From Trichodelitschia bisporula (Eukaryota): DNA of 64,000 nucleotides. Position numbers and translations under genes: made by a program. The notes beneath the pieces are model-generated. The model was not told where the DNA came from. It searched no databases and saw only the letters and a program-made list of their open reading frames with translations. Location of the stretch: NCBI GenBank assembly GCA_010356995.1, contig ML996687.1, positions 63,803-127,802 of the forward strand, given 5' to 3'. Below are positions 1 through 64,000 of the stretch, piece after piece (the first letter of the stretch is position 1; every line of letters begins with the position of its first letter).

Positions 1-608
1 GACTCTGCGCCGCTCCTAGAACTAACAATGTAATCAGCACCCTCCCTCTGTCCCTCCTCTCCTCCCTTTCTCTCAACCTCCTCCATCTCCTAACCCTCAA
101 TATCCCACCACACCACACCACACCACCCCAAACCCACCCTGCATCGATCTCCGAAACCCACAAACCAGCCCACGGCCACCCCCCCTCCCTCCAACCCCCC
201 ACCTCACGATCCCATCTCCATCGCCACTAGGATCCCGTTTCAGCGCCCGGTTCAAACCAAGCTTCAGCCCCAGCTAGCGGGCTGCACCACCCGCTCCACG
301 CCAAAGCGAGCCTGAGTCTGCGCTCTGCGCGCGAACCGCACCAGACCGTCCCAGACCAAACTAGAACTACCCCAGACTCGACCACACCAGCTTACCCACG
401 CCTCCCGCAGAAAGACCATCAGCGACACGGACACGCCACGCCACCACCCCCCATCGCACGGTTAGTACATTACCCCCCCCCGGGCCGAACGCCTCCCCCA
501 GCACCATCCCCAAACACCACTCACACATACCCGACACAGCCATCCATAAAGCACATATACCCCCCACCGTCCCCCACCCCATCCACCTTACCACCATCCG
601 CAAAAAGA

Positions 609-2518
609 ATGGGTCACATCGCGCACTGCCTGCGCCGGGACTTCGACATGGCGGGCTCGTTCCTGATAATGGAGGACATACCGTCACCACCCCCCGTTAC
701 CACACCGCACCCCCTCACTCACCAACGACTCGGAAGCCCGTTCTCCCCCCACCACCGCACCAGCACCATCAGCCCGATGATGGCCACGCACCTCCCCACC
801 AGCATCACCGGCTCGCCCGCACACCACGGACTGGGCATCTTTTCGCCCACGCACCCCAAGCAACGCACCACGCCCATCGTGAAGTACCAGCTCTGGCCCC
901 GGCCCTCGCGGACGCCTACCTCGCCGAGCAACTCCTCCTCCCTCCCCGGGGCCAACGACCGCGCCGCCGCACTCGCAGCCGGCCGTTCCCCGACCTCGCT
1001 TTCCGACACTGCGATCCGACCCCCGGGCCGCGCATCCCTGGCAAGAAGGCGGAACATCAGCGTGCCTGAACTCGGGCCGCCGAGGCAGCTTGCCCGCGAG
1101 CGCGAGGCGTGTATGGACAGCCGTAAGCACAGCGCCCTCCAAACCCGAGCCTCACTAACCAGATAGCCACGATCCCCGGCCGCCCGCCTCTCCGCCCGTC
1201 AGCACAGAACCACGGGCACGAACGGTCTTCTTCCGCACCTGGGACATGGCGCTCGCACCCCTTCAGCGCCGCACTCAGCACACCCCTTTCCCCGCCACAC
1301 ACCAACTCAAACCTCGCCCCCTCACCCCCCCACCCCACGCCGCCAACAACTTTCAACCCCACCCGCCCGCTCAGTCCCATTATGTCACCGGCCGACACGC
1401 CCACCACGGCAGTGTACACCCCGACTCCGCCTAGGGTACCGCCTAAGTCGCCACTTGCGCCAGCCGAGGGCAGCAGTAGTGCGAAACTGCTGCTCAAGGC
1501 GAAGAGCATGGCGTCCATGCGCCCGGTTGGGCGTGCAGGGCCGCCGCCGCCCATTCGGGTGCCGACCCCTGTAGTATTGCAGCGAAGGGCAGGAACGCCG
1601 GTTACGCCGGTTAGGGAGGAGGCTATGAAGGAAACGGCGGTGAAGGAGACTCCGGTCAAGGAGTGCGTGGCGAAGGAAGTGGCGACACCTGCAAAGGAAA
1701 TGTCGACGCCCGCCGGGAAAGACACACCGACCCCTGCTGGAAAGGACGAGACACCGGGCTCGATCATGGAGCGCCCGCGGCCGAAGGGCGTACGGCGTAA
1801 GGCCGGGTCCGCGAGCGGGAGCAGCGATGGGAGGGCGTCGCCTTCGGGGACGCCGGACTCACCTGCCCTGCCCCGCGGACTGAGGCCGCAAGCGGCGAGC
1901 GTGGCCATGAGCCAGGCGGAGAAGGAAGGCTTGCGGCAGCAGGCATTTGGGCAGGCGGACCAGTTCGAAGTGCTGGGGGCGAAGGAGGTGGCGGCGATGT
2001 CGCGGGTGAGTCTAGCTTCCGGCCTGTGTTCATGATGGGGGTGCTAACGAGGGCAGGAATTGAGGGCGTTGGATGAAAGATGCGAGTACCTGCGCAAGAC
2101 ATACAAGTCCCTTCGTGCTGGGCGGCAGAAGCTGCACGGCCGGCTCATTGGGTATCTCAAGAGCGAGACGCTGGTGTTTAGTCGCGAGGGGTTGTTGCGC
2201 CAGCAGGAGGCGCTTCTGGAGTTGGATCGCAGTATTGATGATTGGATTTTCAAGCTGGAGAGGGCGGAGAATCGCCGACTGAGGTTGAGGCAGAAGATCC
2301 TGGAGCATGTGGCTGCTGCGATGGCGCTGAATACGCTGCCTGAGGCGCAGGCCCAAGCTACGCCGCCTGGAAGTCCCGTACGCGTGATCAGTCCTGCGCC
2401 GTTGCGGATTGACAGGAGGGGTGTTGAGAGTATCAAGGTGTATGCTGATGGGCAGGTGCTGAGCTTGTTTTCGGATATTGAGCAGGCGGTGAATCAGATG
2501 TGCGAGGCGGTGGGTTAA
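609..2518 (+). CDS. Up-regulated during septation protein 1 (Uds1)-domain protein, 3 exons
   Basis: ORF pieces join in frame across introns 1123-1166 (GTAAGC..CTAAC..TAG, giving MDSPTIPGRPP) and 2006-2056 (GTGAGT..CTAAC..CAG). The C-terminal ELRALDERCEYLRKTYKSLRAGR..LELDRSIDDWIFKLERAENRRLRLRQKILEHVAAA coiled region is typical of the family. Start codon uncertain (609 or 648). Confidence 0.8.
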
Positions 2519-5009
2519 TGCGGATGACGCTTATGGTTACGAGACGATGTACATCACGGTCCTTTTCGCTTCTTCCTGTCTTTTTACTTTCTCTTCAGGC
2601 GGCATTGCCGGTAGGGGGCGTTGGTGTTTTTTTTTTCATCTCCACCTTCCTCGTTGTACATTTCTCCTGGGAGTTGCACAGCTGTACGTTAATGAAGTCA
2701 CGGGCGGGGACACCACAGTCTCACGACGAACGAGCCACGAAGCACGCACGGAGCTGTAGATAGCTAAAAATCATGAAATTAGCGTATCTTCTGCTTCTCG
2801 TGCCTCGAAAACTGTCTCTGTTTCTCCCGTCACTCACTGACGTCGTGCCTTCAGAAATTTCATACGACTCATGGACATCGTGCCTTCAGAACTTTCACCC
2901 AAATCACCCTCATCGTCCCTCTAGAACCCTCACGCCACAACCGACGCCGCAAGCCAGACCCTCCGGCACCCCGCATCCGAAAAAAAGGCCATATGACCTC
3001 CCCCCGTTTCCCCGCATCCGGCCCCGGCAGCGATCAAACCGTGCCTGGCAGCCGGCAGGGTCGAGTCAAGCCGCGCGCCGTAAAAGAAGCGTACGCGCAC
3101 GCGCACACGCCGGGTTTGTCTGCTGCGCGCTTGCATGCGATCCGACTGTCGCAACAGGATGCAGGTCGGGTCTTTGCGGGTGTACCAACGTCGTCGATGA
3201 CCGCCGGCCGGTATTCGGCTGTACAACCGACGGGGGGAGGGGGTGCGGCTCTGGTCATGACCGGGAGTGAACGGGGAGAGCCTGGGACTAGTGGGAGTAA
3301 GGACGCTCCAAGTGCGAAGGCGACTGTCAAATCTGAAGTCGGAGTAGAAGACGAAGAGATGGAGAGAGGAAGACACTCTCAAGACCAAGTACATCATGCC
3401 AAGTATCCTCCGGTGTTATTTTCTACTACCATTGCGCACATTACATCATGTGCCTTCCTGACACAACAATGCTCCTGCATTATGTCTACGTCAGAGTCGG
3501 AGTCGGAGGGAAGGAGCTGGGGAGTGCAACGGTTGAAGGGATGGGAGGGTGGAGGGTACGATGGTGCCCGGCCAGAGATCAAGGAATGGTGGGGAGGTCC
3601 GGGGAAGTGTGGGGGAGGTGCGTTCCGTAGTCGGAGGAGGAACAATGGCCTGATGCTGTGTACAATGGTAACCTTACGTACACTTCTCGTCATTGACGGT
3701 CGGGTATCGCTACCTCTACCATATTTCACCTGCCATTCCGCTGCCTCTACTGTCACTCCTTTACTATGCCGCTGATGCTCAGTTGTCTTGCTTTATCGTA
3801 CAGCGCCGTCTCTGGATCGCAGCATATAGCATCCGATGATACCTCTAAATGATTGATGCGATAACGTCACTACGCACCCGCGCCGTCACCAGCACCGCAA
3901 TGTACAGCACCCTCGCCGCTGAACGGGCAGCTTCGGCCCGAGGGGAAGAAGTTGGCTTGCACTGTCGACGCGTTGCTGGGCGCCACACTCCCGAAACCGG
4001 CTAGCCGACCCACTGGCCGCGTGGCAGGCGCACTTCACCGAAGCCGGCTCACGCTCCGGTCATGTTAGGGCGTGGAGGCAGGCGCGGTTGCCGATCTACC
4101 GCATCGGACATGAGCAGTTCGGGGAATGTGGGGGTGACGAGTGAGGCGGCGAGGACCGGTCGAAGTGTGGAGACTAACAGCAAGCTTTAACGCTACTAAC
4201 CCTCGGCTATGTTGATGAAATCAATTAGATGGTCGAGAGGCGAGGGCGCGGACAGTCGCATGGTGTACGGTGCGGAGTAGAGGGGACGTCCGCTGTGGTA
4301 GACTGCAAGCCTGCGGACCGGCAACGAAGTCTACGGGGCTGAATCCGACGCCGTGACACAGCAGCCGCTCTACCAATGCCTTTGGACGACTATAGCCGCA
4401 GCACATCGAGTGGCGCACCCGGCACGTCGTTCGGTACCGTCCGTCGGCACCCTGCCTCGGCTCGGGCACGTCCTTCAGCCAATCGGCTCAAAGGCCGCCA
4501 TCGAAGCGCAGGGTTGCAACGGGTAACAGCCGGGGCAAAACGCGGGGTGCAGCGCTAAAGCTACAGCGTCACATCGTCTTGTGCGCTGCTGCCGAAAAGT
4601 GGGGACAACCATCGTGAAGTCGGTGGCTTCGGCTTCAAGGACTTGATTCAGGGCACACGTGATTTGCGACCAACCCCGAGCGGTGATGGCCTTGCAGGTC
4701 TAGCACGATGTTACGCTGTCCGCGCCCCGGGTAAGGCTTTCCAATTGACGGAGTAATTCCGTTGTGAGTGTAGCGCGCGCGGACGGACTCATGCTCGGCG
4801 CATGTTCCCCCGACCCTCCCCGGATACTGGCCACGATTACCACTGATGTGCGGGGGAGGGGATCCTGGTTCTGCGAGGGGGCAGGCGGAGAAATAGGTAT
4901 ATTTGATATTAAGCCTGGGTGTCGAAATTTTGGACGTGTTCATGAGGGACGGTTTTTGCGACGTCGCATCGAGGGAGATTGTTGAGCCTCAGTTTCACAC
5001 ATCGCAGCC

Positions 5010-6680
5010 ATGGCGCTCCCCCCCAAGATCTACCAGGTACGTTTCAGCCTTGCCCTCCTGCACCGCTAATACCAATGGCAGTTCCTCGTCGCGGTGTTCG
5101 CATCCCTCGGGTCGCTCCTCTACGGCTACGACCTCGGCGTCATCGCCGAAGCCATCGCAAGCGAAAACTTCACAAACCTCTTCAACCCCACCAAGAACGA
5201 AATCGGCGCCGTCGTCTCCGTCTTCACAGGCGGCGGGTTCTTCGGCGCAGCGCTCGCGGGCCCGCTCGGCGATCGCTGGGGCCGCAAATGGACTATCCTG
5301 ACGGGCGCGCTGGTTTTCTGCCTCGGCGGCGCGCTGCAGACCGGCGCACAGAATCTAGGGTACCTGTATGCTGGTCGTGCGATCGCGGGTCTCGGTGTCG
5401 GTGTGCTGGTTATGATTGTTCCGCTGTACCAGGCTGAGCTGTGTCATCCAAGTATTCGTGGGCGTGTGACGACGTTGCAGCAGTTTATGCTCGGGATTGG
5501 CGCGCTGATTGCGTCGGGGACGGGATACGGTACGCTTTCCACTCTGTATGAAGATTGGCAGAGGCTAACGACCCAGGTGCCTACACCGGCTTCCCCGCAA
5601 CCTCGTCCAAGCAGTGGCGCGTGTCTCTCGGCATTCAAATCATCCCGGCTGCTCTCCTCGCCGCCCTCATCCTGCTCTTCCCCGAGTCGCCCCGCTGGCT
5701 GATCGCGCACGACCGTGCCGAGGACGGACTGGTCACGCTGGCGCAACTACATGCGCGCGGCGACACGGAAGACGTGTGGGTGCGGGCGGAGTGGACAGCA
5801 ATTCAAGACGCCGTCGCTGTTGAAACCGCAGAGGGGGCGCGCAGCTACGGGGACCTGTTCAAGAAGAAGAGCAGCGCGCGGCGACTCTTCCTCGCTGTCG
5901 CGCTGCAGGCGAGCGTGCAAATGACGGGCGTGTCCGCCATCCAGTACTACAGCGTTACGATCTTCAACCAGATGGGCATCAGTGGCGGCGACACGCTCAA
6001 GTACCAGACGTACAACAGCGTGATTGCTCTGGTCGCGCAGGCGTTGTGCATGTTGCTCGTCGACCGCCTGGGCCGGCGTTGGCCGCTGATTCTGGGGAAT
6101 CTGGGGAATTGCGTTACGTTTATTGCGGCGGCGTGCCTGCTCGCGAAGTACCCGCCCGATGCGCTGGGTGGGAGTAATGCGGTTGCGGCCCGGGGTTTCA
6201 TTGCGGCGACGTGGTTGTTCAATTTCTCGTTCAGCGCGACGTGTGGCCCGTTGAGCTGGATTATCCCGGCCGAGATTTTTGATACGGCGACGCGCGCGAA
6301 GGGCGTGAGCATTGCGACGATGACGAGCTTTGCGTTTAACACGATGATTGGGCAGACCACGAGTGTGGCCATGGAGACGATTAAGTGGCGGTGGTATATC
6401 TTGTTCGTGGTACGTTGGACATTTTGATCAAGGAGGAGCAGAGGCTAATCACCAACAGGTGTGCAATTTCACCAACGCCGTCTTCTTCTGGGCCTTCATG
6501 CCTGAGACGAAGAACCGGCCGCTTGAGGAGATGGACTACCTTTTCACCAATGCGCCGCTGTTCGTGCCCTTCATGGATGTGAAGGAGTACGAGTCGCATG
6601 ACCTTGAGCGCCGGGTGGAGGAGCAGCAGCGCAAGGGGAGCGTGGAGCACGTTACGGATGTCGGGAGGAAGGCTGAATAG
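5010..6680 (+). CDS. MFS sugar porter (hexose/pentose-type transporter), 4 exons
   Basis: Motifs LLYGYDLG, DRWGRK, PLYQAE, PESPRWL, DRLGRR, WIIPAEIF, PETK. Introns 5037-5081, 5530-5576, 6410-6458 with canonical GT/CTAAY/AG. Confidence 0.95.
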
Positions 6681-8598
6681 GGCTGGAGTATGGACATGCG
6701 GGTCCGAGTAATGGGTAATGGTACCGTAGTGAATTGACTATTGGCCGTGAATCCGAGGTTGGAGAAGTTCTATGGAGGCCGAGTGAGAGTGTTCTCTACC
6801 ATGGGGACGGAGCCGAGCGACGGTACTGTACCCTATGCCAATGGAGATGGAGATGGATCCGAATGTGGATGCGCCTTCTGGAGACGCATCCGAATGTGGA
6901 TTCAGCCTCTCGATGCATCCGAGGGGCGATATGCCCATGGAGCCGGACCCGGAGATAGTGGCCATGGACATCGGCCCGTGCTTCTGCAGACGATTGGCCC
7001 GGGCCACGCGGCGTCGCGAATTGGCGGTGTTCCTGAACTTCGTGGCATGCTGCACGATGCAGGGCGCTGCACACTCGGAGCGAGAGCGTGCGTTCGCGCG
7101 GGCTGACGGCGTGCTGAATGCGGTTATTTCTGCCGAGGCACGAGAAGGTGGTGATGATGCGCGGTTCTTGCCGATGCGGTAGGTCTGAGTACCCGTTGTC
7201 CGATACGTACCCCACGCTGACCCGGAAGCCTCGAGTTCCGAGACCGTGGGAAGGGGGCTCCACTGTCAGCTCCACCCTCGTGAGAACTGAAATTTCGGGA
7301 TGAGGTCGGTTTGAGGCGGGGAGTGGTGTGGGATTCCATTCGAAGCGGGGAGTGGTGTGGGGGTAAGTGGCATGGGGCGGGGGGGTGGGGAACACGATAG
7401 GGCTACCCGTATCGCGCGCGAAGCTAAAAAGGATTCGCGTGAAGTCTAGCGCGAAGCCTAAAGGAACATCAGCGACGACGATCACTGCCGAAAAGGTAAT
7501 GACTGATGGCGTTCAGCTCCCCCAGCCTCCCCGCCTCCGATTGCCGATCTGATGCATTGTTGGGGTGGCGTGGCTCAGATTGACAGTGACAGCGAGGCGG
7601 TGCGGCAACTTCACGCCTCCACGCTCTCCACAGTGTTCGTGTTGATTCGTCCCACACATGCACTTCTCAACTGCAGTTGCTATTGAAGCCCTGCATAAGT
7701 ACATACGGATGTACCGTATGCACTGCGATACGGTACCGTGCTATGCAGCCGTGGCAGCTAATGCATATTGCCAATGCCGATGGCTATTGTCTACCCGCGA
7801 ATTCAATAGGCCCTGCAGTGACCCGACGCGTTCCTGCGTCTTGACACGGCGACACAATTGGGGGAGGCCGGGGATAAGCTCCGCGCCGCTTATGGATGTG
7901 ATCGAATGATGTTGCTTTGCCTCACCTATCCCGCTGTGCACATGCCTATCTCGTTCGTCTCCGCAGCAATCGATCGTCCCTTTGCCTCCATTGAAGTCTG
8001 GCATACTGTGCGCTATTCGCAGGCAACGACCTCGGCCTTGACCAGCTTTCTCCACACTTTGTCCACTTTGCATCCAGGCGTCCCGGGCTCCTCTTCTATA
8101 TACATGTCGAAAGAGCCAGAACGTCGGCCGCCCGCTGTCGTCCACGGTTCATCGTTCGCCGACTCCTCCGACCTCACCACCTTCAGCCCAGACTTTGTGG
8201 TTTTTTCCTGCCACACGGCGGCGCGCTTTGTCTCACTCCTGCCAGCCTCGAGGTAAGTCCCTTTCTCGGCTTCTGCGTGCTGCACCTTTCTCCCTCCCAC
8301 TTCTCCTCACCGCATGAGCACGGCTCGACTCGTGCTTCCCCATCCATTCATCCTTTTCTCCCTTGCATCTTGCATCTTCTTCCTCCGCATCTCTATCCTA
8401 TCCTATCCAATCCCTCCATCCTCCATCCCAAGTCCTTCCCATCCAATCCATCTCACCGGAGCTCCGACGTGCCATCCCCCGCTCCAGACCATCGGTCACG
8501 GCGACCCTCCCCCCCCCCCCGTCACCGTTATTTGATCCCCCCCCCCCAACCCATCCGTCGTACATCGTTACATCAACCTCGCATGCAACCACCATACC

Positions 8599-11343
8599 AT
8601 GTCCTCTCTAACCTCTCAGCGCCGCAAACCCCGCCCCCCCCGTCACTCCCGCCCCGTCGACGCCAACGAACTCCACCGCCGCCTCGAACTCCTCGCCCTC
8701 GTCGCCAACACAATCGGCTACACAATCCCTCGCCCCTTCACGCCTGCGAAGTCGCGCTCCCCCTCCCCCCCAGCTTACACGAAGGCCTGGCGCAAAGCCG
8801 CCGCGACCACGGCCCGCAGCGTCGAGTTCCAGCGCGTCGAGGCCGACGCCGTGAGTACGGTGTCGACGCGCCGCCGCCACGACACCAAGAATCGATGGAT
8901 CAAGGGGCTCCGCGACGACCGCGGGGGAGACGCGTCTAACCCGCTGCCGCCCGAGGCGAATTCTTCAAGGCCACTTTCCTTCGTGCGTCCCGAGCCAGCG
9001 CTTGCGGATTCCGAGAAGGCGCGGCTGGCGCGCCACGACGCGGCCCGTGCGTGTGGCGCCCCGCACCCCGGCCCCACGAGTCCGGCCGGCGCGTCGGGGA
9101 TGCAGACGCAGACGCAGACGCAGAGAGTCGGTGCAGGCCTGCCTACGATAACTCCCCCGGTGCCCAGCGGGGAGGCACCGCATGTCCCCGTCCCCGTTCC
9201 TGCAGAGGCTATGGGTGCATCGAGTCCGCCGTCGGAGCAGCGCAAGAAGCGACGGAGCTGGAATCTCTTCGCGCGACGCAGCAAGGCTGACACCGCCATC
9301 GTCACGCCCGTCCACGACAAGAGTCCCTTCGCCGCCCCGCCGATCATCCACGATGCGCGCCCCGGCACGGCAAAATCCCCCCCGCCAGCACACAAGCTCA
9401 AGGACTCGACGGGGAGTTCGTCGCGCGCTGGCCTCACGGACACCAGCACATCTACCACGGATCTGAGCACGCTTCTCGCCGCCGCTGCTTCCCAACAAGC
9501 TCAATTCCAACAATCACAACTCCCCCCCGAGCCCCTAGGCCTGCCCTACGAAGATCATCCCTCGCCCAGCATTTCCCGCGCCCCGTCTGCGACTTCGACG
9601 TCTGCGCCGGCGAAACGGCAACGGCGTAAGTTACAGCGCCGCCGGCCAAGACAGGGGATTGCGCTGCAGGACGGGGTGCCGGCGCATGTGCAGAGCCCTG
9701 CGCAGGCCCTGGACGGGGATTTTGGGGCTGGGGCTGGGGCTTTTGGGGGTGGTGCTGAGGCAGGGCTGGGGTGGGACATGCACGAGCGGGCGACGTTTGC
9801 GGCGGAGGTGGCGTGCGCGTTTGGGGGTGGGGAGGGGGGTGGGGGTGGAGTGGGGGATGGGCAGGGGAATGGGGGTATGGATGGGTTAAGGCAATACCCG
9901 CCTGCCCCACGGCGGACGTTTCCCCCGTCTGAGGGGTATACGAGGCAGATGCGGGAGGGGAGTCGGCCGGGGAGTGCAGGGGTTCCGAGGGAAATGGGAC
10001 TTGCGAGGAGGGAGGAGCGGGATCGGAAGAGTGCGAGTGTGTTTGTGGAGAGGAAGAGGGGAAGTGGGATTGATCGGAAGTTGAGGGAGGAGATGGAGTG
10101 GGTTAGGAGGGGGAGTGGTGGCGTCGGTAACGGTAACGGTAACGGTACCGCGGCTGGTATTGGCACTGGCGCCGGCGTTGAGGGCGGGCCGGGAGAGAGC
10201 AGGGCATGGACAGGCACATGGGTCGACACGCAGTCTGGCTCTAAAGACAAGAAAGACGACGCACCGGCATCCCCCTCCCCCCCCGCCCTCCCGCCTTCCA
10301 CCCCCTCGCCGCCCGCTCCAGACGCCCTCCTCCATCCCTCCCCCCAACCCGTAGCCGACACGCCCCCCACTTCGCCCTCTCACTACTCCACGCCCTCCCC
10401 CCCCCTGCAGCAACCCAACCCCTCCCCTCCCCCACCACAGACAAAACCAAGCACAAAACCCCATCTCGACCATGCCGGTACGAAACCGCACCTCGACCAC
10501 GCCACCTATCCCTTCCCTTCCCCACCCAACCATTCTCAACCTGAAAGTTCAACGTCGCTTCCCCTCCCCGCCCGCAGACCGACGACGCCGGGGACTGCTG
10601 CGCTAAGGCTGGTGACGGATGAGGAGGCGAAGTACATGACTAAAGCGAGTCTGGCGCTTTTGAAGAAGCAGGAATTGGCGTTGAGGAGGAGGACGGTGGG
10701 GATGGGGGGCGAGGCCGAGGCTGAACCCGAGACCGAACCTGGGACTGGAGCAGGGCGGGAGGAGAAGAAGGAAAGGGAAAGCAAACCCCGCATGTGGGCC
10801 CACCTCAAGCGCCGCTCGCCTACACCGCCGCGCGCCCGCCCGGCTCCGGACGAAGGCGAAACCGAAGCCGAGACCAAAGGAGTGGTGCCGGGGAAAGAAA
10901 CCCTCGTGGTGACAGCCGAGAAGGTTAGGATGACAATCGACCGCCCCCGCCGCGCACATCCTGGCCCTCCGCCACCAGCCATGACCAACCCCGGCATCGG
11001 GACGCTAAGGAACTACTCGCGCCCGAATTCCCGCCCGAATTCTCGACCGAATTCGGCGCAGCGGGCGGGGCCGCAGGGCGGAGAGGTTTGGAGGGGGCAT
11101 GGCTACTCCGCTTCCACCAGCGACGTCGGCGTTACTTTTGGCCCCGGTGTCCGGACGCGGGGATGGAGGTATGGGGATGGGTATGGGGTGCAGTTTCCAG
11201 TGTCTGTGTCGAATCCGGGGAGTGTGCATGGTAGGTCTGAGAGCGTGGACGAGGGGAAGCCGGTGAGGAAGCAGAGTTTCTGGCGAAGGTTAAGTGGCTC
11301 TGGGCGGGACGTGGGCGCGGAGAGGGAGAGGGTGGGGACGTGA
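8599..11343 (+). CDS. Hypothetical low-complexity Pro/Gly/Ser-rich protein (914 aa), no recognisable domain
   Basis: 2.7-kb uninterrupted ORF with ACCATG start context; predicted to be largely disordered. Confidence 0.65.
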   Translation: MSSLTSQRRKPRPPRHSRPVDANELHRRLELLALVANTIGYTIPRPFTPAKSRSPSPPAYTKAWRKAAATTARSVEFQRVEADAVSTVSTRRRHDTKNRWIKGLRDDRGGDASNPLPPEANSSRPLSFVRPEPALADSEKARLARHDAARACGAPHPGPTSPAGASGMQTQTQTQRVGAGLPTITPPVPSGEAPHVPVPVPAEAMGASSPPSEQRKKRRSWNLFARRSKADTAIVTPVHDKSPFAAPPIIHDARPGTAKSPPPAHKLKDSTGSSSRAGLTDTSTSTTDLSTLLAAAASQQAQFQQSQLPPEPLGLPYEDHPSPSISRAPSATSTSAPAKRQRRKLQRRRPRQGIALQDGVPAHVQSPAQALDGDFGAGAGAFGGGAEAGLGWDMHERATFAAEVACAFGGGEGGGGGVGDGQGNGGMDGLRQYPPAPRRTFPPSEGYTRQMREGSRPGSAGVPREMGLARREERDRKSASVFVERKRGSGIDRKLREEMEWVRRGSGGVGNGNGNGTAAGIGTGAGVEGGPGESRAWTGTWVDTQSGSKDKKDDAPASPSPPALPPSTPSPPAPDALLHPSPQPVADTPPTSPSHYSTPSPPLQQPNPSPPPPQTKPSTKPHLDHAGTKPHLDHATYPFPSPPNHSQPESSTSLPLPARRPTTPGTAALRLVTDEEAKYMTKASLALLKKQELALRRRTVGMGGEAEAEPETEPGTGAGREEKKERESKPRMWAHLKRRSPTPPRARPAPDEGETEAETKGVVPGKETLVVTAEKVRMTIDRPRRAHPGPPPPAMTNPGIGTLRNYSRPNSRPNSRPNSAQRAGPQGGEVWRGHGYSASTSDVGVTFGPGVRTRGWRYGDGYGVQFPVSVSNPGSVHGRSESVDEGKPVRKQSFWRRLSGSGRDVGAERERVGT

Positions 11344-12064
11344 GGGGGGGGTAATGAGGGATGTGTGTGGGGGAATGGGCGTTTGGGTTGCATAGCGTGG
11401 GCTGGGAATTGTCGCTCCTTCGGGCTTTGGGGGTTGTAGATGGTTATCCTAATTTATGGTTTGGCATCACGGTGCTTGCGGGCGAGTGAAGTGTGACCGG
11501 GCGTAATGGCTATGCTATGGTCATTCTCCTCATTCATAGTCCTCTTGATTCATCACAGCCGCTCAAAAAGTCATGGCCGCCCCATGCGCAAAAGCGCCTA
11601 AATGGGTAGGCCACGACTTTTCTGCCCAGCCCTTGGTCCCTGCTACGGTCCGGTCCGGTCCGCAGCGCCCTCGACCAATCAGAAGCTAGCATTCCTCAAC
11701 ACCAAAAGCTGCGTATCCGCAGATGGTTGCCACGACATAAATATTCCCCAAAAAGGCCACATCGCTCCCGAGTGCATGTCCTTTGTAACCCAGTTACCTA
11801 AGGCTATTCTATTTCTGACTAATATTTTTTCTACGCTCAAATACGTGTTCTAAAGCCTCTGAACGCAAATTCGCTTATCGTCGCCTAAATTCGCCTATCG
11901 TATGAGGCGAATCGGAAGGGCTATATCGAGTAGGAAGGCTGCGGAGACGGCCTATAAGAAAGAGGGAAGGGGTTGTAGGGTATTTAAGGGCGGGCGGCGC
12001 AGTTTCGAGAGGAATAGAATAGGTAGAGTATAGAGATACTGGAACTAAACGCTCGGAATGCTGA

Positions 12065-12126
12065 GGAATACGGAGATGGAGCGGAATACGGAGATGGAGC
12101 GGAATGCGGAGATGGAGCGGAATGCG
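12065..12126. repeat. 18-bp tandem repeat GGAAT(A/G)CGGAGATGGAGC, about 3.5 copies
   Basis: Units start at 12065, 12083, 12101, with a partial copy at 12119. Confidence 0.9.
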
Positions 12127-13506
12127 AGAAGTACGGTCATTCTTTGTTCTGAGGAATACCTCTGACGTCTAGGGCATTCGCGGCCAACAGTAATAAGATT
12201 CAAATAGTACCGCAACACTATGGAATCACGGGCGCGATGTGCAATCACCACGCATTGGAGAATATTGGCAAATTGGTGTGTGGGACGGAAGTTGGAGTTG
12301 GGTGGGTGGGCGAGATATGTCCAAGGTGTGCAATATTCGGCCGTTAACTTTGCGGCGACAAACGCAGGAACCCACTGGCCAACCTGGATCAAATCTGCAA
12401 ACGTATTGCGGGTATACCGAAGTCAGGAATCTGGATGATCCTGAAGAAGAGGGTTTGGCTGCGACAGGTATCCCTCGCCCAGCCATTCGAAGCCGGGCTA
12501 CGCTGGCGATCAAGAAGTCAGCGGTGTGTATGAGCTTGGAATCATATCTGGGATCATCATGTGCTGGTTGTCCTCCATCTTTGGAGCACGCCGACCGTGG
12601 ACGGGCAAATGTGGGGAGCGTTTGCCGTTGCTGCAGGACGATCACGGTGTTTACCACCAAAGGCTTCATCTCAAGACTTTCTGGCATCTTATCCCATCAC
12701 AAGCAGGGCTGCCGCATGGTTCTTGCTCCCTTGGAGTCGAGTCACGCAAGATGGTTGCTCAGTTGAATGCAGAACATCGCCGTTTTCAATGCGTCACGCT
12801 CCGACTGCGGCGAACAAAACTCAAACACACTGCTGGTGAACTCAACCAACAGTATGCTTGCACTGTTTTTAGGTTGCTTGCGCTGGACGAACAGCAGGAC
12901 AGTCACTCGTGCGTGGTTACTATTGCTCTATGATTGTGCAAAGGTTAACACGAAGAAAATCTTTGAAAGAAGCTGTCAGGGGCGCACAAATCACTGGTTG
13001 CAGAAGCCAGGAAAGCGCTCCATCACCATTTTCTATTTAGCCAGGACCTCGCCCACTGCAACAATACTTCCATCATGGCCTCACTGGCAGCACCGCCACA
13101 TCCAGAGTCTGTGAAGGGGATGGACATCACATGGGGGTGCCTTCCTCTACCTCCTTTGTGGAGGCACCTCCGGACTTCAGGCATCACTGCACTGCTGCTC
13201 ACTGGATATTCGCTGCCTGACAGTCACCTGGGGGTCGTCCATCGTTCCTTCCTCAACTGGGGACGTGAGAGCCAGAAGGGGTTAAGCAAGACTTCCCTCT
13301 TGCCTTACTATTTAAACGCCGCGCTGAGCACAGAGAATTGACTTCCTCTGTCACAGCACTCTCATCCAGACATCACCTCGAATCCTAAACATCACTCATA
13401 CTTCATTCACATTACTTCGCAATATCTTACAACGGCGAGTGTAAGTGCCCTCTATGTTAATGAACTTACCGACGATTAAGTACTAATTTTCTGTGAACAC
13501 TATACT

Positions 13507-14453
13507 GTGGGTGGTGAACCCGGTCAGCCTGGCTGGGTGTTGGTTGCGTGGGTTTATGATGAGCAAGCACTCATCCTTGAGCCTCCTAACACCGCCAATG
13601 AGGCCGTGGTGAGGGTTAACGTCGTGGAGGACCAGCGCGGCGAAGTTGCCGCGAATGAGCAGTCTGGCGAGGCTGCTGCTGTTACAGGATAGCCAGTGTG
13701 GTAGGCACGTGGGACACGTGAGAGATCCAGCAGTTGCCAGATCAGGCAGGATGTGGTCTATGCTTGGCATCAGCCTACGCACAGGCCACCTCCTACAAGT
13801 AGACAGCTTAGCTGGAGAGCTTCACTCTCCATCCCCAGTCATCTATCACCTTACCGCTACAGCGTCCACTTTGCATTCAGCATACTGTGACAGCTGCGGA
13901 GAACCAGAATACCGGCGAGGACTCTAACAGGTAAGCCTTCCTTCCCCTAGTAACGCTTGTTGGACACGGTCCATCATAGACATGCAAGCTTGCTGTCTTT
14001 CCTCTGCCATCGCATGAACTGGTGCACCGTGAGTGCATCACCCTCTGAGCTCTGTTACACTCATCATACACACTCAAACGCGCACTCCTATTCCCACTCA
14101 CTACACATTCATTGAGCAAGCAAAGCCATCCCTAACCGGCCCACTTGAGCCTTTACGGACCGGAAGCTAACCCGTACTATAGGGAGTCCCAAGCGGACTC
14201 GAGCACCCCGGTTCAGTGCCATTCCTGCCCCGTCGCCCGCCGCCGGCAGAGCTTTGAGGACTACTCCCACCCGGTCCGCCATGTGCGTCACTCACACAAG
14301 CAGACTTACTACTGCTCGGTGATTGGCTGCCCCCGCAACTCGGCAGACCGGGCTCTTTGCTCGAGGGGTGCCGGCCTCGATCACCTACGGCGCCGTCACG
14401 CAGATATTCCGAATGCCACGTTAATCAGGGGACCACTGCCTCCACGTATTTAA
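13507..14453 (+). pseudogene. Decayed C2H2 zinc-finger gene, paralog of 15194-16493
   Basis: Last exon 14183-14453 encodes CPVARR..HVRHSH and YYCSVIGC..HLRRRH..GPLPPR. Phase-2 intron 13931-14182 (GTAAGC..GCTAAC..TAG). The upstream exon has in-frame TAGs (13800, 13809) and no clean start. Confidence 0.55.
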
Positions 14454-14538
14454 TAACTTGGAGGGGCAATAGTTGGGGACGAGGTCCACGGGAATGGGGC
14501 ACAACACATTATGAAGGAATTTGTTTGAAAGCTTTAAA

Positions 14539-14662
14539 GCGAATATTTTATGAGAGGATCTGTGGCGTTCGGAGCGAATATACCCATGGGGTTCTACAGT
14601 GTTAGGGGGAATATACTTCGGGGATTCTATAGTGTTAGAGCGAATATACCATTCGGAATTCC
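14539..14662. repeat. Degenerate ~33-bp tandem repeat with G(C/G)GAATAT core, about 4 units
   Basis: Cores at 14539, 14574, 14607, 14640; two units share GG(G/A)TTCTA(C/T)AGTGTTAG. Confidence 0.7.
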
Positions 14663-15193
14663 AAACCATCTGCTCGTGTCACGGACAAGATTGAGATCCA
14701 GACTGTGCGGCTTCTACATTGTGCACTGGGACGTCTTGGATTACATCTTCGACAGGAAAAGCTCTCTGTGAGGTAGGCGACATGGCGGAGGGTCGGGGAG
14801 GCACCATGGCAAGGGCAGCAGGCTGCACAGCGCCTTCGACGGAAACTCTGCCTTCGACAGAAGGAAGCTGGCGGGTGCTGGTCGCTTCAGCCGCCAAAAA
14901 GGTAGGAATAACAGTGCAAAGGCAGGAGCCTTCAATGACGCATCCCACGACAACTACCACCTTTGTGATCGCCCTGCAAATATCAGTTTTGAATCTATCT
15001 CTCAGCACCAGGGCATTCTCAGCCGTATGTCATTTCTTTAGTCAGACATCACCGGTCTTCATTAGATAGCACCACGCTTAGTTGCCCATTCCAACTCTTT
15101 ACAGATTCACAAATTGATATCTCAAGCGCGAACACCTTTAGTGTTGATCCAATTGGGCGCGAGAATACCTTTAGCACTGGAACCGCTGTGGCC

Positions 15194-16493
15194 ATGGCAG
15201 CCGACGATACGCAGACCGAAAGCACTACCGCTTGGAACTTCAACGACTGGCCCGCTGGGAACTCCGCAGACTGGGCCAACGCCGCCGGGAACCCGGACGA
15301 CTGGCTGTGGATGCCTGTGAACATTGACTACCGGGCCACTAGCGACGTCGGTGACTGGGATTCCGGGCAAGATGCAGAGGGCGAAACGGATGGGGAATGC
15401 AAGGCGTCGAGAGAAACCGATGAGGGGAAGGTGGTCACCGCTGCTGCTGGGAACTTTTACGGCGAAGACGCTACATTTCACGCTCGTGGCGAGCCCGACG
15501 ATGCCAACGTGGGGAGTACTGCGGCTGGGAACATCCATGGCAAAGACGCTGGGCTTTATGCGGAGGGCGGACCTGACAACGGGAAAGTGGAGAGCACAGT
15601 CTCTGGAATCAATCACGACGAAGACTTTGAGCTCTTTGTACGTGGCCAAACGGACCACATATTTAACACGCCTGGCAAAATCAACGATGAGAAGATGGGT
15701 AGCACAGCCACTGTGGATATGTCCGACAAAGACTTCTGGCGCTTCATATACGGCCTAAACAACTGCGCATAGGATGCGCCAGGCAAATGCGACGATGTGA
15801 AGGTAGAGAGCACTGCAACCGGGCAAATCCATCACCAGGACTTACGGCTCGTACGGCTCCACGCACAAGGCGAACCCTGCGCCAGAATCAATGCCTCTAG
15901 TGAAGCCGACAGGAAACACGACATCGCTGGGAAAGCACCTACCAAGGTGGAACGACCTAGCAAAACCCAGGGTGGGGCAATCAAGAGGTTAGTAAACAGC
16001 CCCAAAGCTTCGTGAGTATTTGCATATGGACAAGGATCACAGTGTTGTCAATCGCGTGATGTGAAGAATATATATCAGTCTCCACGACTCTCGGACCCAG
16101 CCCCCTTCGACCTGAAAACACTGAGCCAAACTCGGCCCACCTCGTTTACAGTTTACACGGCTAACCTTGTTCAGTGTGCCTGCAAGCTCCCGCTTCGTTT
16201 ATGCCTGCGGGGTGCCCGGCTGTCAGAAAAGGTTCGAGAGCCGCTACCACCGCACGGGCTACAAACATCATCTGACACACCATCACACTCGCGTGTATTA
16301 TTGCCCGGTGGAAGGATGTTTACTGCACTGGGCTGCAGAGCAACCGAACCATAGGTCAAGGGCCTCCGTCCGGAGGCACATACAACGCCAGCATGGAGGC
16401 ATCGATAAAGTAGGCGATGCTGTTCCTGGGCCGGATCCTCCTAGACCCCCACCTCGCATGGTCTTGAGAGACGAGGACGACAAGAGCAGGTAG
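15194..16493 (+). CDS. Acidic-repeat + tandem C2H2 zinc-finger protein (~378 aa) with a single in-frame TAG at 15770-15772 (recoded gene or recent pseudogene)
   Basis: ORFs 15188-15772 and 15797-16015 share a frame and the same peptide repeat. Phase-2 intron 16012-16174 (GTGAGT..GCTAAC..CAG) joins them in frame to YACGVPGC..HLTHHH / YYCPVEGC..HIQRQH. Confidence 0.65.
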
Positions 16494-16793
16494 TCTTACC
16501 AATTGAAAGACAGGACAAGTCCGGCCTCATTGTTGCCAATGCTGATAAACCCAAGCATTACTGCTAGACACTCCTGCTAACACGTGGGGTAATGGCGCCA
16601 TCAGTTCGGTAAAAACTCGAGCTTGCCGCTGACATCAGACCCGACTACCTTGCTGGCTTCTCTTTCTTAAGCTGGTGGTGTATGCGAAGAGTGCCTAGGT
16701 ATCGTACTGTACATAGGGCGGCCGAGCCGATCACCGCAGCTCCTCCCCACACTCACTCGGCCCGCAGCCCGGTCCTCCCTCCGCCACCCATCC

Positions 16794-18306
16794 TCACCGT
16801 AACTCCACCCCCAACTTCTCAACCAACTCCCTCCTCACCCCCTCATGCAACCCATTCACCTCCTCATTCGTCAGCGTCCTCTCCAAACTCCTATAGTTAA
16901 TCCTGTAACACAAACTCCTCCTCCCGGTCTTCGGATGCCTGAACTCATCCACCAGCCGCACATCCTCCACAATGTTCCCCCCCACCCCCCTAACCAGCTC
17001 CATAACATCATTCTCATGGAACCCCGCCGTCGTCGCGCTCGGCGCCGGCCCCGCACCCCCTCCCCCCGCTGTGCTCCCAGTATGCTCCGCAACCCAAAAC
17101 GCCACATCCTTATAACACGCCGGATACTTACTAAAAGCCTCAAATCTTGGCCACGCTCCCTCCATCCCCAACCCCCTAAACTGCCCTAAAAACCGCTCAT
17201 CCGTACTCCAAAAAAGCCGTATGTCCGGAATCCCAAACAGCAGCATCGCAACCCGCTCCAGCCCGAGCCCGAACGCCCACCCAGCGCGATCACCCGCCCC
17301 TGCACCGTCGAGGATGGAATGCTGCACGATCCCGCATCCGAGGATCTCGAGCCAGGATCCTTGGTACAGGACTTCGAGCTCCCAGCTCGGAGACGTGAAG
17401 GGAAAGTACGCTTCAACCCAGCGCGCTTTTATGGGTTCGTTAGCTTGTGAGGCAGGGCGGGGTGCGCGCGCGAAGACGGTTCCGATGAGACCTTCAAGGC
17501 TGCGCTTGAGGTGCGCGGCCATGGCTGTCGTAAGCTCCGGGTCATGTTGAGCTTGCAACGGGTTGCGCTGTGCGTGAAATGGCGGGTTCGTATCCTCGAC
17601 CTCAATGCGGACGGGGGGTGCGGGGATCGCCTCTGTCTCTGCGCGGATTTCGGCGATGGAGGAGGAGGACATCGACCATGTGTGCGCGCCCTCGATTTGG
17701 TGGAACACGGGGTAGTGGCTGCGGTCTATGGCGTCGCGGCGGTACACGTCTGCGGCGATGAGGAAGGGGGAGTTGGAGGCGCGGAAGAGGTCGGCTTGGT
17801 GGGCGGAGGTGTGGGTGCGGAGGACGGTGGAGGAATTGATGTAGTAGGTGTCGGAGGGGGAGCGGCCAGGGTGGTTTGGGGGGAAGGAGAGGGAGTCGAA
17901 GTTTTGGTGGGTGGTTACGACCGCCGGGAGGGTAGTGTGGCTGGTGTAGCGTGGGAAGCGGGATTCGATTAGGGAGCGTGTTAAAGCTAGCGGATGTGAG
18001 TCTTGCAGGTGAAGTTTCCGTGGGATGGCGGCGAGGATGCTGGACGGTGTGTTGGTCCAGCTGTCTGTGGGATAAGTCTGGGAGCCGATTGTAAGAGTTG
18101 GAGGGTACGCTGGTGCGTGTTAGTGTGTGGACGAGTGATTGAGGTGCAATGGAGCTGGCTGCTTGAAATAGAGAAGTACAAGGCTGAATAGATATATTTT
18201 GTGCGAGGCAGTACGTACATGAAGACACCAATCTGCGCTGGCAGCGGAAGCACAGCGTCTCACGAAATAACCGTGCAGCTAATCGAGCCGTCCGCGTCGT
18301 CAGCAT
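16794..18306 (-). CDS. MSF1: Mitochondrial phenylalanyl-tRNA synthetase, 2 exons
   Basis: LRTHTSAHQ, YRRDAIDRSHYPVFHQ, YFPFTSPSWELE, GWAFGLGLER and C-terminal FDX-ACB domain (SLCYRINYRSLERTLTNEEV). Intron 18110-18218; Arg-rich presequence MLTTRTARLAARLFR (alternative ATG at 18321). Confidence 0.95.
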
Positions 18307-18727
18307 GTTATGTGGAGCCATGGTAGACGAAGTTAAAGTTTTGGCCGAAAAGTGCATCACGAGCTTAGACATGGTGTTGCGGCGCCGACGCAAGCCGGGG
18401 CGGGATGAACAATAGGCCGAGCTAGCGGCCCCGACGTCGGTCGCAAAAAAGTTGGTCCAAGTGCATCGGAAAGTTGGAGAGACTCCACCACACTACATCA
18501 CCACTCTTTACCCGGCATTTGATTCCCGAGATACTCCACATTTGTTTACTCCGCGCTTGTTTACTCCGCTTCCGGGGTTAGTATCTTACTTGCGCATTAC
18601 CGGGCTTATTCCCATTGCGCTACTACGGCACTTCTCGGTATCTCTCTCACTACATCGTAGCCTTCTCCGCATCGGCTTCCGCTCTTTCACTCATTCTTCC
18701 ACCTCTGCATACAATGCGCCTGGCACA

Positions 18728-19748
18728 ATGGCGACAACAGCAGCGCAGGTGAAGAAAGACGCGAGCCCGCGCACACGTACAATCGCATACCCGTTCTGGT
18801 TCGGCGGCTCAGCGTCTTGCTTCGCAGCATGCGTCACACACCCCCTTGACCTCGGTGCGCCGCCTCTCACTCGGAGTCTCCCACTCGGAGCCTCTCCCTC
18901 TCACCTGAACGCACTAACACCACACAGTCAAAGTCCGCCTCCAAACTCAACACCATGGCACACGCCTCAACATGGCGCAAATGTTCCGGCACATCGTCGT
19001 CTCCGACGGACTCAAGGGTCTCTACTCCGGCGTACCACATCCCCTCCCCCCATTTCAACCTCCCCACTGACCAGCCTAGCTCTCCGCCTCCCTCCTCCGC
19101 CAACTGACCTACTCAACAACCCGCTTCGGCATCTATGAAACCCTCAAAAACCGCAGCACCACCGCGCCCACCCTCCCCGCCCTCATCGCCATGGGTCTCA
19201 CATCCGGCTTCATCGGCGGCATCGCAGGAACACCAGCCGACATCATAAACGTCCGGATGCAAAACGACGCCTCGCTCCCCGCCGCCAAACGCCGTAACTA
19301 CGCCAACGCCATGGACGGCCTGATCCGAATGGTGCGCTCCGAAGGCGCCGCCTCGCTCTTCCGCGGCGTAGGCCCCAACGCCGTGCGCGCACTGCTCATG
19401 AGTGCAGCACAACTAGTCTCCTACGATGGCTTCAAGGCGGCGATACTCGTGCACACGGACTTGAAAGATGGGACGGCGGTGCACATCCTCGCTTCCTTCG
19501 GGGCCGGGTTCATGGCGACGAGTATCTGTTCCCCGGTGGATGTTATCAAGACGCGGGTTATGAGTTCGCATGGCGGAGGGGGCTTGGTGCATATCACGCG
19601 GGAGCTCATCAGGACGGAGGGCGTGAAGTGGATGTTCCGTGGGTGGGTACCGAGTTTTATGCGTCTCGGCCCGCATACGATTGTTACGTTTTTGTTTCTC
19701 GAGCAGCATAAGCGGCTGTGGAGATGGGTTCGAGGCGTCGAGATCTAG
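18728..19748 (+). CDS. DIC1: Mitochondrial dicarboxylate carrier (SLC25), 3 exons
   Basis: YPFWFGGSASCFAACVTHPLDLVKVRLQT, GTPADIINVRMQND, SPVDVIKTRVM, FMRLGPHT. Introns 18855-18927 and 19032-19079. Confidence 0.93.
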
Positions 19749-20054
19749 GCGGATGATGATGTAGCGTTTGCGTATGCGTTGAGCGTGGACGATGTTACTG
19801 TACTGCATTGAGGGGCGTCGGCGGTTTTCTCGCGCGCGTTGTTAGATAGATGGAGCTCTGTTACACCGGATACGAAGACGGCGGTAATGCGGCATGTACT
19901 ACATAGACGGAGACGGCGCGGTTCTTCTTACGATAGACGAATACAGGACGCACAACTGAAAGGACTAGGAATAGCGGCAAGCCAGACTGGACTCCAGGGA
20001 CCTCCTCCACCATGATGGCGAGGATCACCAACTCACAAAACCAACTCTGACGAC

Positions 20055-22988
20055 TCACCGCACCACATCCCCCTCCTTCTCAATCCCATGCAACCCCTCC
20101 AAAATATCACTCCCCCCCAGCAACCCCCCCCTCCTCCCCAACCCTCCCCTCTCCTCCGCCCACACCTCATGAAACTTAATACTCGCATCACTAGTCCCCA
20201 CAACCAGCACCCCCTCCTCCCTCGTCCCCGCACACCAAACCCCCCCCTCCCCCCTCTCCCCCCCACCCCCAGGTCCCCGCGGATACGCAACCGCACACAA
20301 CGCCCTATGCTCATCGCCCCACGGTATCCGCACCACGACGCTGCAACTCGGCCATGCGAAAACCGCTATCCGCACCTTGTGCTCCGGCTGCGCAAATCCA
20401 AACGTAGCACACACTTCGCGCCTCGTCCGGCTCCACACCAGCCCCGTGACTTGCGCCGCGCAGTCTATCAATGCGAGTCGAGCCCCCGACCCGGCGTGCA
20501 CGAAGTGGATCCGCCGGTCATTACTCCCGCCCCCTATCGCCAGCAAGCCGTCCTGCCACGGACACCACGCCAGCGCCTTAATCGCCGCCCTCAGTTCCCA
20601 ACTATGCCCCGCCGTGCTGGCAGGCAGCATATAGGCCCCCGCCTCCAGCGCCAGCACCTGTCGTTCCGGACTCGGTGCCCGCGGGGGCGCCCCACCCGCC
20701 GCCGCAGCCGCGCGTAACACAGCGGCTGTGCTAAACGCGTGCGCCACGTTATCATTCCCCCCACTCGCGAACGCACTCCCGTCCGCCGCCCACGCTAAGC
20801 CACATATCTGTTGCGCATGGGCCAGGACGCGGGCACGCAGCGTCAGGGCGCCGGGCCAGGCGAAGAGGTCGCGTTGGGCGGGGGAGGGCCATTCTAGGTC
20901 GTAGATGTAGATATGCCCCGCCTCGTCGCCGACGAGAAGGACTTCGGATTCTATGGTGAGTTCCGGGTCCCGGGCGGATGGGGCGCGGTGCGTGGTGGGC
21001 CGGAAGGAGACGCAGCTTATTGGGGAGGGGTGGACGGAGTCGAAGCGGGGCTCGGTGTCGAGGGGGGACCAGAGGAGGAGATGACCGTCGGCACGGCCGA
21101 TTGCTAGGATGGCTTGCCCGCCTGCCGGGGAGGAGAATGCGAGGCTGGTGACGTGGGCGGTGGAGGGTGTGTTTAGAGAGGAGGGTGTGTCGGCGCCGTG
21201 GGTTTCGGACCAGAGATACACGTGCGTGCCTAGGCCGACGGCGAGGACGTTGGCGGTGGGGGAGTAGGCTAGTAGGGTGCAGTAGTAGTCGTCGCGGAGG
21301 GAGGGGGCGTCGAGGACTGTGTTTTTGTCAGCAGGGGGTCTCCAGCACGACAGGAGACATATCTGAAGGGGATGATCGGCACGGGGCGCGGTTTCTTGAT
21401 AGCCTTGCGCGGCCCTGTCTGTATTAGCCTCGTCCGCACCCCGAATCCTACAGTACTCACGTTCCACCCCCCCCTCCCTAACCCACTCCCCATCCCTCCA
21501 CTCCCTCCCCGGCGCCGCCATCTCCCTCCCCAACACCCTCGCCGCAACATCAACCCCACACGCCAACGCCACCCGTCGTTCATAAACCTCCGCCTCCGCC
21601 CCCCGATCCACCCGTTCCGCAAACCCAGCCACATAAAGCGGCGCACTCGTGCCCGGCGCCAACAACCCGCCCCGTCCATCCGCAACCCCAACAACACTAT
21701 CCCCCATCGCCGCCGCCCCGCCCCCAACCCCCCACACCGCACCGCCACTTATCGCCCTCCCGGTGCCCACGCCTCGGACGCTACTCGCGCCTTCGGGCCG
21801 TCCCGGGGTCCGCAGGGCCAGTGCCTCTGGCACGCCGAGCGCGCGGTATACATCCTCGACCGCGGGCGGCGCACGGGGCACACGCGCGGCAAACGGGTCT
21901 GACGCGTTAGCCCGGGACCGCATCACGCGCTCGGCGGGCGAGAGCTGGGACGGCGGCTTGGAGATGTGGAACGCGTCGGTTGGACTCGCGGTCGGTGTGC
22001 GGGGCGGGACGAACCGGTCGAGCGGGACTTTACGGCGTGGGCTCGGGGGAAGTTGGCTCGGCCGTAAGGGGGCGGTGTTCGTGCGGGGTGTGATGGGGGA
22101 GAGTAGGGAGGGGGGTGTGGATGCGAGGGTGAGTGTGGGAGTAGGGAGGGGCGTAAGCGGCGGGCGGGTCTTCGGCAAGGAGAAGTAGTCTGCCTCCGCC
22201 TGTGAGGGGGTGACGGACCCCGAGGAGACCGAGTACAGCGTCTCATCTGAGTCGGACCCGTCGTCTGCGCCATCTGTCTGTGTGCCATTGACTGGAGTCG
22301 CCTCGTTTTCCTTCGTTGTGCGCAGGCGCAATAGCTCGACGAGGGATGTTCTGCGGTAGGCGGGGCGGCGTGTAGGCGTTAGAGCCGCGCTCGCGGTACG
22401 CCGGGCGACCTTCGCTTTCAGCGGAGACTCCGGTGTACGGCCCGTTGCCTCCCATGGGTCGTGTGCTGGAGTCGTGGGCGTGACAGGCGTGACTGGGTGC
22501 GGGCCAGGCGAGGCGGCAGGGTGTGGGGTTGCGGACCGCGGGGGAAGCAAGCAGCCGTGGGGCGAGGGGAAGACATCTGAGCTCCGTGTGTTGAGGGAGG
22601 AGATATGTGCGGAGTGGACACGTTTTGGTGTCGGGGTGGAGAGTTGCGGGCCGAACACCTCTTCTAAGGACAGCGCACGGCGGGCCGGTGGGCGAGTCGA
22701 GCCTCGACCACCGTTGAATATACCGGGGGTATCGCCTTGATACGCAGTTCGATACTCAGGCGACGAGTCCACGTCGTCATCGGCAGGCGTACAGGGCGTG
22801 CCGAGATTACCAGAGTGCTGCAGGAGGCCGGCATCACCAGCCTTCCCCAGCAGCGTACCATCCCCTCCGTGCTCCCACGGCAAACAGGCGAAGGGAGCGT
22901 TGTCGAATAAAGCTAGCGGCTGGCACAGTGGGCCCGGGACGGTGAAGAATACAGATTGAGGCGGGCGATCCGCGGCGGCGACGTCCAT
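20055..22988 (-). CDS. AMA1: Cdc20/Fizzy-family WD40 APC/C activator, Ama1-like
   Basis: C-box LDRFVP, PFR|VLDAPSLRDDYY, HAQQICGLAW, ASGGNDN, AIKALAWCPW, GGGSNDR and a C-terminal VR tail. Long N-terminus and WD40 insertions fit the Ama1 subfamily. Introns 21415-21460 (GT-AG) and 21319-21362 (AT-AC). Start codon and subfamily assignment uncertain. Confidence 0.82.
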   Translation of the reverse strand: MDVAAADRPPQSVFFTVPGPLCQPLALFDNAPFACLPWEHGGDGTLLGKAGDAGLLQHSGNLGTPCTPADDDVDSSPEYRTAYQGDTPGIFNGGRGSTRPPARRALSLEEVFGPQLSTPTPKRVHSAHISSLNTRSSDVFPSPHGCLLPPRSATPHPAASPGPHPVTPVTPTTPAHDPWEATGRTPESPLKAKVARRTASAALTPTRRPAYRRTSLVELLRLRTTKENEATPVNGTQTDGADDGSDSDETLYSVSSGSVTPSQAEADYFSLPKTRPPLTPLPTPTLTLASTPPSLLSPITPRTNTAPLRPSQLPPSPRRKVPLDRFVPPRTPTASPTDAFHISKPPSQLSPAERVMRSRANASDPFAARVPRAPPAVEDVYRALGVPEALALRTPGRPEGASSVRGVGTGRAISGGAVWGVGGGAAAMGDSVVGVADGRGGLLAPGTSAPLYVAGFAERVDRGAEAEVYERRVALACGVDVAARVLGREMAAPGREWRDGEWVREGGVEREYCRIRGADEANTDRAAQGYQETAPRADHPLQICLLSCWRPPADKNTVLDAPSLRDDYYCTLLAYSPTANVLAVGLGTHVYLWSETHGADTPSSLNTPSTAHVTSLAFSSPAGGQAILAIGRADGHLLLWSPLDTEPRFDSVHPSPISCVSFRPTTHRAPSARDPELTIESEVLLVGDEAGHIYIYDLEWPSPAQRDLFAWPGALTLRARVLAHAQQICGLAWAADGSAFASGGNDNVAHAFSTAAVLRAAAAAGGAPPRAPSPERQVLALEAGAYMLPASTAGHSWELRAAIKALAWCPWQDGLLAIGGGSNDRRIHFVHAGSGARLALIDCAAQVTGLVWSRTRREVCATFGFAQPEHKVRIAVFAWPSCSVVVRIPWGDEHRALCAVAYPRGPGGGGERGEGGVWCAGTREEGVLVVGTSDASIKFHEVWAEERGGLGRRGGLLGGSDILEGLHGIEKEGDVVR
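21319..21362 (-). other. Non-canonical AT-AC spliceosomal intron (44 nt)
   Basis: Minus strand reads CCC TTC AG|ATATGT...GCTGAC AAAAACAC|A GTC CTC GAC GCC; removing it restores PFRVLDAP. Confidence 0.75.
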
Positions 22989-23359
22989 GGCTGGACAGCA
23001 AAAAAAAAAAAGGACTGAAACACACAAAGGCCCGGATGTCAAACGGGATGCGATATTGAGAAGACGGGGAGCATGAGATACGAAGCTAAGAGGCACACGG
23101 GTCGATTGCTTCGCTATGGGTTGCTGGTGTTAGTATCGTGCGGCCTTTGTGGTCCTGCGGTGTGAGCGCCTTTTGTTGCCTCTGCGAGCGCCGGTCTCCA
23201 CGTCGCCTTCCATGTCCACCAGCGTCAGTGCCGTCCATTGTCCCATTGCTGCTGGCCATCGAGTGCTGACCAGGGTCGCTTACCGCAAGCGTTGACGACC
23301 CACCCGCCAGGAAGCCGCAGGCACAACCGGCAGCATTCCCTTTCTGCCTAAGCTCCCCA

Positions 23360-25113
<1,754 letters not shown>

Positions 25114-25973
25114 TGTCGATGGGATACAGACCTATCTCAACTTCTGCGAGCTCTATATCCTATATCGGCTTCCTGAGCTAGCACGCCCGAACAGCTCCCA
25201 TACCCCGTCAGCCCCATTAGAACTACAACCCCGCGGGGCGCAATGATAGCCCGAAGTCGGGCATGATTGGTGCATAATCGGCTCGCGGCATGCAATGCAA
25301 CCTCGGTTTGGAAGCTGTATCCCGGACGCGTCCATGGTAACGTACGAGGTGGATCCCCGCCGTTAACGGAGTAGACTAAGAGGGCCGTCGATAGATCCCG
25401 AAAGCTAGTGGCTTATGGAGAATTCGGAGTCTAAGGTGCGGTGAGCCGAAAAGGCGAGTGAAGTCGGACTGGCCCGAGGTGGTAACGGTTAAAGTCGCTA
25501 CGTAATCAGCCGAAGGGTCTCAAGGCCGGGCGAAAAGAATGATGGCGCCCCTCCAAGAAGTTATGGCCGTTTTTGCCAGTATCCTTGCTGGACACAAGGC
25601 AGAGACTATCTACGGGCGCGCCACGACTATTTCGCATAGGCCTTGGTCCAAAGGCTAGGTGAAAAAGTGATAGCTCACCTTTGGAAAGTTGTAACAGCCA
25701 TTTGCGAAGCTTTTGGCTGATATAGAACGCAGAGACTATCGGCGGGTGCGTCATTACTTTTTGCTCAACCCATTGTCCCACACCTATCGGAAGGGATCAA
25801 CATTCTTCCCTCCCACTCTAGACCTGATTGTCACAAGCCTAGCCCAACCCCCGCCAAGAGCGGGGTGCATCACAAGGCGCCCGGGGTGCGTACACTTTTT
25901 TCTCGGGCCCCGCTGCGTCGTCCTCTGCGATATCGCCGTCCCCACATATCATCCACCGGTCACCACAAGCACA

Positions 25974-27092
25974 ATGGCGACCAATTCCATCAAGCTGCTC
26001 ACGGGAAACAGCCACCCAGCTCTGGCGAAGCAGGTTGCCGAACGGTAGGCCCTTCGTCTTGTTGCGGGGAGTGTAGGACTGACGAATAGGCTCGGTATCG
26101 AACTGACTAAGATACTGGTCGTGCAGTATTCGAACCAGGAGACGAGCGTGACGATTGGGGAGTCGGTGCGGGATGAGGATGGTAGGTGGTCTAGAGATTA
26201 CTTGAGCACCGGCTAATGAAGCAGTCTTCGTCCTCCAATCCACGGCACCAGGCGACATCAACGACGGCCTCATGGAACTCCTCATCATGATCAACGCCTG
26301 CAAAACCGCCTCTGCGCGGCGCATAACTGCCGTCCTGCCCAACTTCCCTTACGCACGCCAAGACAAAAAAGACAAGTCCCGCGCCCCTATCACCGCCAAA
26401 CTCATGGCCAACATGCTGCAAACCGCAGGCTGCAACCACGTCATAACCATGGATCTCCACGCCAGCCAAATCCAAGGCTTTTTCAACGTGCCAGTCGATA
26501 ATCTGTACGCTGAACCCAGCACCCTGCGCTGGATCCGCGAGAATCTGGATGTGAAGGACTGTGTGATTGTGAGTCCGGATGCGGGGGGCGCGAAGCGCGC
26601 GACGAGTATTGCGGATGGACTGGATTTGGGGTTTGCGCTTATTCATAAGGAGAGGGCGAGGCCGAATGAGGTCTCGCGCATGGTGCTTGTGGGCGATGTC
26701 AAGGACCGCGTTGCGATTATCGTTGACGATATGGCGGACACGTGTGGCACGCTTGTCAAGGCTGCGGACGTGGTGATGCAACACGGTGCCAAAGAGGCCA
26801 TCGCCATTGTTACGCATGGCATTCTGAGCGCGAATGCCGTGGAGCGACTGAACAACAGTAAGCTGAAGAAGGTGGTTGTTACGAACACGGTGCCGCACGA
26901 CGACAAGAAGGCCATGTGCCCGCGGCTCGAGACGATTGATATCAGCGGGACGGTGAGTTGCTGATTTACCGTTCAATTCGGCACTCCTTTTCTGTGCTCA
27001 TTGCTAACGTACTGCAGCTGGCTGAGGCTTGTCGGCGTACCCACAATGGCGAGAGCGTGTCCTTCCTCTTCAAGCACGCACCGGCTGACTAG
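25974..27092 (+). CDS. Ribose-phosphate pyrophosphokinase (PRPP synthetase), 4 exons
   Basis: [58 protein letters not shown]-terminal [10 protein letters not shown]. Confidence 0.96.
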
Positions 27093-27500
27093 GCATTGTT
27101 TTGGCGTTTTAGGTTGACGGACAGGGTGACGGTTGGATGGCACTTAGACAGCGAGCATACAAAAATTATCTTGTAGATCGTAAATGGCACAGTCAAACAT
27201 TGGAACTGGCCGTCGACAGCATGGGTGAAGTCTGTTAACCGCGCAGGCTTGAACGAGGAGTGCGCCCTTACAGTAGGCCTCATGCCTTAGGGCGAGGCAG
27301 GCGGGTTATCTAGCCTTGTGGCTCTGCCGGGGACGCTTAAGCCGTCGTCTGTAAGTATATCACAAGTCAATGATCAACGCAACAGTTCATAATCGACATC
27401 ATTATGGGCATGAAGGACTGTATTCATGCTGGCACCACCCTGCGCCGACTACAAACAAACCAGGGGCCCTTTTTCATCCATGCCAAACTCCATTCGCCAT

Positions 27501-28364
27501 CTACTTGTGCATAGAAGACGCACGACGCTTCTTGGCCTCAAGGTCCTTGGACTTCTGCTCGGTGACACGCTTGGACAGGATCTGGGCGTAATCGTTCTGC
27601 GGACGTTAGTCAAGTGGTCTATCAAGCGACAAGGGAGTACTTACGGCAGCCTCCTTGGCGGCTTCGGAGCGGCGACGCTTGAGTGCAATGCGATGACGCT
27701 TGTGCTGCAGGCGCTGGGGAGTGACCAGGCGCTGGATCTTGGGGGCCTTGGTGTACGGCTTCTTGCCCTCACCCTTCGGCTGGATCTCGCGACGGATGAC
27801 AAACTTGCGGACCTACGCTGTATCAGCATTACTCTATTGGGGCGGTGTGGCTCTCAGACTCGGCTCTCGCAATGAAGCGAGGCCGGCGAGGACGGAGTAT
27901 CAACTCACATCGTCCTCCTTGCTGAGGCCAAAGAAGCGGCGGATCTTGGTGGCACGCTTGGGACCGAGACGCTTCGGGTGGACAACGTCAGTCAGGCCGG
28001 GGAGCTCCGCATCACCCTGCTTGACGATGCTAAGAGCCAGGACAGACAGGTCCATGCCCACGATGCAGCCGCGAACCGACTTGCGCTTGCGCTCGCCAGT
28101 GCGGCGCGGGCGGTAGCACGAGTGACCCTCCGAGAGCAGAAGGCGGACACGCGTTGGGTGCATGACGCCCTGCTTCATCGGGAAACCCTGCTTGTCGTTG
28201 CCACCCGTGATGCGGAAGATGTAGCCCTTGAACTCATCACCGACGCTGTCGCCGGGAACCTCCTGGCCCATGCGACGGTCCATGAAGACGCGGAGTTTGC
28301 GCTCATCTTCAACCTCAATGAGCTTTTGGGTGCCGTTGGCGGGGTAGGAGATGTTCAACTTCAT
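27501..28364 (-). CDS. RPS6: 40S ribosomal protein S6 (eS6), 3 exons
   Basis: [39 protein letters not shown]-terminal RRASSMHK. Confidence 0.98.
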
Positions 28365-28825
28365 CTTGACGGCGAGATTGTCAAGATGGCGCGGGTTGGC
28401 GAAAGGAGCGCGTTGTCGAGATGTGGGTTGTCGTGAGGTTGCAAAGTTAGAGGACCAGGGAGTGGGAAAAGGGAATTGGAAATTCGCTTCGGTTGTGTGC
28501 CAAGCGCCTGGGCAGAAGTCGGTGTGTGTGGGCGCACGGGCCACCTGGTTTTTCCGTTGGTGCCTTGTCGCCCTGTCGCCTGAACACTCCACCACCACAA
28601 CAACATCACCACCTAGGAACCAACTGTGCTGCACGACGACGAACCATGGAACAATATCGAGTTATACGGGCAAGTATACATTATCGATCTTCTCTGAACA
28701 ATTACACTGTAGAACTCTCGACATGTCCAATCCCATCAACGATCTCATGAAAGCGCCATCCAGTTCATCGGAAGTGACAACAAGACGCAAGAAGCACGCC
28801 TCCTTCTGCTAGTACCACCCCTCAT

Positions 28826-30568
28826 CTATGGTTGCAACACAATATCGGATCCTACACACCTGTTGCAGACGAACAAGTTCTGGGGATCAATCCGCCGCTT
28901 AATCCGCAGCAGCCGTGCGTAGTTCTTCCCCCAGAATACATTCTCCCAGTCGGGCTCATACCTTTGCCGTCAGCTTTATCTAGACGGCCAAGGAAGTACT
29001 CACGGATTAGCCTCATTGACATATGTCCCCGTGTCCTTGCCCATAATGTCTGCCAAAGCTTTGCTGATCTCAACCAGCATCTCCTTCTTCCGCTTCTGTT
29101 CGACAGCTGTGGCATTCTCCGTCCAGTCAACTCCGTAGCTCAAGACTCCATAGCTGGTCGCCCAGCTCGGATGGACAGAAGTGTTATTTCTTTCCGCCTG
29201 ATTGACTTTGCCAACTATACCAATGCCGTCAGCTCCGAACTCAGCCAATTTCCAGCTTCAAAACTCACTGAAATTAAACCCCATCCCCGCCTCAGGAAAC
29301 CTCTCCCCCAGCGCAACCAACTCCCCTGCCCTGGTCATCAAATGCTCCTTAGACACCAACTTCGACGCATCCAGCACATTTGTCGCAATATTTGGGTCTC
29401 TCAGAAAATCCTGCGCATACTCCATCCACGACCCATACTGCACCTGTACCATCAACCCCCTAACCCCCTCCTCCCTCCCCAGCTCCTCGAACCCCACAAA
29501 CGCCCTCTTATACCCCCCCTCAGTCCCATTCACCAAACTAAACACCGCCTGAAACCCCACTCCCACACTCCCCATATCCGCATACCCAACATACCCCCCC
29601 TCCACCACCGCCGGCAACGCGCGCAACGCCCGTTCCCTAACCATCCTCGCCCCCTCCTCCCCCGTCCCATTAATCTGCACCAGCACCGCCTGCACCCATT
29701 TTGGCCCAGGATGCACACGGTACGTAACCTCCACCACCACTCCGAAGGCACACCCTCCCCCGCCCCTCAACGCCCAGAACCACTCCTCCTCCGTCCACTT
29801 ATTCAACACCCGCACCCTCCCATCAGCGCCCACAACCCGCGCCTGCAACAAATTATCCACCGCCAGCCCCGCCCAGCTCGCGAACGGACTATGCCCACCC
29901 CCTGTCATATACCCGCCCGCCGCACCGACGGTCCGCGCTGACCCGCCGGTGACAGTCACATTCCGCGCCCCCGCATCCGCATAGACGTCGAGCCACTGCT
30001 CGCCCGCCCTCAGCGTAACAGCAGCCTGCCCCTTCGTCCCCGCCGGGGCCCCCTCGGGCACAAAGGACGAATGCCACGTCCGGCCCTTGAGCCCGTGCGT
30101 CCAGATCCCGAAGCTCCCTGCCCCGCTGGAGCGGCCGAGATGGTCGTGGCCCGTGTTCTTGACCACCAAGTACAGGTTATGTGTAGCCGCGAAGCGAACT
30201 GCGGTCTGTACGTCGCTTTCTGTGGTGGCGGCGACGGCGTATACCGGGACGCGGCCTTGGGGGCAGGGTGCGCTGGGCGGGGTAGTGATACCGCATCCCG
30301 GTGACTCCCAGAGGAGAGCGGAGTAGGCGCCGGCTTGGGAGGTGCGCCAGGGGGAGGATGTCCAGTTCGCTTTGGCTATGGTGCAGTCGGCAGAGGGGAA
30401 GGTGGGGAGGTGGCAGGGGGCTGCTGGGGGGTGGGGGGTTATGAGGGCGCCGGAGAGGGACGTGTTGAGGGCGGACCAGAGATGGGGAGGGGGCCAGCAG
30501 GCCTGTGAGGAGGTGCATCGGGCGGATGCGAGGGGGCAGAGGGGGAGGAGGATGTGGGAGAAGTGCAT
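28826..30568 (-). CDS. Secreted FAD-linked oxidoreductase (berberine-bridge-enzyme-like), 3 exons
   Basis: Signal peptide, VKNTGHDHLGRS (FAD-attachment His), GGGHSP, WALRGGGG and BBE tail YVNEANP-YEPDW..FWGKNYARLLRIKRRIDP. Confidence 0.92.
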
Positions 30569-31736
30569 TATGGCGGTGGTTTGATTTCGGTAGAGCCATG
30601 TGCGGAGGGATAGTATATATTACTCTGTCCTTCATTAACAATACGAAGACGACGCAATCAGGTATCAGCCTCGCCAATTCTGTCTCCGTACCCCGCGTAT
30701 ATCCCTCCGCATACGAATCTCAGCATCATCATCCCTACCTTCCCTCTTAAATCCTCTCGTTTCACTCGTATCTCGTACTCGACGACACGAATGTCGCATG
30801 CCGAGAACGTAACCCCGCTTCTGGTAGCACATCCTAGCTAATATCACGAGTTTCTTGACCCATCCGCGCGTAGTCTGCACTCCGCCCCCTTGACATCTTG
30901 GAAAATCAGCCTTGCACGTGCGTGCTCGGCGTATTCGTTGATAGAGCCCTACCACAGCACGCACACTACCGTGCGATATGTCGATCGTGGAGCGGGAGAG
31001 GCGGGCACGGCGGGAAGCTATCAACGGGTAACCACGCGAAGCAAGCCGGATGTCTCGCGTGCCGACCCGCTCACGCCCCACTCTCTTAATCCGTCGACAA
31101 CTGCAAGTCGAACAAGTCAAGCTCGGCTTCAACTCGAGAATGGGTGCATAATAAGCCTATCCTTTGCGGAGGCTGCGATGAGTGCCTCCGTACTTGGGAA
31201 GCTATCGCGAAGTGAAATGAGCATTTGCTAACTCTGTAGCCTTCAGTCACCTCGAAAAATCGCCGACACGCATAGACACGCTTACAGTTCAGCATTCTCT
31301 ATAAGACAAAAGAAAAAACCGCATCTCTATCTTTCGCAGCCTGTATTCAATGGAGTTGGGCGATATTCTCATGAAATCTTTAAATCGCTCGCACGGCAAG
31401 GCAGAGCCTGGAGCCTCACGAAGCCCACGATGTCCAGAACTTCGTCCAAAATCGCAAGAAGCCGCAGCAAATACCCATTAATATCGAGCATCAATGATCA
31501 CTCCAATGTCCTGAAATGACATATTCGAGTGGTCACTTCAATCCATCATGCCCAACAATGACCCCCACCCTCCAAAATTCCAGGTCGAACGCCACAAGGC
31601 TGTTCATATCAACGCATTGGTCCGAGCTTCAGGGGGGCCTCGGGATCAACAACCAGCGATCGCCAGCCTCAACCATCGCAAACTCTCCGCACGAAGCTTA
31701 ATCCGACCTCGACCTGTCTCACTCCCCGCCGTCACG

Positions 31737-32780
31737 ATGCGTCTCGCACACACGCTCGCGCAGCTCCTCCTCGCCAGCACCGCCCTGGCGGGCCCTCTGG
31801 TCGCACGGCAAGGCACGTCGCGCGCGCGCCCCCAGCCCCCCATACCGCATCTAACAGCGCAAGCAGATACAAGCAGCACAGCCGCCGCCTCCACCACCAC
31901 CACCACAACCAGCAAGGACAAATCCGGCACCGTAACCTCAAGCGCATCCGCAGCAGCAACAGACAAATCCACGCCCTTCCCCACCACCACCGGCGAAGAA
32001 AACGACGCACCCAACACCGCCATCCCCAAAGCCAGCGTCCTCCCCGACGGCAGTTTCCTAAACTGCAAGCAAAGCGGCCCGTCGCCGATCTGCGGGCCCG
32101 CAAATGGCACAACAGTATACGTCGGCGAGACGTACTACGTGACTTGGGATCCGGATTCGTTCCCGAATAACGCGACTGTTACGATAGCGCTGAACTATCA
32201 CAACGACACGACGCGCGCAGCGTGGACGAGCGCCGGGACGCCGAAGGGCATGCGCTTCGTCACGGTGACCATGAACAAGGACTGGCTGCAGGGCGGCGGG
32301 AGCGCGAATCTAACCTTCGCGGCGATTAGCTACTCGGCTGCGTCGAACCATGCTGCTGCGCCGTTTCCCGGGCCGCAGGTTATGCTGACTAACAAGCCGG
32401 CGAGCCATTATGAGGCCCCTCCCAAGACGAGCCGGCCGAGTAACTTGAGTTTACTGATAGGCCTGCCGGTGAGTCTCGGGGCTGTGGCGTTGATACTATT
32501 GGGGTTGTTTTTTGGGATGAGGCAGACGAGGGGGATTGGGGTTGGGAGTGTGATGGGGCGGAGGAGGGGGTATGATAGTGGGAAGAGTAGGAGGCAGAGG
32601 ATGGGGATTAAGAAGGGGGCGATTAGGCTTGAGGAGAGGGAGGTGGGCGGTGGGTTTAGCGATGATGTGGTTGCGCCGGCGCCGCTGGGGAGGGGGGAGA
32701 GGACGGAGAGTCTTGGGAGTTTGGTGGGGGGGGAGAACGCGTTTAGAAGGGAGGTGGAGGAGCAGAGGGCGAGGCAGTAG
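31737..32780 (+). CDS. Single-pass type I membrane protein, probably Psg1/DUF4448-like
   Basis: Signal peptide, Ser/Thr-rich linker, C..PICGP..VYVGETYYVTWDP, one TM helix, then MGRRRGYDSGKSRRQR. Family name from recall only. Confidence 0.7.
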   Translation: MRLAHTLAQLLLASTALAGPLVARQGTSRARPQPPIPHLTAQADTSSTAAASTTTTTTSKDKSGTVTSSASAAATDKSTPFPTTTGEENDAPNTAIPKASVLPDGSFLNCKQSGPSPICGPANGTTVYVGETYYVTWDPDSFPNNATVTIALNYHNDTTRAAWTSAGTPKGMRFVTVTMNKDWLQGGGSANLTFAAISYSAASNHAAAPFPGPQVMLTNKPASHYEAPPKTSRPSNLSLLIGLPVSLGAVALILLGLFFGMRQTRGIGVGSVMGRRRGYDSGKSRRQRMGIKKGAIRLEEREVGGGFSDDVVAPAPLGRGERTESLGSLVGGENAFRREVEEQRARQ

Positions 32781-32974
32781 GGTGGGGAGGTGTGGGTTTA
32801 CCTACTGGGATTTTGATTTCGGGGGACGCATTGGGTACGGACGGCGGGTATATACATGATATCGTGGTTTGGCGAGTCCTTCTCACGCGATGTAAAGCCG
32901 GTGATGTACAGGTTGTTCGGAGAGCCAGACCCATTCCGCTCCAACACCAACGCCCCGATCAGAACAGCCGCCTT

Positions 32975-33745
32975 TTACGAGGCAACCTTTTCCACCGGTC
33001 CCTTCGAGGACTCCATCCCCTCCCCAATCTCAAGCTCCTCCTCCTCCAACTTCCTATCAAACTCCTCAATCTGCCTCCTCAGCACCTCAGGACTAACCCA
33101 CTTCCCATCCCTCCCCACAAACAACCCCCTCGCCGGCAACCCCAACTCCCTCCTCTCCGCCATAAACATGCCCTTCACCGACTCCGTCTGCATAATCCTC
33201 CACCTCAACTTCCACCCCTTAACCCCCATCTCCACAATCCTGGCCCGCGTATTCCCTAGCAAATATTGATCCAGCCCGCCACACTTATCAATCGTCCTCA
33301 AAGCCCTGGTTGTGACCTTAACGCGAACCATCCGATCGAGTGCAGCGCTGAACAGGCACTTGCGCTGCACATTTGGGCGCCATTTGCGCCGCGTTTTGGT
33401 TTCGGTTTCTTTGCTCACGTTGTTCCCGCTCCGCAGCGTGACGCCGCCGTACAGACCGTTGTTGGTTTTTTTGTGCCAGAGGGCGGGGCCCAGGGGGTAG
33501 GCGGGGACGGGGGGGCTGCGACGGGGAAAGAGGGGTGCGAAGCGGGGCTTTTTGATGGATTGCGGTTTCTTGACGGGTTGCGGTTTCTGGACTGCGGGTT
33601 GCTGGGCGGCGGGTTGCTGGGCGGCGGGTTTGGCGGGTGCTTCGGCGGCGAAGAGGGGGGTTGATGTGCTGAATGTACGCGCCGGTGGTGAGATGTGGAG
33701 GGCGTGGAGGGAGCGCAGGAGGGCGAGTGGCCTTTTGGAGGCCAT
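32975..33745 (-). CDS. MRPL24: Mitochondrial ribosomal protein bL28m
   Basis: GLYGGVTLRSGNNVS..KTRRKWRPNVQRK..TTRALRTIDKCGGLDQYLL; N-terminal presequence. Confidence 0.92.
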   Translation of the reverse strand: MASKRPLALLRSLHALHISPPARTFSTSTPLFAAEAPAKPAAQQPAAQQPAVQKPQPVKKPQSIKKPRFAPLFPRRSPPVPAYPLGPALWHKKTNNGLYGGVTLRSGNNVSKETETKTRRKWRPNVQRKCLFSAALDRMVRVKVTTRALRTIDKCGGLDQYLLGNTRARIVEMGVKGWKLRWRIMQTESVKGMFMAERRELGLPARGLFVGRDGKWVSPEVLRRQIEEFDRKLEEEELEIGEGMESSKGPVEKVAS

Positions 33746-34018
33746 TGTGCCGCTGGTGGTTGTGGTGTCGTGGTTTGAAGCTCAAAAATCGCGGCGGTGA
33801 TGTGCACTGGCCCCGGCCCTTATGCCAAGGCTTAGGGTTGGGCGACTTCACCTCGACGATGACAACAGCAACTTTTGCAATGAGCATACCTTGATTCTCT
33901 CTACAAGTCTATCTGTACCTCAGTGCTTGACGGCCTCTACCTCAAATAGCTCTTGTCCCCCACGTTTGCGCGCCGGTCCCCACGGTCCGCTGCAAATCCT
34001 CTTCCCGCCCGCTCCACA

Positions 34019-34650
34019 ATGTCGATATCCCTCTCCGATCCCACGACGCGTGTAGCGCTCGTGTCCTTCGCCGTCGGTACTTTGGGAGGATATCTCCTCG
34101 CGCGAATTCTAGCGCCCACGACCGTCGTGATCGTGGAGGACAAATCTACAAAAGCCCCGCAGAAAGACGCCGCAACCTCGGATGCAGATTCCGACTACGA
34201 CTCCGACTCCTCCATCGGCTCCCTCGCCGACACTCCCACATCCGAAGAATGCAAGCTCGTCCTCGTGGTGCGGACCGACCTGGGCATGACCAAAGGTACC
34301 CCACCCATATCCCTTCCCCTTCCCCTTCCCCCCCCTAACGCCCCGCAGGCAAAATCGCCGCCCAATGCTCGCACGCAACCCTCGCCTGCTACAAAGCCCT
34401 GCTGGCACACGCACCCGGCACACTCAGGGCGTGGGAAAGGGGCGGGCAGGCGAAGATTGCGACGCAGGTGAAGAGCGAGGAGGAGTTGCTGGTCTTGCAG
34501 GCTACGGCGGCGAGTTTGGGTCTTTGTGCCCGCGTGGTGCGGGATGCGGGAAGGACGCAGATTGCAGCGGGGAGTGTGACTGTGCTTGGGGTTGGGCCGG
34601 GGCCGAGGGGGGTGGTGGATCGAGTTACGGGGGGGTTGAAGTTGCTTTAG
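34019..34650 (+). CDS. PTH2: Peptidyl-tRNA hydrolase 2, 2 exons
   Basis: N-terminal TM anchor; CKLVLVVRTDLGMTK|GKIAAQCSHA across intron 34296-34348; DAGRTQIAAGS..VGPGP..VTGGLKLL. Confidence 0.95.
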
Positions 34651-36772
34651 GATGGAGAGACTGAAAGGATAGAACTAGATGCTGAAAGGGTAGATGCTGA
34701 AAGGGATAAGGCTGTGGATGTTGTTAGGCACGATAGGTTGAGGATTAGAGTGTAAGTTGTCAGTACCGTGTTGGGGAACTGAGCTGATGATACAGAATGT
34801 GAGACGACATTGAATGCTACAGCTGCAGCGGATACAGGATACAGGATACAGTGTACATCGATACCCCAGAATCAATGGATCACTCCTAGACATACTGTAC
34901 GGACGACTAAACTTTGAAGAACGGACGGACCGCACGGGCGGTGGATTGGAAGAACTTCAATAAGTCTGAAATAGGAAGGAGGGGAGGCAGGGTCATGCTG
35001 TTGCCTCATCCAGGGCGACATCAGCGTGACATTCATAATGAAGATGTCTAGATCTATGGCTGCGATGGTGCTCTGTAAGGCACTGGGCGCCTTATACCTC
35101 GAGTCGTCGATCGCGAACAAGACTGTGGCGATGTACCAGCTGTGAGCCGATGCTGATAGAACGATCGACTACGATGCTGGCATCTGAACACTGAACGTCA
35201 TTATTTATGCGGTTCTGATGGGCTGTTGGAGATCGTATTGCGCAAAGGGCCGAAATGACTGCGCCTACATAGGGTCGCCACCGCGGCCACCAGCAGGTTG
35301 CCTGAATTGAACTATGATGCTAGGAGTTGCTGAAAGAAGCGAATGGTGCTCTGCAATCGAAAAGGCCGAAGGTGACCTCTGCAGACCACCCTTCAGTCCC
35401 AGCAACTTGAACTTCCCCAAGCTGCTCTTAAAATGACCTGTTCCTCTTAGGGCCAGCAGTTGCTCGTTTCCTTTGATGCCGTCCACGTCAGTCGTTTCAC
35501 AACACGGAAGATCACCGTTGGAGGCCCAAGACCACGGCACGGGAGAGATATGCCGGGATACGGGTATCTATCGCTTCCAGAATACCGATCGGGATAGCCG
35601 ACGGCTATAACATTCATTCTCTTCGCACACTGGAGGCTCGAAACCGCGCGATTCCCCACTAGCACCGGCCTTTGAATAGGGAGACCGTAAGCCGATCGCT
35701 TTGAGCTGGTAGAGTGCTCTCCACAACAAAAAATGCAGAAAACAACCCACGTATGGATCTTGCGGCTGAAAAGGACCGGGATCTCCCTGATGGCGATAGA
35801 CAACATGTCAACCTCTTATTGCGCTTTCGATGGGCATTCACTCCTCACTCCCTTTTAACTTGCATCTAGCCGCATGGTCACCCATCCAGACGGCCGATGA
35901 ACCAGCTGAAAAGCTGTGTCTTCTGCAACTGTCCCACCTCAACCCCCGCCCCCGCCCAACGACAAGCCGCTAAATTGCTTTTCCCAGCCTCCCCGCATGT
36001 TCGCCCAGACCCGCCCAGCTTCTCCCCCTCAGCTGGAGTACGCATCGACAAAAAACTTCCAGATGTCCTCCATTGCGCATCAACGGGAGGCCTTAGCGGA
36101 AGAGGCGGAGGAGCCGCAATGGCGCAAAAGGCTTACGATGAACATCAAGCCCGTCCCATGGAATATCACCACGCAATCCTTTGTCGCCGATCGTACGGCC
36201 TCGTTGTGCTTGTGCCCGCCGTACCCGTACCCCTCCAACCTGCCGTTCTTGTGGCGCCTTTCGTGATCGCGTCCAGCCTGCCCCCCCCAATGCTATTCTT
36301 AGCCCCCGGTCGGTGGCTCTCAACTGCTTTCTGCTATCGAGACACCGTCCAAGGCATCCCTCCCGAGCGTACAGCTCGGCGTCCCCGCGGGTTGGTCGGA
36401 TGCTGTTCAGCCGCCCGCCCCGCCATAATACGAGTACAGTAGGGTAGTCGAACCGGACGCAGACTACGGTGTAGAAGAACCTACTTCCTACTTTCGCTCT
36501 CCCGAGCCTACTCCAGCCACACTCCCGCCTCCGCACTACAGTACGAGGTAGACCCAGCGCAAACAACCTAACCGTCCGCTAGTTCTAGCTCAAGGGGCCG
36601 CATCGCAGCGCACTACCAGCTCTTCTCCTCCAACTTCACATCATCGCCGTTTGCCACGAAGCACATCACCCGCACCCCTTCGCCATCCCGACGACCATGC
36701 CCGGCACCCACGCCGCATAAGCAGCTATCCAACCCCCCCCCATCCCGCCCGAGCCACCCGACCATCGACACA

Positions 36773-39615
36773 ATGTCAGACAACACCCGCTCCTCACGAT
36801 GGCAGCCCTACCAACGGCTCGAGAACCCGATCCCCGAAGAATCCTTCGATAACACGCACCACGGCCTGGGAATCGACGCTCCGGGCGCAACCAGCGCCGG
36901 CGTGTCCCCGCCTACCCCCGCCCCACCCACTTTCTCCCGCCGCGACACGGGCGGCTCCATATCGCGCGTGCCGGTCGGCGGGAAGAGTCCTCCTGGCAGC
37001 GCGGATCCGTTGCTGAGCCCGAGTACGGCGCCGGGAACACCGGGGCTGACGCCGGGACTGACGCCCGGGCGTGCGTCTGGGAGTACGGCATACGATCCCG
37101 GGGCGTATTTTGCGGGGGAGGATTATGCACGGGACGGGTTGTATGCGGCGGCTGGGACGGGGCAGAGGAGGTATGCGGATACGGATCCGTTGAAGAGGAG
37201 GAGTATGGCGGCTGGGTCGATGATGTCGCAAAGATCCGTGTATGAGAGTGAGTGCGCTTGAGGAGTGGGGATCTGTGATGGCTAATAGTTCCAGATGAGT
37301 TCAATCCGCACGAGTGCCCGACGCACAAGGACTTCCACCAGGGACGCGCAAACTGGCTCGCGATATCGATTCTATGTCTCGCGCTGTTTAGCACCGTGTT
37401 CAGCGGGATCTTCGTCGGGATCGCGCTGGCGGCGCCGCGGTGGGGGCGCACGATTCGCAAGGGCGGGGCGCTGACGGCGAGTTCCGCTTATGTGCTCACT
37501 AATATCTTCGCGAAGCTGATTGAGCTCTCGTTTGTCACGGTGTTTGTGACGTTCCTGGGGCAGGTGCTTAGCCGGCGCGCGTTTAGTAAGGACTCGAAGG
37601 GGGTCAATCTCGCGGAGTTTAGTATGCGCAATTGGGTTATGCAGCCGGGGAGTATGGTGACGCATTATGAGAGCGTGCAGTATGCAGCGCTCACTGCGTT
37701 GGGGGTGTTGAGTCTTGCGAGCACGGTGCTGGCGATGCTGTATACCACGGCGTCGGGGGCTTTGGGTACGTTCTCCCCGTTGACTGTGACTTCTGGCTGA
37801 CGATGCAGTCGCCCCGTATCTCAAGTTCGGCGGCTGGGAGCACAAGCCGCTCGTAGGCCTCGTAACAACCTCCTTTGCCAACCCAATCTACCTGCAAAAG
37901 ACGTGCAAAACGCCCATCGGAGTCTCGGGATGGGACCCGGACTTCACCGAACAACTCGTCGGGACCACATGTCTAGAAATCGAGCACGCAGCGCAAGGAT
38001 ACCACAACTACGTCAAGTACATGTCCCACTGGGCCGACCTCAAGAGCGCGGGGAACAGCACGACAGAGCAGCGCTACCGCCCGCCGGGCTTCGCGCTGTT
38101 TAACGAGAACGTCACGGTCAACGCCTCCTGGATCGAAATCCACGACGTCGCCGCCACGAGCGCCAAATTCGGCGGCCGGATTATTAACAACGTCACGCTT
38201 GCGATGCCGCACGTCGGCGTCGTGGCCGCGGCCCAGGACCCGAAGAACAATATCCTGCAGCCGCAGGACCTGGACGGGCAGGGCATTTATGAGCTACACG
38301 CCGGCGTGCCGTCGCCCTATCTCAACGTTCTCTGCGCCAACGTAGCGAAGTCCGAACTCGCACCCCTCGTCTACGAAACGCAGCCCAACGTCACCCTAAA
38401 CTCCACACGGGACTTCTCGGAGCTCAGCACGCACTGGATGGGCGAGATGAACTGGAGCAACTGGACCCAGCGCCGCACGCCCCTGCACGACGTGTTCGGG
38501 TGGGACGAGACGAATCTCGCGCCAGGCTTCTACAAGTTCCCGATTAAATTCAACACGGTGCTGAATGCGACGGGGGCTTGGGGTCGCGAGTCGGTATATC
38601 TCCTCGGCTTGGGCGCGAACGAGGTCGCCGCGCCGAAGAATCAGAGTTATGTGGTGTGCGGCGTGCGCGCGGGGACGACGCCGCATTGTAGCACAAGGTT
38701 TGCGGCTATGGGCGCGGGGGGCGAAATGAGTGCGCACTGCGAGGACCCCGGGGATGAAATGGCGTTCATACATGGCAATTCGAGCCGTACGGTGGCGCCA
38801 TCCAAGGACTGGTTCAATGTCGGGATTACGACGATGATGAGTATGAGTTTGAACACGGGTGTCACGGATGGCGCGGCGTCGAATAGCCGCCTGCTCACGC
38901 AGCTTATTCTCAAGGAACCGCGCTTGGATCCGGGGTTGCCGAGTATTGCGGAGGCGTTGGGGGTTATGGTGGGGTGTAGTTTGCTGATGGCGAGCGAGGG
39001 CGCGCCGTTCGTTGAGTTTTGGGTGCGTCCCCTTCCCAGAAACAGGACCAAGAAAGCTAATAGAAGCAGAACTACTCGGCAAACAACAACATCCTCTCCC
39101 CAGGCCAATACCAGACCTTCAACGCCTCGATCCGAGCCCAGCAATACGCATCCGGCGGCGTCCTGCCCTACCAGCGCGGCTTCCACCTCGTGCTCATGCT
39201 CGTCTTCCTCACCAACATCTTCGTGCTGTGCTACTTATTCGCGAACAAAGGGCTGGTGACCGATTTCTCCGAACCCCCCAACTTATTCTCCATCGCGGTT
39301 AACAGCCCGCCGAATCGCCTCCTCGCCGGTTCTTGCGGCGGCGGCCCCGAGGCGCACCAGTACAAGGTCAACTGGGCGGTGGAAATGGAGGGGAGTCATC
39401 TGTATATGACGGATAAGAGCGGCGGGCTTGAGGCGGGGTATAGCGCGCCGAGCACGGGGCGGGTTAATGAGGGGGGCGTGGAGTTTGAGATGGAGAGTCC
39501 GACGACGCCTAGGACGCCGGTTACGCCGGGCGGTACTGCTGGGGGGGTTAGGAGGAGTGGGACGAGGATTGGGAAGGCGTATGAGATGTTGGCTAAGAGG
39601 AGGAGTTTTCTGTAG
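36773..39615 (+). CDS. Fungal multi-pass membrane protein of unknown function, 4 exons
   Basis: Exons joined by introns at about 37247-37294, 37766-37808 and 39023-39069. Three N-terminal TM segments, a large N-glycosylated loop, then a TM followed by LVTDFSEPPNLFSIAVNSPP. Confidence 0.8.
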
Positions 39616-39934
39616 ATTTTTTCTGGGTTCGGAGGATTTCATGATTGGTGAACGATTTTAGCGATGTGATGCTGGTTGGCGGAGGCGCTGGCTGGTTGAG
39701 GATTTATTCGTGGTTTCGGGATCGGAAGAGCGGAAAAGGAGGCCATGTGTATTGTCTATTCTACGGTCGATGGATGTCCTGCTGAATGGGGGCATCGATA
39801 CCATGTGGCGCGATGCGATTATCTGATCCGGGATGAAGCTGAGGGAGGCTTTGGGGATATCGCAATTGAAGTCTATCCGTCTATATCATGACCGGCTAAA
39901 TACAAGACTACTCTAGGATCATCTCCAGCTCCAT

Positions 39935-41419
39935 CTACTTGATATACTTCTTCAGTCCCCGCAACCGCTCCTTCGCCTCCTCCAAGATATGGTCCTCCTT
40001 GCACACCGCAAAGCGCAACCAATCCTCTGCAATATGCGCATTCTCCGGGACGAAGAACTCAGTCGGCGGAATGCACGCCACGCCCAGCTCCATAATCAAG
40101 AACCACGCAAGCTTAAAATCGCGCGGACGGTTCGCCACAATGGGCGGGAACACGTAATCAGGCGGGAGCTGCACGCGCGCGAAGTTCGCGAGCACGAAGT
40201 AGCCACCCTCGGGATCCGAGTACTAAATCATCAGCATCATCCCCCATCCCAAAGCAAGACCTAACTCACCGTCAACCCCAGCTCATCCCAAATCTCATTA
40301 AACTTATCCATCTTCCCCTTCATCTCCCTCTTCGACTCCTCGAAAAAACCCCTACTCTCCGCCTCCTCAAACCCTATCGCCGTCGCCTCCTGCAGCGGAC
40401 TCACGCTGCTGTAACAGATCCGCGTATGCGCCGCCGCGACATACTTAATCAGCTCCTCGGGCCCGATCAGCCACCCCACGCGCCACCCCGTGCAGTAGAA
40501 CACCTTCCCCCCGCTCCCCACTGTGAGCGTCAGTGCCGCGATCTTGGGCGAAAGGGTTGCGATCCGCGTGAAGGGGACGTAGTACAGCTGGTCGTACACT
40601 TCATCCGAGAGGATTAGGATATCGTGCTTCACGCAGATCTCCCCGATGGCTTGTAGTTCCGCGCGGCTGAACACTTTGCCGATCGGGTTGTGCGGCGTGT
40701 TGAGCACGACCATGCGCGTGCGGTCTGTGATCGCGGCTTCGAAGGCGGCCATGTCGAGATTCCACTCGCCAGCGCTGGTGTTGCGGCTCGCGCCATCCGC
40801 GGGGGGCGTCATGGGGACGTACACGACTTTGCCGCCTGGCATTTCGATGTTGGAAATGTACTGGTCGAAGAAGGGCTCAAACACGATAACCTCATCCCCC
40901 TCCTCCACAAACGCCATGAACGCGCTGAGCATGCCCTCGTTGGCGCCGGTTGTGATTACGACTTCCTTGTCCGCGTCGATGGCGCGCTGGTAGAAGGGCG
41001 AGTAGGCATTTGCTAGGGCTTTACGGAGACGCGGACGGCCTTTGGTGGGGGAGTATTGGTTGCAGTCGACGCGGTCGAGGGCGCCTTTCGCGGCGTCGAT
41101 TACGAAGGCTGGTGGGTTGTAGCCGAAGAAGCCCTGCCCCATGTTGACGATGGGTTGGATGGGAGAGGCGGCGGCGGCTTCGTTGATGATGCTCCTGGGG
41201 GGGTTAGGATTTGCATAGTGAGGAGAGGGAGACGCACCAGACATCCTGCTGCTGCGCGCCGAAGCGTCGTGAGGGCTTGATACCACGACCCATATCTCGA
41301 GTGCGGGTGGAGAAGTAAACGCGGGGTGCGATTCTTCGTGTACAGGCGCGGGGAATTGGCAGCGCAGCACGAACAAGACCACAATGGAGAAGATGCGGCA
41401 CTTTCCCCCTCATACTCAC
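39935..41419 (-). CDS. BNA3: Kynurenine aminotransferase-like class I PLP enzyme, 3 exons
   Basis: QDVW|SIINEAAA across intron 41195-41237, NMGQGFFGY, LNTPHNPIGKVF, SDEVYD, GSGGKVFYCTGWRVGW, LRFAVCK. Confidence 0.92.
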
Positions 41420-41647
41420 ACGCTCATGGAATTTATATCCAGAACGTGGCGGGCGACCGGCGTGAGATGGTGCAAGAGTCGAGTCACAGTCAGCCGCCGT
41501 CGCCGCTTACCCCGAATAATATTCGGCATTCTGCCCCGCGGCCCGATGTCGGGGCAAACGGCGCGTCTCACGCAAGCCATGACGCGCCTCGCGAACTTTC
41601 TTACTCCGTTTCTTACTCAACCTCACCACATCTCCGCCACCGCAGCC

Positions 41648-43255
41648 ATGGTCGCCTGCCCCATCTGCGGCCGCGTCGTGCGCGAATCCGCGATCAATCA
41701 GCATATTGACAGCGGGTGCAAGTCTTTCGTTGTGGAAGATGAATCGCGCCTCCCGCCGCCGTCAGGCGCCTTCTTCCAACCTCTAGCCAAACGATCAAAC
41801 GCCAGTAACGGGAGCAGTGCGAAGAACAAGACACAGATCGCACCGGCGGCATCTCAATCTACGCCCAAGTCATCGAGTCCGAATACCTCAACCCCGAAGA
41901 ACACCACGGCCCCGAAGCCTTCATCCCCTGTCGCCGCCCCCGAGAACAACGGCAAACGCCCTCCGCCCGATGTCATCGACGACCCCGAGCCCACACCTAA
42001 GCGCAAGCAAACCGCCAAAAACGCCATCCTCTCCTCCATGCCCTTAGCCGAACGCATGCGCCCGCGCTCCCTCTCCGACGTAATCGGGCAATCCCTCATC
42101 GGACCCTCCGGCCTCCTCCGCGGCCTCATCGACACCAAACGCGTCCCCTCGCTCATCCTCTGGGGCAGCCCAGGGACCGGCAAAACCACCATCGCACGCC
42201 TCATCGCCTCCACGGCGGGGTACCGCTTCGTCGAAATAAACAGCAGCAGCAGCAACGTCGCAGAGGTCAAGAAACTGTTCTCCGAAGCACGGGCCGAGCT
42301 CGGTCTCACGGGCCGCAAGACGTTGCTGTTCTGTGATGAGATACATCGGTTTAGTAAGACGCAGCAGGATGTGTTCCTCGGCCCCGTGGAGGCGGGGAGT
42401 ATCACGCTGGTGGGGGCGACGACGGAGAATCCCTCTTTTAAGCTTGTGAATGCGCTGTTGAGTCGGTGTCGCGTGTTTACGCTCGCGCCGCTAACGGAGG
42501 GGGACATAGTTTCCATTCTCCGCCGGGCGCTCGCGTCGGAGTGTCCTAAACCTCCGCCCTTGATAGACGACGCCTTCCTCTCCTACCTCGCCTCCTCTGC
42601 CAGCGGAGACGCCCGCACAGCACTCAACCTCCTCGAACTCAGCCTCTCCCTCGCCTCCCAGCCCAGCACCACCCTCAGCAGCCTAAAAACCGCCCTAACC
42701 CAAACGCACATCTACGACCGCGCCGGCGACGCGCACTACGACCTGATCTCCGCGTTCCACAAATCAATCCGCGGGTCCAGTCCCGACGCCGCACTTTACT
42801 ATCTCGCGCGGATGCTGGCGGGCGGCGAGGATCCGCTCTTCATCGCCCGCCGGTTAATCGTGGTTGCGAGCGAGGATGTGGGGATGGCGGATTGTTCCCT
42901 CCTCCCGCTGTGTGTCGCGGCCCACGACACGGTTATGAAGATCGGGTTGCCGGAGGCGCGGATCGCGTTGGCGCATGCCACGGTCGCGACTGCTTTGGCG
43001 AAAAAGAGTACGCGGGTGTACAGGGCGTTGAATGCGGCGATGGCGGTTGTGGAGGGGGAGGGGCGGGATTTGCCCGTCCCTGTGCACTTGCGGAATGCGC
43101 CGACACGGTTGATGAAGGAGCTCGGGTATGGGCAGGAGTACAAGTATAACCCTGACTTTGTGGATGGGAGGGTGAAGCAGGAGTATTTGCCGGAGAAGCT
43201 GGTGGGGCGGGTGTTTCTCGAGGAGAGGGATTTGGGGACCAAAGTGGATCCCTAG
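41648..43255 (+). CDS. MGS1: Mgs1/WRNIP1/RarA AAA+ ATPase with N-terminal UBZ zinc finger
   Basis: MVACPIC..INQHIDSGC, PLAERMRP, Walker A GSPGTGKTT, Walker B FCDEIHRF, GATTENPSF, HLRNAPT. Confidence 0.96.
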   Translation: MVACPICGRVVRESAINQHIDSGCKSFVVEDESRLPPPSGAFFQPLAKRSNASNGSSAKNKTQIAPAASQSTPKSSSPNTSTPKNTTAPKPSSPVAAPENNGKRPPPDVIDDPEPTPKRKQTAKNAILSSMPLAERMRPRSLSDVIGQSLIGPSGLLRGLIDTKRVPSLILWGSPGTGKTTIARLIASTAGYRFVEINSSSSNVAEVKKLFSEARAELGLTGRKTLLFCDEIHRFSKTQQDVFLGPVEAGSITLVGATTENPSFKLVNALLSRCRVFTLAPLTEGDIVSILRRALASECPKPPPLIDDAFLSYLASSASGDARTALNLLELSLSLASQPSTTLSSLKTALTQTHIYDRAGDAHYDLISAFHKSIRGSSPDAALYYLARMLAGGEDPLFIARRLIVVASEDVGMADCSLLPLCVAAHDTVMKIGLPEARIALAHATVATALAKKSTRVYRALNAAMAVVEGEGRDLPVPVHLRNAPTRLMKELGYGQEYKYNPDFVDGRVKQEYLPEKLVGRVFLEERDLGTKVDP

Positions 43256-43715
43256 GTCGAGGATGAGGGTGGGGATGATGGGAGGTTCGATTGGTCGTAT
43301 CACAGACACACATTTTAGATCCGAGGACGTGGTGACGGTATTTTAGCGGGCGTAGTGCTTCACGGGGCGTTGGCGAGCGGTTCTTTGTGCTTTCTAGAAT
43401 GATACCTTGAGGCGATGTGGCTGCGAGGCTGCAGCCTTGTGTACTTAGGAGTTGCGGATCACGTGTCTTAGACGACGAGCATCTTTGATCGAGTACGGCG
43501 CCGGAGAATGGATAGCGAGGAGCATATTCCAGAATGGAGATAGAGGCGGATGGTCTCCTAATAACTTCGATTTTTAACATTGGCAGCCTCGGCTGACACC
43601 ATGGACAAAGACGATGTCCACGACCAAAGGAAGACGAACCATCGCCATCCCGATCGGTAGTGCTAAATGTACAGTAGTGATGGCTACACTCACCACCTAC
43701 AGTATGGTTCAATAC

Positions 43716-46199
43716 CTAAACCTCCACCCCCTCAACCCCCCCCCTCTNNNNNNNNNNNNNNNNNNNNNNNNNNNNNNNNNNNNNNNNNNNNNNNNNNNNN
43801 NNNNNNNNNNNNNNNNNNNNNNNNNNNNNNNNNNNNNNNNNNNNNNNNNNNNNNNNNNNNNNNNNNNCCCCCCTCTCATCCCTCCCCACCTCCTCACACA
43901 ACCCCTCGCCCCCCCACGCCCCACTCACCCTCGGCGTCACAAACCCCACCCTCAGCCTCCACTCCAGCACCACGCCGCTGGTCACAAACTCCGGTGTCGC
44001 GGTCAGGGGTATCGTAAGCGCCACCGCCACACGTCTTGCAAACAACCCGCTCTCGGCGGCGTACCCGTGCACCCTGCGGGTCGCGCGGGCGATGGCGGAG
44101 GCGGACCGCATGGCGATGGCGGCGTCGACCTTTTCTGCAGACTCGAGTGCGACTTGGATGCCGTAGACGGGGATGTCCGCGGCTGCGCAGTCTACGACCA
44201 GGGCTACTGTTTCGCCTAAGCGGAAAGCCGGGCGGGCGAGGAGCAATGTACAGACGCGCCGCCCCGAGCGCGCGATGTCGAATTTATTACTCAGTGGGGC
44301 GGGGGAGCCGGGGGACGCGTGGTTAGCGCGCAGGATAGCGAGATCGATAGCCTGTTTCGCCGTACGCAGATCTTCCGTAAAGGAGGGGCGGCGCGAAGAC
44401 GCGGGCGGCGAGGTAGGGGAGAGGAACGCGGCGCCCGGCCGGGGCTTTGTGAGGAGTGAATCGACGTAATGCAGGAAGGCGGGCAGGTCGGTGTCGTTGC
44501 CCGGTGGCGGTGCGGGGTAGGGTGTGAGGGAGAGGTCGGTTGTGCGCGCGGTGGAGCGGAGGAGGATGTATGGTGCTAGCAGGTCGTGGCCGAGGATGTC
44601 GCCGCGGGCTGGGGGGTTAGCTTTAATACGAAATAATGGGGGAGGCGTACCATTGACGCTGCCAAAGACCCGGAATGGCACGTCTACACTCCGCACATTG
44701 AGCTCGCGCCCCGTACCCGCGCGCTGCGTCCCAACGGTGAGGTGATACTCGACCTTCATTGCGCGGCCCTTATGCGTCGGGGGAAGACCACGGGGGAGCG
44801 TAAACGAATACCCGTAGCTCCTGCTCTCGCCCGGCGCGAGCTTGAGGTCAACGAAGAGAATCGCCTGCGGCGTCGACAGCAGCGGGATAGCCTTCGCGCC
44901 CGCAATTCCGCGCATCTCCTTAATACTGCTCAGTTCGGCGCCCCCGAGTAGACCGCCTAGCGACTCGCCGATGTTGCCCCACCCTAGTGCGCCGAACAGC
45001 CCGCTCTCGCGCTTTGTGCGCTCTACGCCGACGACGCCCCCGCCGCCGTGTCCGCCGAGCACACCTTTGCGCTTGATCTCTTCGAATGGGGCTTGGTTTA
45101 CTAGTGAACCGTCTAGCGTGAACGAGCCTGCTACCTGCGCATACCCCATCATCAGCGTCTCGGGCCCACGAGGCTGCAGCGGTACTCGTTGTCCCGAGCG
45201 CGACGGCGCACGCGTATGGTTCCGCGGAAGCAGCCGAGCCGACGGCTGCGGGACGTACTCAGACACAAGTGTCTCGTCGGAGTGATTACTCATAGAGTAT
45301 AGGTCAAGCGAGGAGCGCGGCGTACCCGCCACACTCGCCTCAGCCATGATGCGCGCAATAGGATTCGCATCAGACTCCACCGGCGGCGGTTGGCGCGACG
45401 AACCGCGCAGCGCCGCGACGCGAGTTGTACGTGGACTGACCGCAGAATCGGGCTCGGGTGTTCGCTCAGGGGTGTCGTCGGGCGGGAAGCGGAAGTTGGA
45501 TTGCATAAGGGAGGGAGATCTCCGCTGTGGAACGGGACTGCGGCGGGGACGTTGTTGCGGGGCATCGTGTTCTTCGGTTAGGATCGGCGGGGATATAGAT
45601 GGGGCTTGCGGGATCATGGGTGAGGGCAAGACACCGCTACGGAGAGGCGGCGTACCGGACGTGTCGGCCCGGCTGCGGGCGACACTGCCGTTCGGTGGGC
45701 CTGTGTATGCACCATTGCCGCGGCGGGGAATTTGTAGACTGGACGACCGGCCGTGGCCGCGGCCTGCCTTCCGCGCCGTGTCCAGTGGTCCCCGCGGCTC
45801 GGCCGTGGCATCCGTTGTAATGGAAATGATAGACAGGCTACGGCCATGTCTCGGTCGCGCAGGCGCATTGCTCGCAGTCGTTTCCCCAGGAACGGAGGGC
45901 TGTGTCGCATGCGGCACCGTAGAGAGCGAGAGTGTTGGGCGGTGACCACGCTGTTGCTCGGGAACCGGCGCGCGGGAGCTAGAATTGCGGCTCAGCGAGG
46001 GGCGGGTAGAGGACGTAGGCAGTACAATGCGGGCGCGGTGATCATAGGCGCGGTCGCGGGTACGGGAGGGCGAGTGCTCGGTGCCGGGGAGGGGGGCGGT
46101 GTTGGTGAAGGTTATGGTGCATTGGACGTCTTCGCCGGCGAATACGGCGGCTTGGTCGAAGGAGACGGAGACGCGGATGTTGGAGGGGGGGGGTGACAT
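43716..46199 (-). CDS. RGP1: Rgp1 (Ric1-Rgp1 Ypt6/Rab6 GEF subunit); 3' end falls in or near the gap
   Basis: IRVSVSF..VFAGEDVQCTITFTN, ETLMMGYAQVAGSFTLDGSLV, IPLLSTPQAILFVDL, TPEFVTSGVVLEWRLR. Probable short intron near 44590-44650. Confidence 0.88.
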   Translation of the reverse strand: MSPPPSNIRVSVSFDQAAVFAGEDVQCTITFTNTAPLPGTEHSPSRTRDRAYDHRARIVLPTSSTRPSLSRNSSSRAPVPEQQRGHRPTLSLSTVPHATQPSVPGETTASNAPARPRHGRSLSIISITTDATAEPRGPLDTARKAGRGHGRSSSLQIPRRGNGAYTGPPNGSVARSRADTSGTPPLRSGVLPSPMIPQAPSISPPILTEEHDAPQQRPRRSPVPQRRSPSLMQSNFRFPPDDTPERTPEPDSAVSPRTTRVAALRGSSRQPPPVESDANPIARIMAEASVAGTPRSSLDLYSMSNHSDETLVSEYVPQPSARLLPRNHTRAPSRSGQRVPLQPRGPETLMMGYAQVAGSFTLDGSLVNQAPFEEIKRKGVLGGHGGGGVVGVERTKRESGLFGALGWGNIGESLGGLLGGAELSSIKEMRGIAGAKAIPLLSTPQAILFVDLKLAPGESRSYGYSFTLPRGLPPTHKGRAMKVEYHLTVGTQRAGTGRELNVRSVDVPFRVFGSVNGTPPPLFRIKANPPARGDILGHDLLAPYILLRSTARTTDLSLTPYPAPPPGNDTDLPAFLHYVDSLLTKPRPGAAFLSPTSPPASSRRPSFTEDLRTAKQAIDLAILRANHASPGSPAPLSNKFDIARSGRRVCTLLLARPAFRLGETVALVVDCAAADIPVYGIQVALESAEKVDAAIAMRSASAIARATRRVHGYAAESGLFARRVAVALTIPLTATPEFVTSGVVLEWRLRVGFVTPRVSGAWGGEGLCEEVGRDERGXXXXXXXXXXXXXXXXXXXXXXXXXXXXXXXXXXXXXXXXXRGGVEGVEV
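43748..43867. other. Assembly gap (120 N)
   Basis: Run of n; interrupts the RGP1 3' end. Confidence 1.
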
Positions 46200-46489
46200 T
46201 TTTTTGACGGCCGGGAGACAGCTGCGGTAGCGGGGAGCGAAGGTTATCGGGTGGGGAAGTCCATGATACGGAGGTGGCGGGTTGAAGCTTGGTGAAGCTC
46301 TGGCGATGGTGATGCTTGCGGAGATGAGGTCGGCGCTGACAGCTCTAAAGCCGGGTAACTGCCCTAAACGCGCTAACCGCATCCAGCCCCGCCAAAAAGT
46401 CCTCCACCTCACCTCCGCTCCGCATCACCACCCCCGCATACATACCGCAGTACAATTCCCCCCCTCCCACCACCCACAATACCGCAACA

Positions 46490-47218
46490 ATGGTGCAAAT
46501 AGCTCAGCGCATGCGGCGCTTAAGAACCGTATATCTCCTCTATTCCCTCCTGTCAATGCCGCTAACCCACCGTAGAAAGTACGCCCCAGAGCCTCCACTG
46601 TCACGCCGCACCTTCACTAACGCTACAGCTCCTCGCCATCCGCATAGGCCCAGGCGCTGCCGTTCTTCCCCCGACAGTCTCCCGCATACACATGGACTTT
46701 GCCGTGCGCATCAACCAGGGGCATCGGGGGCCGCGGTTCGTCTCCCCACTCCAACCCCATCCCCACTCCAAAGGCATCGAGCGCTGATATGATATGTCTC
46801 CCACAGCCACTTCTGGCGGCACATGCTCCCCCGCCTGAAATACCACAACCCCGCCGTGCCCATGACTATCTCACGCACCGAGGACCAAACCGCCCCGGCC
46901 ACACTGAGCGTATGGCTGCGCGACTCTACCTTTCCCCCGAACCCAAACCCAGCGTCTAGCGAAGCCCCCACCCCCACCTCCGCAGAACGGCTAGTTACCA
47001 TCGACATGAAAAACAAGTCCGAAAATGAGATATTGGATGCGTTTCTAGCCACCACGCAAGGGACACCCGTATACCCAACCCCCGAGGAAAAGCAGCTAGC
47101 CCTTGACATCGAGGAGTACCGCGCGAAGAGTTTGAAGGATAGTTTGCGGGCGAAGGCGGTGCGGGAGGCGGAGTTGCGGGAAAAGAAGATGTTGGAGATG
47201 GCGCGGGGGGCGGTGTAG
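46490..47218 (+). CDS. MRP49: Mitochondrial ribosomal protein, L51/S25/CI-B8 family (Mrp49-like), 4 exons including a 3-nt micro-exon
   Basis: MVQIAQRMRRLRT-K-LLAIRIGPGAAVLP..GHRGPRHFWRHMLPRLKYHNPAVPM. Introns 46529-46575, 46579-46628, 46736-46806. Confidence 0.85.
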
Positions 47219-47306
47219 CGCCGTCAGGGTCGATAAATCATAGATGGTCATGAAAGGCATGAAATAGCGCTGTGTACACTACATTAAACTCCCGCCCATG
47301 CTAGAC

Positions 47307-48347
47307 CTACTCCGCAACACCCCTCCACCACGCCACAACCCCAAGCACAAAAACCACAACCAACGCATCCGCCACAACCGTCCGATACACAACCCCATAC
47401 CTCCCCACACCGAGCACAATCCCCTTCCAGGGCTCCGGCAGAAAACCACTCACTAACCCCACCATACCCGACGGCGCACCCCGCCCCTCCACCGCAAACC
47501 GACTCGTCTGCAGCACAGCCTGTACTGCCGCAAACAGTGCAAACAACCTAGGGGCCGAGTCGACCAGCGCAGCGTCGCGGGCGGCGGCTGAGCCGGTGAA
47601 GGATGTCGTGAGTGCGATGTAGATGGCGAGGCTGAAGGCGAGGACGGTGTGTACGATGCGCCAGAGGTAGCTTGTGGTGCTCGGCGGCGACGCTCGTTGC
47701 TGGCCAGGCATGCCCGGCATGCCCGGCATGCCGCCCATGTCGCCCAGGCTGCCGAGTAGCTGCTCCAGTCCCGGGGGCATGCCTTCCATGCCGGGCATTT
47801 GGCCGGGAGGCGCAGACCCACCGCCTGGCATGCCTCCCATACCAGGCATACCCCCCATGCCGGGCATGCCCTGCCCGCCGGCACCCATCATCTGCTGCAG
47901 CATCATCATCATCGGATCGGCCGCGCCCGGCGGCGGACCCATCTGTCCGCCCATCTGTCCCATGGCAAAGGGATCCCGCGGCGTACTCCGCGGAACATAG
48001 TGATGCTCGCTAATATCGATTTCCTCGGGATCAGGCGCCTCGTAGCTCGCCTGCTTGGGCCGTGTGATGTTTTGCTGCGAGGCTGCGGCGCTCGGGGCTG
48101 GGGTTGGTGTGGGAGTTTGCTTGGGTGTAGGGGCAGGGGAGGGGACGCGGGCTGGGAGGTTAGCGGGGTGAGAATGGGAGGGGATATGATGGGGTGAGAA
48201 AGGGGGGGGCGTACTGGCTTCGGCCTCCGCGGCGTGCTGCCGCCCGCTCATGCCGACGATTTGCTGGATGCGGTTTGCGCCGTCCGCCGCGCGCTTTTCG
48301 CGCATGAGGCGCGCGCGGCGCTGGGCGGGGGATTCGGTGGAGGACAT
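47307..48347 (-). CDS. GET2: GET complex subunit Get2-like ER membrane protein
   Basis: N-terminal ESPAQRRARLMREKR, Met/Gly/Pro-rich linker, three C-terminal TM helices; short in-frame intron near 48152-48214. Confidence 0.7.
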   Translation of the reverse strand: MSSTESPAQRRARLMREKRAADGANRIQQIVGMSGRQHAAEAEASTPPPFSPHHIPSHSHPANLPARVPSPAPTPKQTPTPTPAPSAAASQQNITRPKQASYEAPDPEEIDISEHHYVPRSTPRDPFAMGQMGGQMGPPPGAADPMMMMLQQMMGAGGQGMPGMGGMPGMGGMPGGGSAPPGQMPGMEGMPPGLEQLLGSLGDMGGMPGMPGMPGQQRASPPSTTSYLWRIVHTVLAFSLAIYIALTTSFTGSAAARDAALVDSAPRLFALFAAVQAVLQTSRFAVEGRGAPSGMVGLVSGFLPEPWKGIVLGVGRYGVVYRTVVADALVVVFVLGVVAWWRGVAE

Positions 48348-49010
48348 TGTGGATGGGATAGCGGGAGAGTGAGGGTTGGGGGGAAGAGATGTTGAGATGT
48401 GGTTGTGTGGTTTATCGTGTGCTGCGGAGCTTGAAGACGTGGTGTTGAGCTGTGTTTTTGGGGGGGCCAATCAGAGGGCGAGACGTCATTCTGCTGCATT
48501 ACGAGTATGTAAGCGGGTTGCTTCGCCCTTTCGAGGGAGCCTGGAAGCATCTCGGGTTCTTTTACTATTTAGCCGTTAAGTCCTTGATGAATACTAATCG
48601 AGGGAATGTGTTGCCTACTTCACTTCATCCGGTCATTACTGTTGATTTCAAATGGACTGTTCACGTTAAGTAACACAGATTTTCAGGAAAGATGGGATCA
48701 CCCTACTGTCCGTCCTCTTCGACTAGTACGGAGCATTCTCAGCCTTTATATCTTTACGTGCCGCTGCTTCTCCTTTGGCCAGCACATTGAAGATTCTCAT
48801 AAACCACCCATCGAGCTCAAGACATCAGCGGACTGTCCCTCGAATCATGCTTCTAGCAGCCATACAATCGCTGGCAGGGCACCTCTCTCGCTGTCTCCGA
48901 CCTAGATACACGAATGACCATGCTTCTCCAGCTCATATTCAACAACCTCCACAAACCTAACAGACTCAACAGCCTCCCCAAGCTCCACAGCCCAGCGGCC
49001 AGGCCGTGTG

Positions 49011-49066
49011 CGAATCGACCCCCGAATCAGCCCACGAATCAGCCCACGAATCAGCCCACGAAGCAT
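49011..49066. repeat. 12-bp tandem repeat CGAATCAGCCCA (3 exact plus 2 degenerate copies)
   Basis: Direct reading; encodes WADS repeats on the minus strand. Confidence 0.9.
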
Positions 49067-49863
49067 CCATCCCCCAGGAATCCTCCACCATGTATTCGAA
49101 GTCTTCGTCCCATAGGATGTCACGAATCCGGAATCCAAGGCACGGTGGCTTAGGGCAAGGCGTGGAGAGATTGCTGTACTTGAAGCAAAGTAAATATGAG
49201 TCCTCGTACCTGGGCCTCGAAAAGGGGGAGCACTTGCCTGGCCAGTGGATGTGCCGTTGCCTGAAGTTTGACACCATGGCCAATCCGCCGGTATCGGAAA
49301 CGCCCTCCCGCACTTCTCAAGGGCATGGTGGCCACTCAGATATGATCTCGGTTTGAAAGGGTTCGGGCGATGTGCTTCGGTCGTGTGCTGCAATTCTCTA
49401 TCGGAGATACCAAAAAGTCGTCTGTTTTTCTAGGAGAAAGGAGTTGGGTGGGCTAGGCGGGTTTACTGAGTGAAGGGTAGCTTCATCCTCAAAGGAGGTG
49501 CGGCGGTAGAAGCCGAGAAATGGATTCATGTTCCAACCAGGCCAGTGTATAGCCCTGAACGTCCTGTTGCCAGTGTGCCATCGTGTCGACGCAGTCTTCA
49601 TCTACACGCATCCCATCAAGCAGTATTGATCAGAATTACTACATACTATATGTGCCTACTACCCTATAACCCCCCGCCGCCAGCCTCAACATCCACCAGC
49701 TCCAGACCGAGACTCCAGAAGACCATGATCCCCCGCCAAGCATCCAGCAAAATCATCAAAGAGCGCAAGCGGTATTGAAAGGACCGCCGCCCGAGGGTAT
49801 AGCTAAAATGCAACCGAATGCCCGAGAGCCATGAAACGAAAGTAAAGTCGAATTTTGTCTTGT

Positions 49864-50726
49864 CTACTGCGCGGCCGGTGCCGCTGCCGGTGCCGCGGCA
49901 GCAGGCCGCTGAGTACGGCGGCTCCTACAGGGGTTAGCATCTACTCCACAACGAAAATTTTGAAGCCAAACTCACATGAACGACCGGCTGAAGAAAGAGA
50001 TGAGAATCATGGGGAGCCACGACGGCATCTTCCCCATCGCCCACACGGCATATCCAACGGGCACGGACAGTCCGTACTGCGCCAGGAGACCGTCAAACGG
50101 CTGCCACACGCCTTCGTAAGTTGGCTTCTCCTTGATGCCGCCCTTGATCAGCGCGGTCACATCGGCCGTCGTCTCGTTGCCGAAGAACTGCACGTAGCGC
50201 GTGGGCACTCCCTTCGAGCCGGCAGCGGGGAGCGTGAAGTGGTAGAGGGAAGGCGGGGCCGCGGCCCAAGCATTACATAGCACAGTCTGTTCTTCGCAGT
50301 CGAGGACAGCGAAAGACGGCGCATAGGCCGTGGTTGCGAGACCAGCGACCGATTTCTGGAATATCAGTATTCATTCCCTGGCCCCGAAAAGGGAGTACCC
50401 ACATTCCAGGCATCCTCCACGTCGGTGCAGTGTCCAAAACACGTCTTATTCGAGCCCGTCACAAACACAACCCATTCCGACGACACAGCACCCGGCTGCA
50501 GCGTATCCTTCCAGTTTGTCAGGTTGATAGGATGCACAACGGCGGACGCGGCCTTTGATGCTGCGTTGTGCGTTGCATCGCTCGCAGCGGGGATGATGGA
50601 CGGGACGGCAGTGGGGATCAGGGCTGTAGCGGCGCTGAACCAGCCCTTGAGCTTATCGGCGAGGGGTACTTGGTCTTGTGCCACCGCGAGGGCGGGCAGC
50701 ACGGCGAGGAACGTTGTGGTGCGCAT
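49864..50726 (-). CDS. Secretory-pathway membrane protein with thioredoxin-like fold (inferred), 3 exons
   Basis: Signal peptide MRTTTFLAVLPALAVAQDQVP, INLTNWK, TCFGHC, DCEEQTVLCNAWAA, C-terminal hydrophobic PSWLPMILISFFSRSFM. Confidence 0.8.
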
Positions 50727-53700
50727 TTTTTTGATGGATTGAGGGGTGAGATGTGTGGTGATGGTGGTACGGGGAGCCTGGAAGGCGTGCTCGAGCCTCA
50801 CGGCTCCGGGGCAGACACGTAATCTATCGCGTAGTGCACGGACCAACCATGGCAACGTCAACAATCTGCGGTTTACGTCACTGGCAGACGACATGCGGAT
50901 TCGCACGTATCTGACTGTCTTTTTGAACACGAAGAGAGTTCTTGCTTTCATGGCTAGATATCATGTATCATCAGTTCAAACAGCGGCTCTTGAAGGTCTG
51001 GTAGATGCAATGAACGTCTTGATTAAGCTCAATGCTTGACATGCGCTAGAGAATCACCTGCCAGAATGCTGCGAGAACGAATATGCCCAAAGGTACGTAC
51101 TGAAAGGTACAGATCAGGCCAATGGCCATCAGAGCACCAGGCCAAGGCAACGAACTTGGATTCTGTCTTTTGGTCATATTTCGCCACTTCTCCGCCACCG
51201 ACGAACCACATCAGAAAAGGCCAATAAGCGGACTTGATTGCGAACCGAATCCGTAGCCTCGCATTTTTCAGCCGGCCTCTCAGTGCTTCACAGCTTCCTC
51301 TGCGCATCGACCACTATATCTTCTTCCTCGACATCCCATGTGCTGCCTTGTTACCTTCAAAACGTGTCTGGAGTCAATGGGAAGTAGCATGTCAAGGCAG
51401 GACTCAAGGCTGAGCAGCGCCTTGACGGGCGACGTGAGGTACTCGAACCCGTCATGATTCGGGCTTGTAGGCGACCTGTCACAACTTATGGGCGAACTAG
51501 TTCGTCAGCTTCAATCCGGCTGCTGAAGACGCGAGATCACCATCTGGCGGATTTTGAAGAGGTCCTGCAGAGGAGTCTTAAGATCCAGCAAGTTGGCGAT
51601 ACGCTGGAGGCTCAAGAGCTCGCGCATACTCCGTTCCCCTCATCACCGAGGTTGGTCTGCTTCTTCTGCTCTATATGCGCGTGAATCTTTTCGCGAATGC
51701 CCTTGGTCGCATTCGCATCCACAAAGTCGGTGAACTCCGAGGGGAGGGTGATAACGAGCTCACGCTATAGCAGTACCGTCAATCTTTTGTGCGGACAACA
51801 TGGTGGCAGTGGACTTTGATGTGCCTGGCGGAAGTGTTGAGAAGTGTTTCGGGAAACACAAAGTCGAAGTCGGAAGCCTCGAGGGGTTATTGCTATTGAT
51901 CACCTCTACAATATCCTCTGGAGCGTCAAGAATGATAGGATCCGTCACAAGATCTCCTACTGAAAGTCTTCGAAGTTCTTGTGTTGTACGCGCCAAATCG
52001 GCGTTCGTGGTCCCTATTGGTCGTCCCTTCGACTTGATCGTCTCTGGTTCTCTGACGCGGGAAACCGTACTGACAGGAAGTCAACGATGAAATCCCAGGT
52101 CTTTAAATGCCATCGAGCATCAAAGGCGGATGCTTGTAACGGTAGACTAGCGGAGGCTTTCGACGCTCGGCCATAGGGAATCCTCGACGAGGTCCATTAT
52201 GTGAACGACCAAGGTATCGGATAATGGAAAGGTAGTGCCAGGAAGACACCAGCGAAGCACCAGGACAGCCCATACTCGGGGGCCGTCCGGCGAGCAGGGC
52301 CGAATGTCCGCTTCTTCTTGTTGGGGGCGGCCGGTAGTCCCCTGAAGGCGGGCCCTTGCTCCTCTGTGACAAGGCGGACGTAGTCGAACTGCTGCGGTGC
52401 CGCTTCGACCGACCGAGCACTCACTCAAGATTCATTTGATCTGGTCCTCCAGGATCCATTCGGAAGGATATGCCGCAACCGCTTGTACTGATCGTAAGCC
52501 TGGTCCCACAGACCCCCGAATCGGATTGATCCGAGGTGCGAATGAAGGGGCACTTACAACTCCACACATCATCCTTGCAATCCAGCGTATCCATGAGTTC
52601 CTACCCAGCTCGCAACAACCGGAACTTCTTCTGTGGCGCCTTGAAAATAACTCTGATTGAGATCGAGCCTCCAAGGGCGAGGCCATGACCGACGTCTGTG
52701 CTGGGTTAACGGCATTCCTTCGATGGCGTTCAGGTGTGAAGCGAAGAAGGTGCCCCAACTGGGTCTGTTGGCTCTCGAATTGAGGCCTTGATGTTATCGA
52801 GGCTGCCACGACTCCTTGTCCGCCTCCGGGGAGCGAATTATTCTCACTGCATGTGTCTCCGGTATTCGGCAACCCGGCATTGACCGGCCGTACACAAGCA
52901 GTTGGAGAAGAGGGCCAGGTTCTTGTAGACAGGGTTGCCCGACGGAGAGCAGAAGGCACAGGATGGGCCAATCAGTCGGGTCAACCGTTGCTGACGTTGT
53001 TGTCAAGGACGTTCGCGGATCGGCCACGTCTATATTTCATATTAGTTTTGGTAACGTCTCACGGGGCGGGTGTGCTCAGACCCAGGAACGCGAGCCATGC
53101 TCCCTGTAGCCCTGCACGATGGAGATCCTGTTCTGAGATACGAACACTGGCCACCAACTTGCCTCGGTGATGCATTTCCGGGGACGGGAGCGCTTGAGTG
53201 TGTTGATAGATGCGTCCTGGCGCATATATACGACTGAATTTAGGAGCAAAACTTAAATGAATACACCCTCTCCGGCACGCGAGAGATATGGGAGGGCAAG
53301 ACTAGAAGGTGTGAGGTCAGAGTCCGCTTGAACGATATACGGATGTACAAGATATTGAATTTCCCAGGAAGTGGAAGGAATGGCACCGGGGCGCCAAATA
53401 TTACCAGTGGAAGGCTGATATATAGGGCCAGAACGGTGCATAGGGTGCTGCGATGAGGGTATTTAAAGACTGGTCCCGGATGTGGTGAGAAGTTTGTATG
53501 TTTGAAAGCCGGCTGCTGGGCGTATGCGACAAGGCTGAGTTCTTTGAACGGATTGTCGGATCGGTAACCCGCTTGCCATCTCCCGTCAACTCAATCAAGC
53601 TTGCATAAAAGCAATGAACTCCAGCCGGCACAAACTCGCCCCTATCCGTACCAAACACCAGCAAGTAAACAGGCCCTCCTGTTCGCGTGCACTCACCTCG

Positions 53701-53762
53701 TCCTGGTTTTACCCATTCTCTGTATGTATTTTGTTTTTGGACACTTCAGGGCATCCAAGTGA

Positions 53763-53852
53763 CTGACCTTAGTCTAGTTGGTTATGGCGTCCGGCTGTAA
53801 TGGTATCACCTTGTAAACCGGAAAGTCCCCAGTTCGATTCTGGGAGGTCAGA
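53763..53852 (+). tRNA. tRNA-Tyr (GTA) with ~16-nt intron (53801-53816)
   Basis: Acceptor stem CTGACCT/AGGTCAG+A; D-loop AGTTGG; anticodon arm TCCGG-CTGTAA..A-CCGGA; T-arm CCCAG-TTCGATT-CTGGG; downstream T-runs (Pol III terminator). Confidence 0.93.
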
Positions 53853-54771
53853 GGATTTTCTTTTTTGCCTTTTTTTTGGCCCACAAAGGGAGTTCCTGGA
53901 GGAACCGTGTCACGGTATATGCGATGGTTTAAAGACGAGGCTGTCGGGAAGTCTGACGGTCGGAGTGTGTTTCTCAAGGGTTCATGAAAAATGCTGTGGA
54001 CTCAACTGCTGCGCTAGAACTTTTTTAACGAGCACGACACAGACCTGATACCAAATCCAGCTTGAGGTTATCAGATGTAGTCCCATCTCAACGTCATTGT
54101 GACACAACAATCCTCCCGCTCCACAGTCCGCAGTCCGCAGTCGTGTCACCTCTCCCGCATCCCATCCACAAGAATGTTCCCTCACGTCTCACTTAATCCT
54201 TCCTCTGATCGTCTTCATCTCTCACCAGCACATGGGTCCATAGCCTTGGCAAATGTCAAGCAATCAAGCATCACGGCCGCCCGCCGTCGAAATAAAGTTA
54301 CCATCTGACTCGGGTCGGGCACTCGGGGACCTAGGCCGTGCGGTTCAGGGCCCAACCCCGCACTGCCCCCACAGTACAGCACGACCACACTTCCCTCACA
54401 TCGGTACGTAGCACTTCAAAGACGAGATTCAATCAAACTCCAGCCTATGTACTCCAAGCCCCATGTGCAAAGTGTTTCCTCTTCCAAAACACGCGAACCA
54501 ACGATCGTGGGGGTATATGAACAGGGCGGACTGAAACAAGAAAAGGCGGGAGAGCTCCACTCCCCAACACCGCATTAAAACAACCGTACATCTCGCCATC
54601 TCACCCGGCTTGCAAGCGCAAAAAAAAGGGTAGGCAAAACGGCTCCTCCAGGTCATGACTGCGGACAACGTGGCTCTCGTTCGTCCTCCCAATGCAATCC
54701 CCAAACAGGCCCAACCACAGGCTAGGCAGGCGCCAACAACGCAACACCGGGAAATGCAAAGGAACCCATCT

Positions 54772-55387
54772 CTACTCGCTGTCTTCGGAGCTTGAGTCTT
54801 CGGAGGAATCTTCCTCCTCTTCGTCGTCGTCGTCGTCCTCTTCTTCTTCTTCTTCGTCCTCCTCTTCCTCCTGCTCGTCCGCCAACACCCGCCTCCGCAC
54901 CGGCCGCGGCCGATGCACAAGAACGTACTCGTGGCTGCTCACCGTCGAAACGGGCGTGGCGCTACCCTCGCTGCTTGCGCTGCCGGCACCGCTCGTCGCA
55001 CTGGCGCTTCCACAGCGCGGCGTACGTTCGCCGGTTAGGTTCTCCAGGGTGGTGGCGCGCGCGGTTTCGGTCTCGAAGAGCTTATCAAGCGGAATAGTAG
55101 ATGCAGGCTTTTCCTCCTCATCAGATTCGCTCTCGCTGTCCGATTCCGGAGCGTCTTCGGGTGTCGACTCCTTCAGGATGGTTTTAGTATCGCGAAGGCG
55201 AGCTTGCAGCTCGAGGAGCTCGCGCGATTGGATGAAGACGGATTGGCGCCTGAGGGGTTAGCAGCTGCGACGAAAAGACGAGAAGACCGGCCACGTACTT
55301 GCGCTCGACCGTCTGCACGAGATTGTCAAGCCCGTTGTCGATCTTGAAGACATCATCTAGCTGGGCGGAGAAGCGCTGGGCCATCAT
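54772..55387 (-). CDS. Small hypothetical protein with coiled coil and acidic tail, 2 exons
   Basis: MMAQRFSAQLDDVFKID..VERK|RQSVFIQSRELLELQARL across a GTACGT..CTAAC..CAG intron; Asp/Glu-rich C-terminus. Confidence 0.8.
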
Positions 55388-56623
55388 GCTGGGCGAGTGA
55401 GTATGGAACGAGGTTGCGGGGAGAGAGAGGAATACGACTGAACACGTCTGTGGCCGCCCCGCCACCGGCCCGGGACTTCTGCCATGTTTTATGTAGACGG
55501 TGCTGCTGCTTGCGGTGCCAAATTACGGGCGCGCTGAGGCGGATATGCGGATTGATAAGGCAGAAGGCTGCCTGGGATTGCGATGAGGGCCGGGATGAGG
55601 CAGACCGGGAGTGCGGTGAAGGGTAGGATGTGGGACAGGGAAGCACCCAGGGTTGCGCTCTTGGGGCTGGAGCGGTATTAATGCGGGAGGAGATGTGGCA
55701 AGGTATCCAGAATAGGGGAGAAAGGGAGCTCGCGGAGCTGGGTTGAGGGCGAGGATAGGGCGGATTTTTCGGGGTTCGTGGAGAGGGTTGACGGGCAGAG
55801 TCGAGGTTGAATTGGACGAGCCACGAGATGCAGCGCTGTTCGTCTTGTGTGTGGAGGAGACGAAACTGGAAGGGGCCTGTGGAGAAGAGGAAGGGCTGAG
55901 GCCGGAGATTGGCCCCTGCTTTTGAGTGGAGTTGAAGACGTTTACCGTGTGGCTTTGCTTTTTGGCTTGCTTGGCTATAATGCTTAGGATGGCGCGAGGC
56001 TGTCGTGAATATTGGATCGGAAGAGGGAGAAATGCGAACTGAAGAATGCTGGTGAAGGAATGGGAAGCGAAGGCTGGAGGAGACAGGGCACCGAGATAGA
56101 GGCAGCACCAGAGGGCAGAATGAACAGTTATCTCTCCTTTATGTCTTCTCCTTGGTGTGAATCTCCCCGCAAATAACCGAGCGATATCTCTCCGTCTTTC
56201 CCTCGAATCCTAATTGCTCAATAGACCCTAGCCGTAGCTCCATCTCCCATCCCCTATTCCTTCCAGCCAGTCATTGTCTACGAACCCCTACCCCCCAGAC
56301 TTGGCGATGACACCTTGCTGCCCGAAGCTGGTGCCTGAGACGCGAGCTGAATTGCTGCCTGATCAAAGAATCTATGCCTAAGGCACAAATTCGCTCGTTC
56401 CCAAAAATTGTCACATCAACGACTTCGGCATCTTCAACCCATCGCAACTCCCCCCTCACCCCATCAACAATCCATCAGCTCTCATCAGCTTTCAGCCGTA
56501 TACCCTCCTTTCAAAGCTTCGGCCCACCCACAATGCCCTAGAACCCACCCCGTGCCAACCGCAGCTCTGGCGTTCCTGGTTCCTTCTGTCCGCGTCTCCG
56601 CCCTTCGCGCCCTCCACTGGGCC

Positions 56624-59335
56624 ATGACCGCCTACACGCCGCTGGAAGCACTATTGCTCTTCCAGTATCTCTCGACATATGGCGTGTCAACGGCCGTATT
56701 TACCAAGATATCGGACTTGCTCAAGAATGATGTGCTCATCCGCCAGGGCTCGACGTTTGATCTGGGTCGCTTGAGTCCCGATTCCCTTCGCGACTTCTTC
56801 GCGCGTCTGCTCAAGGATGAGGCGCGCAGCGAGAATGCCGCGCCCCATGATACGAAGGACGACTCGCGTAAACGCAAGGCTCCGTCGCCTAGTCTGCCGT
56901 CCATTCAGGACGCCATTAATAACCAGCACCTCATTCCGCAGCTCGTCGTCAAATTGTACGCGCGTTACCGCGAGCACGCCGTGATCGAGATCCGAGAGGA
57001 TGAGCGTCGGTTCGAGATACTGCAGGCCGAGGTGCGGGAGATTGCGAGCGGCTTGTGGGATGAGCGACTGCAGCGTGAAATTGAGCGCGGGGTTTGGGAT
57101 GAGGTGGTCAAGCGCGTGGAGCCGCAGGATACCGTCATGACGGATGCGCCGCCGGTCCCGTCACCCAGGAAGCCCGAGGAAGAGACTCCGGCGCAGACGC
57201 CTGTACAGCCTATACAGCAAGCGGCGCAGCAGGCGGGACCTCAGCCCGTACAGCAGCCCGTTCCGTCTACCATACCTGTCGCTGTTCCGTCTACCATCCC
57301 TGTCGCTGTTCCCTCGCCCGCGCCCATACCAGCGACACCAACAACACCAGCTCCTGAGCCTCTACAGGCTCCACCTGCATCTCCTCGCCATCTCATTTCT
57401 CAGCCGGCCACCTCGCCATACCGGACGACCACTCCCGCCATCCCTCAGGTGCGCCAGTCTCCATATGCCCAACCCACACCCCCTCCCGTGAACACGACTC
57501 CGCGTCCACAGAGCATCCAGCCTGCGGGTCGACCGACCCCATCTCCTGGAATGCCTCCTCCTCCCGTCCCTTCAGTCCAAGGCGTTCAGTTCCAACCGCA
57601 TCCCTATCAGTATCCTAGCCCGCACGCGGGACGCTCAGCACCTCAATCTCCATTTACTCCCCAGCAGCCGCCTACAGCACCCCCTCCATATGCTTTCGTA
57701 CCACATCCGAGCTACACCACACCGCAAGGCCATCCCGTGGCTCCCCAGCCATACTCTCGCGGCGGCGGCGTTATGCTACAGCCTTTCCAAGTCACGCCGC
57801 AACAACCCATCGTGGCGAGGCCGCCACAAGCTATTCAGCCTCAGCCCCAGGCCCAGCCTATCCAACCACAGCCACAACATATCCAACCCCATCCCCAAGT
57901 CCAAGTGCAGCTTCCAGCCCAGCAAGCGCCACCCCGCATGCCGCCTCAGATCCTGCCGCACCCAGTGGAAGCCCCTCGGCCGCGCGTCCCCGTTCAGTTC
58001 AATCTGCAGGACATCGTGGCCCTCCTCACCGCCCAGAAACCAGGCACACCTGCTCTTCGCCGCATCCCCTTCACGCGCTGGCACTCCGCGCCGCCCACAC
58101 TGACCCCCGTGCAGCGTCCTGCGCCTGGTCACGCTCGGGCTCGCAGCGTCAGCCCGATCACCCCGCCCCCGCGCCCCACTCCCGCGAAGGCCCCTGCAAA
58201 AATTCATACGCCGGCGTCTCCGGAAGTCCGCCCCAGCGCCAGCCAGCCACCGAGCTCAGCCGAGAAAGCAGCACCCGCGAAGCGCGGCGGGCGTGGACGG
58301 GGCCGTGGCCGCGGCAGAGGCAAGGATGAGGCACATGCGCCGCCGCCTGAAATTGCGGCGCCTCCGCCGGTCGTTACCCGTGGGAGAGGTCGTGGACGAG
58401 GACGGGGACGTGGCCGTGGGGCTAGTACCACTGTTAGCGTGCCGGTGGGCGAGCCGCTCGTTGCTGAGCCGGTGAGGCAGACGCGGACGCGTAGCCGGAG
58501 TGTGCGGGCGCGGAGTCAGAGCGTCATGTCGGTGGATGCGGTGATGAAGGAGGAACGCGCGGAAGAAGCCGCACCAGAAGCGGAAGCGGAAGTACCGGCG
58601 AAGACGAAAGGCACGAAGCGCAAGCGCGGCCGGGCTGCGAGCGAAGCCAGCGAAACACGCGAAGCCCCCACCGCCGTCCCCACCGCCTCCGCCGAAACCG
58701 AGCCCACCGGCCCCCCAACCAAAAAGCCCAACAACGTGCTCATAATGCGCAACTTCCCGCGCCTCAGCAACCCAGTCATGAACGACATCCTGTCCCACAA
58801 ACACGCGAGCCTCTTCAGCAACCCCGTGCGCGAGCGCGACGCCGAAGGATACCGGGACATGATCCGGCGGCCGCAGGACCTGAAAAGCATCAAAGCGGCA
58901 ATCAACGCGGGCGCTAGAGCGGCTCTACAAATCCTGAACGATGCGGCGGCGGAGCAGGCAGGCCCCGAAGGAGCCCCGGGGCGGGTGGAGAGGTATGAGG
59001 CGTTGATTCGCTCGGGGGCGGGGTTTGGCGTAGGCGGGCCGATGCTGAGTATGCCTGCTACGCCGGAGTTGGTCCCGCCGCTTGGGATTGTGAATTCGGC
59101 GCAGATGGAACGGGAATTGATGAGGATGTTTGCGAATGCGGTTATGTTTAATCCTGGGGAGGAGGATGTGGTGCGTGATGCGAGGGAGATGTTTGAGAGT
59201 GTGTCGGTGGCGATGGGGAGTGTGAGGAGTGTGGAACGGGGGGGCACGCCGGGGCTTGCTGCTGGGGCTGGGGGGGTGGGTGCGAGTGAGGGGGAGGAGA
59301 GTGAGGTTATGGGGAGGCGCAAGAAGGGTGGTTAG
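56624..59335 (+). CDS. Bromodomain protein, BRD8-like (NuA4/SWR1-associated, inferred)
   Basis: N-terminal YTPLEALLLFQYL, Pro/Gln-rich middle, RG repeats, bromodomain with insertion HKHASLFSNPV..Y..IRRPQDLKSIK..MRMFANAVMFN. Confidence 0.88.
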   Translation: MTAYTPLEALLLFQYLSTYGVSTAVFTKISDLLKNDVLIRQGSTFDLGRLSPDSLRDFFARLLKDEARSENAAPHDTKDDSRKRKAPSPSLPSIQDAINNQHLIPQLVVKLYARYREHAVIEIREDERRFEILQAEVREIASGLWDERLQREIERGVWDEVVKRVEPQDTVMTDAPPVPSPRKPEEETPAQTPVQPIQQAAQQAGPQPVQQPVPSTIPVAVPSTIPVAVPSPAPIPATPTTPAPEPLQAPPASPRHLISQPATSPYRTTTPAIPQVRQSPYAQPTPPPVNTTPRPQSIQPAGRPTPSPGMPPPPVPSVQGVQFQPHPYQYPSPHAGRSAPQSPFTPQQPPTAPPPYAFVPHPSYTTPQGHPVAPQPYSRGGGVMLQPFQVTPQQPIVARPPQAIQPQPQAQPIQPQPQHIQPHPQVQVQLPAQQAPPRMPPQILPHPVEAPRPRVPVQFNLQDIVALLTAQKPGTPALRRIPFTRWHSAPPTLTPVQRPAPGHARARSVSPITPPPRPTPAKAPAKIHTPASPEVRPSASQPPSSAEKAAPAKRGGRGRGRGRGRGKDEAHAPPPEIAAPPPVVTRGRGRGRGRGRGRGASTTVSVPVGEPLVAEPVRQTRTRSRSVRARSQSVMSVDAVMKEERAEEAAPEAEAEVPAKTKGTKRKRGRAASEASETREAPTAVPTASAETEPTGPPTKKPNNVLIMRNFPRLSNPVMNDILSHKHASLFSNPVRERDAEGYRDMIRRPQDLKSIKAAINAGARAALQILNDAAAEQAGPEGAPGRVERYEALIRSGAGFGVGGPMLSMPATPELVPPLGIVNSAQMERELMRMFANAVMFNPGEEDVVRDAREMFESVSVAMGSVRSVERGGTPGLAAGAGGVGASEGEESEVMGRRKKGG

Positions 59336-60086
59336 TGGCCACCTTTGCGGAGGAGTATTGGGGAGTTGTGGGGGTGAGGAGAATGGATAGCTTGTCTGAA
59401 TCCCTTGTTGTGATAGGCGATATAGGTTGCAAGTCAACTGCGGTAGTCCTCAGCGTTCCGCCTGTTGGGTCCTATCCTCACTGTCGATGTATTCAACGAC
59501 TTGGAAGGCAACTATCCACCTGGTATCGTTTCGAATTCGGTGCTCGATGAACGGGCTATCGCTCTTCTTCAAGTGCTCACTGCCGGCGCGCTTACTGTAA
59601 CTCCAACCACAATTAGTATTATCACCATCGCCACCTCGGCACCATCGCCAAAAGCTCAACCACGATCCTGACTTCAAAGTGCACGCATGCATTTCCTACC
59701 TTACCGTCCCTCCACATGCTGTGTTCATGTCGTCCTCTATGTAATATCCATGTGCCATCCTTCCCTCGTACACACCTCGGACCTGCCTCACCCCATTCAG
59801 CAGCTGCTCATCTTCCCTAGCACCTCCCTCCGCAAAAGCTGACTGTCAGACATATTTCCTCGCGCTTTCTTATGTACACAAGCCAGGAGCATCGCTATGC
59901 TGGGAGGAGCATGTTACTCTCGAGAAGGCGCACGATGTAATATGCTCACGATGGAGGGAAGGAGCCCATCGGAGGATACTGGGCATCAACAGTGTATTTA
60001 GTCTCAAGCGTCTATGACTCTCTGCTCTTCTTCGTCTTTCATCGACACCTCACTCCGTACCCCCCCCCGATGCTTCCATTGCAGAC

Positions 60087-60300
60087 TCTCTGTGCTCATC
60101 CTCCATCCTGTCCGCTTCTCATGTCTCTGCTTCCGTTACCGACCCGACGTGCTTAACCTCCATCCTCTCCGCTTCTCATGTCTCCGCTTCCATCGCCAAC
60201 CCTCTGTGCTCAACCTCCATTATCTCCTCTTTCCATGCCTCACTATTCTCTCTGTGCTCACTCTCCATCATCTCCTCTCTCCATGCCTCACCATTCTCCC
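60087..60300. repeat. Degenerate pyrimidine-rich tandem repeat, periods 57/57/48 bp
   Basis: GTGCT..CTCCAT anchors at 60092, 60149, 60206, 60254. Confidence 0.8.
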
Positions 60301-61246
60301 TTCCCTTCCATTCAGCATACACCAGACACGATAAGCAGCTCGCCACCGCCAACCGCCCGTCCCAGCTCCAGCACAATAATCAATACAGCTCCAACAAAGA
60401 GACCTTCCCGAGGGCGAACATTTGTCCTGGCTGGACAGCAAATGGCCTAGAGGGATATGTAAGTTGCCCCCGAGGGACTTGATTTATGTCTCCATGCCTG
60501 CACGTTTAAGTCTACTGCCTCACCATGTCGTTCGACCTTGATCCTGCGGGCAATATCAAATCAAGGGGGGATCTTGCAGGTTCCGGAGGTGGCTCCGGGA
60601 GAGGTCTTCGTTCCCTCAGCGTGTGGCTTTTGCTTCGGTGCCACCATTGTATTGCCGCGACGCGCATGATTCCGTACGTGCACCCTTGTAGCCCTTCCTC
60701 GCGACTGGTGTGAAGGGAGGGCCAGAGGGACATTAAGTAGTTCAGCTAGAATTCAATTCATACCTCCTCACCTCGCGATGATTTGAACCTCAACTGACCT
60801 TCGACCATCAGCTCAAAAGACAGTCTTCATCTCACGTAATCTCTGCGGCAACTCTACACGGCCTCCCTCTCCTTTCCCCACTTATACGTTGCGTATCCCC
60901 CAGCCAACACTTCAGCCTCATCCCGTCCCCGCCAAGCGCGCCACAAACACAACGGCTCCACATAGCGCTCGCCTCGCACGGCCCGGCCCGCGACCAGGCT
61001 TCCCAACACGGTAAGCCCCTGACGATCGCGCGCATCGCTCTTAAAGCGGCTGAAGGATGCATTCCGGAGCCGCTGTCATACTGAACCCTTTGTCGATCAT
61101 CCCGGAGCTTCTTCCTTAACATCTGGCGGCGAGAACACTTGAATCAGGTCACTTGCATCACTTCGACTTCTCAGACCTGTTTATCGACGAAAGCTCATTC
61201 GCAAAGCTCGCTCGCTCGCTCGCTCGCAAACTCGCTCTCGCCCGCC

Positions 61247-61639
61247 ATGCGCGCCACCGCCCTCTTCGCTCTGTTTTCTACAGCGACCGCAGTCCCCCAA
61301 CTCGCGTTCTACTACAATCTAGCCGGGCAATTCAACTGCGACGGCGTCGCGCTGGGGACGCGCACGCTTACGGCCGAGTGTCTCGATGTTAGTCAGGTGC
61401 AGTTTGGGCTTTTGGGGAAGCGGTGGAGTGCGATGAGTGGGAAGGCGCTTAAGGGGTGCAGTGGTGAGTTGAGCTTCCAGGTTGGGGTTGAGGGGTGGTT
61501 GTGGTTGGATGGGGCTAATGTGGGGGCAGTTGCTGCGTACGAAACGACGGATTGCTCCGGCGCGGCTGTGGTTAAGGCGCAGAGTGAGTGTTTTGAGGAT
61601 GATGGTGCGGATATCAAGGGGGCGAAGTTGGTGTGCTAG
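61247..61639 (+). CDS. Small secreted cysteine-rich protein (~108 aa, 6 Cys), 2 exons
   Basis: Signal peptide MRATALFALFSTATA; in-frame intron 61464-61529 (GTGAGT..CTAAT..CAG); ends in Cys. Confidence 0.8.
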   Translation: MRATALFALFSTATAVPQLAFYYNLAGQFNCDGVALGTRTLTAECLDVSQVQFGLLGKRWSAMSGKALKGCSGELSFQVGVEGWLWLDGANVGAVAAYETTDCSGAAVVKAQSECFEDDGADIKGAKLVC

Positions 61640-62062
61640 ATAAGAGGGGGTTAGGGGGAACACAAAGGCACAATGGGGTGTGGTGGACTGTGGCACAATG
61701 CTGTCGTTCCAGCGCGGGTTGGTGTTGGATACTTTGCTTCGGGGCGGGTGCTATAGTTGTCTAATGTATTGTCAGGCTTTGGGACGCAAGGCTGTGTTTT
61801 CGCAATGGATCTGCCTCCAGTGAGGTCTCCCCACGGAGTGCGTGATATCTTGCTGAAAGTGTTGAAATGCTGCAGCCTTGGACGTAACATCCATTTGATA
61901 TGTCAGACTGTGGAACTGCCACGGACAGCAAGAAAGTTGCCTGGTGGGCTCTATCCCGGATCACCAGTCACGCATGCAGTGTGGACTCATCTCAACGCCC
62001 AGAGGTTCGGCATTACCCAACACTATTCCGTTAGCTCAAACTCCAGTACCCAAAGCCTATAC

Positions 62063-62913
62063 TCAATCCCACTTCGTCGTCAACCCCCCCCTCGACTTAA
62101 CCTGCAACTTCTTCTCCTGCTCCGCCTCCTGCATCTTCCTCTGCCCCTCCGGCAGTAGTCTCCTCTCAAGCGTACACTTCACCCTCGCCCTGCCCCCCAC
62201 CTTCCTCCCCTGACTCAGATCATCCTCATACCGATCATAATACACCGCCCACTTCAACCCATCCTCGCGTTCCTCCTCCTCCACCACCACAAACCCATCA
62301 AAACCCTCCAATATCACATCCCTCTCATCCTTACTCCAGTCCCAGGGTCCGACGATGTGCTCGATGGATGTGCTCCTGTTCCCGTGCCGCAGTTCTAGCG
62401 TTTTTTTGTCCACGTAGATCCAGTTCAGCATCGGCGGGTCGTTGGAAATGGTGCTCACGAGCCCGAGTTCGGGCGGCGAGCGCGCGTCGTCTGGGTACTG
62501 GATGTAGAAGCCCGTGAACGGGTGCGGTGCCGGCCCTGTCTTCGCTGGCGCGGGCATACCCTCCTCATCCCTCGGCCAGAGCCAGACCTGCGCCGTCAGC
62601 ACCTTTTCCGAGCAGCAGCGAGGTCCTTCCGGTGGGTGGGGCGGAGGGAGGAGGAGGAGGAGGAGGAGGAGGAGGAGGGGGAGCGCAAGCCTACCTTATC
62701 ATGCCTGAGCACCACCATACACTTGGAAATCTCCTGCGCCTTAGGACTATCCCCCTCACACACGGCATCGATATAAAACTTAAACATGCGCGTCTCATTG
62801 TTCGCCTCCTCGTTGACGCGTTTTTGTTCCGCGACGCCTTCGGCCACACCGGTTACGACGGGGATGCCGGTTATGATGCCGCCGAAGAAGACGCCGAGGG
62901 GGATGAGGGCCAT
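62063..62913 (-). CDS. Conserved-type fungal hypothetical protein, 2 exons
   Basis: MALIPLG..TGVAEGVAEQK..VVLRHDK|VWLW..HPFTGFYIQYP..PPMLNWIYVDK; intron about 62587-62694. Confidence 0.8.
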
Positions 62914-63725
62914 GGTTGGGGGTGCTGTTGGTCGGAAATGGTGTTGGATCGGAGATGGGTGTTTTTGGGGTTGGAGGGGTATGGTTTCAGGATCGGAAGT
63001 GTGTTTTGAAGATCTGAAGATTGTGTTGCTGGAGTGGGGTTGTTGGGTGCGGGGTGCATTTGTGGAGGATCGACGAGGCTAGAGGCGTGACGTCATGTGG
63101 GCTGAGGGGCTGGTGGCCAACTTTGCTGCGCTAGGCGAGGCGCGGGTGCGCATAGTCGGGCCTAGAAAGAACTCCATGCAGGGCGTGGAATTGATCTCCT
63201 TGCATGCAGCCTTCTACAGTACGCCATCCAGAGCTTCAGCCTTCATCGTCGGCCGAACGAACCGAGTCCGAAAGCTCAAGCATAGCACCAACCCCACCAT
63301 ATCCCGAGTCCTGACATCTGCAGGAACAACAACCTTATTACCCACCCTCTAAGTAAACAAGCAATCTTCATCACTAATCGTCCAATATCCCGGCTCGAAC
63401 CCCACCGTCCCCCCCCCCTCACGTGACAACATCAACCCGAGACGCTGCAAAGCGGGCGGGAACGAGCCGCGCTACCGTCTTACCAACCGAGTACGCCGGC
63501 AATATGTACTTCATCTGTAGTCTATGCGTCCCGGTCCCTGGCGGCGCGCTGCCCGACCCGTGCACCGTTCGGCCACTCGCTCCCGTCGTTCGGACCTGAC
63601 GTCGCTTTCGTTCAGGGAAGTAGACTCATATGCGCTGCTCCGATCGGCTATGAACTAAATCGATGTATTTGTCCGCCTATTGCTGAGGATATTGGCCTCG
63701 TATACGCGCTGGGATGGTGTGGGGG

Positions 63726-63730
63726 TATAA
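63726..63730 (+). promoter_or_regulatory. Putative TATA box of the carboxylesterase gene
   Basis: TATAA about 90 nt upstream of ATG 63815. Confidence 0.4.
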
Positions 63731-63814
63731 GACGCGCTCGTCGGACGGCGGGTCCGGAGGTTAAGCTCTCAGGGCCATTCCTTCGTTACTACATTCTTTA
63801 TCACAGTTCCTGAC

Positions 63815-64000
63815 ATGGCCGCTCTCCTTGCCGGCCTCCTGACCTTCGCGCCCCTCGCGCTCGCCGCCCCCCAAGCTCCAGCCTCAGCGTTCCGCCCCGG
63901 CGGCCCCGTCGTCACGACAAGCGGGCACATCGTCGGGCAGGCCTCAAGCTGGCAACCCAGTGTAAGCGAGTACCTAGGCATCCCCTTTGCGCAACCGCCC
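63815..64000 (+). CDS. Secreted type-B carboxylesterase/lipase, 5' part (runs off the window)
   Basis: MAALLAGLLTFAPLALA signal peptide, VVTTSGHIVG, EYLGIPFAQPP. Not listed in the ORF track because it has no stop within the window. Confidence 0.88.
   Translation, partial: MAALLAGLLTFAPLALAAPQAPASAFRPGGPVVTTSGHIVGQASSWQPSVSEYLGIPFAQPP

Follow-up and report, generated by a model that had tools for sequence, protein, structure and literature searches.

Type II AT-AC introns are very rare, with 24 recorded among about 610,000 introns of five species (vertebrate SCN4A and SCN5A are examples). In the survey text cited here, their metazoan 5' consensus is given as /ATAAGT, and their borders are described as kept even between distantly related species (Sheth et al. 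2006, PMC1557818). The intron analyzed here, located in the window (the whole analyzed stretch of DNA, 64,000 nt long), resembles the SCN4A/SCN5A introns in its AT and AC ends and its otherwise U2-type 5' splice site, which is ATATGT here and ATAAGT in 5 of the 21 homologous introns. Unlike them, it belongs to a fungal lineage reported to lack the minor spliceosome, to a set of 44-53-nt introns whose putative branch site precedes the end by about 10 nt, and to a predicted meiotic APC/C activator, and its site also has natural derivatives with AT-AG, AT-AA and GT-AG ends.

In S. cerevisiae, AT-AC splicing has been described for an engineered intron of actin (Parker & Siliciano 1993, cited indirectly) and for the nested RPL30 intron, whose AT-AC splicing uses an atypical 5' site, makes up a side product of 1-2% and has no coding role (Gould et al. 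2016, PMC5029451). Yeast is reported to splice an AT-AC intron without a minor spliceosome, and the compatibility of A1 with C(-1) is known there (PMC11585973, PMC5029451). The point shared with the present locus is exon ligation with an A(+1)/C(-1) pair, shown to be within reach of the major spliceosome of an ascomycete; in contrast to RPL30, the AT-AC splice in the window is the sole route to the functional frame and is conserved. Rare AT-AC junctions are also reported in an RNA-seq survey of Fusarium graminearum (PMC3577648), and xylanase genes of filamentous fungi have been hypothesised to contain AT-AC II introns (PMC1557818). Non-canonical junctions of Pezizomycotina are confirmed or suspected, at a level of about 0.3% ('other'), but the portions of these reports cited here concern genes other than AMA1 and do not show cross-class conservation.

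The S. cerevisiae AMA1 (SPO70) intron has GU-AG ends and a non-consensus 5' site, and its meiotic splicing is activated by Mer1, which binds the AYACCCUY enhancer located in the intron close to the 5' splice site (PMC11585973). The first-pass annotation had named this Mer1 dependence; its other example, stop-codon editing in Fusarium, corresponds to the reported premature-stop editing of FgAMA1 (PMC11156358). The window gene is of the same family and likewise has a suboptimal 5' splice site between transcription and functional protein, but its intron contains GAGACCCCCTGC and, by eye, no match to AYACCCTY. The one paper found in which AMA1, AT-AC and meiosis occur together is a yeast review, where the cited text handles them separately (PMC11585973). 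Our literature search, which covered the main texts of openly accessible papers, found no description of an AT-AC intron in the AMA1 ortholog of a fungus.

The AMA1-like gene and its 44-nt splice junction

Translation and homolog comparison indicate that the window gene, on the minus strand, encodes a Cdc20/Fizzy-family WD40 protein. Its best homologs are Dothideomycete proteins (61-62% identity), and several lower-ranked ones are named AMA1 by their source; the homologs match at E about 1e-170, the name coming from NCBI or JGI annotation. The Pfam family PF24807 (CDC20/Fizzy propeller) is matched with E 2.6e-56 and 191.5 bits, slightly below the curated cut-off of 200. Together these matches support the proposed identity of the gene as an AMA1-like Cdc20-family APC/C activator, the name AMA1 being that of the source annotation. 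What defines Ama1 as opposed to Cdc20 and Cdh1 is meiosis-specific expression or function.

The N-terminal part of the exon 1 translation contains PLDRFVPPR, a DRF/YIP-like sequence that resembles a C-box; PDRF is kept in the ortholog consensus. The C-terminal IR tail is not present, as the window protein ends in ...GDVVR (Ile replaced by Val, the last Arg retained). IR ends almost all complete ortholog ORFs, and the group L037-L040 ends in VVR like the window protein. The gene structure is given in Table 1.

Table 1. Features of the AMA1-like gene (numbering of the window)
Feature	Position	Length, nt	Strand	Evidence and comments
Exon 1	21461..22988	1528	-	ORF and translation; ATG at 22988-22986; N-terminal region
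Intron 1	21415..21460	46	-	Canonical, GTGAGT...GCTAATACAGACAG; joint 21413->21460 in X4 (cut +1; + strand ends CT..AC)
Micro-exon	21363..21414	52	-	Encodes (R)PRKAIKKPRPVPIIPF(R), a conserved motif directly before the WD40 domain
AT-AC intron	21319..21362	44	-	Phase 2 in an Arg codon, AG/ATATGT...GCTGACAAAAACAC/A; RNA joint in X3 and X4
Branch-site-like GCTGAC	21327..21332		-	Sequence; presumed branch A at 21328, 9 nt before the last intron base
Exon 3	20055..21318		-	Predicted CDC20/Fizzy WD40 propeller, VLDAPSLRDDYY...GDVVR; stop codon at 20057-20055

On the minus strand, the junction reads ...CCC TTC AG/ATATGTCTCCTGTCGTGCTGGAGACCCCCTGCTGACAAAAACAC/A GTC CTC GAC.... The Cdc20-family motif KKPRPVPIIPFR and its continuation VLDAPSLRDDYY were claimed to lie in different reading frames, which translation confirms, and excision of the 44 nt from 21362 to 21319 rejoins the frame as ...IIPFR/VLDAP.... 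Exactly this join, of 21363 to 21318, had been predicted, and RNA-like contigs of runs X3 and X4 skip the same 44 bases (joint 21317 -> 21362): record 19 of X3 and record 24 of X4 reach 21317 and then run on across the joint. The intron is thus removed precisely in RNA. One base of the joint fits either side, giving on the minus strand AT..AC, or TA..CA with the cut moved by one base; in the aligner's output, which refers to the + strand, the joint appears as TG..TA and can move by one base.

The same RNA-like contigs contain 8 further joints across a 9-kb stretch, of which 7 have GT..AG ends on the gene's strand, while the eighth skips 120 bases, has 11 letters in between, and can be split into two GT..AG introns that flank a micro-exon of 15 nt. 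The 52-nt micro-exon has RNA joints on both flanks in X4, and record 20 of X3 spans 21728-23013 in the exon 1 region. Introns read from the RNA joints measure 43-109 nt, so 44 nt is a typical length. X3 and X4 are one sample from one study; their RNA label is a guess, and they are treated as RNA-derived because GT..AG joints are present there and absent from the DNA runs. Contigs of this kind demonstrate the presence of the spliced form, rather than the efficiency of splicing or the level of rare unspliced forms. The DNA contigs of X1 and X2, which may be the assembly's own source reads, have no joints and are identical to the window at 21318-21362, including position 21362, for which a check of the DNA had been suggested.

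The choice between the AT..AC and TA..CA registers is made by other loci, not by the RNA itself. In L021 and L047, G is the first exon base after AC, which leaves AT..AC as the sole register with constant ends across loci, and the GT..AG homologs fix the same register. The A and C termini are therefore real, as the first-pass annotation had claimed. Retention of the window intron shifts the frame and leads to a stop at 21271-21269, so that only the precise AT-AC splice gives the WD40 domain.

Two other introns, a 35-nt GTCGTG..CAG and a 32-nt GTGCTG..CAG, are in frame on paper. The former had been named in advance as an alternative junction, and it is not among the joints listed for the contigs of X1-X4; no joint is listed for the latter either, and with either of them the conserved PFRV join would be lost. 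A mimicry of GU through A-to-I editing at the start of the intron was rejected by reasoning, as the terminal pair would then be G..C and the base before the A is G instead of U.

Origin and persistence of the AT-AC ends

A survey of orthologs yielded 76 metagenome loci, 74 of them scorable, assigned to lineages solely by nearness to named proteins. The comparison of AT..AC with GT..AG ends, which had been suggested as a check, gives 31 of the 74 loci with AT..AC at the same codon phase (plus one cut locus ending in AC) against 4 with GT..AG at the identical phase and one with a GT..AG intron slid by 2 nt. AT..AG and AT..AA ends are found in two loci each, and in 33 loci the site is intronless. 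Carriers of AT..AC ends are Dothideomycete-, Arthoniomycete- and Leotiomycete-like lineages, and the AT..AC introns, the window's included, comprise 21 distinct sequences.

In the protein tree (a quick LG+G4 tree with the root not established and a long window branch, 0.76) AT-AC loci are found on both sides of the midpoint split, beside named Dothideomycetes, an Arthoniomycete and Leotiomycetes. Since intron position and AT..AC ends are common to several classes of Pezizomycotina, the intron was most likely inherited from their common ancestor and most likely lost or converted to GT-AG several times later. The suggestion that the intron is one more, independently evolved means of restricting Ama1 is not supported, as the AT-AC intron is widespread across classes and apparently inherited.

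The data are best explained by a genuine, rare type II intron with AT-AC ends and U2-type signals, which is very probably inherited, ordinarily spliced by the major spliceosome, and kept mainly as a two-mutation trap. The intron splits the Arg codon between the 52-nt micro-exon (KKPRPVPIIPF-R) and the WD40 domain (VLDAP...) in the AMA1-like APC/C activator of a Dothideomycete. Recognition of AG/AUAUGU by U1 and U6 would rely on all positions except +1, GCUGAC would serve as the branch site, and the non-Watson-Crick A(+1)-C(-1) pair, replacing the usual G-G pair, would permit exon ligation. The persistence of the AT-AC ends may then be due mainly to the trap: if only the A at +1 became G, splicing would tend to use the overlapping CAG that lies 2 nt downstream and the frame would shift, and if only the last base changed from C to G, a mismatched A..G pair would result. 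The AT..AG and AT..AA forms (L054, L059, L052/L056) fit the strict form of this argument poorly. On this reading, the AT-AC intron is ordinarily spliced, rather than a proven regulatory switch.

It is unlikely, but deserves more weight than the other alternatives, that the AT-AC ends are selected as a splicing gate, being spliced weakly in vegetative cells and efficiently only in sexual development, which would limit functional Ama1 to meiosis and ascosporogenesis. The gate would be a counterpart of the Mer1 control of splicing in budding yeast and of the editing of a stop codon in Fusarium. Such an intron would be limited at the second step, its ends would have stayed the same over hundreds of millions of years, and lineages in which it was lost or converted would have replaced the gate otherwise, e.g. 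by premature-stop editing in Fusarium. This agrees with the retention of non-canonical ends in at least three classes, in a gene whose orthologs are gated post-transcriptionally elsewhere (as far as the cited texts describe them), and with the exact AT-AC splice being the only one to yield the WD40 domain. Still, 33 intronless loci and at least 5 conversions to GT-AG indicate that the intron is dispensable in many lineages, and the tree implies at least 7 changes of presence or absence and at least 4 changes of termini. Moreover, nothing common to the 21 distinct introns besides the splice signals is seen by eye, the Mer1 enhancer consensus is lacking from the window intron, and the spliced form was assembled from the sole RNA sample. 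Persistence of the ends, finally, is predicted by the two-mutation trap as well.

Splice signals and type of the intron

The donor ATATGT coincides with the fungal GTATGT consensus at all positions except +1, and with this donor, the putative GCTGAC branch site and the typical length the window intron looks U2-type. It starts with AT, ends with AC, has a U2-like 5' splice site and is seen spliced in RNA, as expected of a type II AT-AC intron. In the window and its orthologs, the 21 distinct AT-AC introns start with ATATGT (11), ATAAGT (5), ATACGT (3) or ATAGGT (2), end with CAC (14), TAC (6) or AAC (1), and measure 44-53 nt. Most have CTGAC, CTAAC or CTAAT approximately 10 nt from the 3' end; these putative branch sites are ordinary fungal CTRAY motifs. 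The U2-like signals proposed in the first-pass annotation are thus upheld.

One subtype of U12 introns is characterised by AT-AC ends, and the branch site is near the 3' end, as could be expected if the intron were U12-type, or a recent U12 relic, and removed by the minor spliceosome. This is very improbable, given that none of the 21 distinct introns starts with ATATCC, all having U2-like ATA[T/A/C/G]GT, and that the window intron lacks the U12 motifs ATATCCTT and TCCTTAAC. No Rfam family, snRNA included, reaches the threshold within the 64-kb window. The absence of U12 splicing from Ascomycota/Pezizomycotina, also stated in the first-pass annotation, is reported in the cited text (PMC2846911), and removal of the intron is best assigned to the major spliceosome.

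Equally poor are the chances of a junction artefact (a GT-AG intron altered by faulty sequencing or assembly, the 35-nt intron, or the TA..CA register): the one-base play of a joint reported as TG..TA and the possible origin of X1 and X2 from the assembly's own reads would allow for it, but DNA contigs assembled independently in two runs match the window at both intron ends, two RNA contigs skip 44 nt and none 35 nt among the joints listed, the orthologs have AT..AC ends in 20 further distinct introns, and constant TA..CA ends are excluded by L021 and L047.

Protein-level joins and implications for the family

The PF[R/K]/VLDAP join is present in 58 of 120 public homologous proteins, the ortholog pattern being ...K.VP.IPFR/VLDAP. 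In 35 of the 120 the domain begins with L, I or M, as would result from a gene model that placed the intron end at the CAG 2 nt downstream and left out the micro-exon with its conserved motif. A BLASTP comparison of the frame-B piece with one ortholog gives 9 identities of 20 (E 0.027), weak when taken alone; the informative part of this match is the position directly before VLD.

The AT-AC intron would thus explain a systematic annotation error in AMA1 homologs. It provides a natural and well-documented example of an obligatory AT-AC intron in a coding region, probably handled by the major spliceosome of an ascomycete. The series observed at this single site (AT-AC, AT-AG, AT-AA, GT-AG, slid GT-AG and loss) may be used to study the co-evolution of terminal dinucleotides, and regulated splicing of AMA1 becomes directly testable in species that keep, have converted or have lost the intron.

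Gene structure and splicing of the AT-AC intron

The AMA1-like gene lies, as read from the sequence, on the minus strand, and its model fitting all data (see the table) comprises 2841 coding bases, that is, 947 residues. The junction on this strand reads CCG ATC ATC CCC TTC AG/ATATGTCTCCTGTCGTGCTGGAGACCCCCTGCTGACAAAAACAC/A GTC CTC GAC GCC CCC, with coordinates and letters exactly as proposed in the first-pass annotation. The pieces KKPRPVPIIPFR and VLDAPSLRDDYY, the latter belonging to the long frame, fall in different frames; upon removal of the 44 nt AG and A form an Arg codon, followed by VLDAP, the start of the WD40 domain.

In translation, the long frame has no stop for 1024 codons (23129 to 20055, minus strand). 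Its read-through product matches the CDC20/Fizzy WD40 family of Pfam with E 2.6e-56 and 191.5 bits, just below the curated cut-off of 200. The closest homologs are Dothideomycete proteins (61-62% identity, E as low as 9e-172), several of them named by their source "meiosis-specific APC/C activator protein AMA1". Exon 1 codes for a C-box-like PLDRFVPPR, and the protein ends with VVR, where almost all complete ortholog ORFs have IR. The open frame runs uninterrupted through both introns and the micro-exon, so an intron-blind ORF caller would give a plausible single-exon protein lacking the conserved KKPRPVPIIPFR motif. At 20240-20270, in the 3' part of the coding sequence, long runs of C/G code for GGGGERGEGG; contigs of both DNA and RNA break off there, leaving C runs as loose ends, and the DNA run X1 differs from the window near these runs by two letters, at 20261 and 20266.

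Features of the AMA1-like gene, its neighbor and the orthologous loci
Feature	Position	Strand	Length (nt)	Basis
Start codon ATG	22988	-		gene model fitting all data
Exon 1	22988..21461	-		gene model
Intron 1, GTGAGT...ACAG	21460..21415	-	46	gene model and X4 joint
Micro-exon	21414..21363	-	52	gene model
AT-AC intron	21362..21319	-	44	gene model and X3/X4 joint
Exon 3 (stop codon next)	21318..20058	-		gene model
GT-AG intron, neighboring gene	24611..24547	-	65	
GT-AG intron, neighboring gene	24531..24488	-	44	
Start of VLDAP match (intron site upstream)	L052 2501; L053 1632; L054 1230; L055 1362; L056 2501; L057 2501; L059 303			

Four public runs cover the stretch, and their contigs were aligned to 17000-26000. 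Contigs of both X3 and X4, runs from a single sample and study labeled only "RNA?", contain the predicted RNA junction as a joint 21317 to 21362 skipping 44 bases, with one ambiguous base (the ends are AT..AC, or TA..CA if shifted by one base). X4 also contains the GT..AG joint of intron 1. The same contigs have seven further joints in neighboring genes, six with GT..AG ends on the gene's strand and the seventh, a 120-base skip, resolving into two GT..AG introns. The GT..AG joints indicate an RNA origin for X3 and X4; judged by the intron lengths derived from the joints (43 to 109 nt), an intron of 44 nt is nothing unusual in this region. Such contig joints show the presence of the splice, not its efficiency. 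The alternative 35-nt GTCGTG..CAG intron has no matching joint among those found in the run contigs. Contigs from the DNA runs X1 and X2 show no joints in 17000-26000 and no letter difference in 21318-21362; as these may be the assembly's own reads, the agreement rules out an assembler artefact, but does not bear on differences between samples.

The neighboring minus-strand gene contains a 15-nt micro-exon (24546..24532, GAACTTTGGACGAAG) between its two introns, which accounts for the joint with 120 bases skipped and 11 letters between. One X4 contig (2850 nt) spans 21848-24353, linking the 5' portion of the AMA1-like gene to the minus-strand gene upstream of it; this could be caused by overlapping transcripts, read-through, or mere assembly across adjoining UTRs.

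Conservation and history of the intron

A scan of metagenome contigs yielded 76 loci with 46-62% identity across the WD40 region, 74 of them scorable and two lacking the domain start. The ortholog comparison suggested in the first-pass annotation revealed an AT..AC intron at exactly the same phase in 31 of the 74 loci, and one additional locus, cut off at the 5' end, has AC at the intron end. GT..AG occupies the identical place in four loci (L053, L055, L057, L076), AT..AG in two (L054, L059) and AT..AA in two (L052 and L056, coding for one protein), while 33 have no intron. In L027 (about 2440-2505) a GT..AG intron has both sites shifted 2 nt downstream relative to the AT-AC register (CGAG/GTATGT...GCAG/TA); its acceptor is the CAG with which the AT-AC acceptor of other loci overlaps, and two extra exon bases compensate. 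L052 may alternatively use an AAG 3 nt upstream as acceptor, which would add one residue.

With that of the window included, the AT-AC introns comprise 21 distinct sequences, 44-53 nt long. They start with ATATGT (11), ATAAGT (5), ATACGT (3) or ATAGGT (2), end with CAC (14), TAC (6) or AAC (1), and in most a CTGAC, CTAAC or CTAAT lies some 10 nt before the end; none of the 21 has the U12-type start ATATCC. AC is followed by an exonic G in L021 and L047, which leaves AT..AC as the sole register with constant ends across loci; the GT..AG homologs set the same register.

The canonical upstream intron and the AT-AC intron, which flank the micro-exon, tend to co-occur or to be lost together. According to a rough regular expression for the W..W motif, applied to 150 nt upstream of VLDAP in L001-L076, the contiguous motif is missing in 27 of 28 distinct intron-bearing loci, and is contiguous with PFR in 19 of 26 distinct intron-less ones.

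A quick maximum-likelihood tree was built for 54 distinct locus proteins and 32 named proteins, excluding duplicates and loci with fewer than 300 residues after VLDAP; it has SH-aLRT support only, its root position is not fixed, and the window branch is long (0.76). AT-AC loci adjoin Pleosporales (Pyrenophora, Zopfia, Paraphaeosphaeria), one (L006) is near-identical to an Aureobasidium pullulans protein, two form a starred clade with the Arthoniomycete Alyxoria, and others fall among Leotiomycetes (Botrytis, Clarireedia, Cadophora, Podosphaera); two further groups are not placed beside named taxa. A Mycosphaerellales-like clade has no intron, save the slid GT-AG of L027. AT-AC introns occur on both sides of the midpoint split, and the minimum number of changes is seven for presence/absence and four for AT-AC versus other ends. 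The history would be read most simply as a single ancient AT-AC intron, later lost or converted on several occasions. Within a Leotiomycete-like clade (L052-L059, of which L058 has no intron), the AT-AA, AT-AG and GT-AG forms are mutually closest relatives, and look like a natural stepwise conversion series.

Intron class and possible regulation

The U2-type signals claimed at first pass stand: apart from +1 the donor is identical to the fungal GTATGT, the upstream exon ends with AG, the branch motif is ordinary for fungi, and the intron is of typical length. A non-canonical G-G pair forms between the terminal bases of an intron, and an A-C pair can substitute for it (PMC11585973); an engineered AT-AC intron is spliced in yeast, where the minor spliceosome is absent (PMC5029451); and U12 splicing is reported missing from Ascomycota/Pezizomycotina (PMC2846911). 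Given these features and facts, the intron is best filed as a rare U2-type "type II" AT-AC intron, whose mechanism we infer. Just 24 such introns were counted among about 610,000 in five species; conservation of some extends from human to pufferfish, and metazoan ones have the consensus /ATAAGT (PMC1557818; PMC5029451). As for fungal genes, rare AT-AC junctions are on record in Fusarium (PMC3577648), and AT-AC introns are suspected in xylanase genes (PMC1557818). Across the whole window (1-64000), no match to an Rfam family attains that family's gathering score.

The terminal C of the intron, together with the AG that opens the exon, makes up a CAG, so a lone G at +1 would probably move the acceptor 2 nt and disrupt the reading frame. 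Exactly this shift, in compensated form, is seen in L027. Such a two-step barrier can account for long persistence of the intron without a regulatory role.

A regulated gate on Ama1 splicing, as proposed in the first-pass annotation, seems unlikely. In its favor, retention of the intron meets a stop at 21271-21269, so the frame is kept only by the exact AT-AC splice, and the unusual ends persist in a gene gated after transcription in other fungi, a background borne out by the literature. However, the intron is lost in 33 of the 74 loci and is GT-AG in five; the 21 AT-AC introns, compared by eye, have nothing in common beyond splice signals; the window's intron lacks the consensus of the Mer1 enhancer; and the spliced form was assembled from the sole RNA sample, of unspecified growth stage.

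Joins in homologous proteins

Among 120 homologs of the first protein set, 58 have P[F/Y][R/K] directly before VLDAP. In 35 the domain starts with L, I or M, which fits the form expected from a model using the CAG two bases downstream and skipping the micro-exon. Eight have Thr (ACN) immediately before VLDAP, the predicted product of reading through an intron with the AC end; these include Aureobasidium and Trypethelium models, where the retained part starts with RYV. The remaining ones have another residue before V (12), no motif (6), or R/K without PF (1). The second set (119 proteins found with a Leotiomycete-like locus) has the correct join in 34, R/K without PF in 17, and Thr in nine, a Botrytis cinerea model among them. 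The join errors in the public homologs of the first set look like systematic mis-annotation due to the AT-AC ends.

Our literature search turned up no report of an AT-AC intron in an AMA1 ortholog from fungi. That this intron belongs to an already known kind is well supported; what is new here is its deep conservation in AMA1, together with the annotation errors it appears to have caused.
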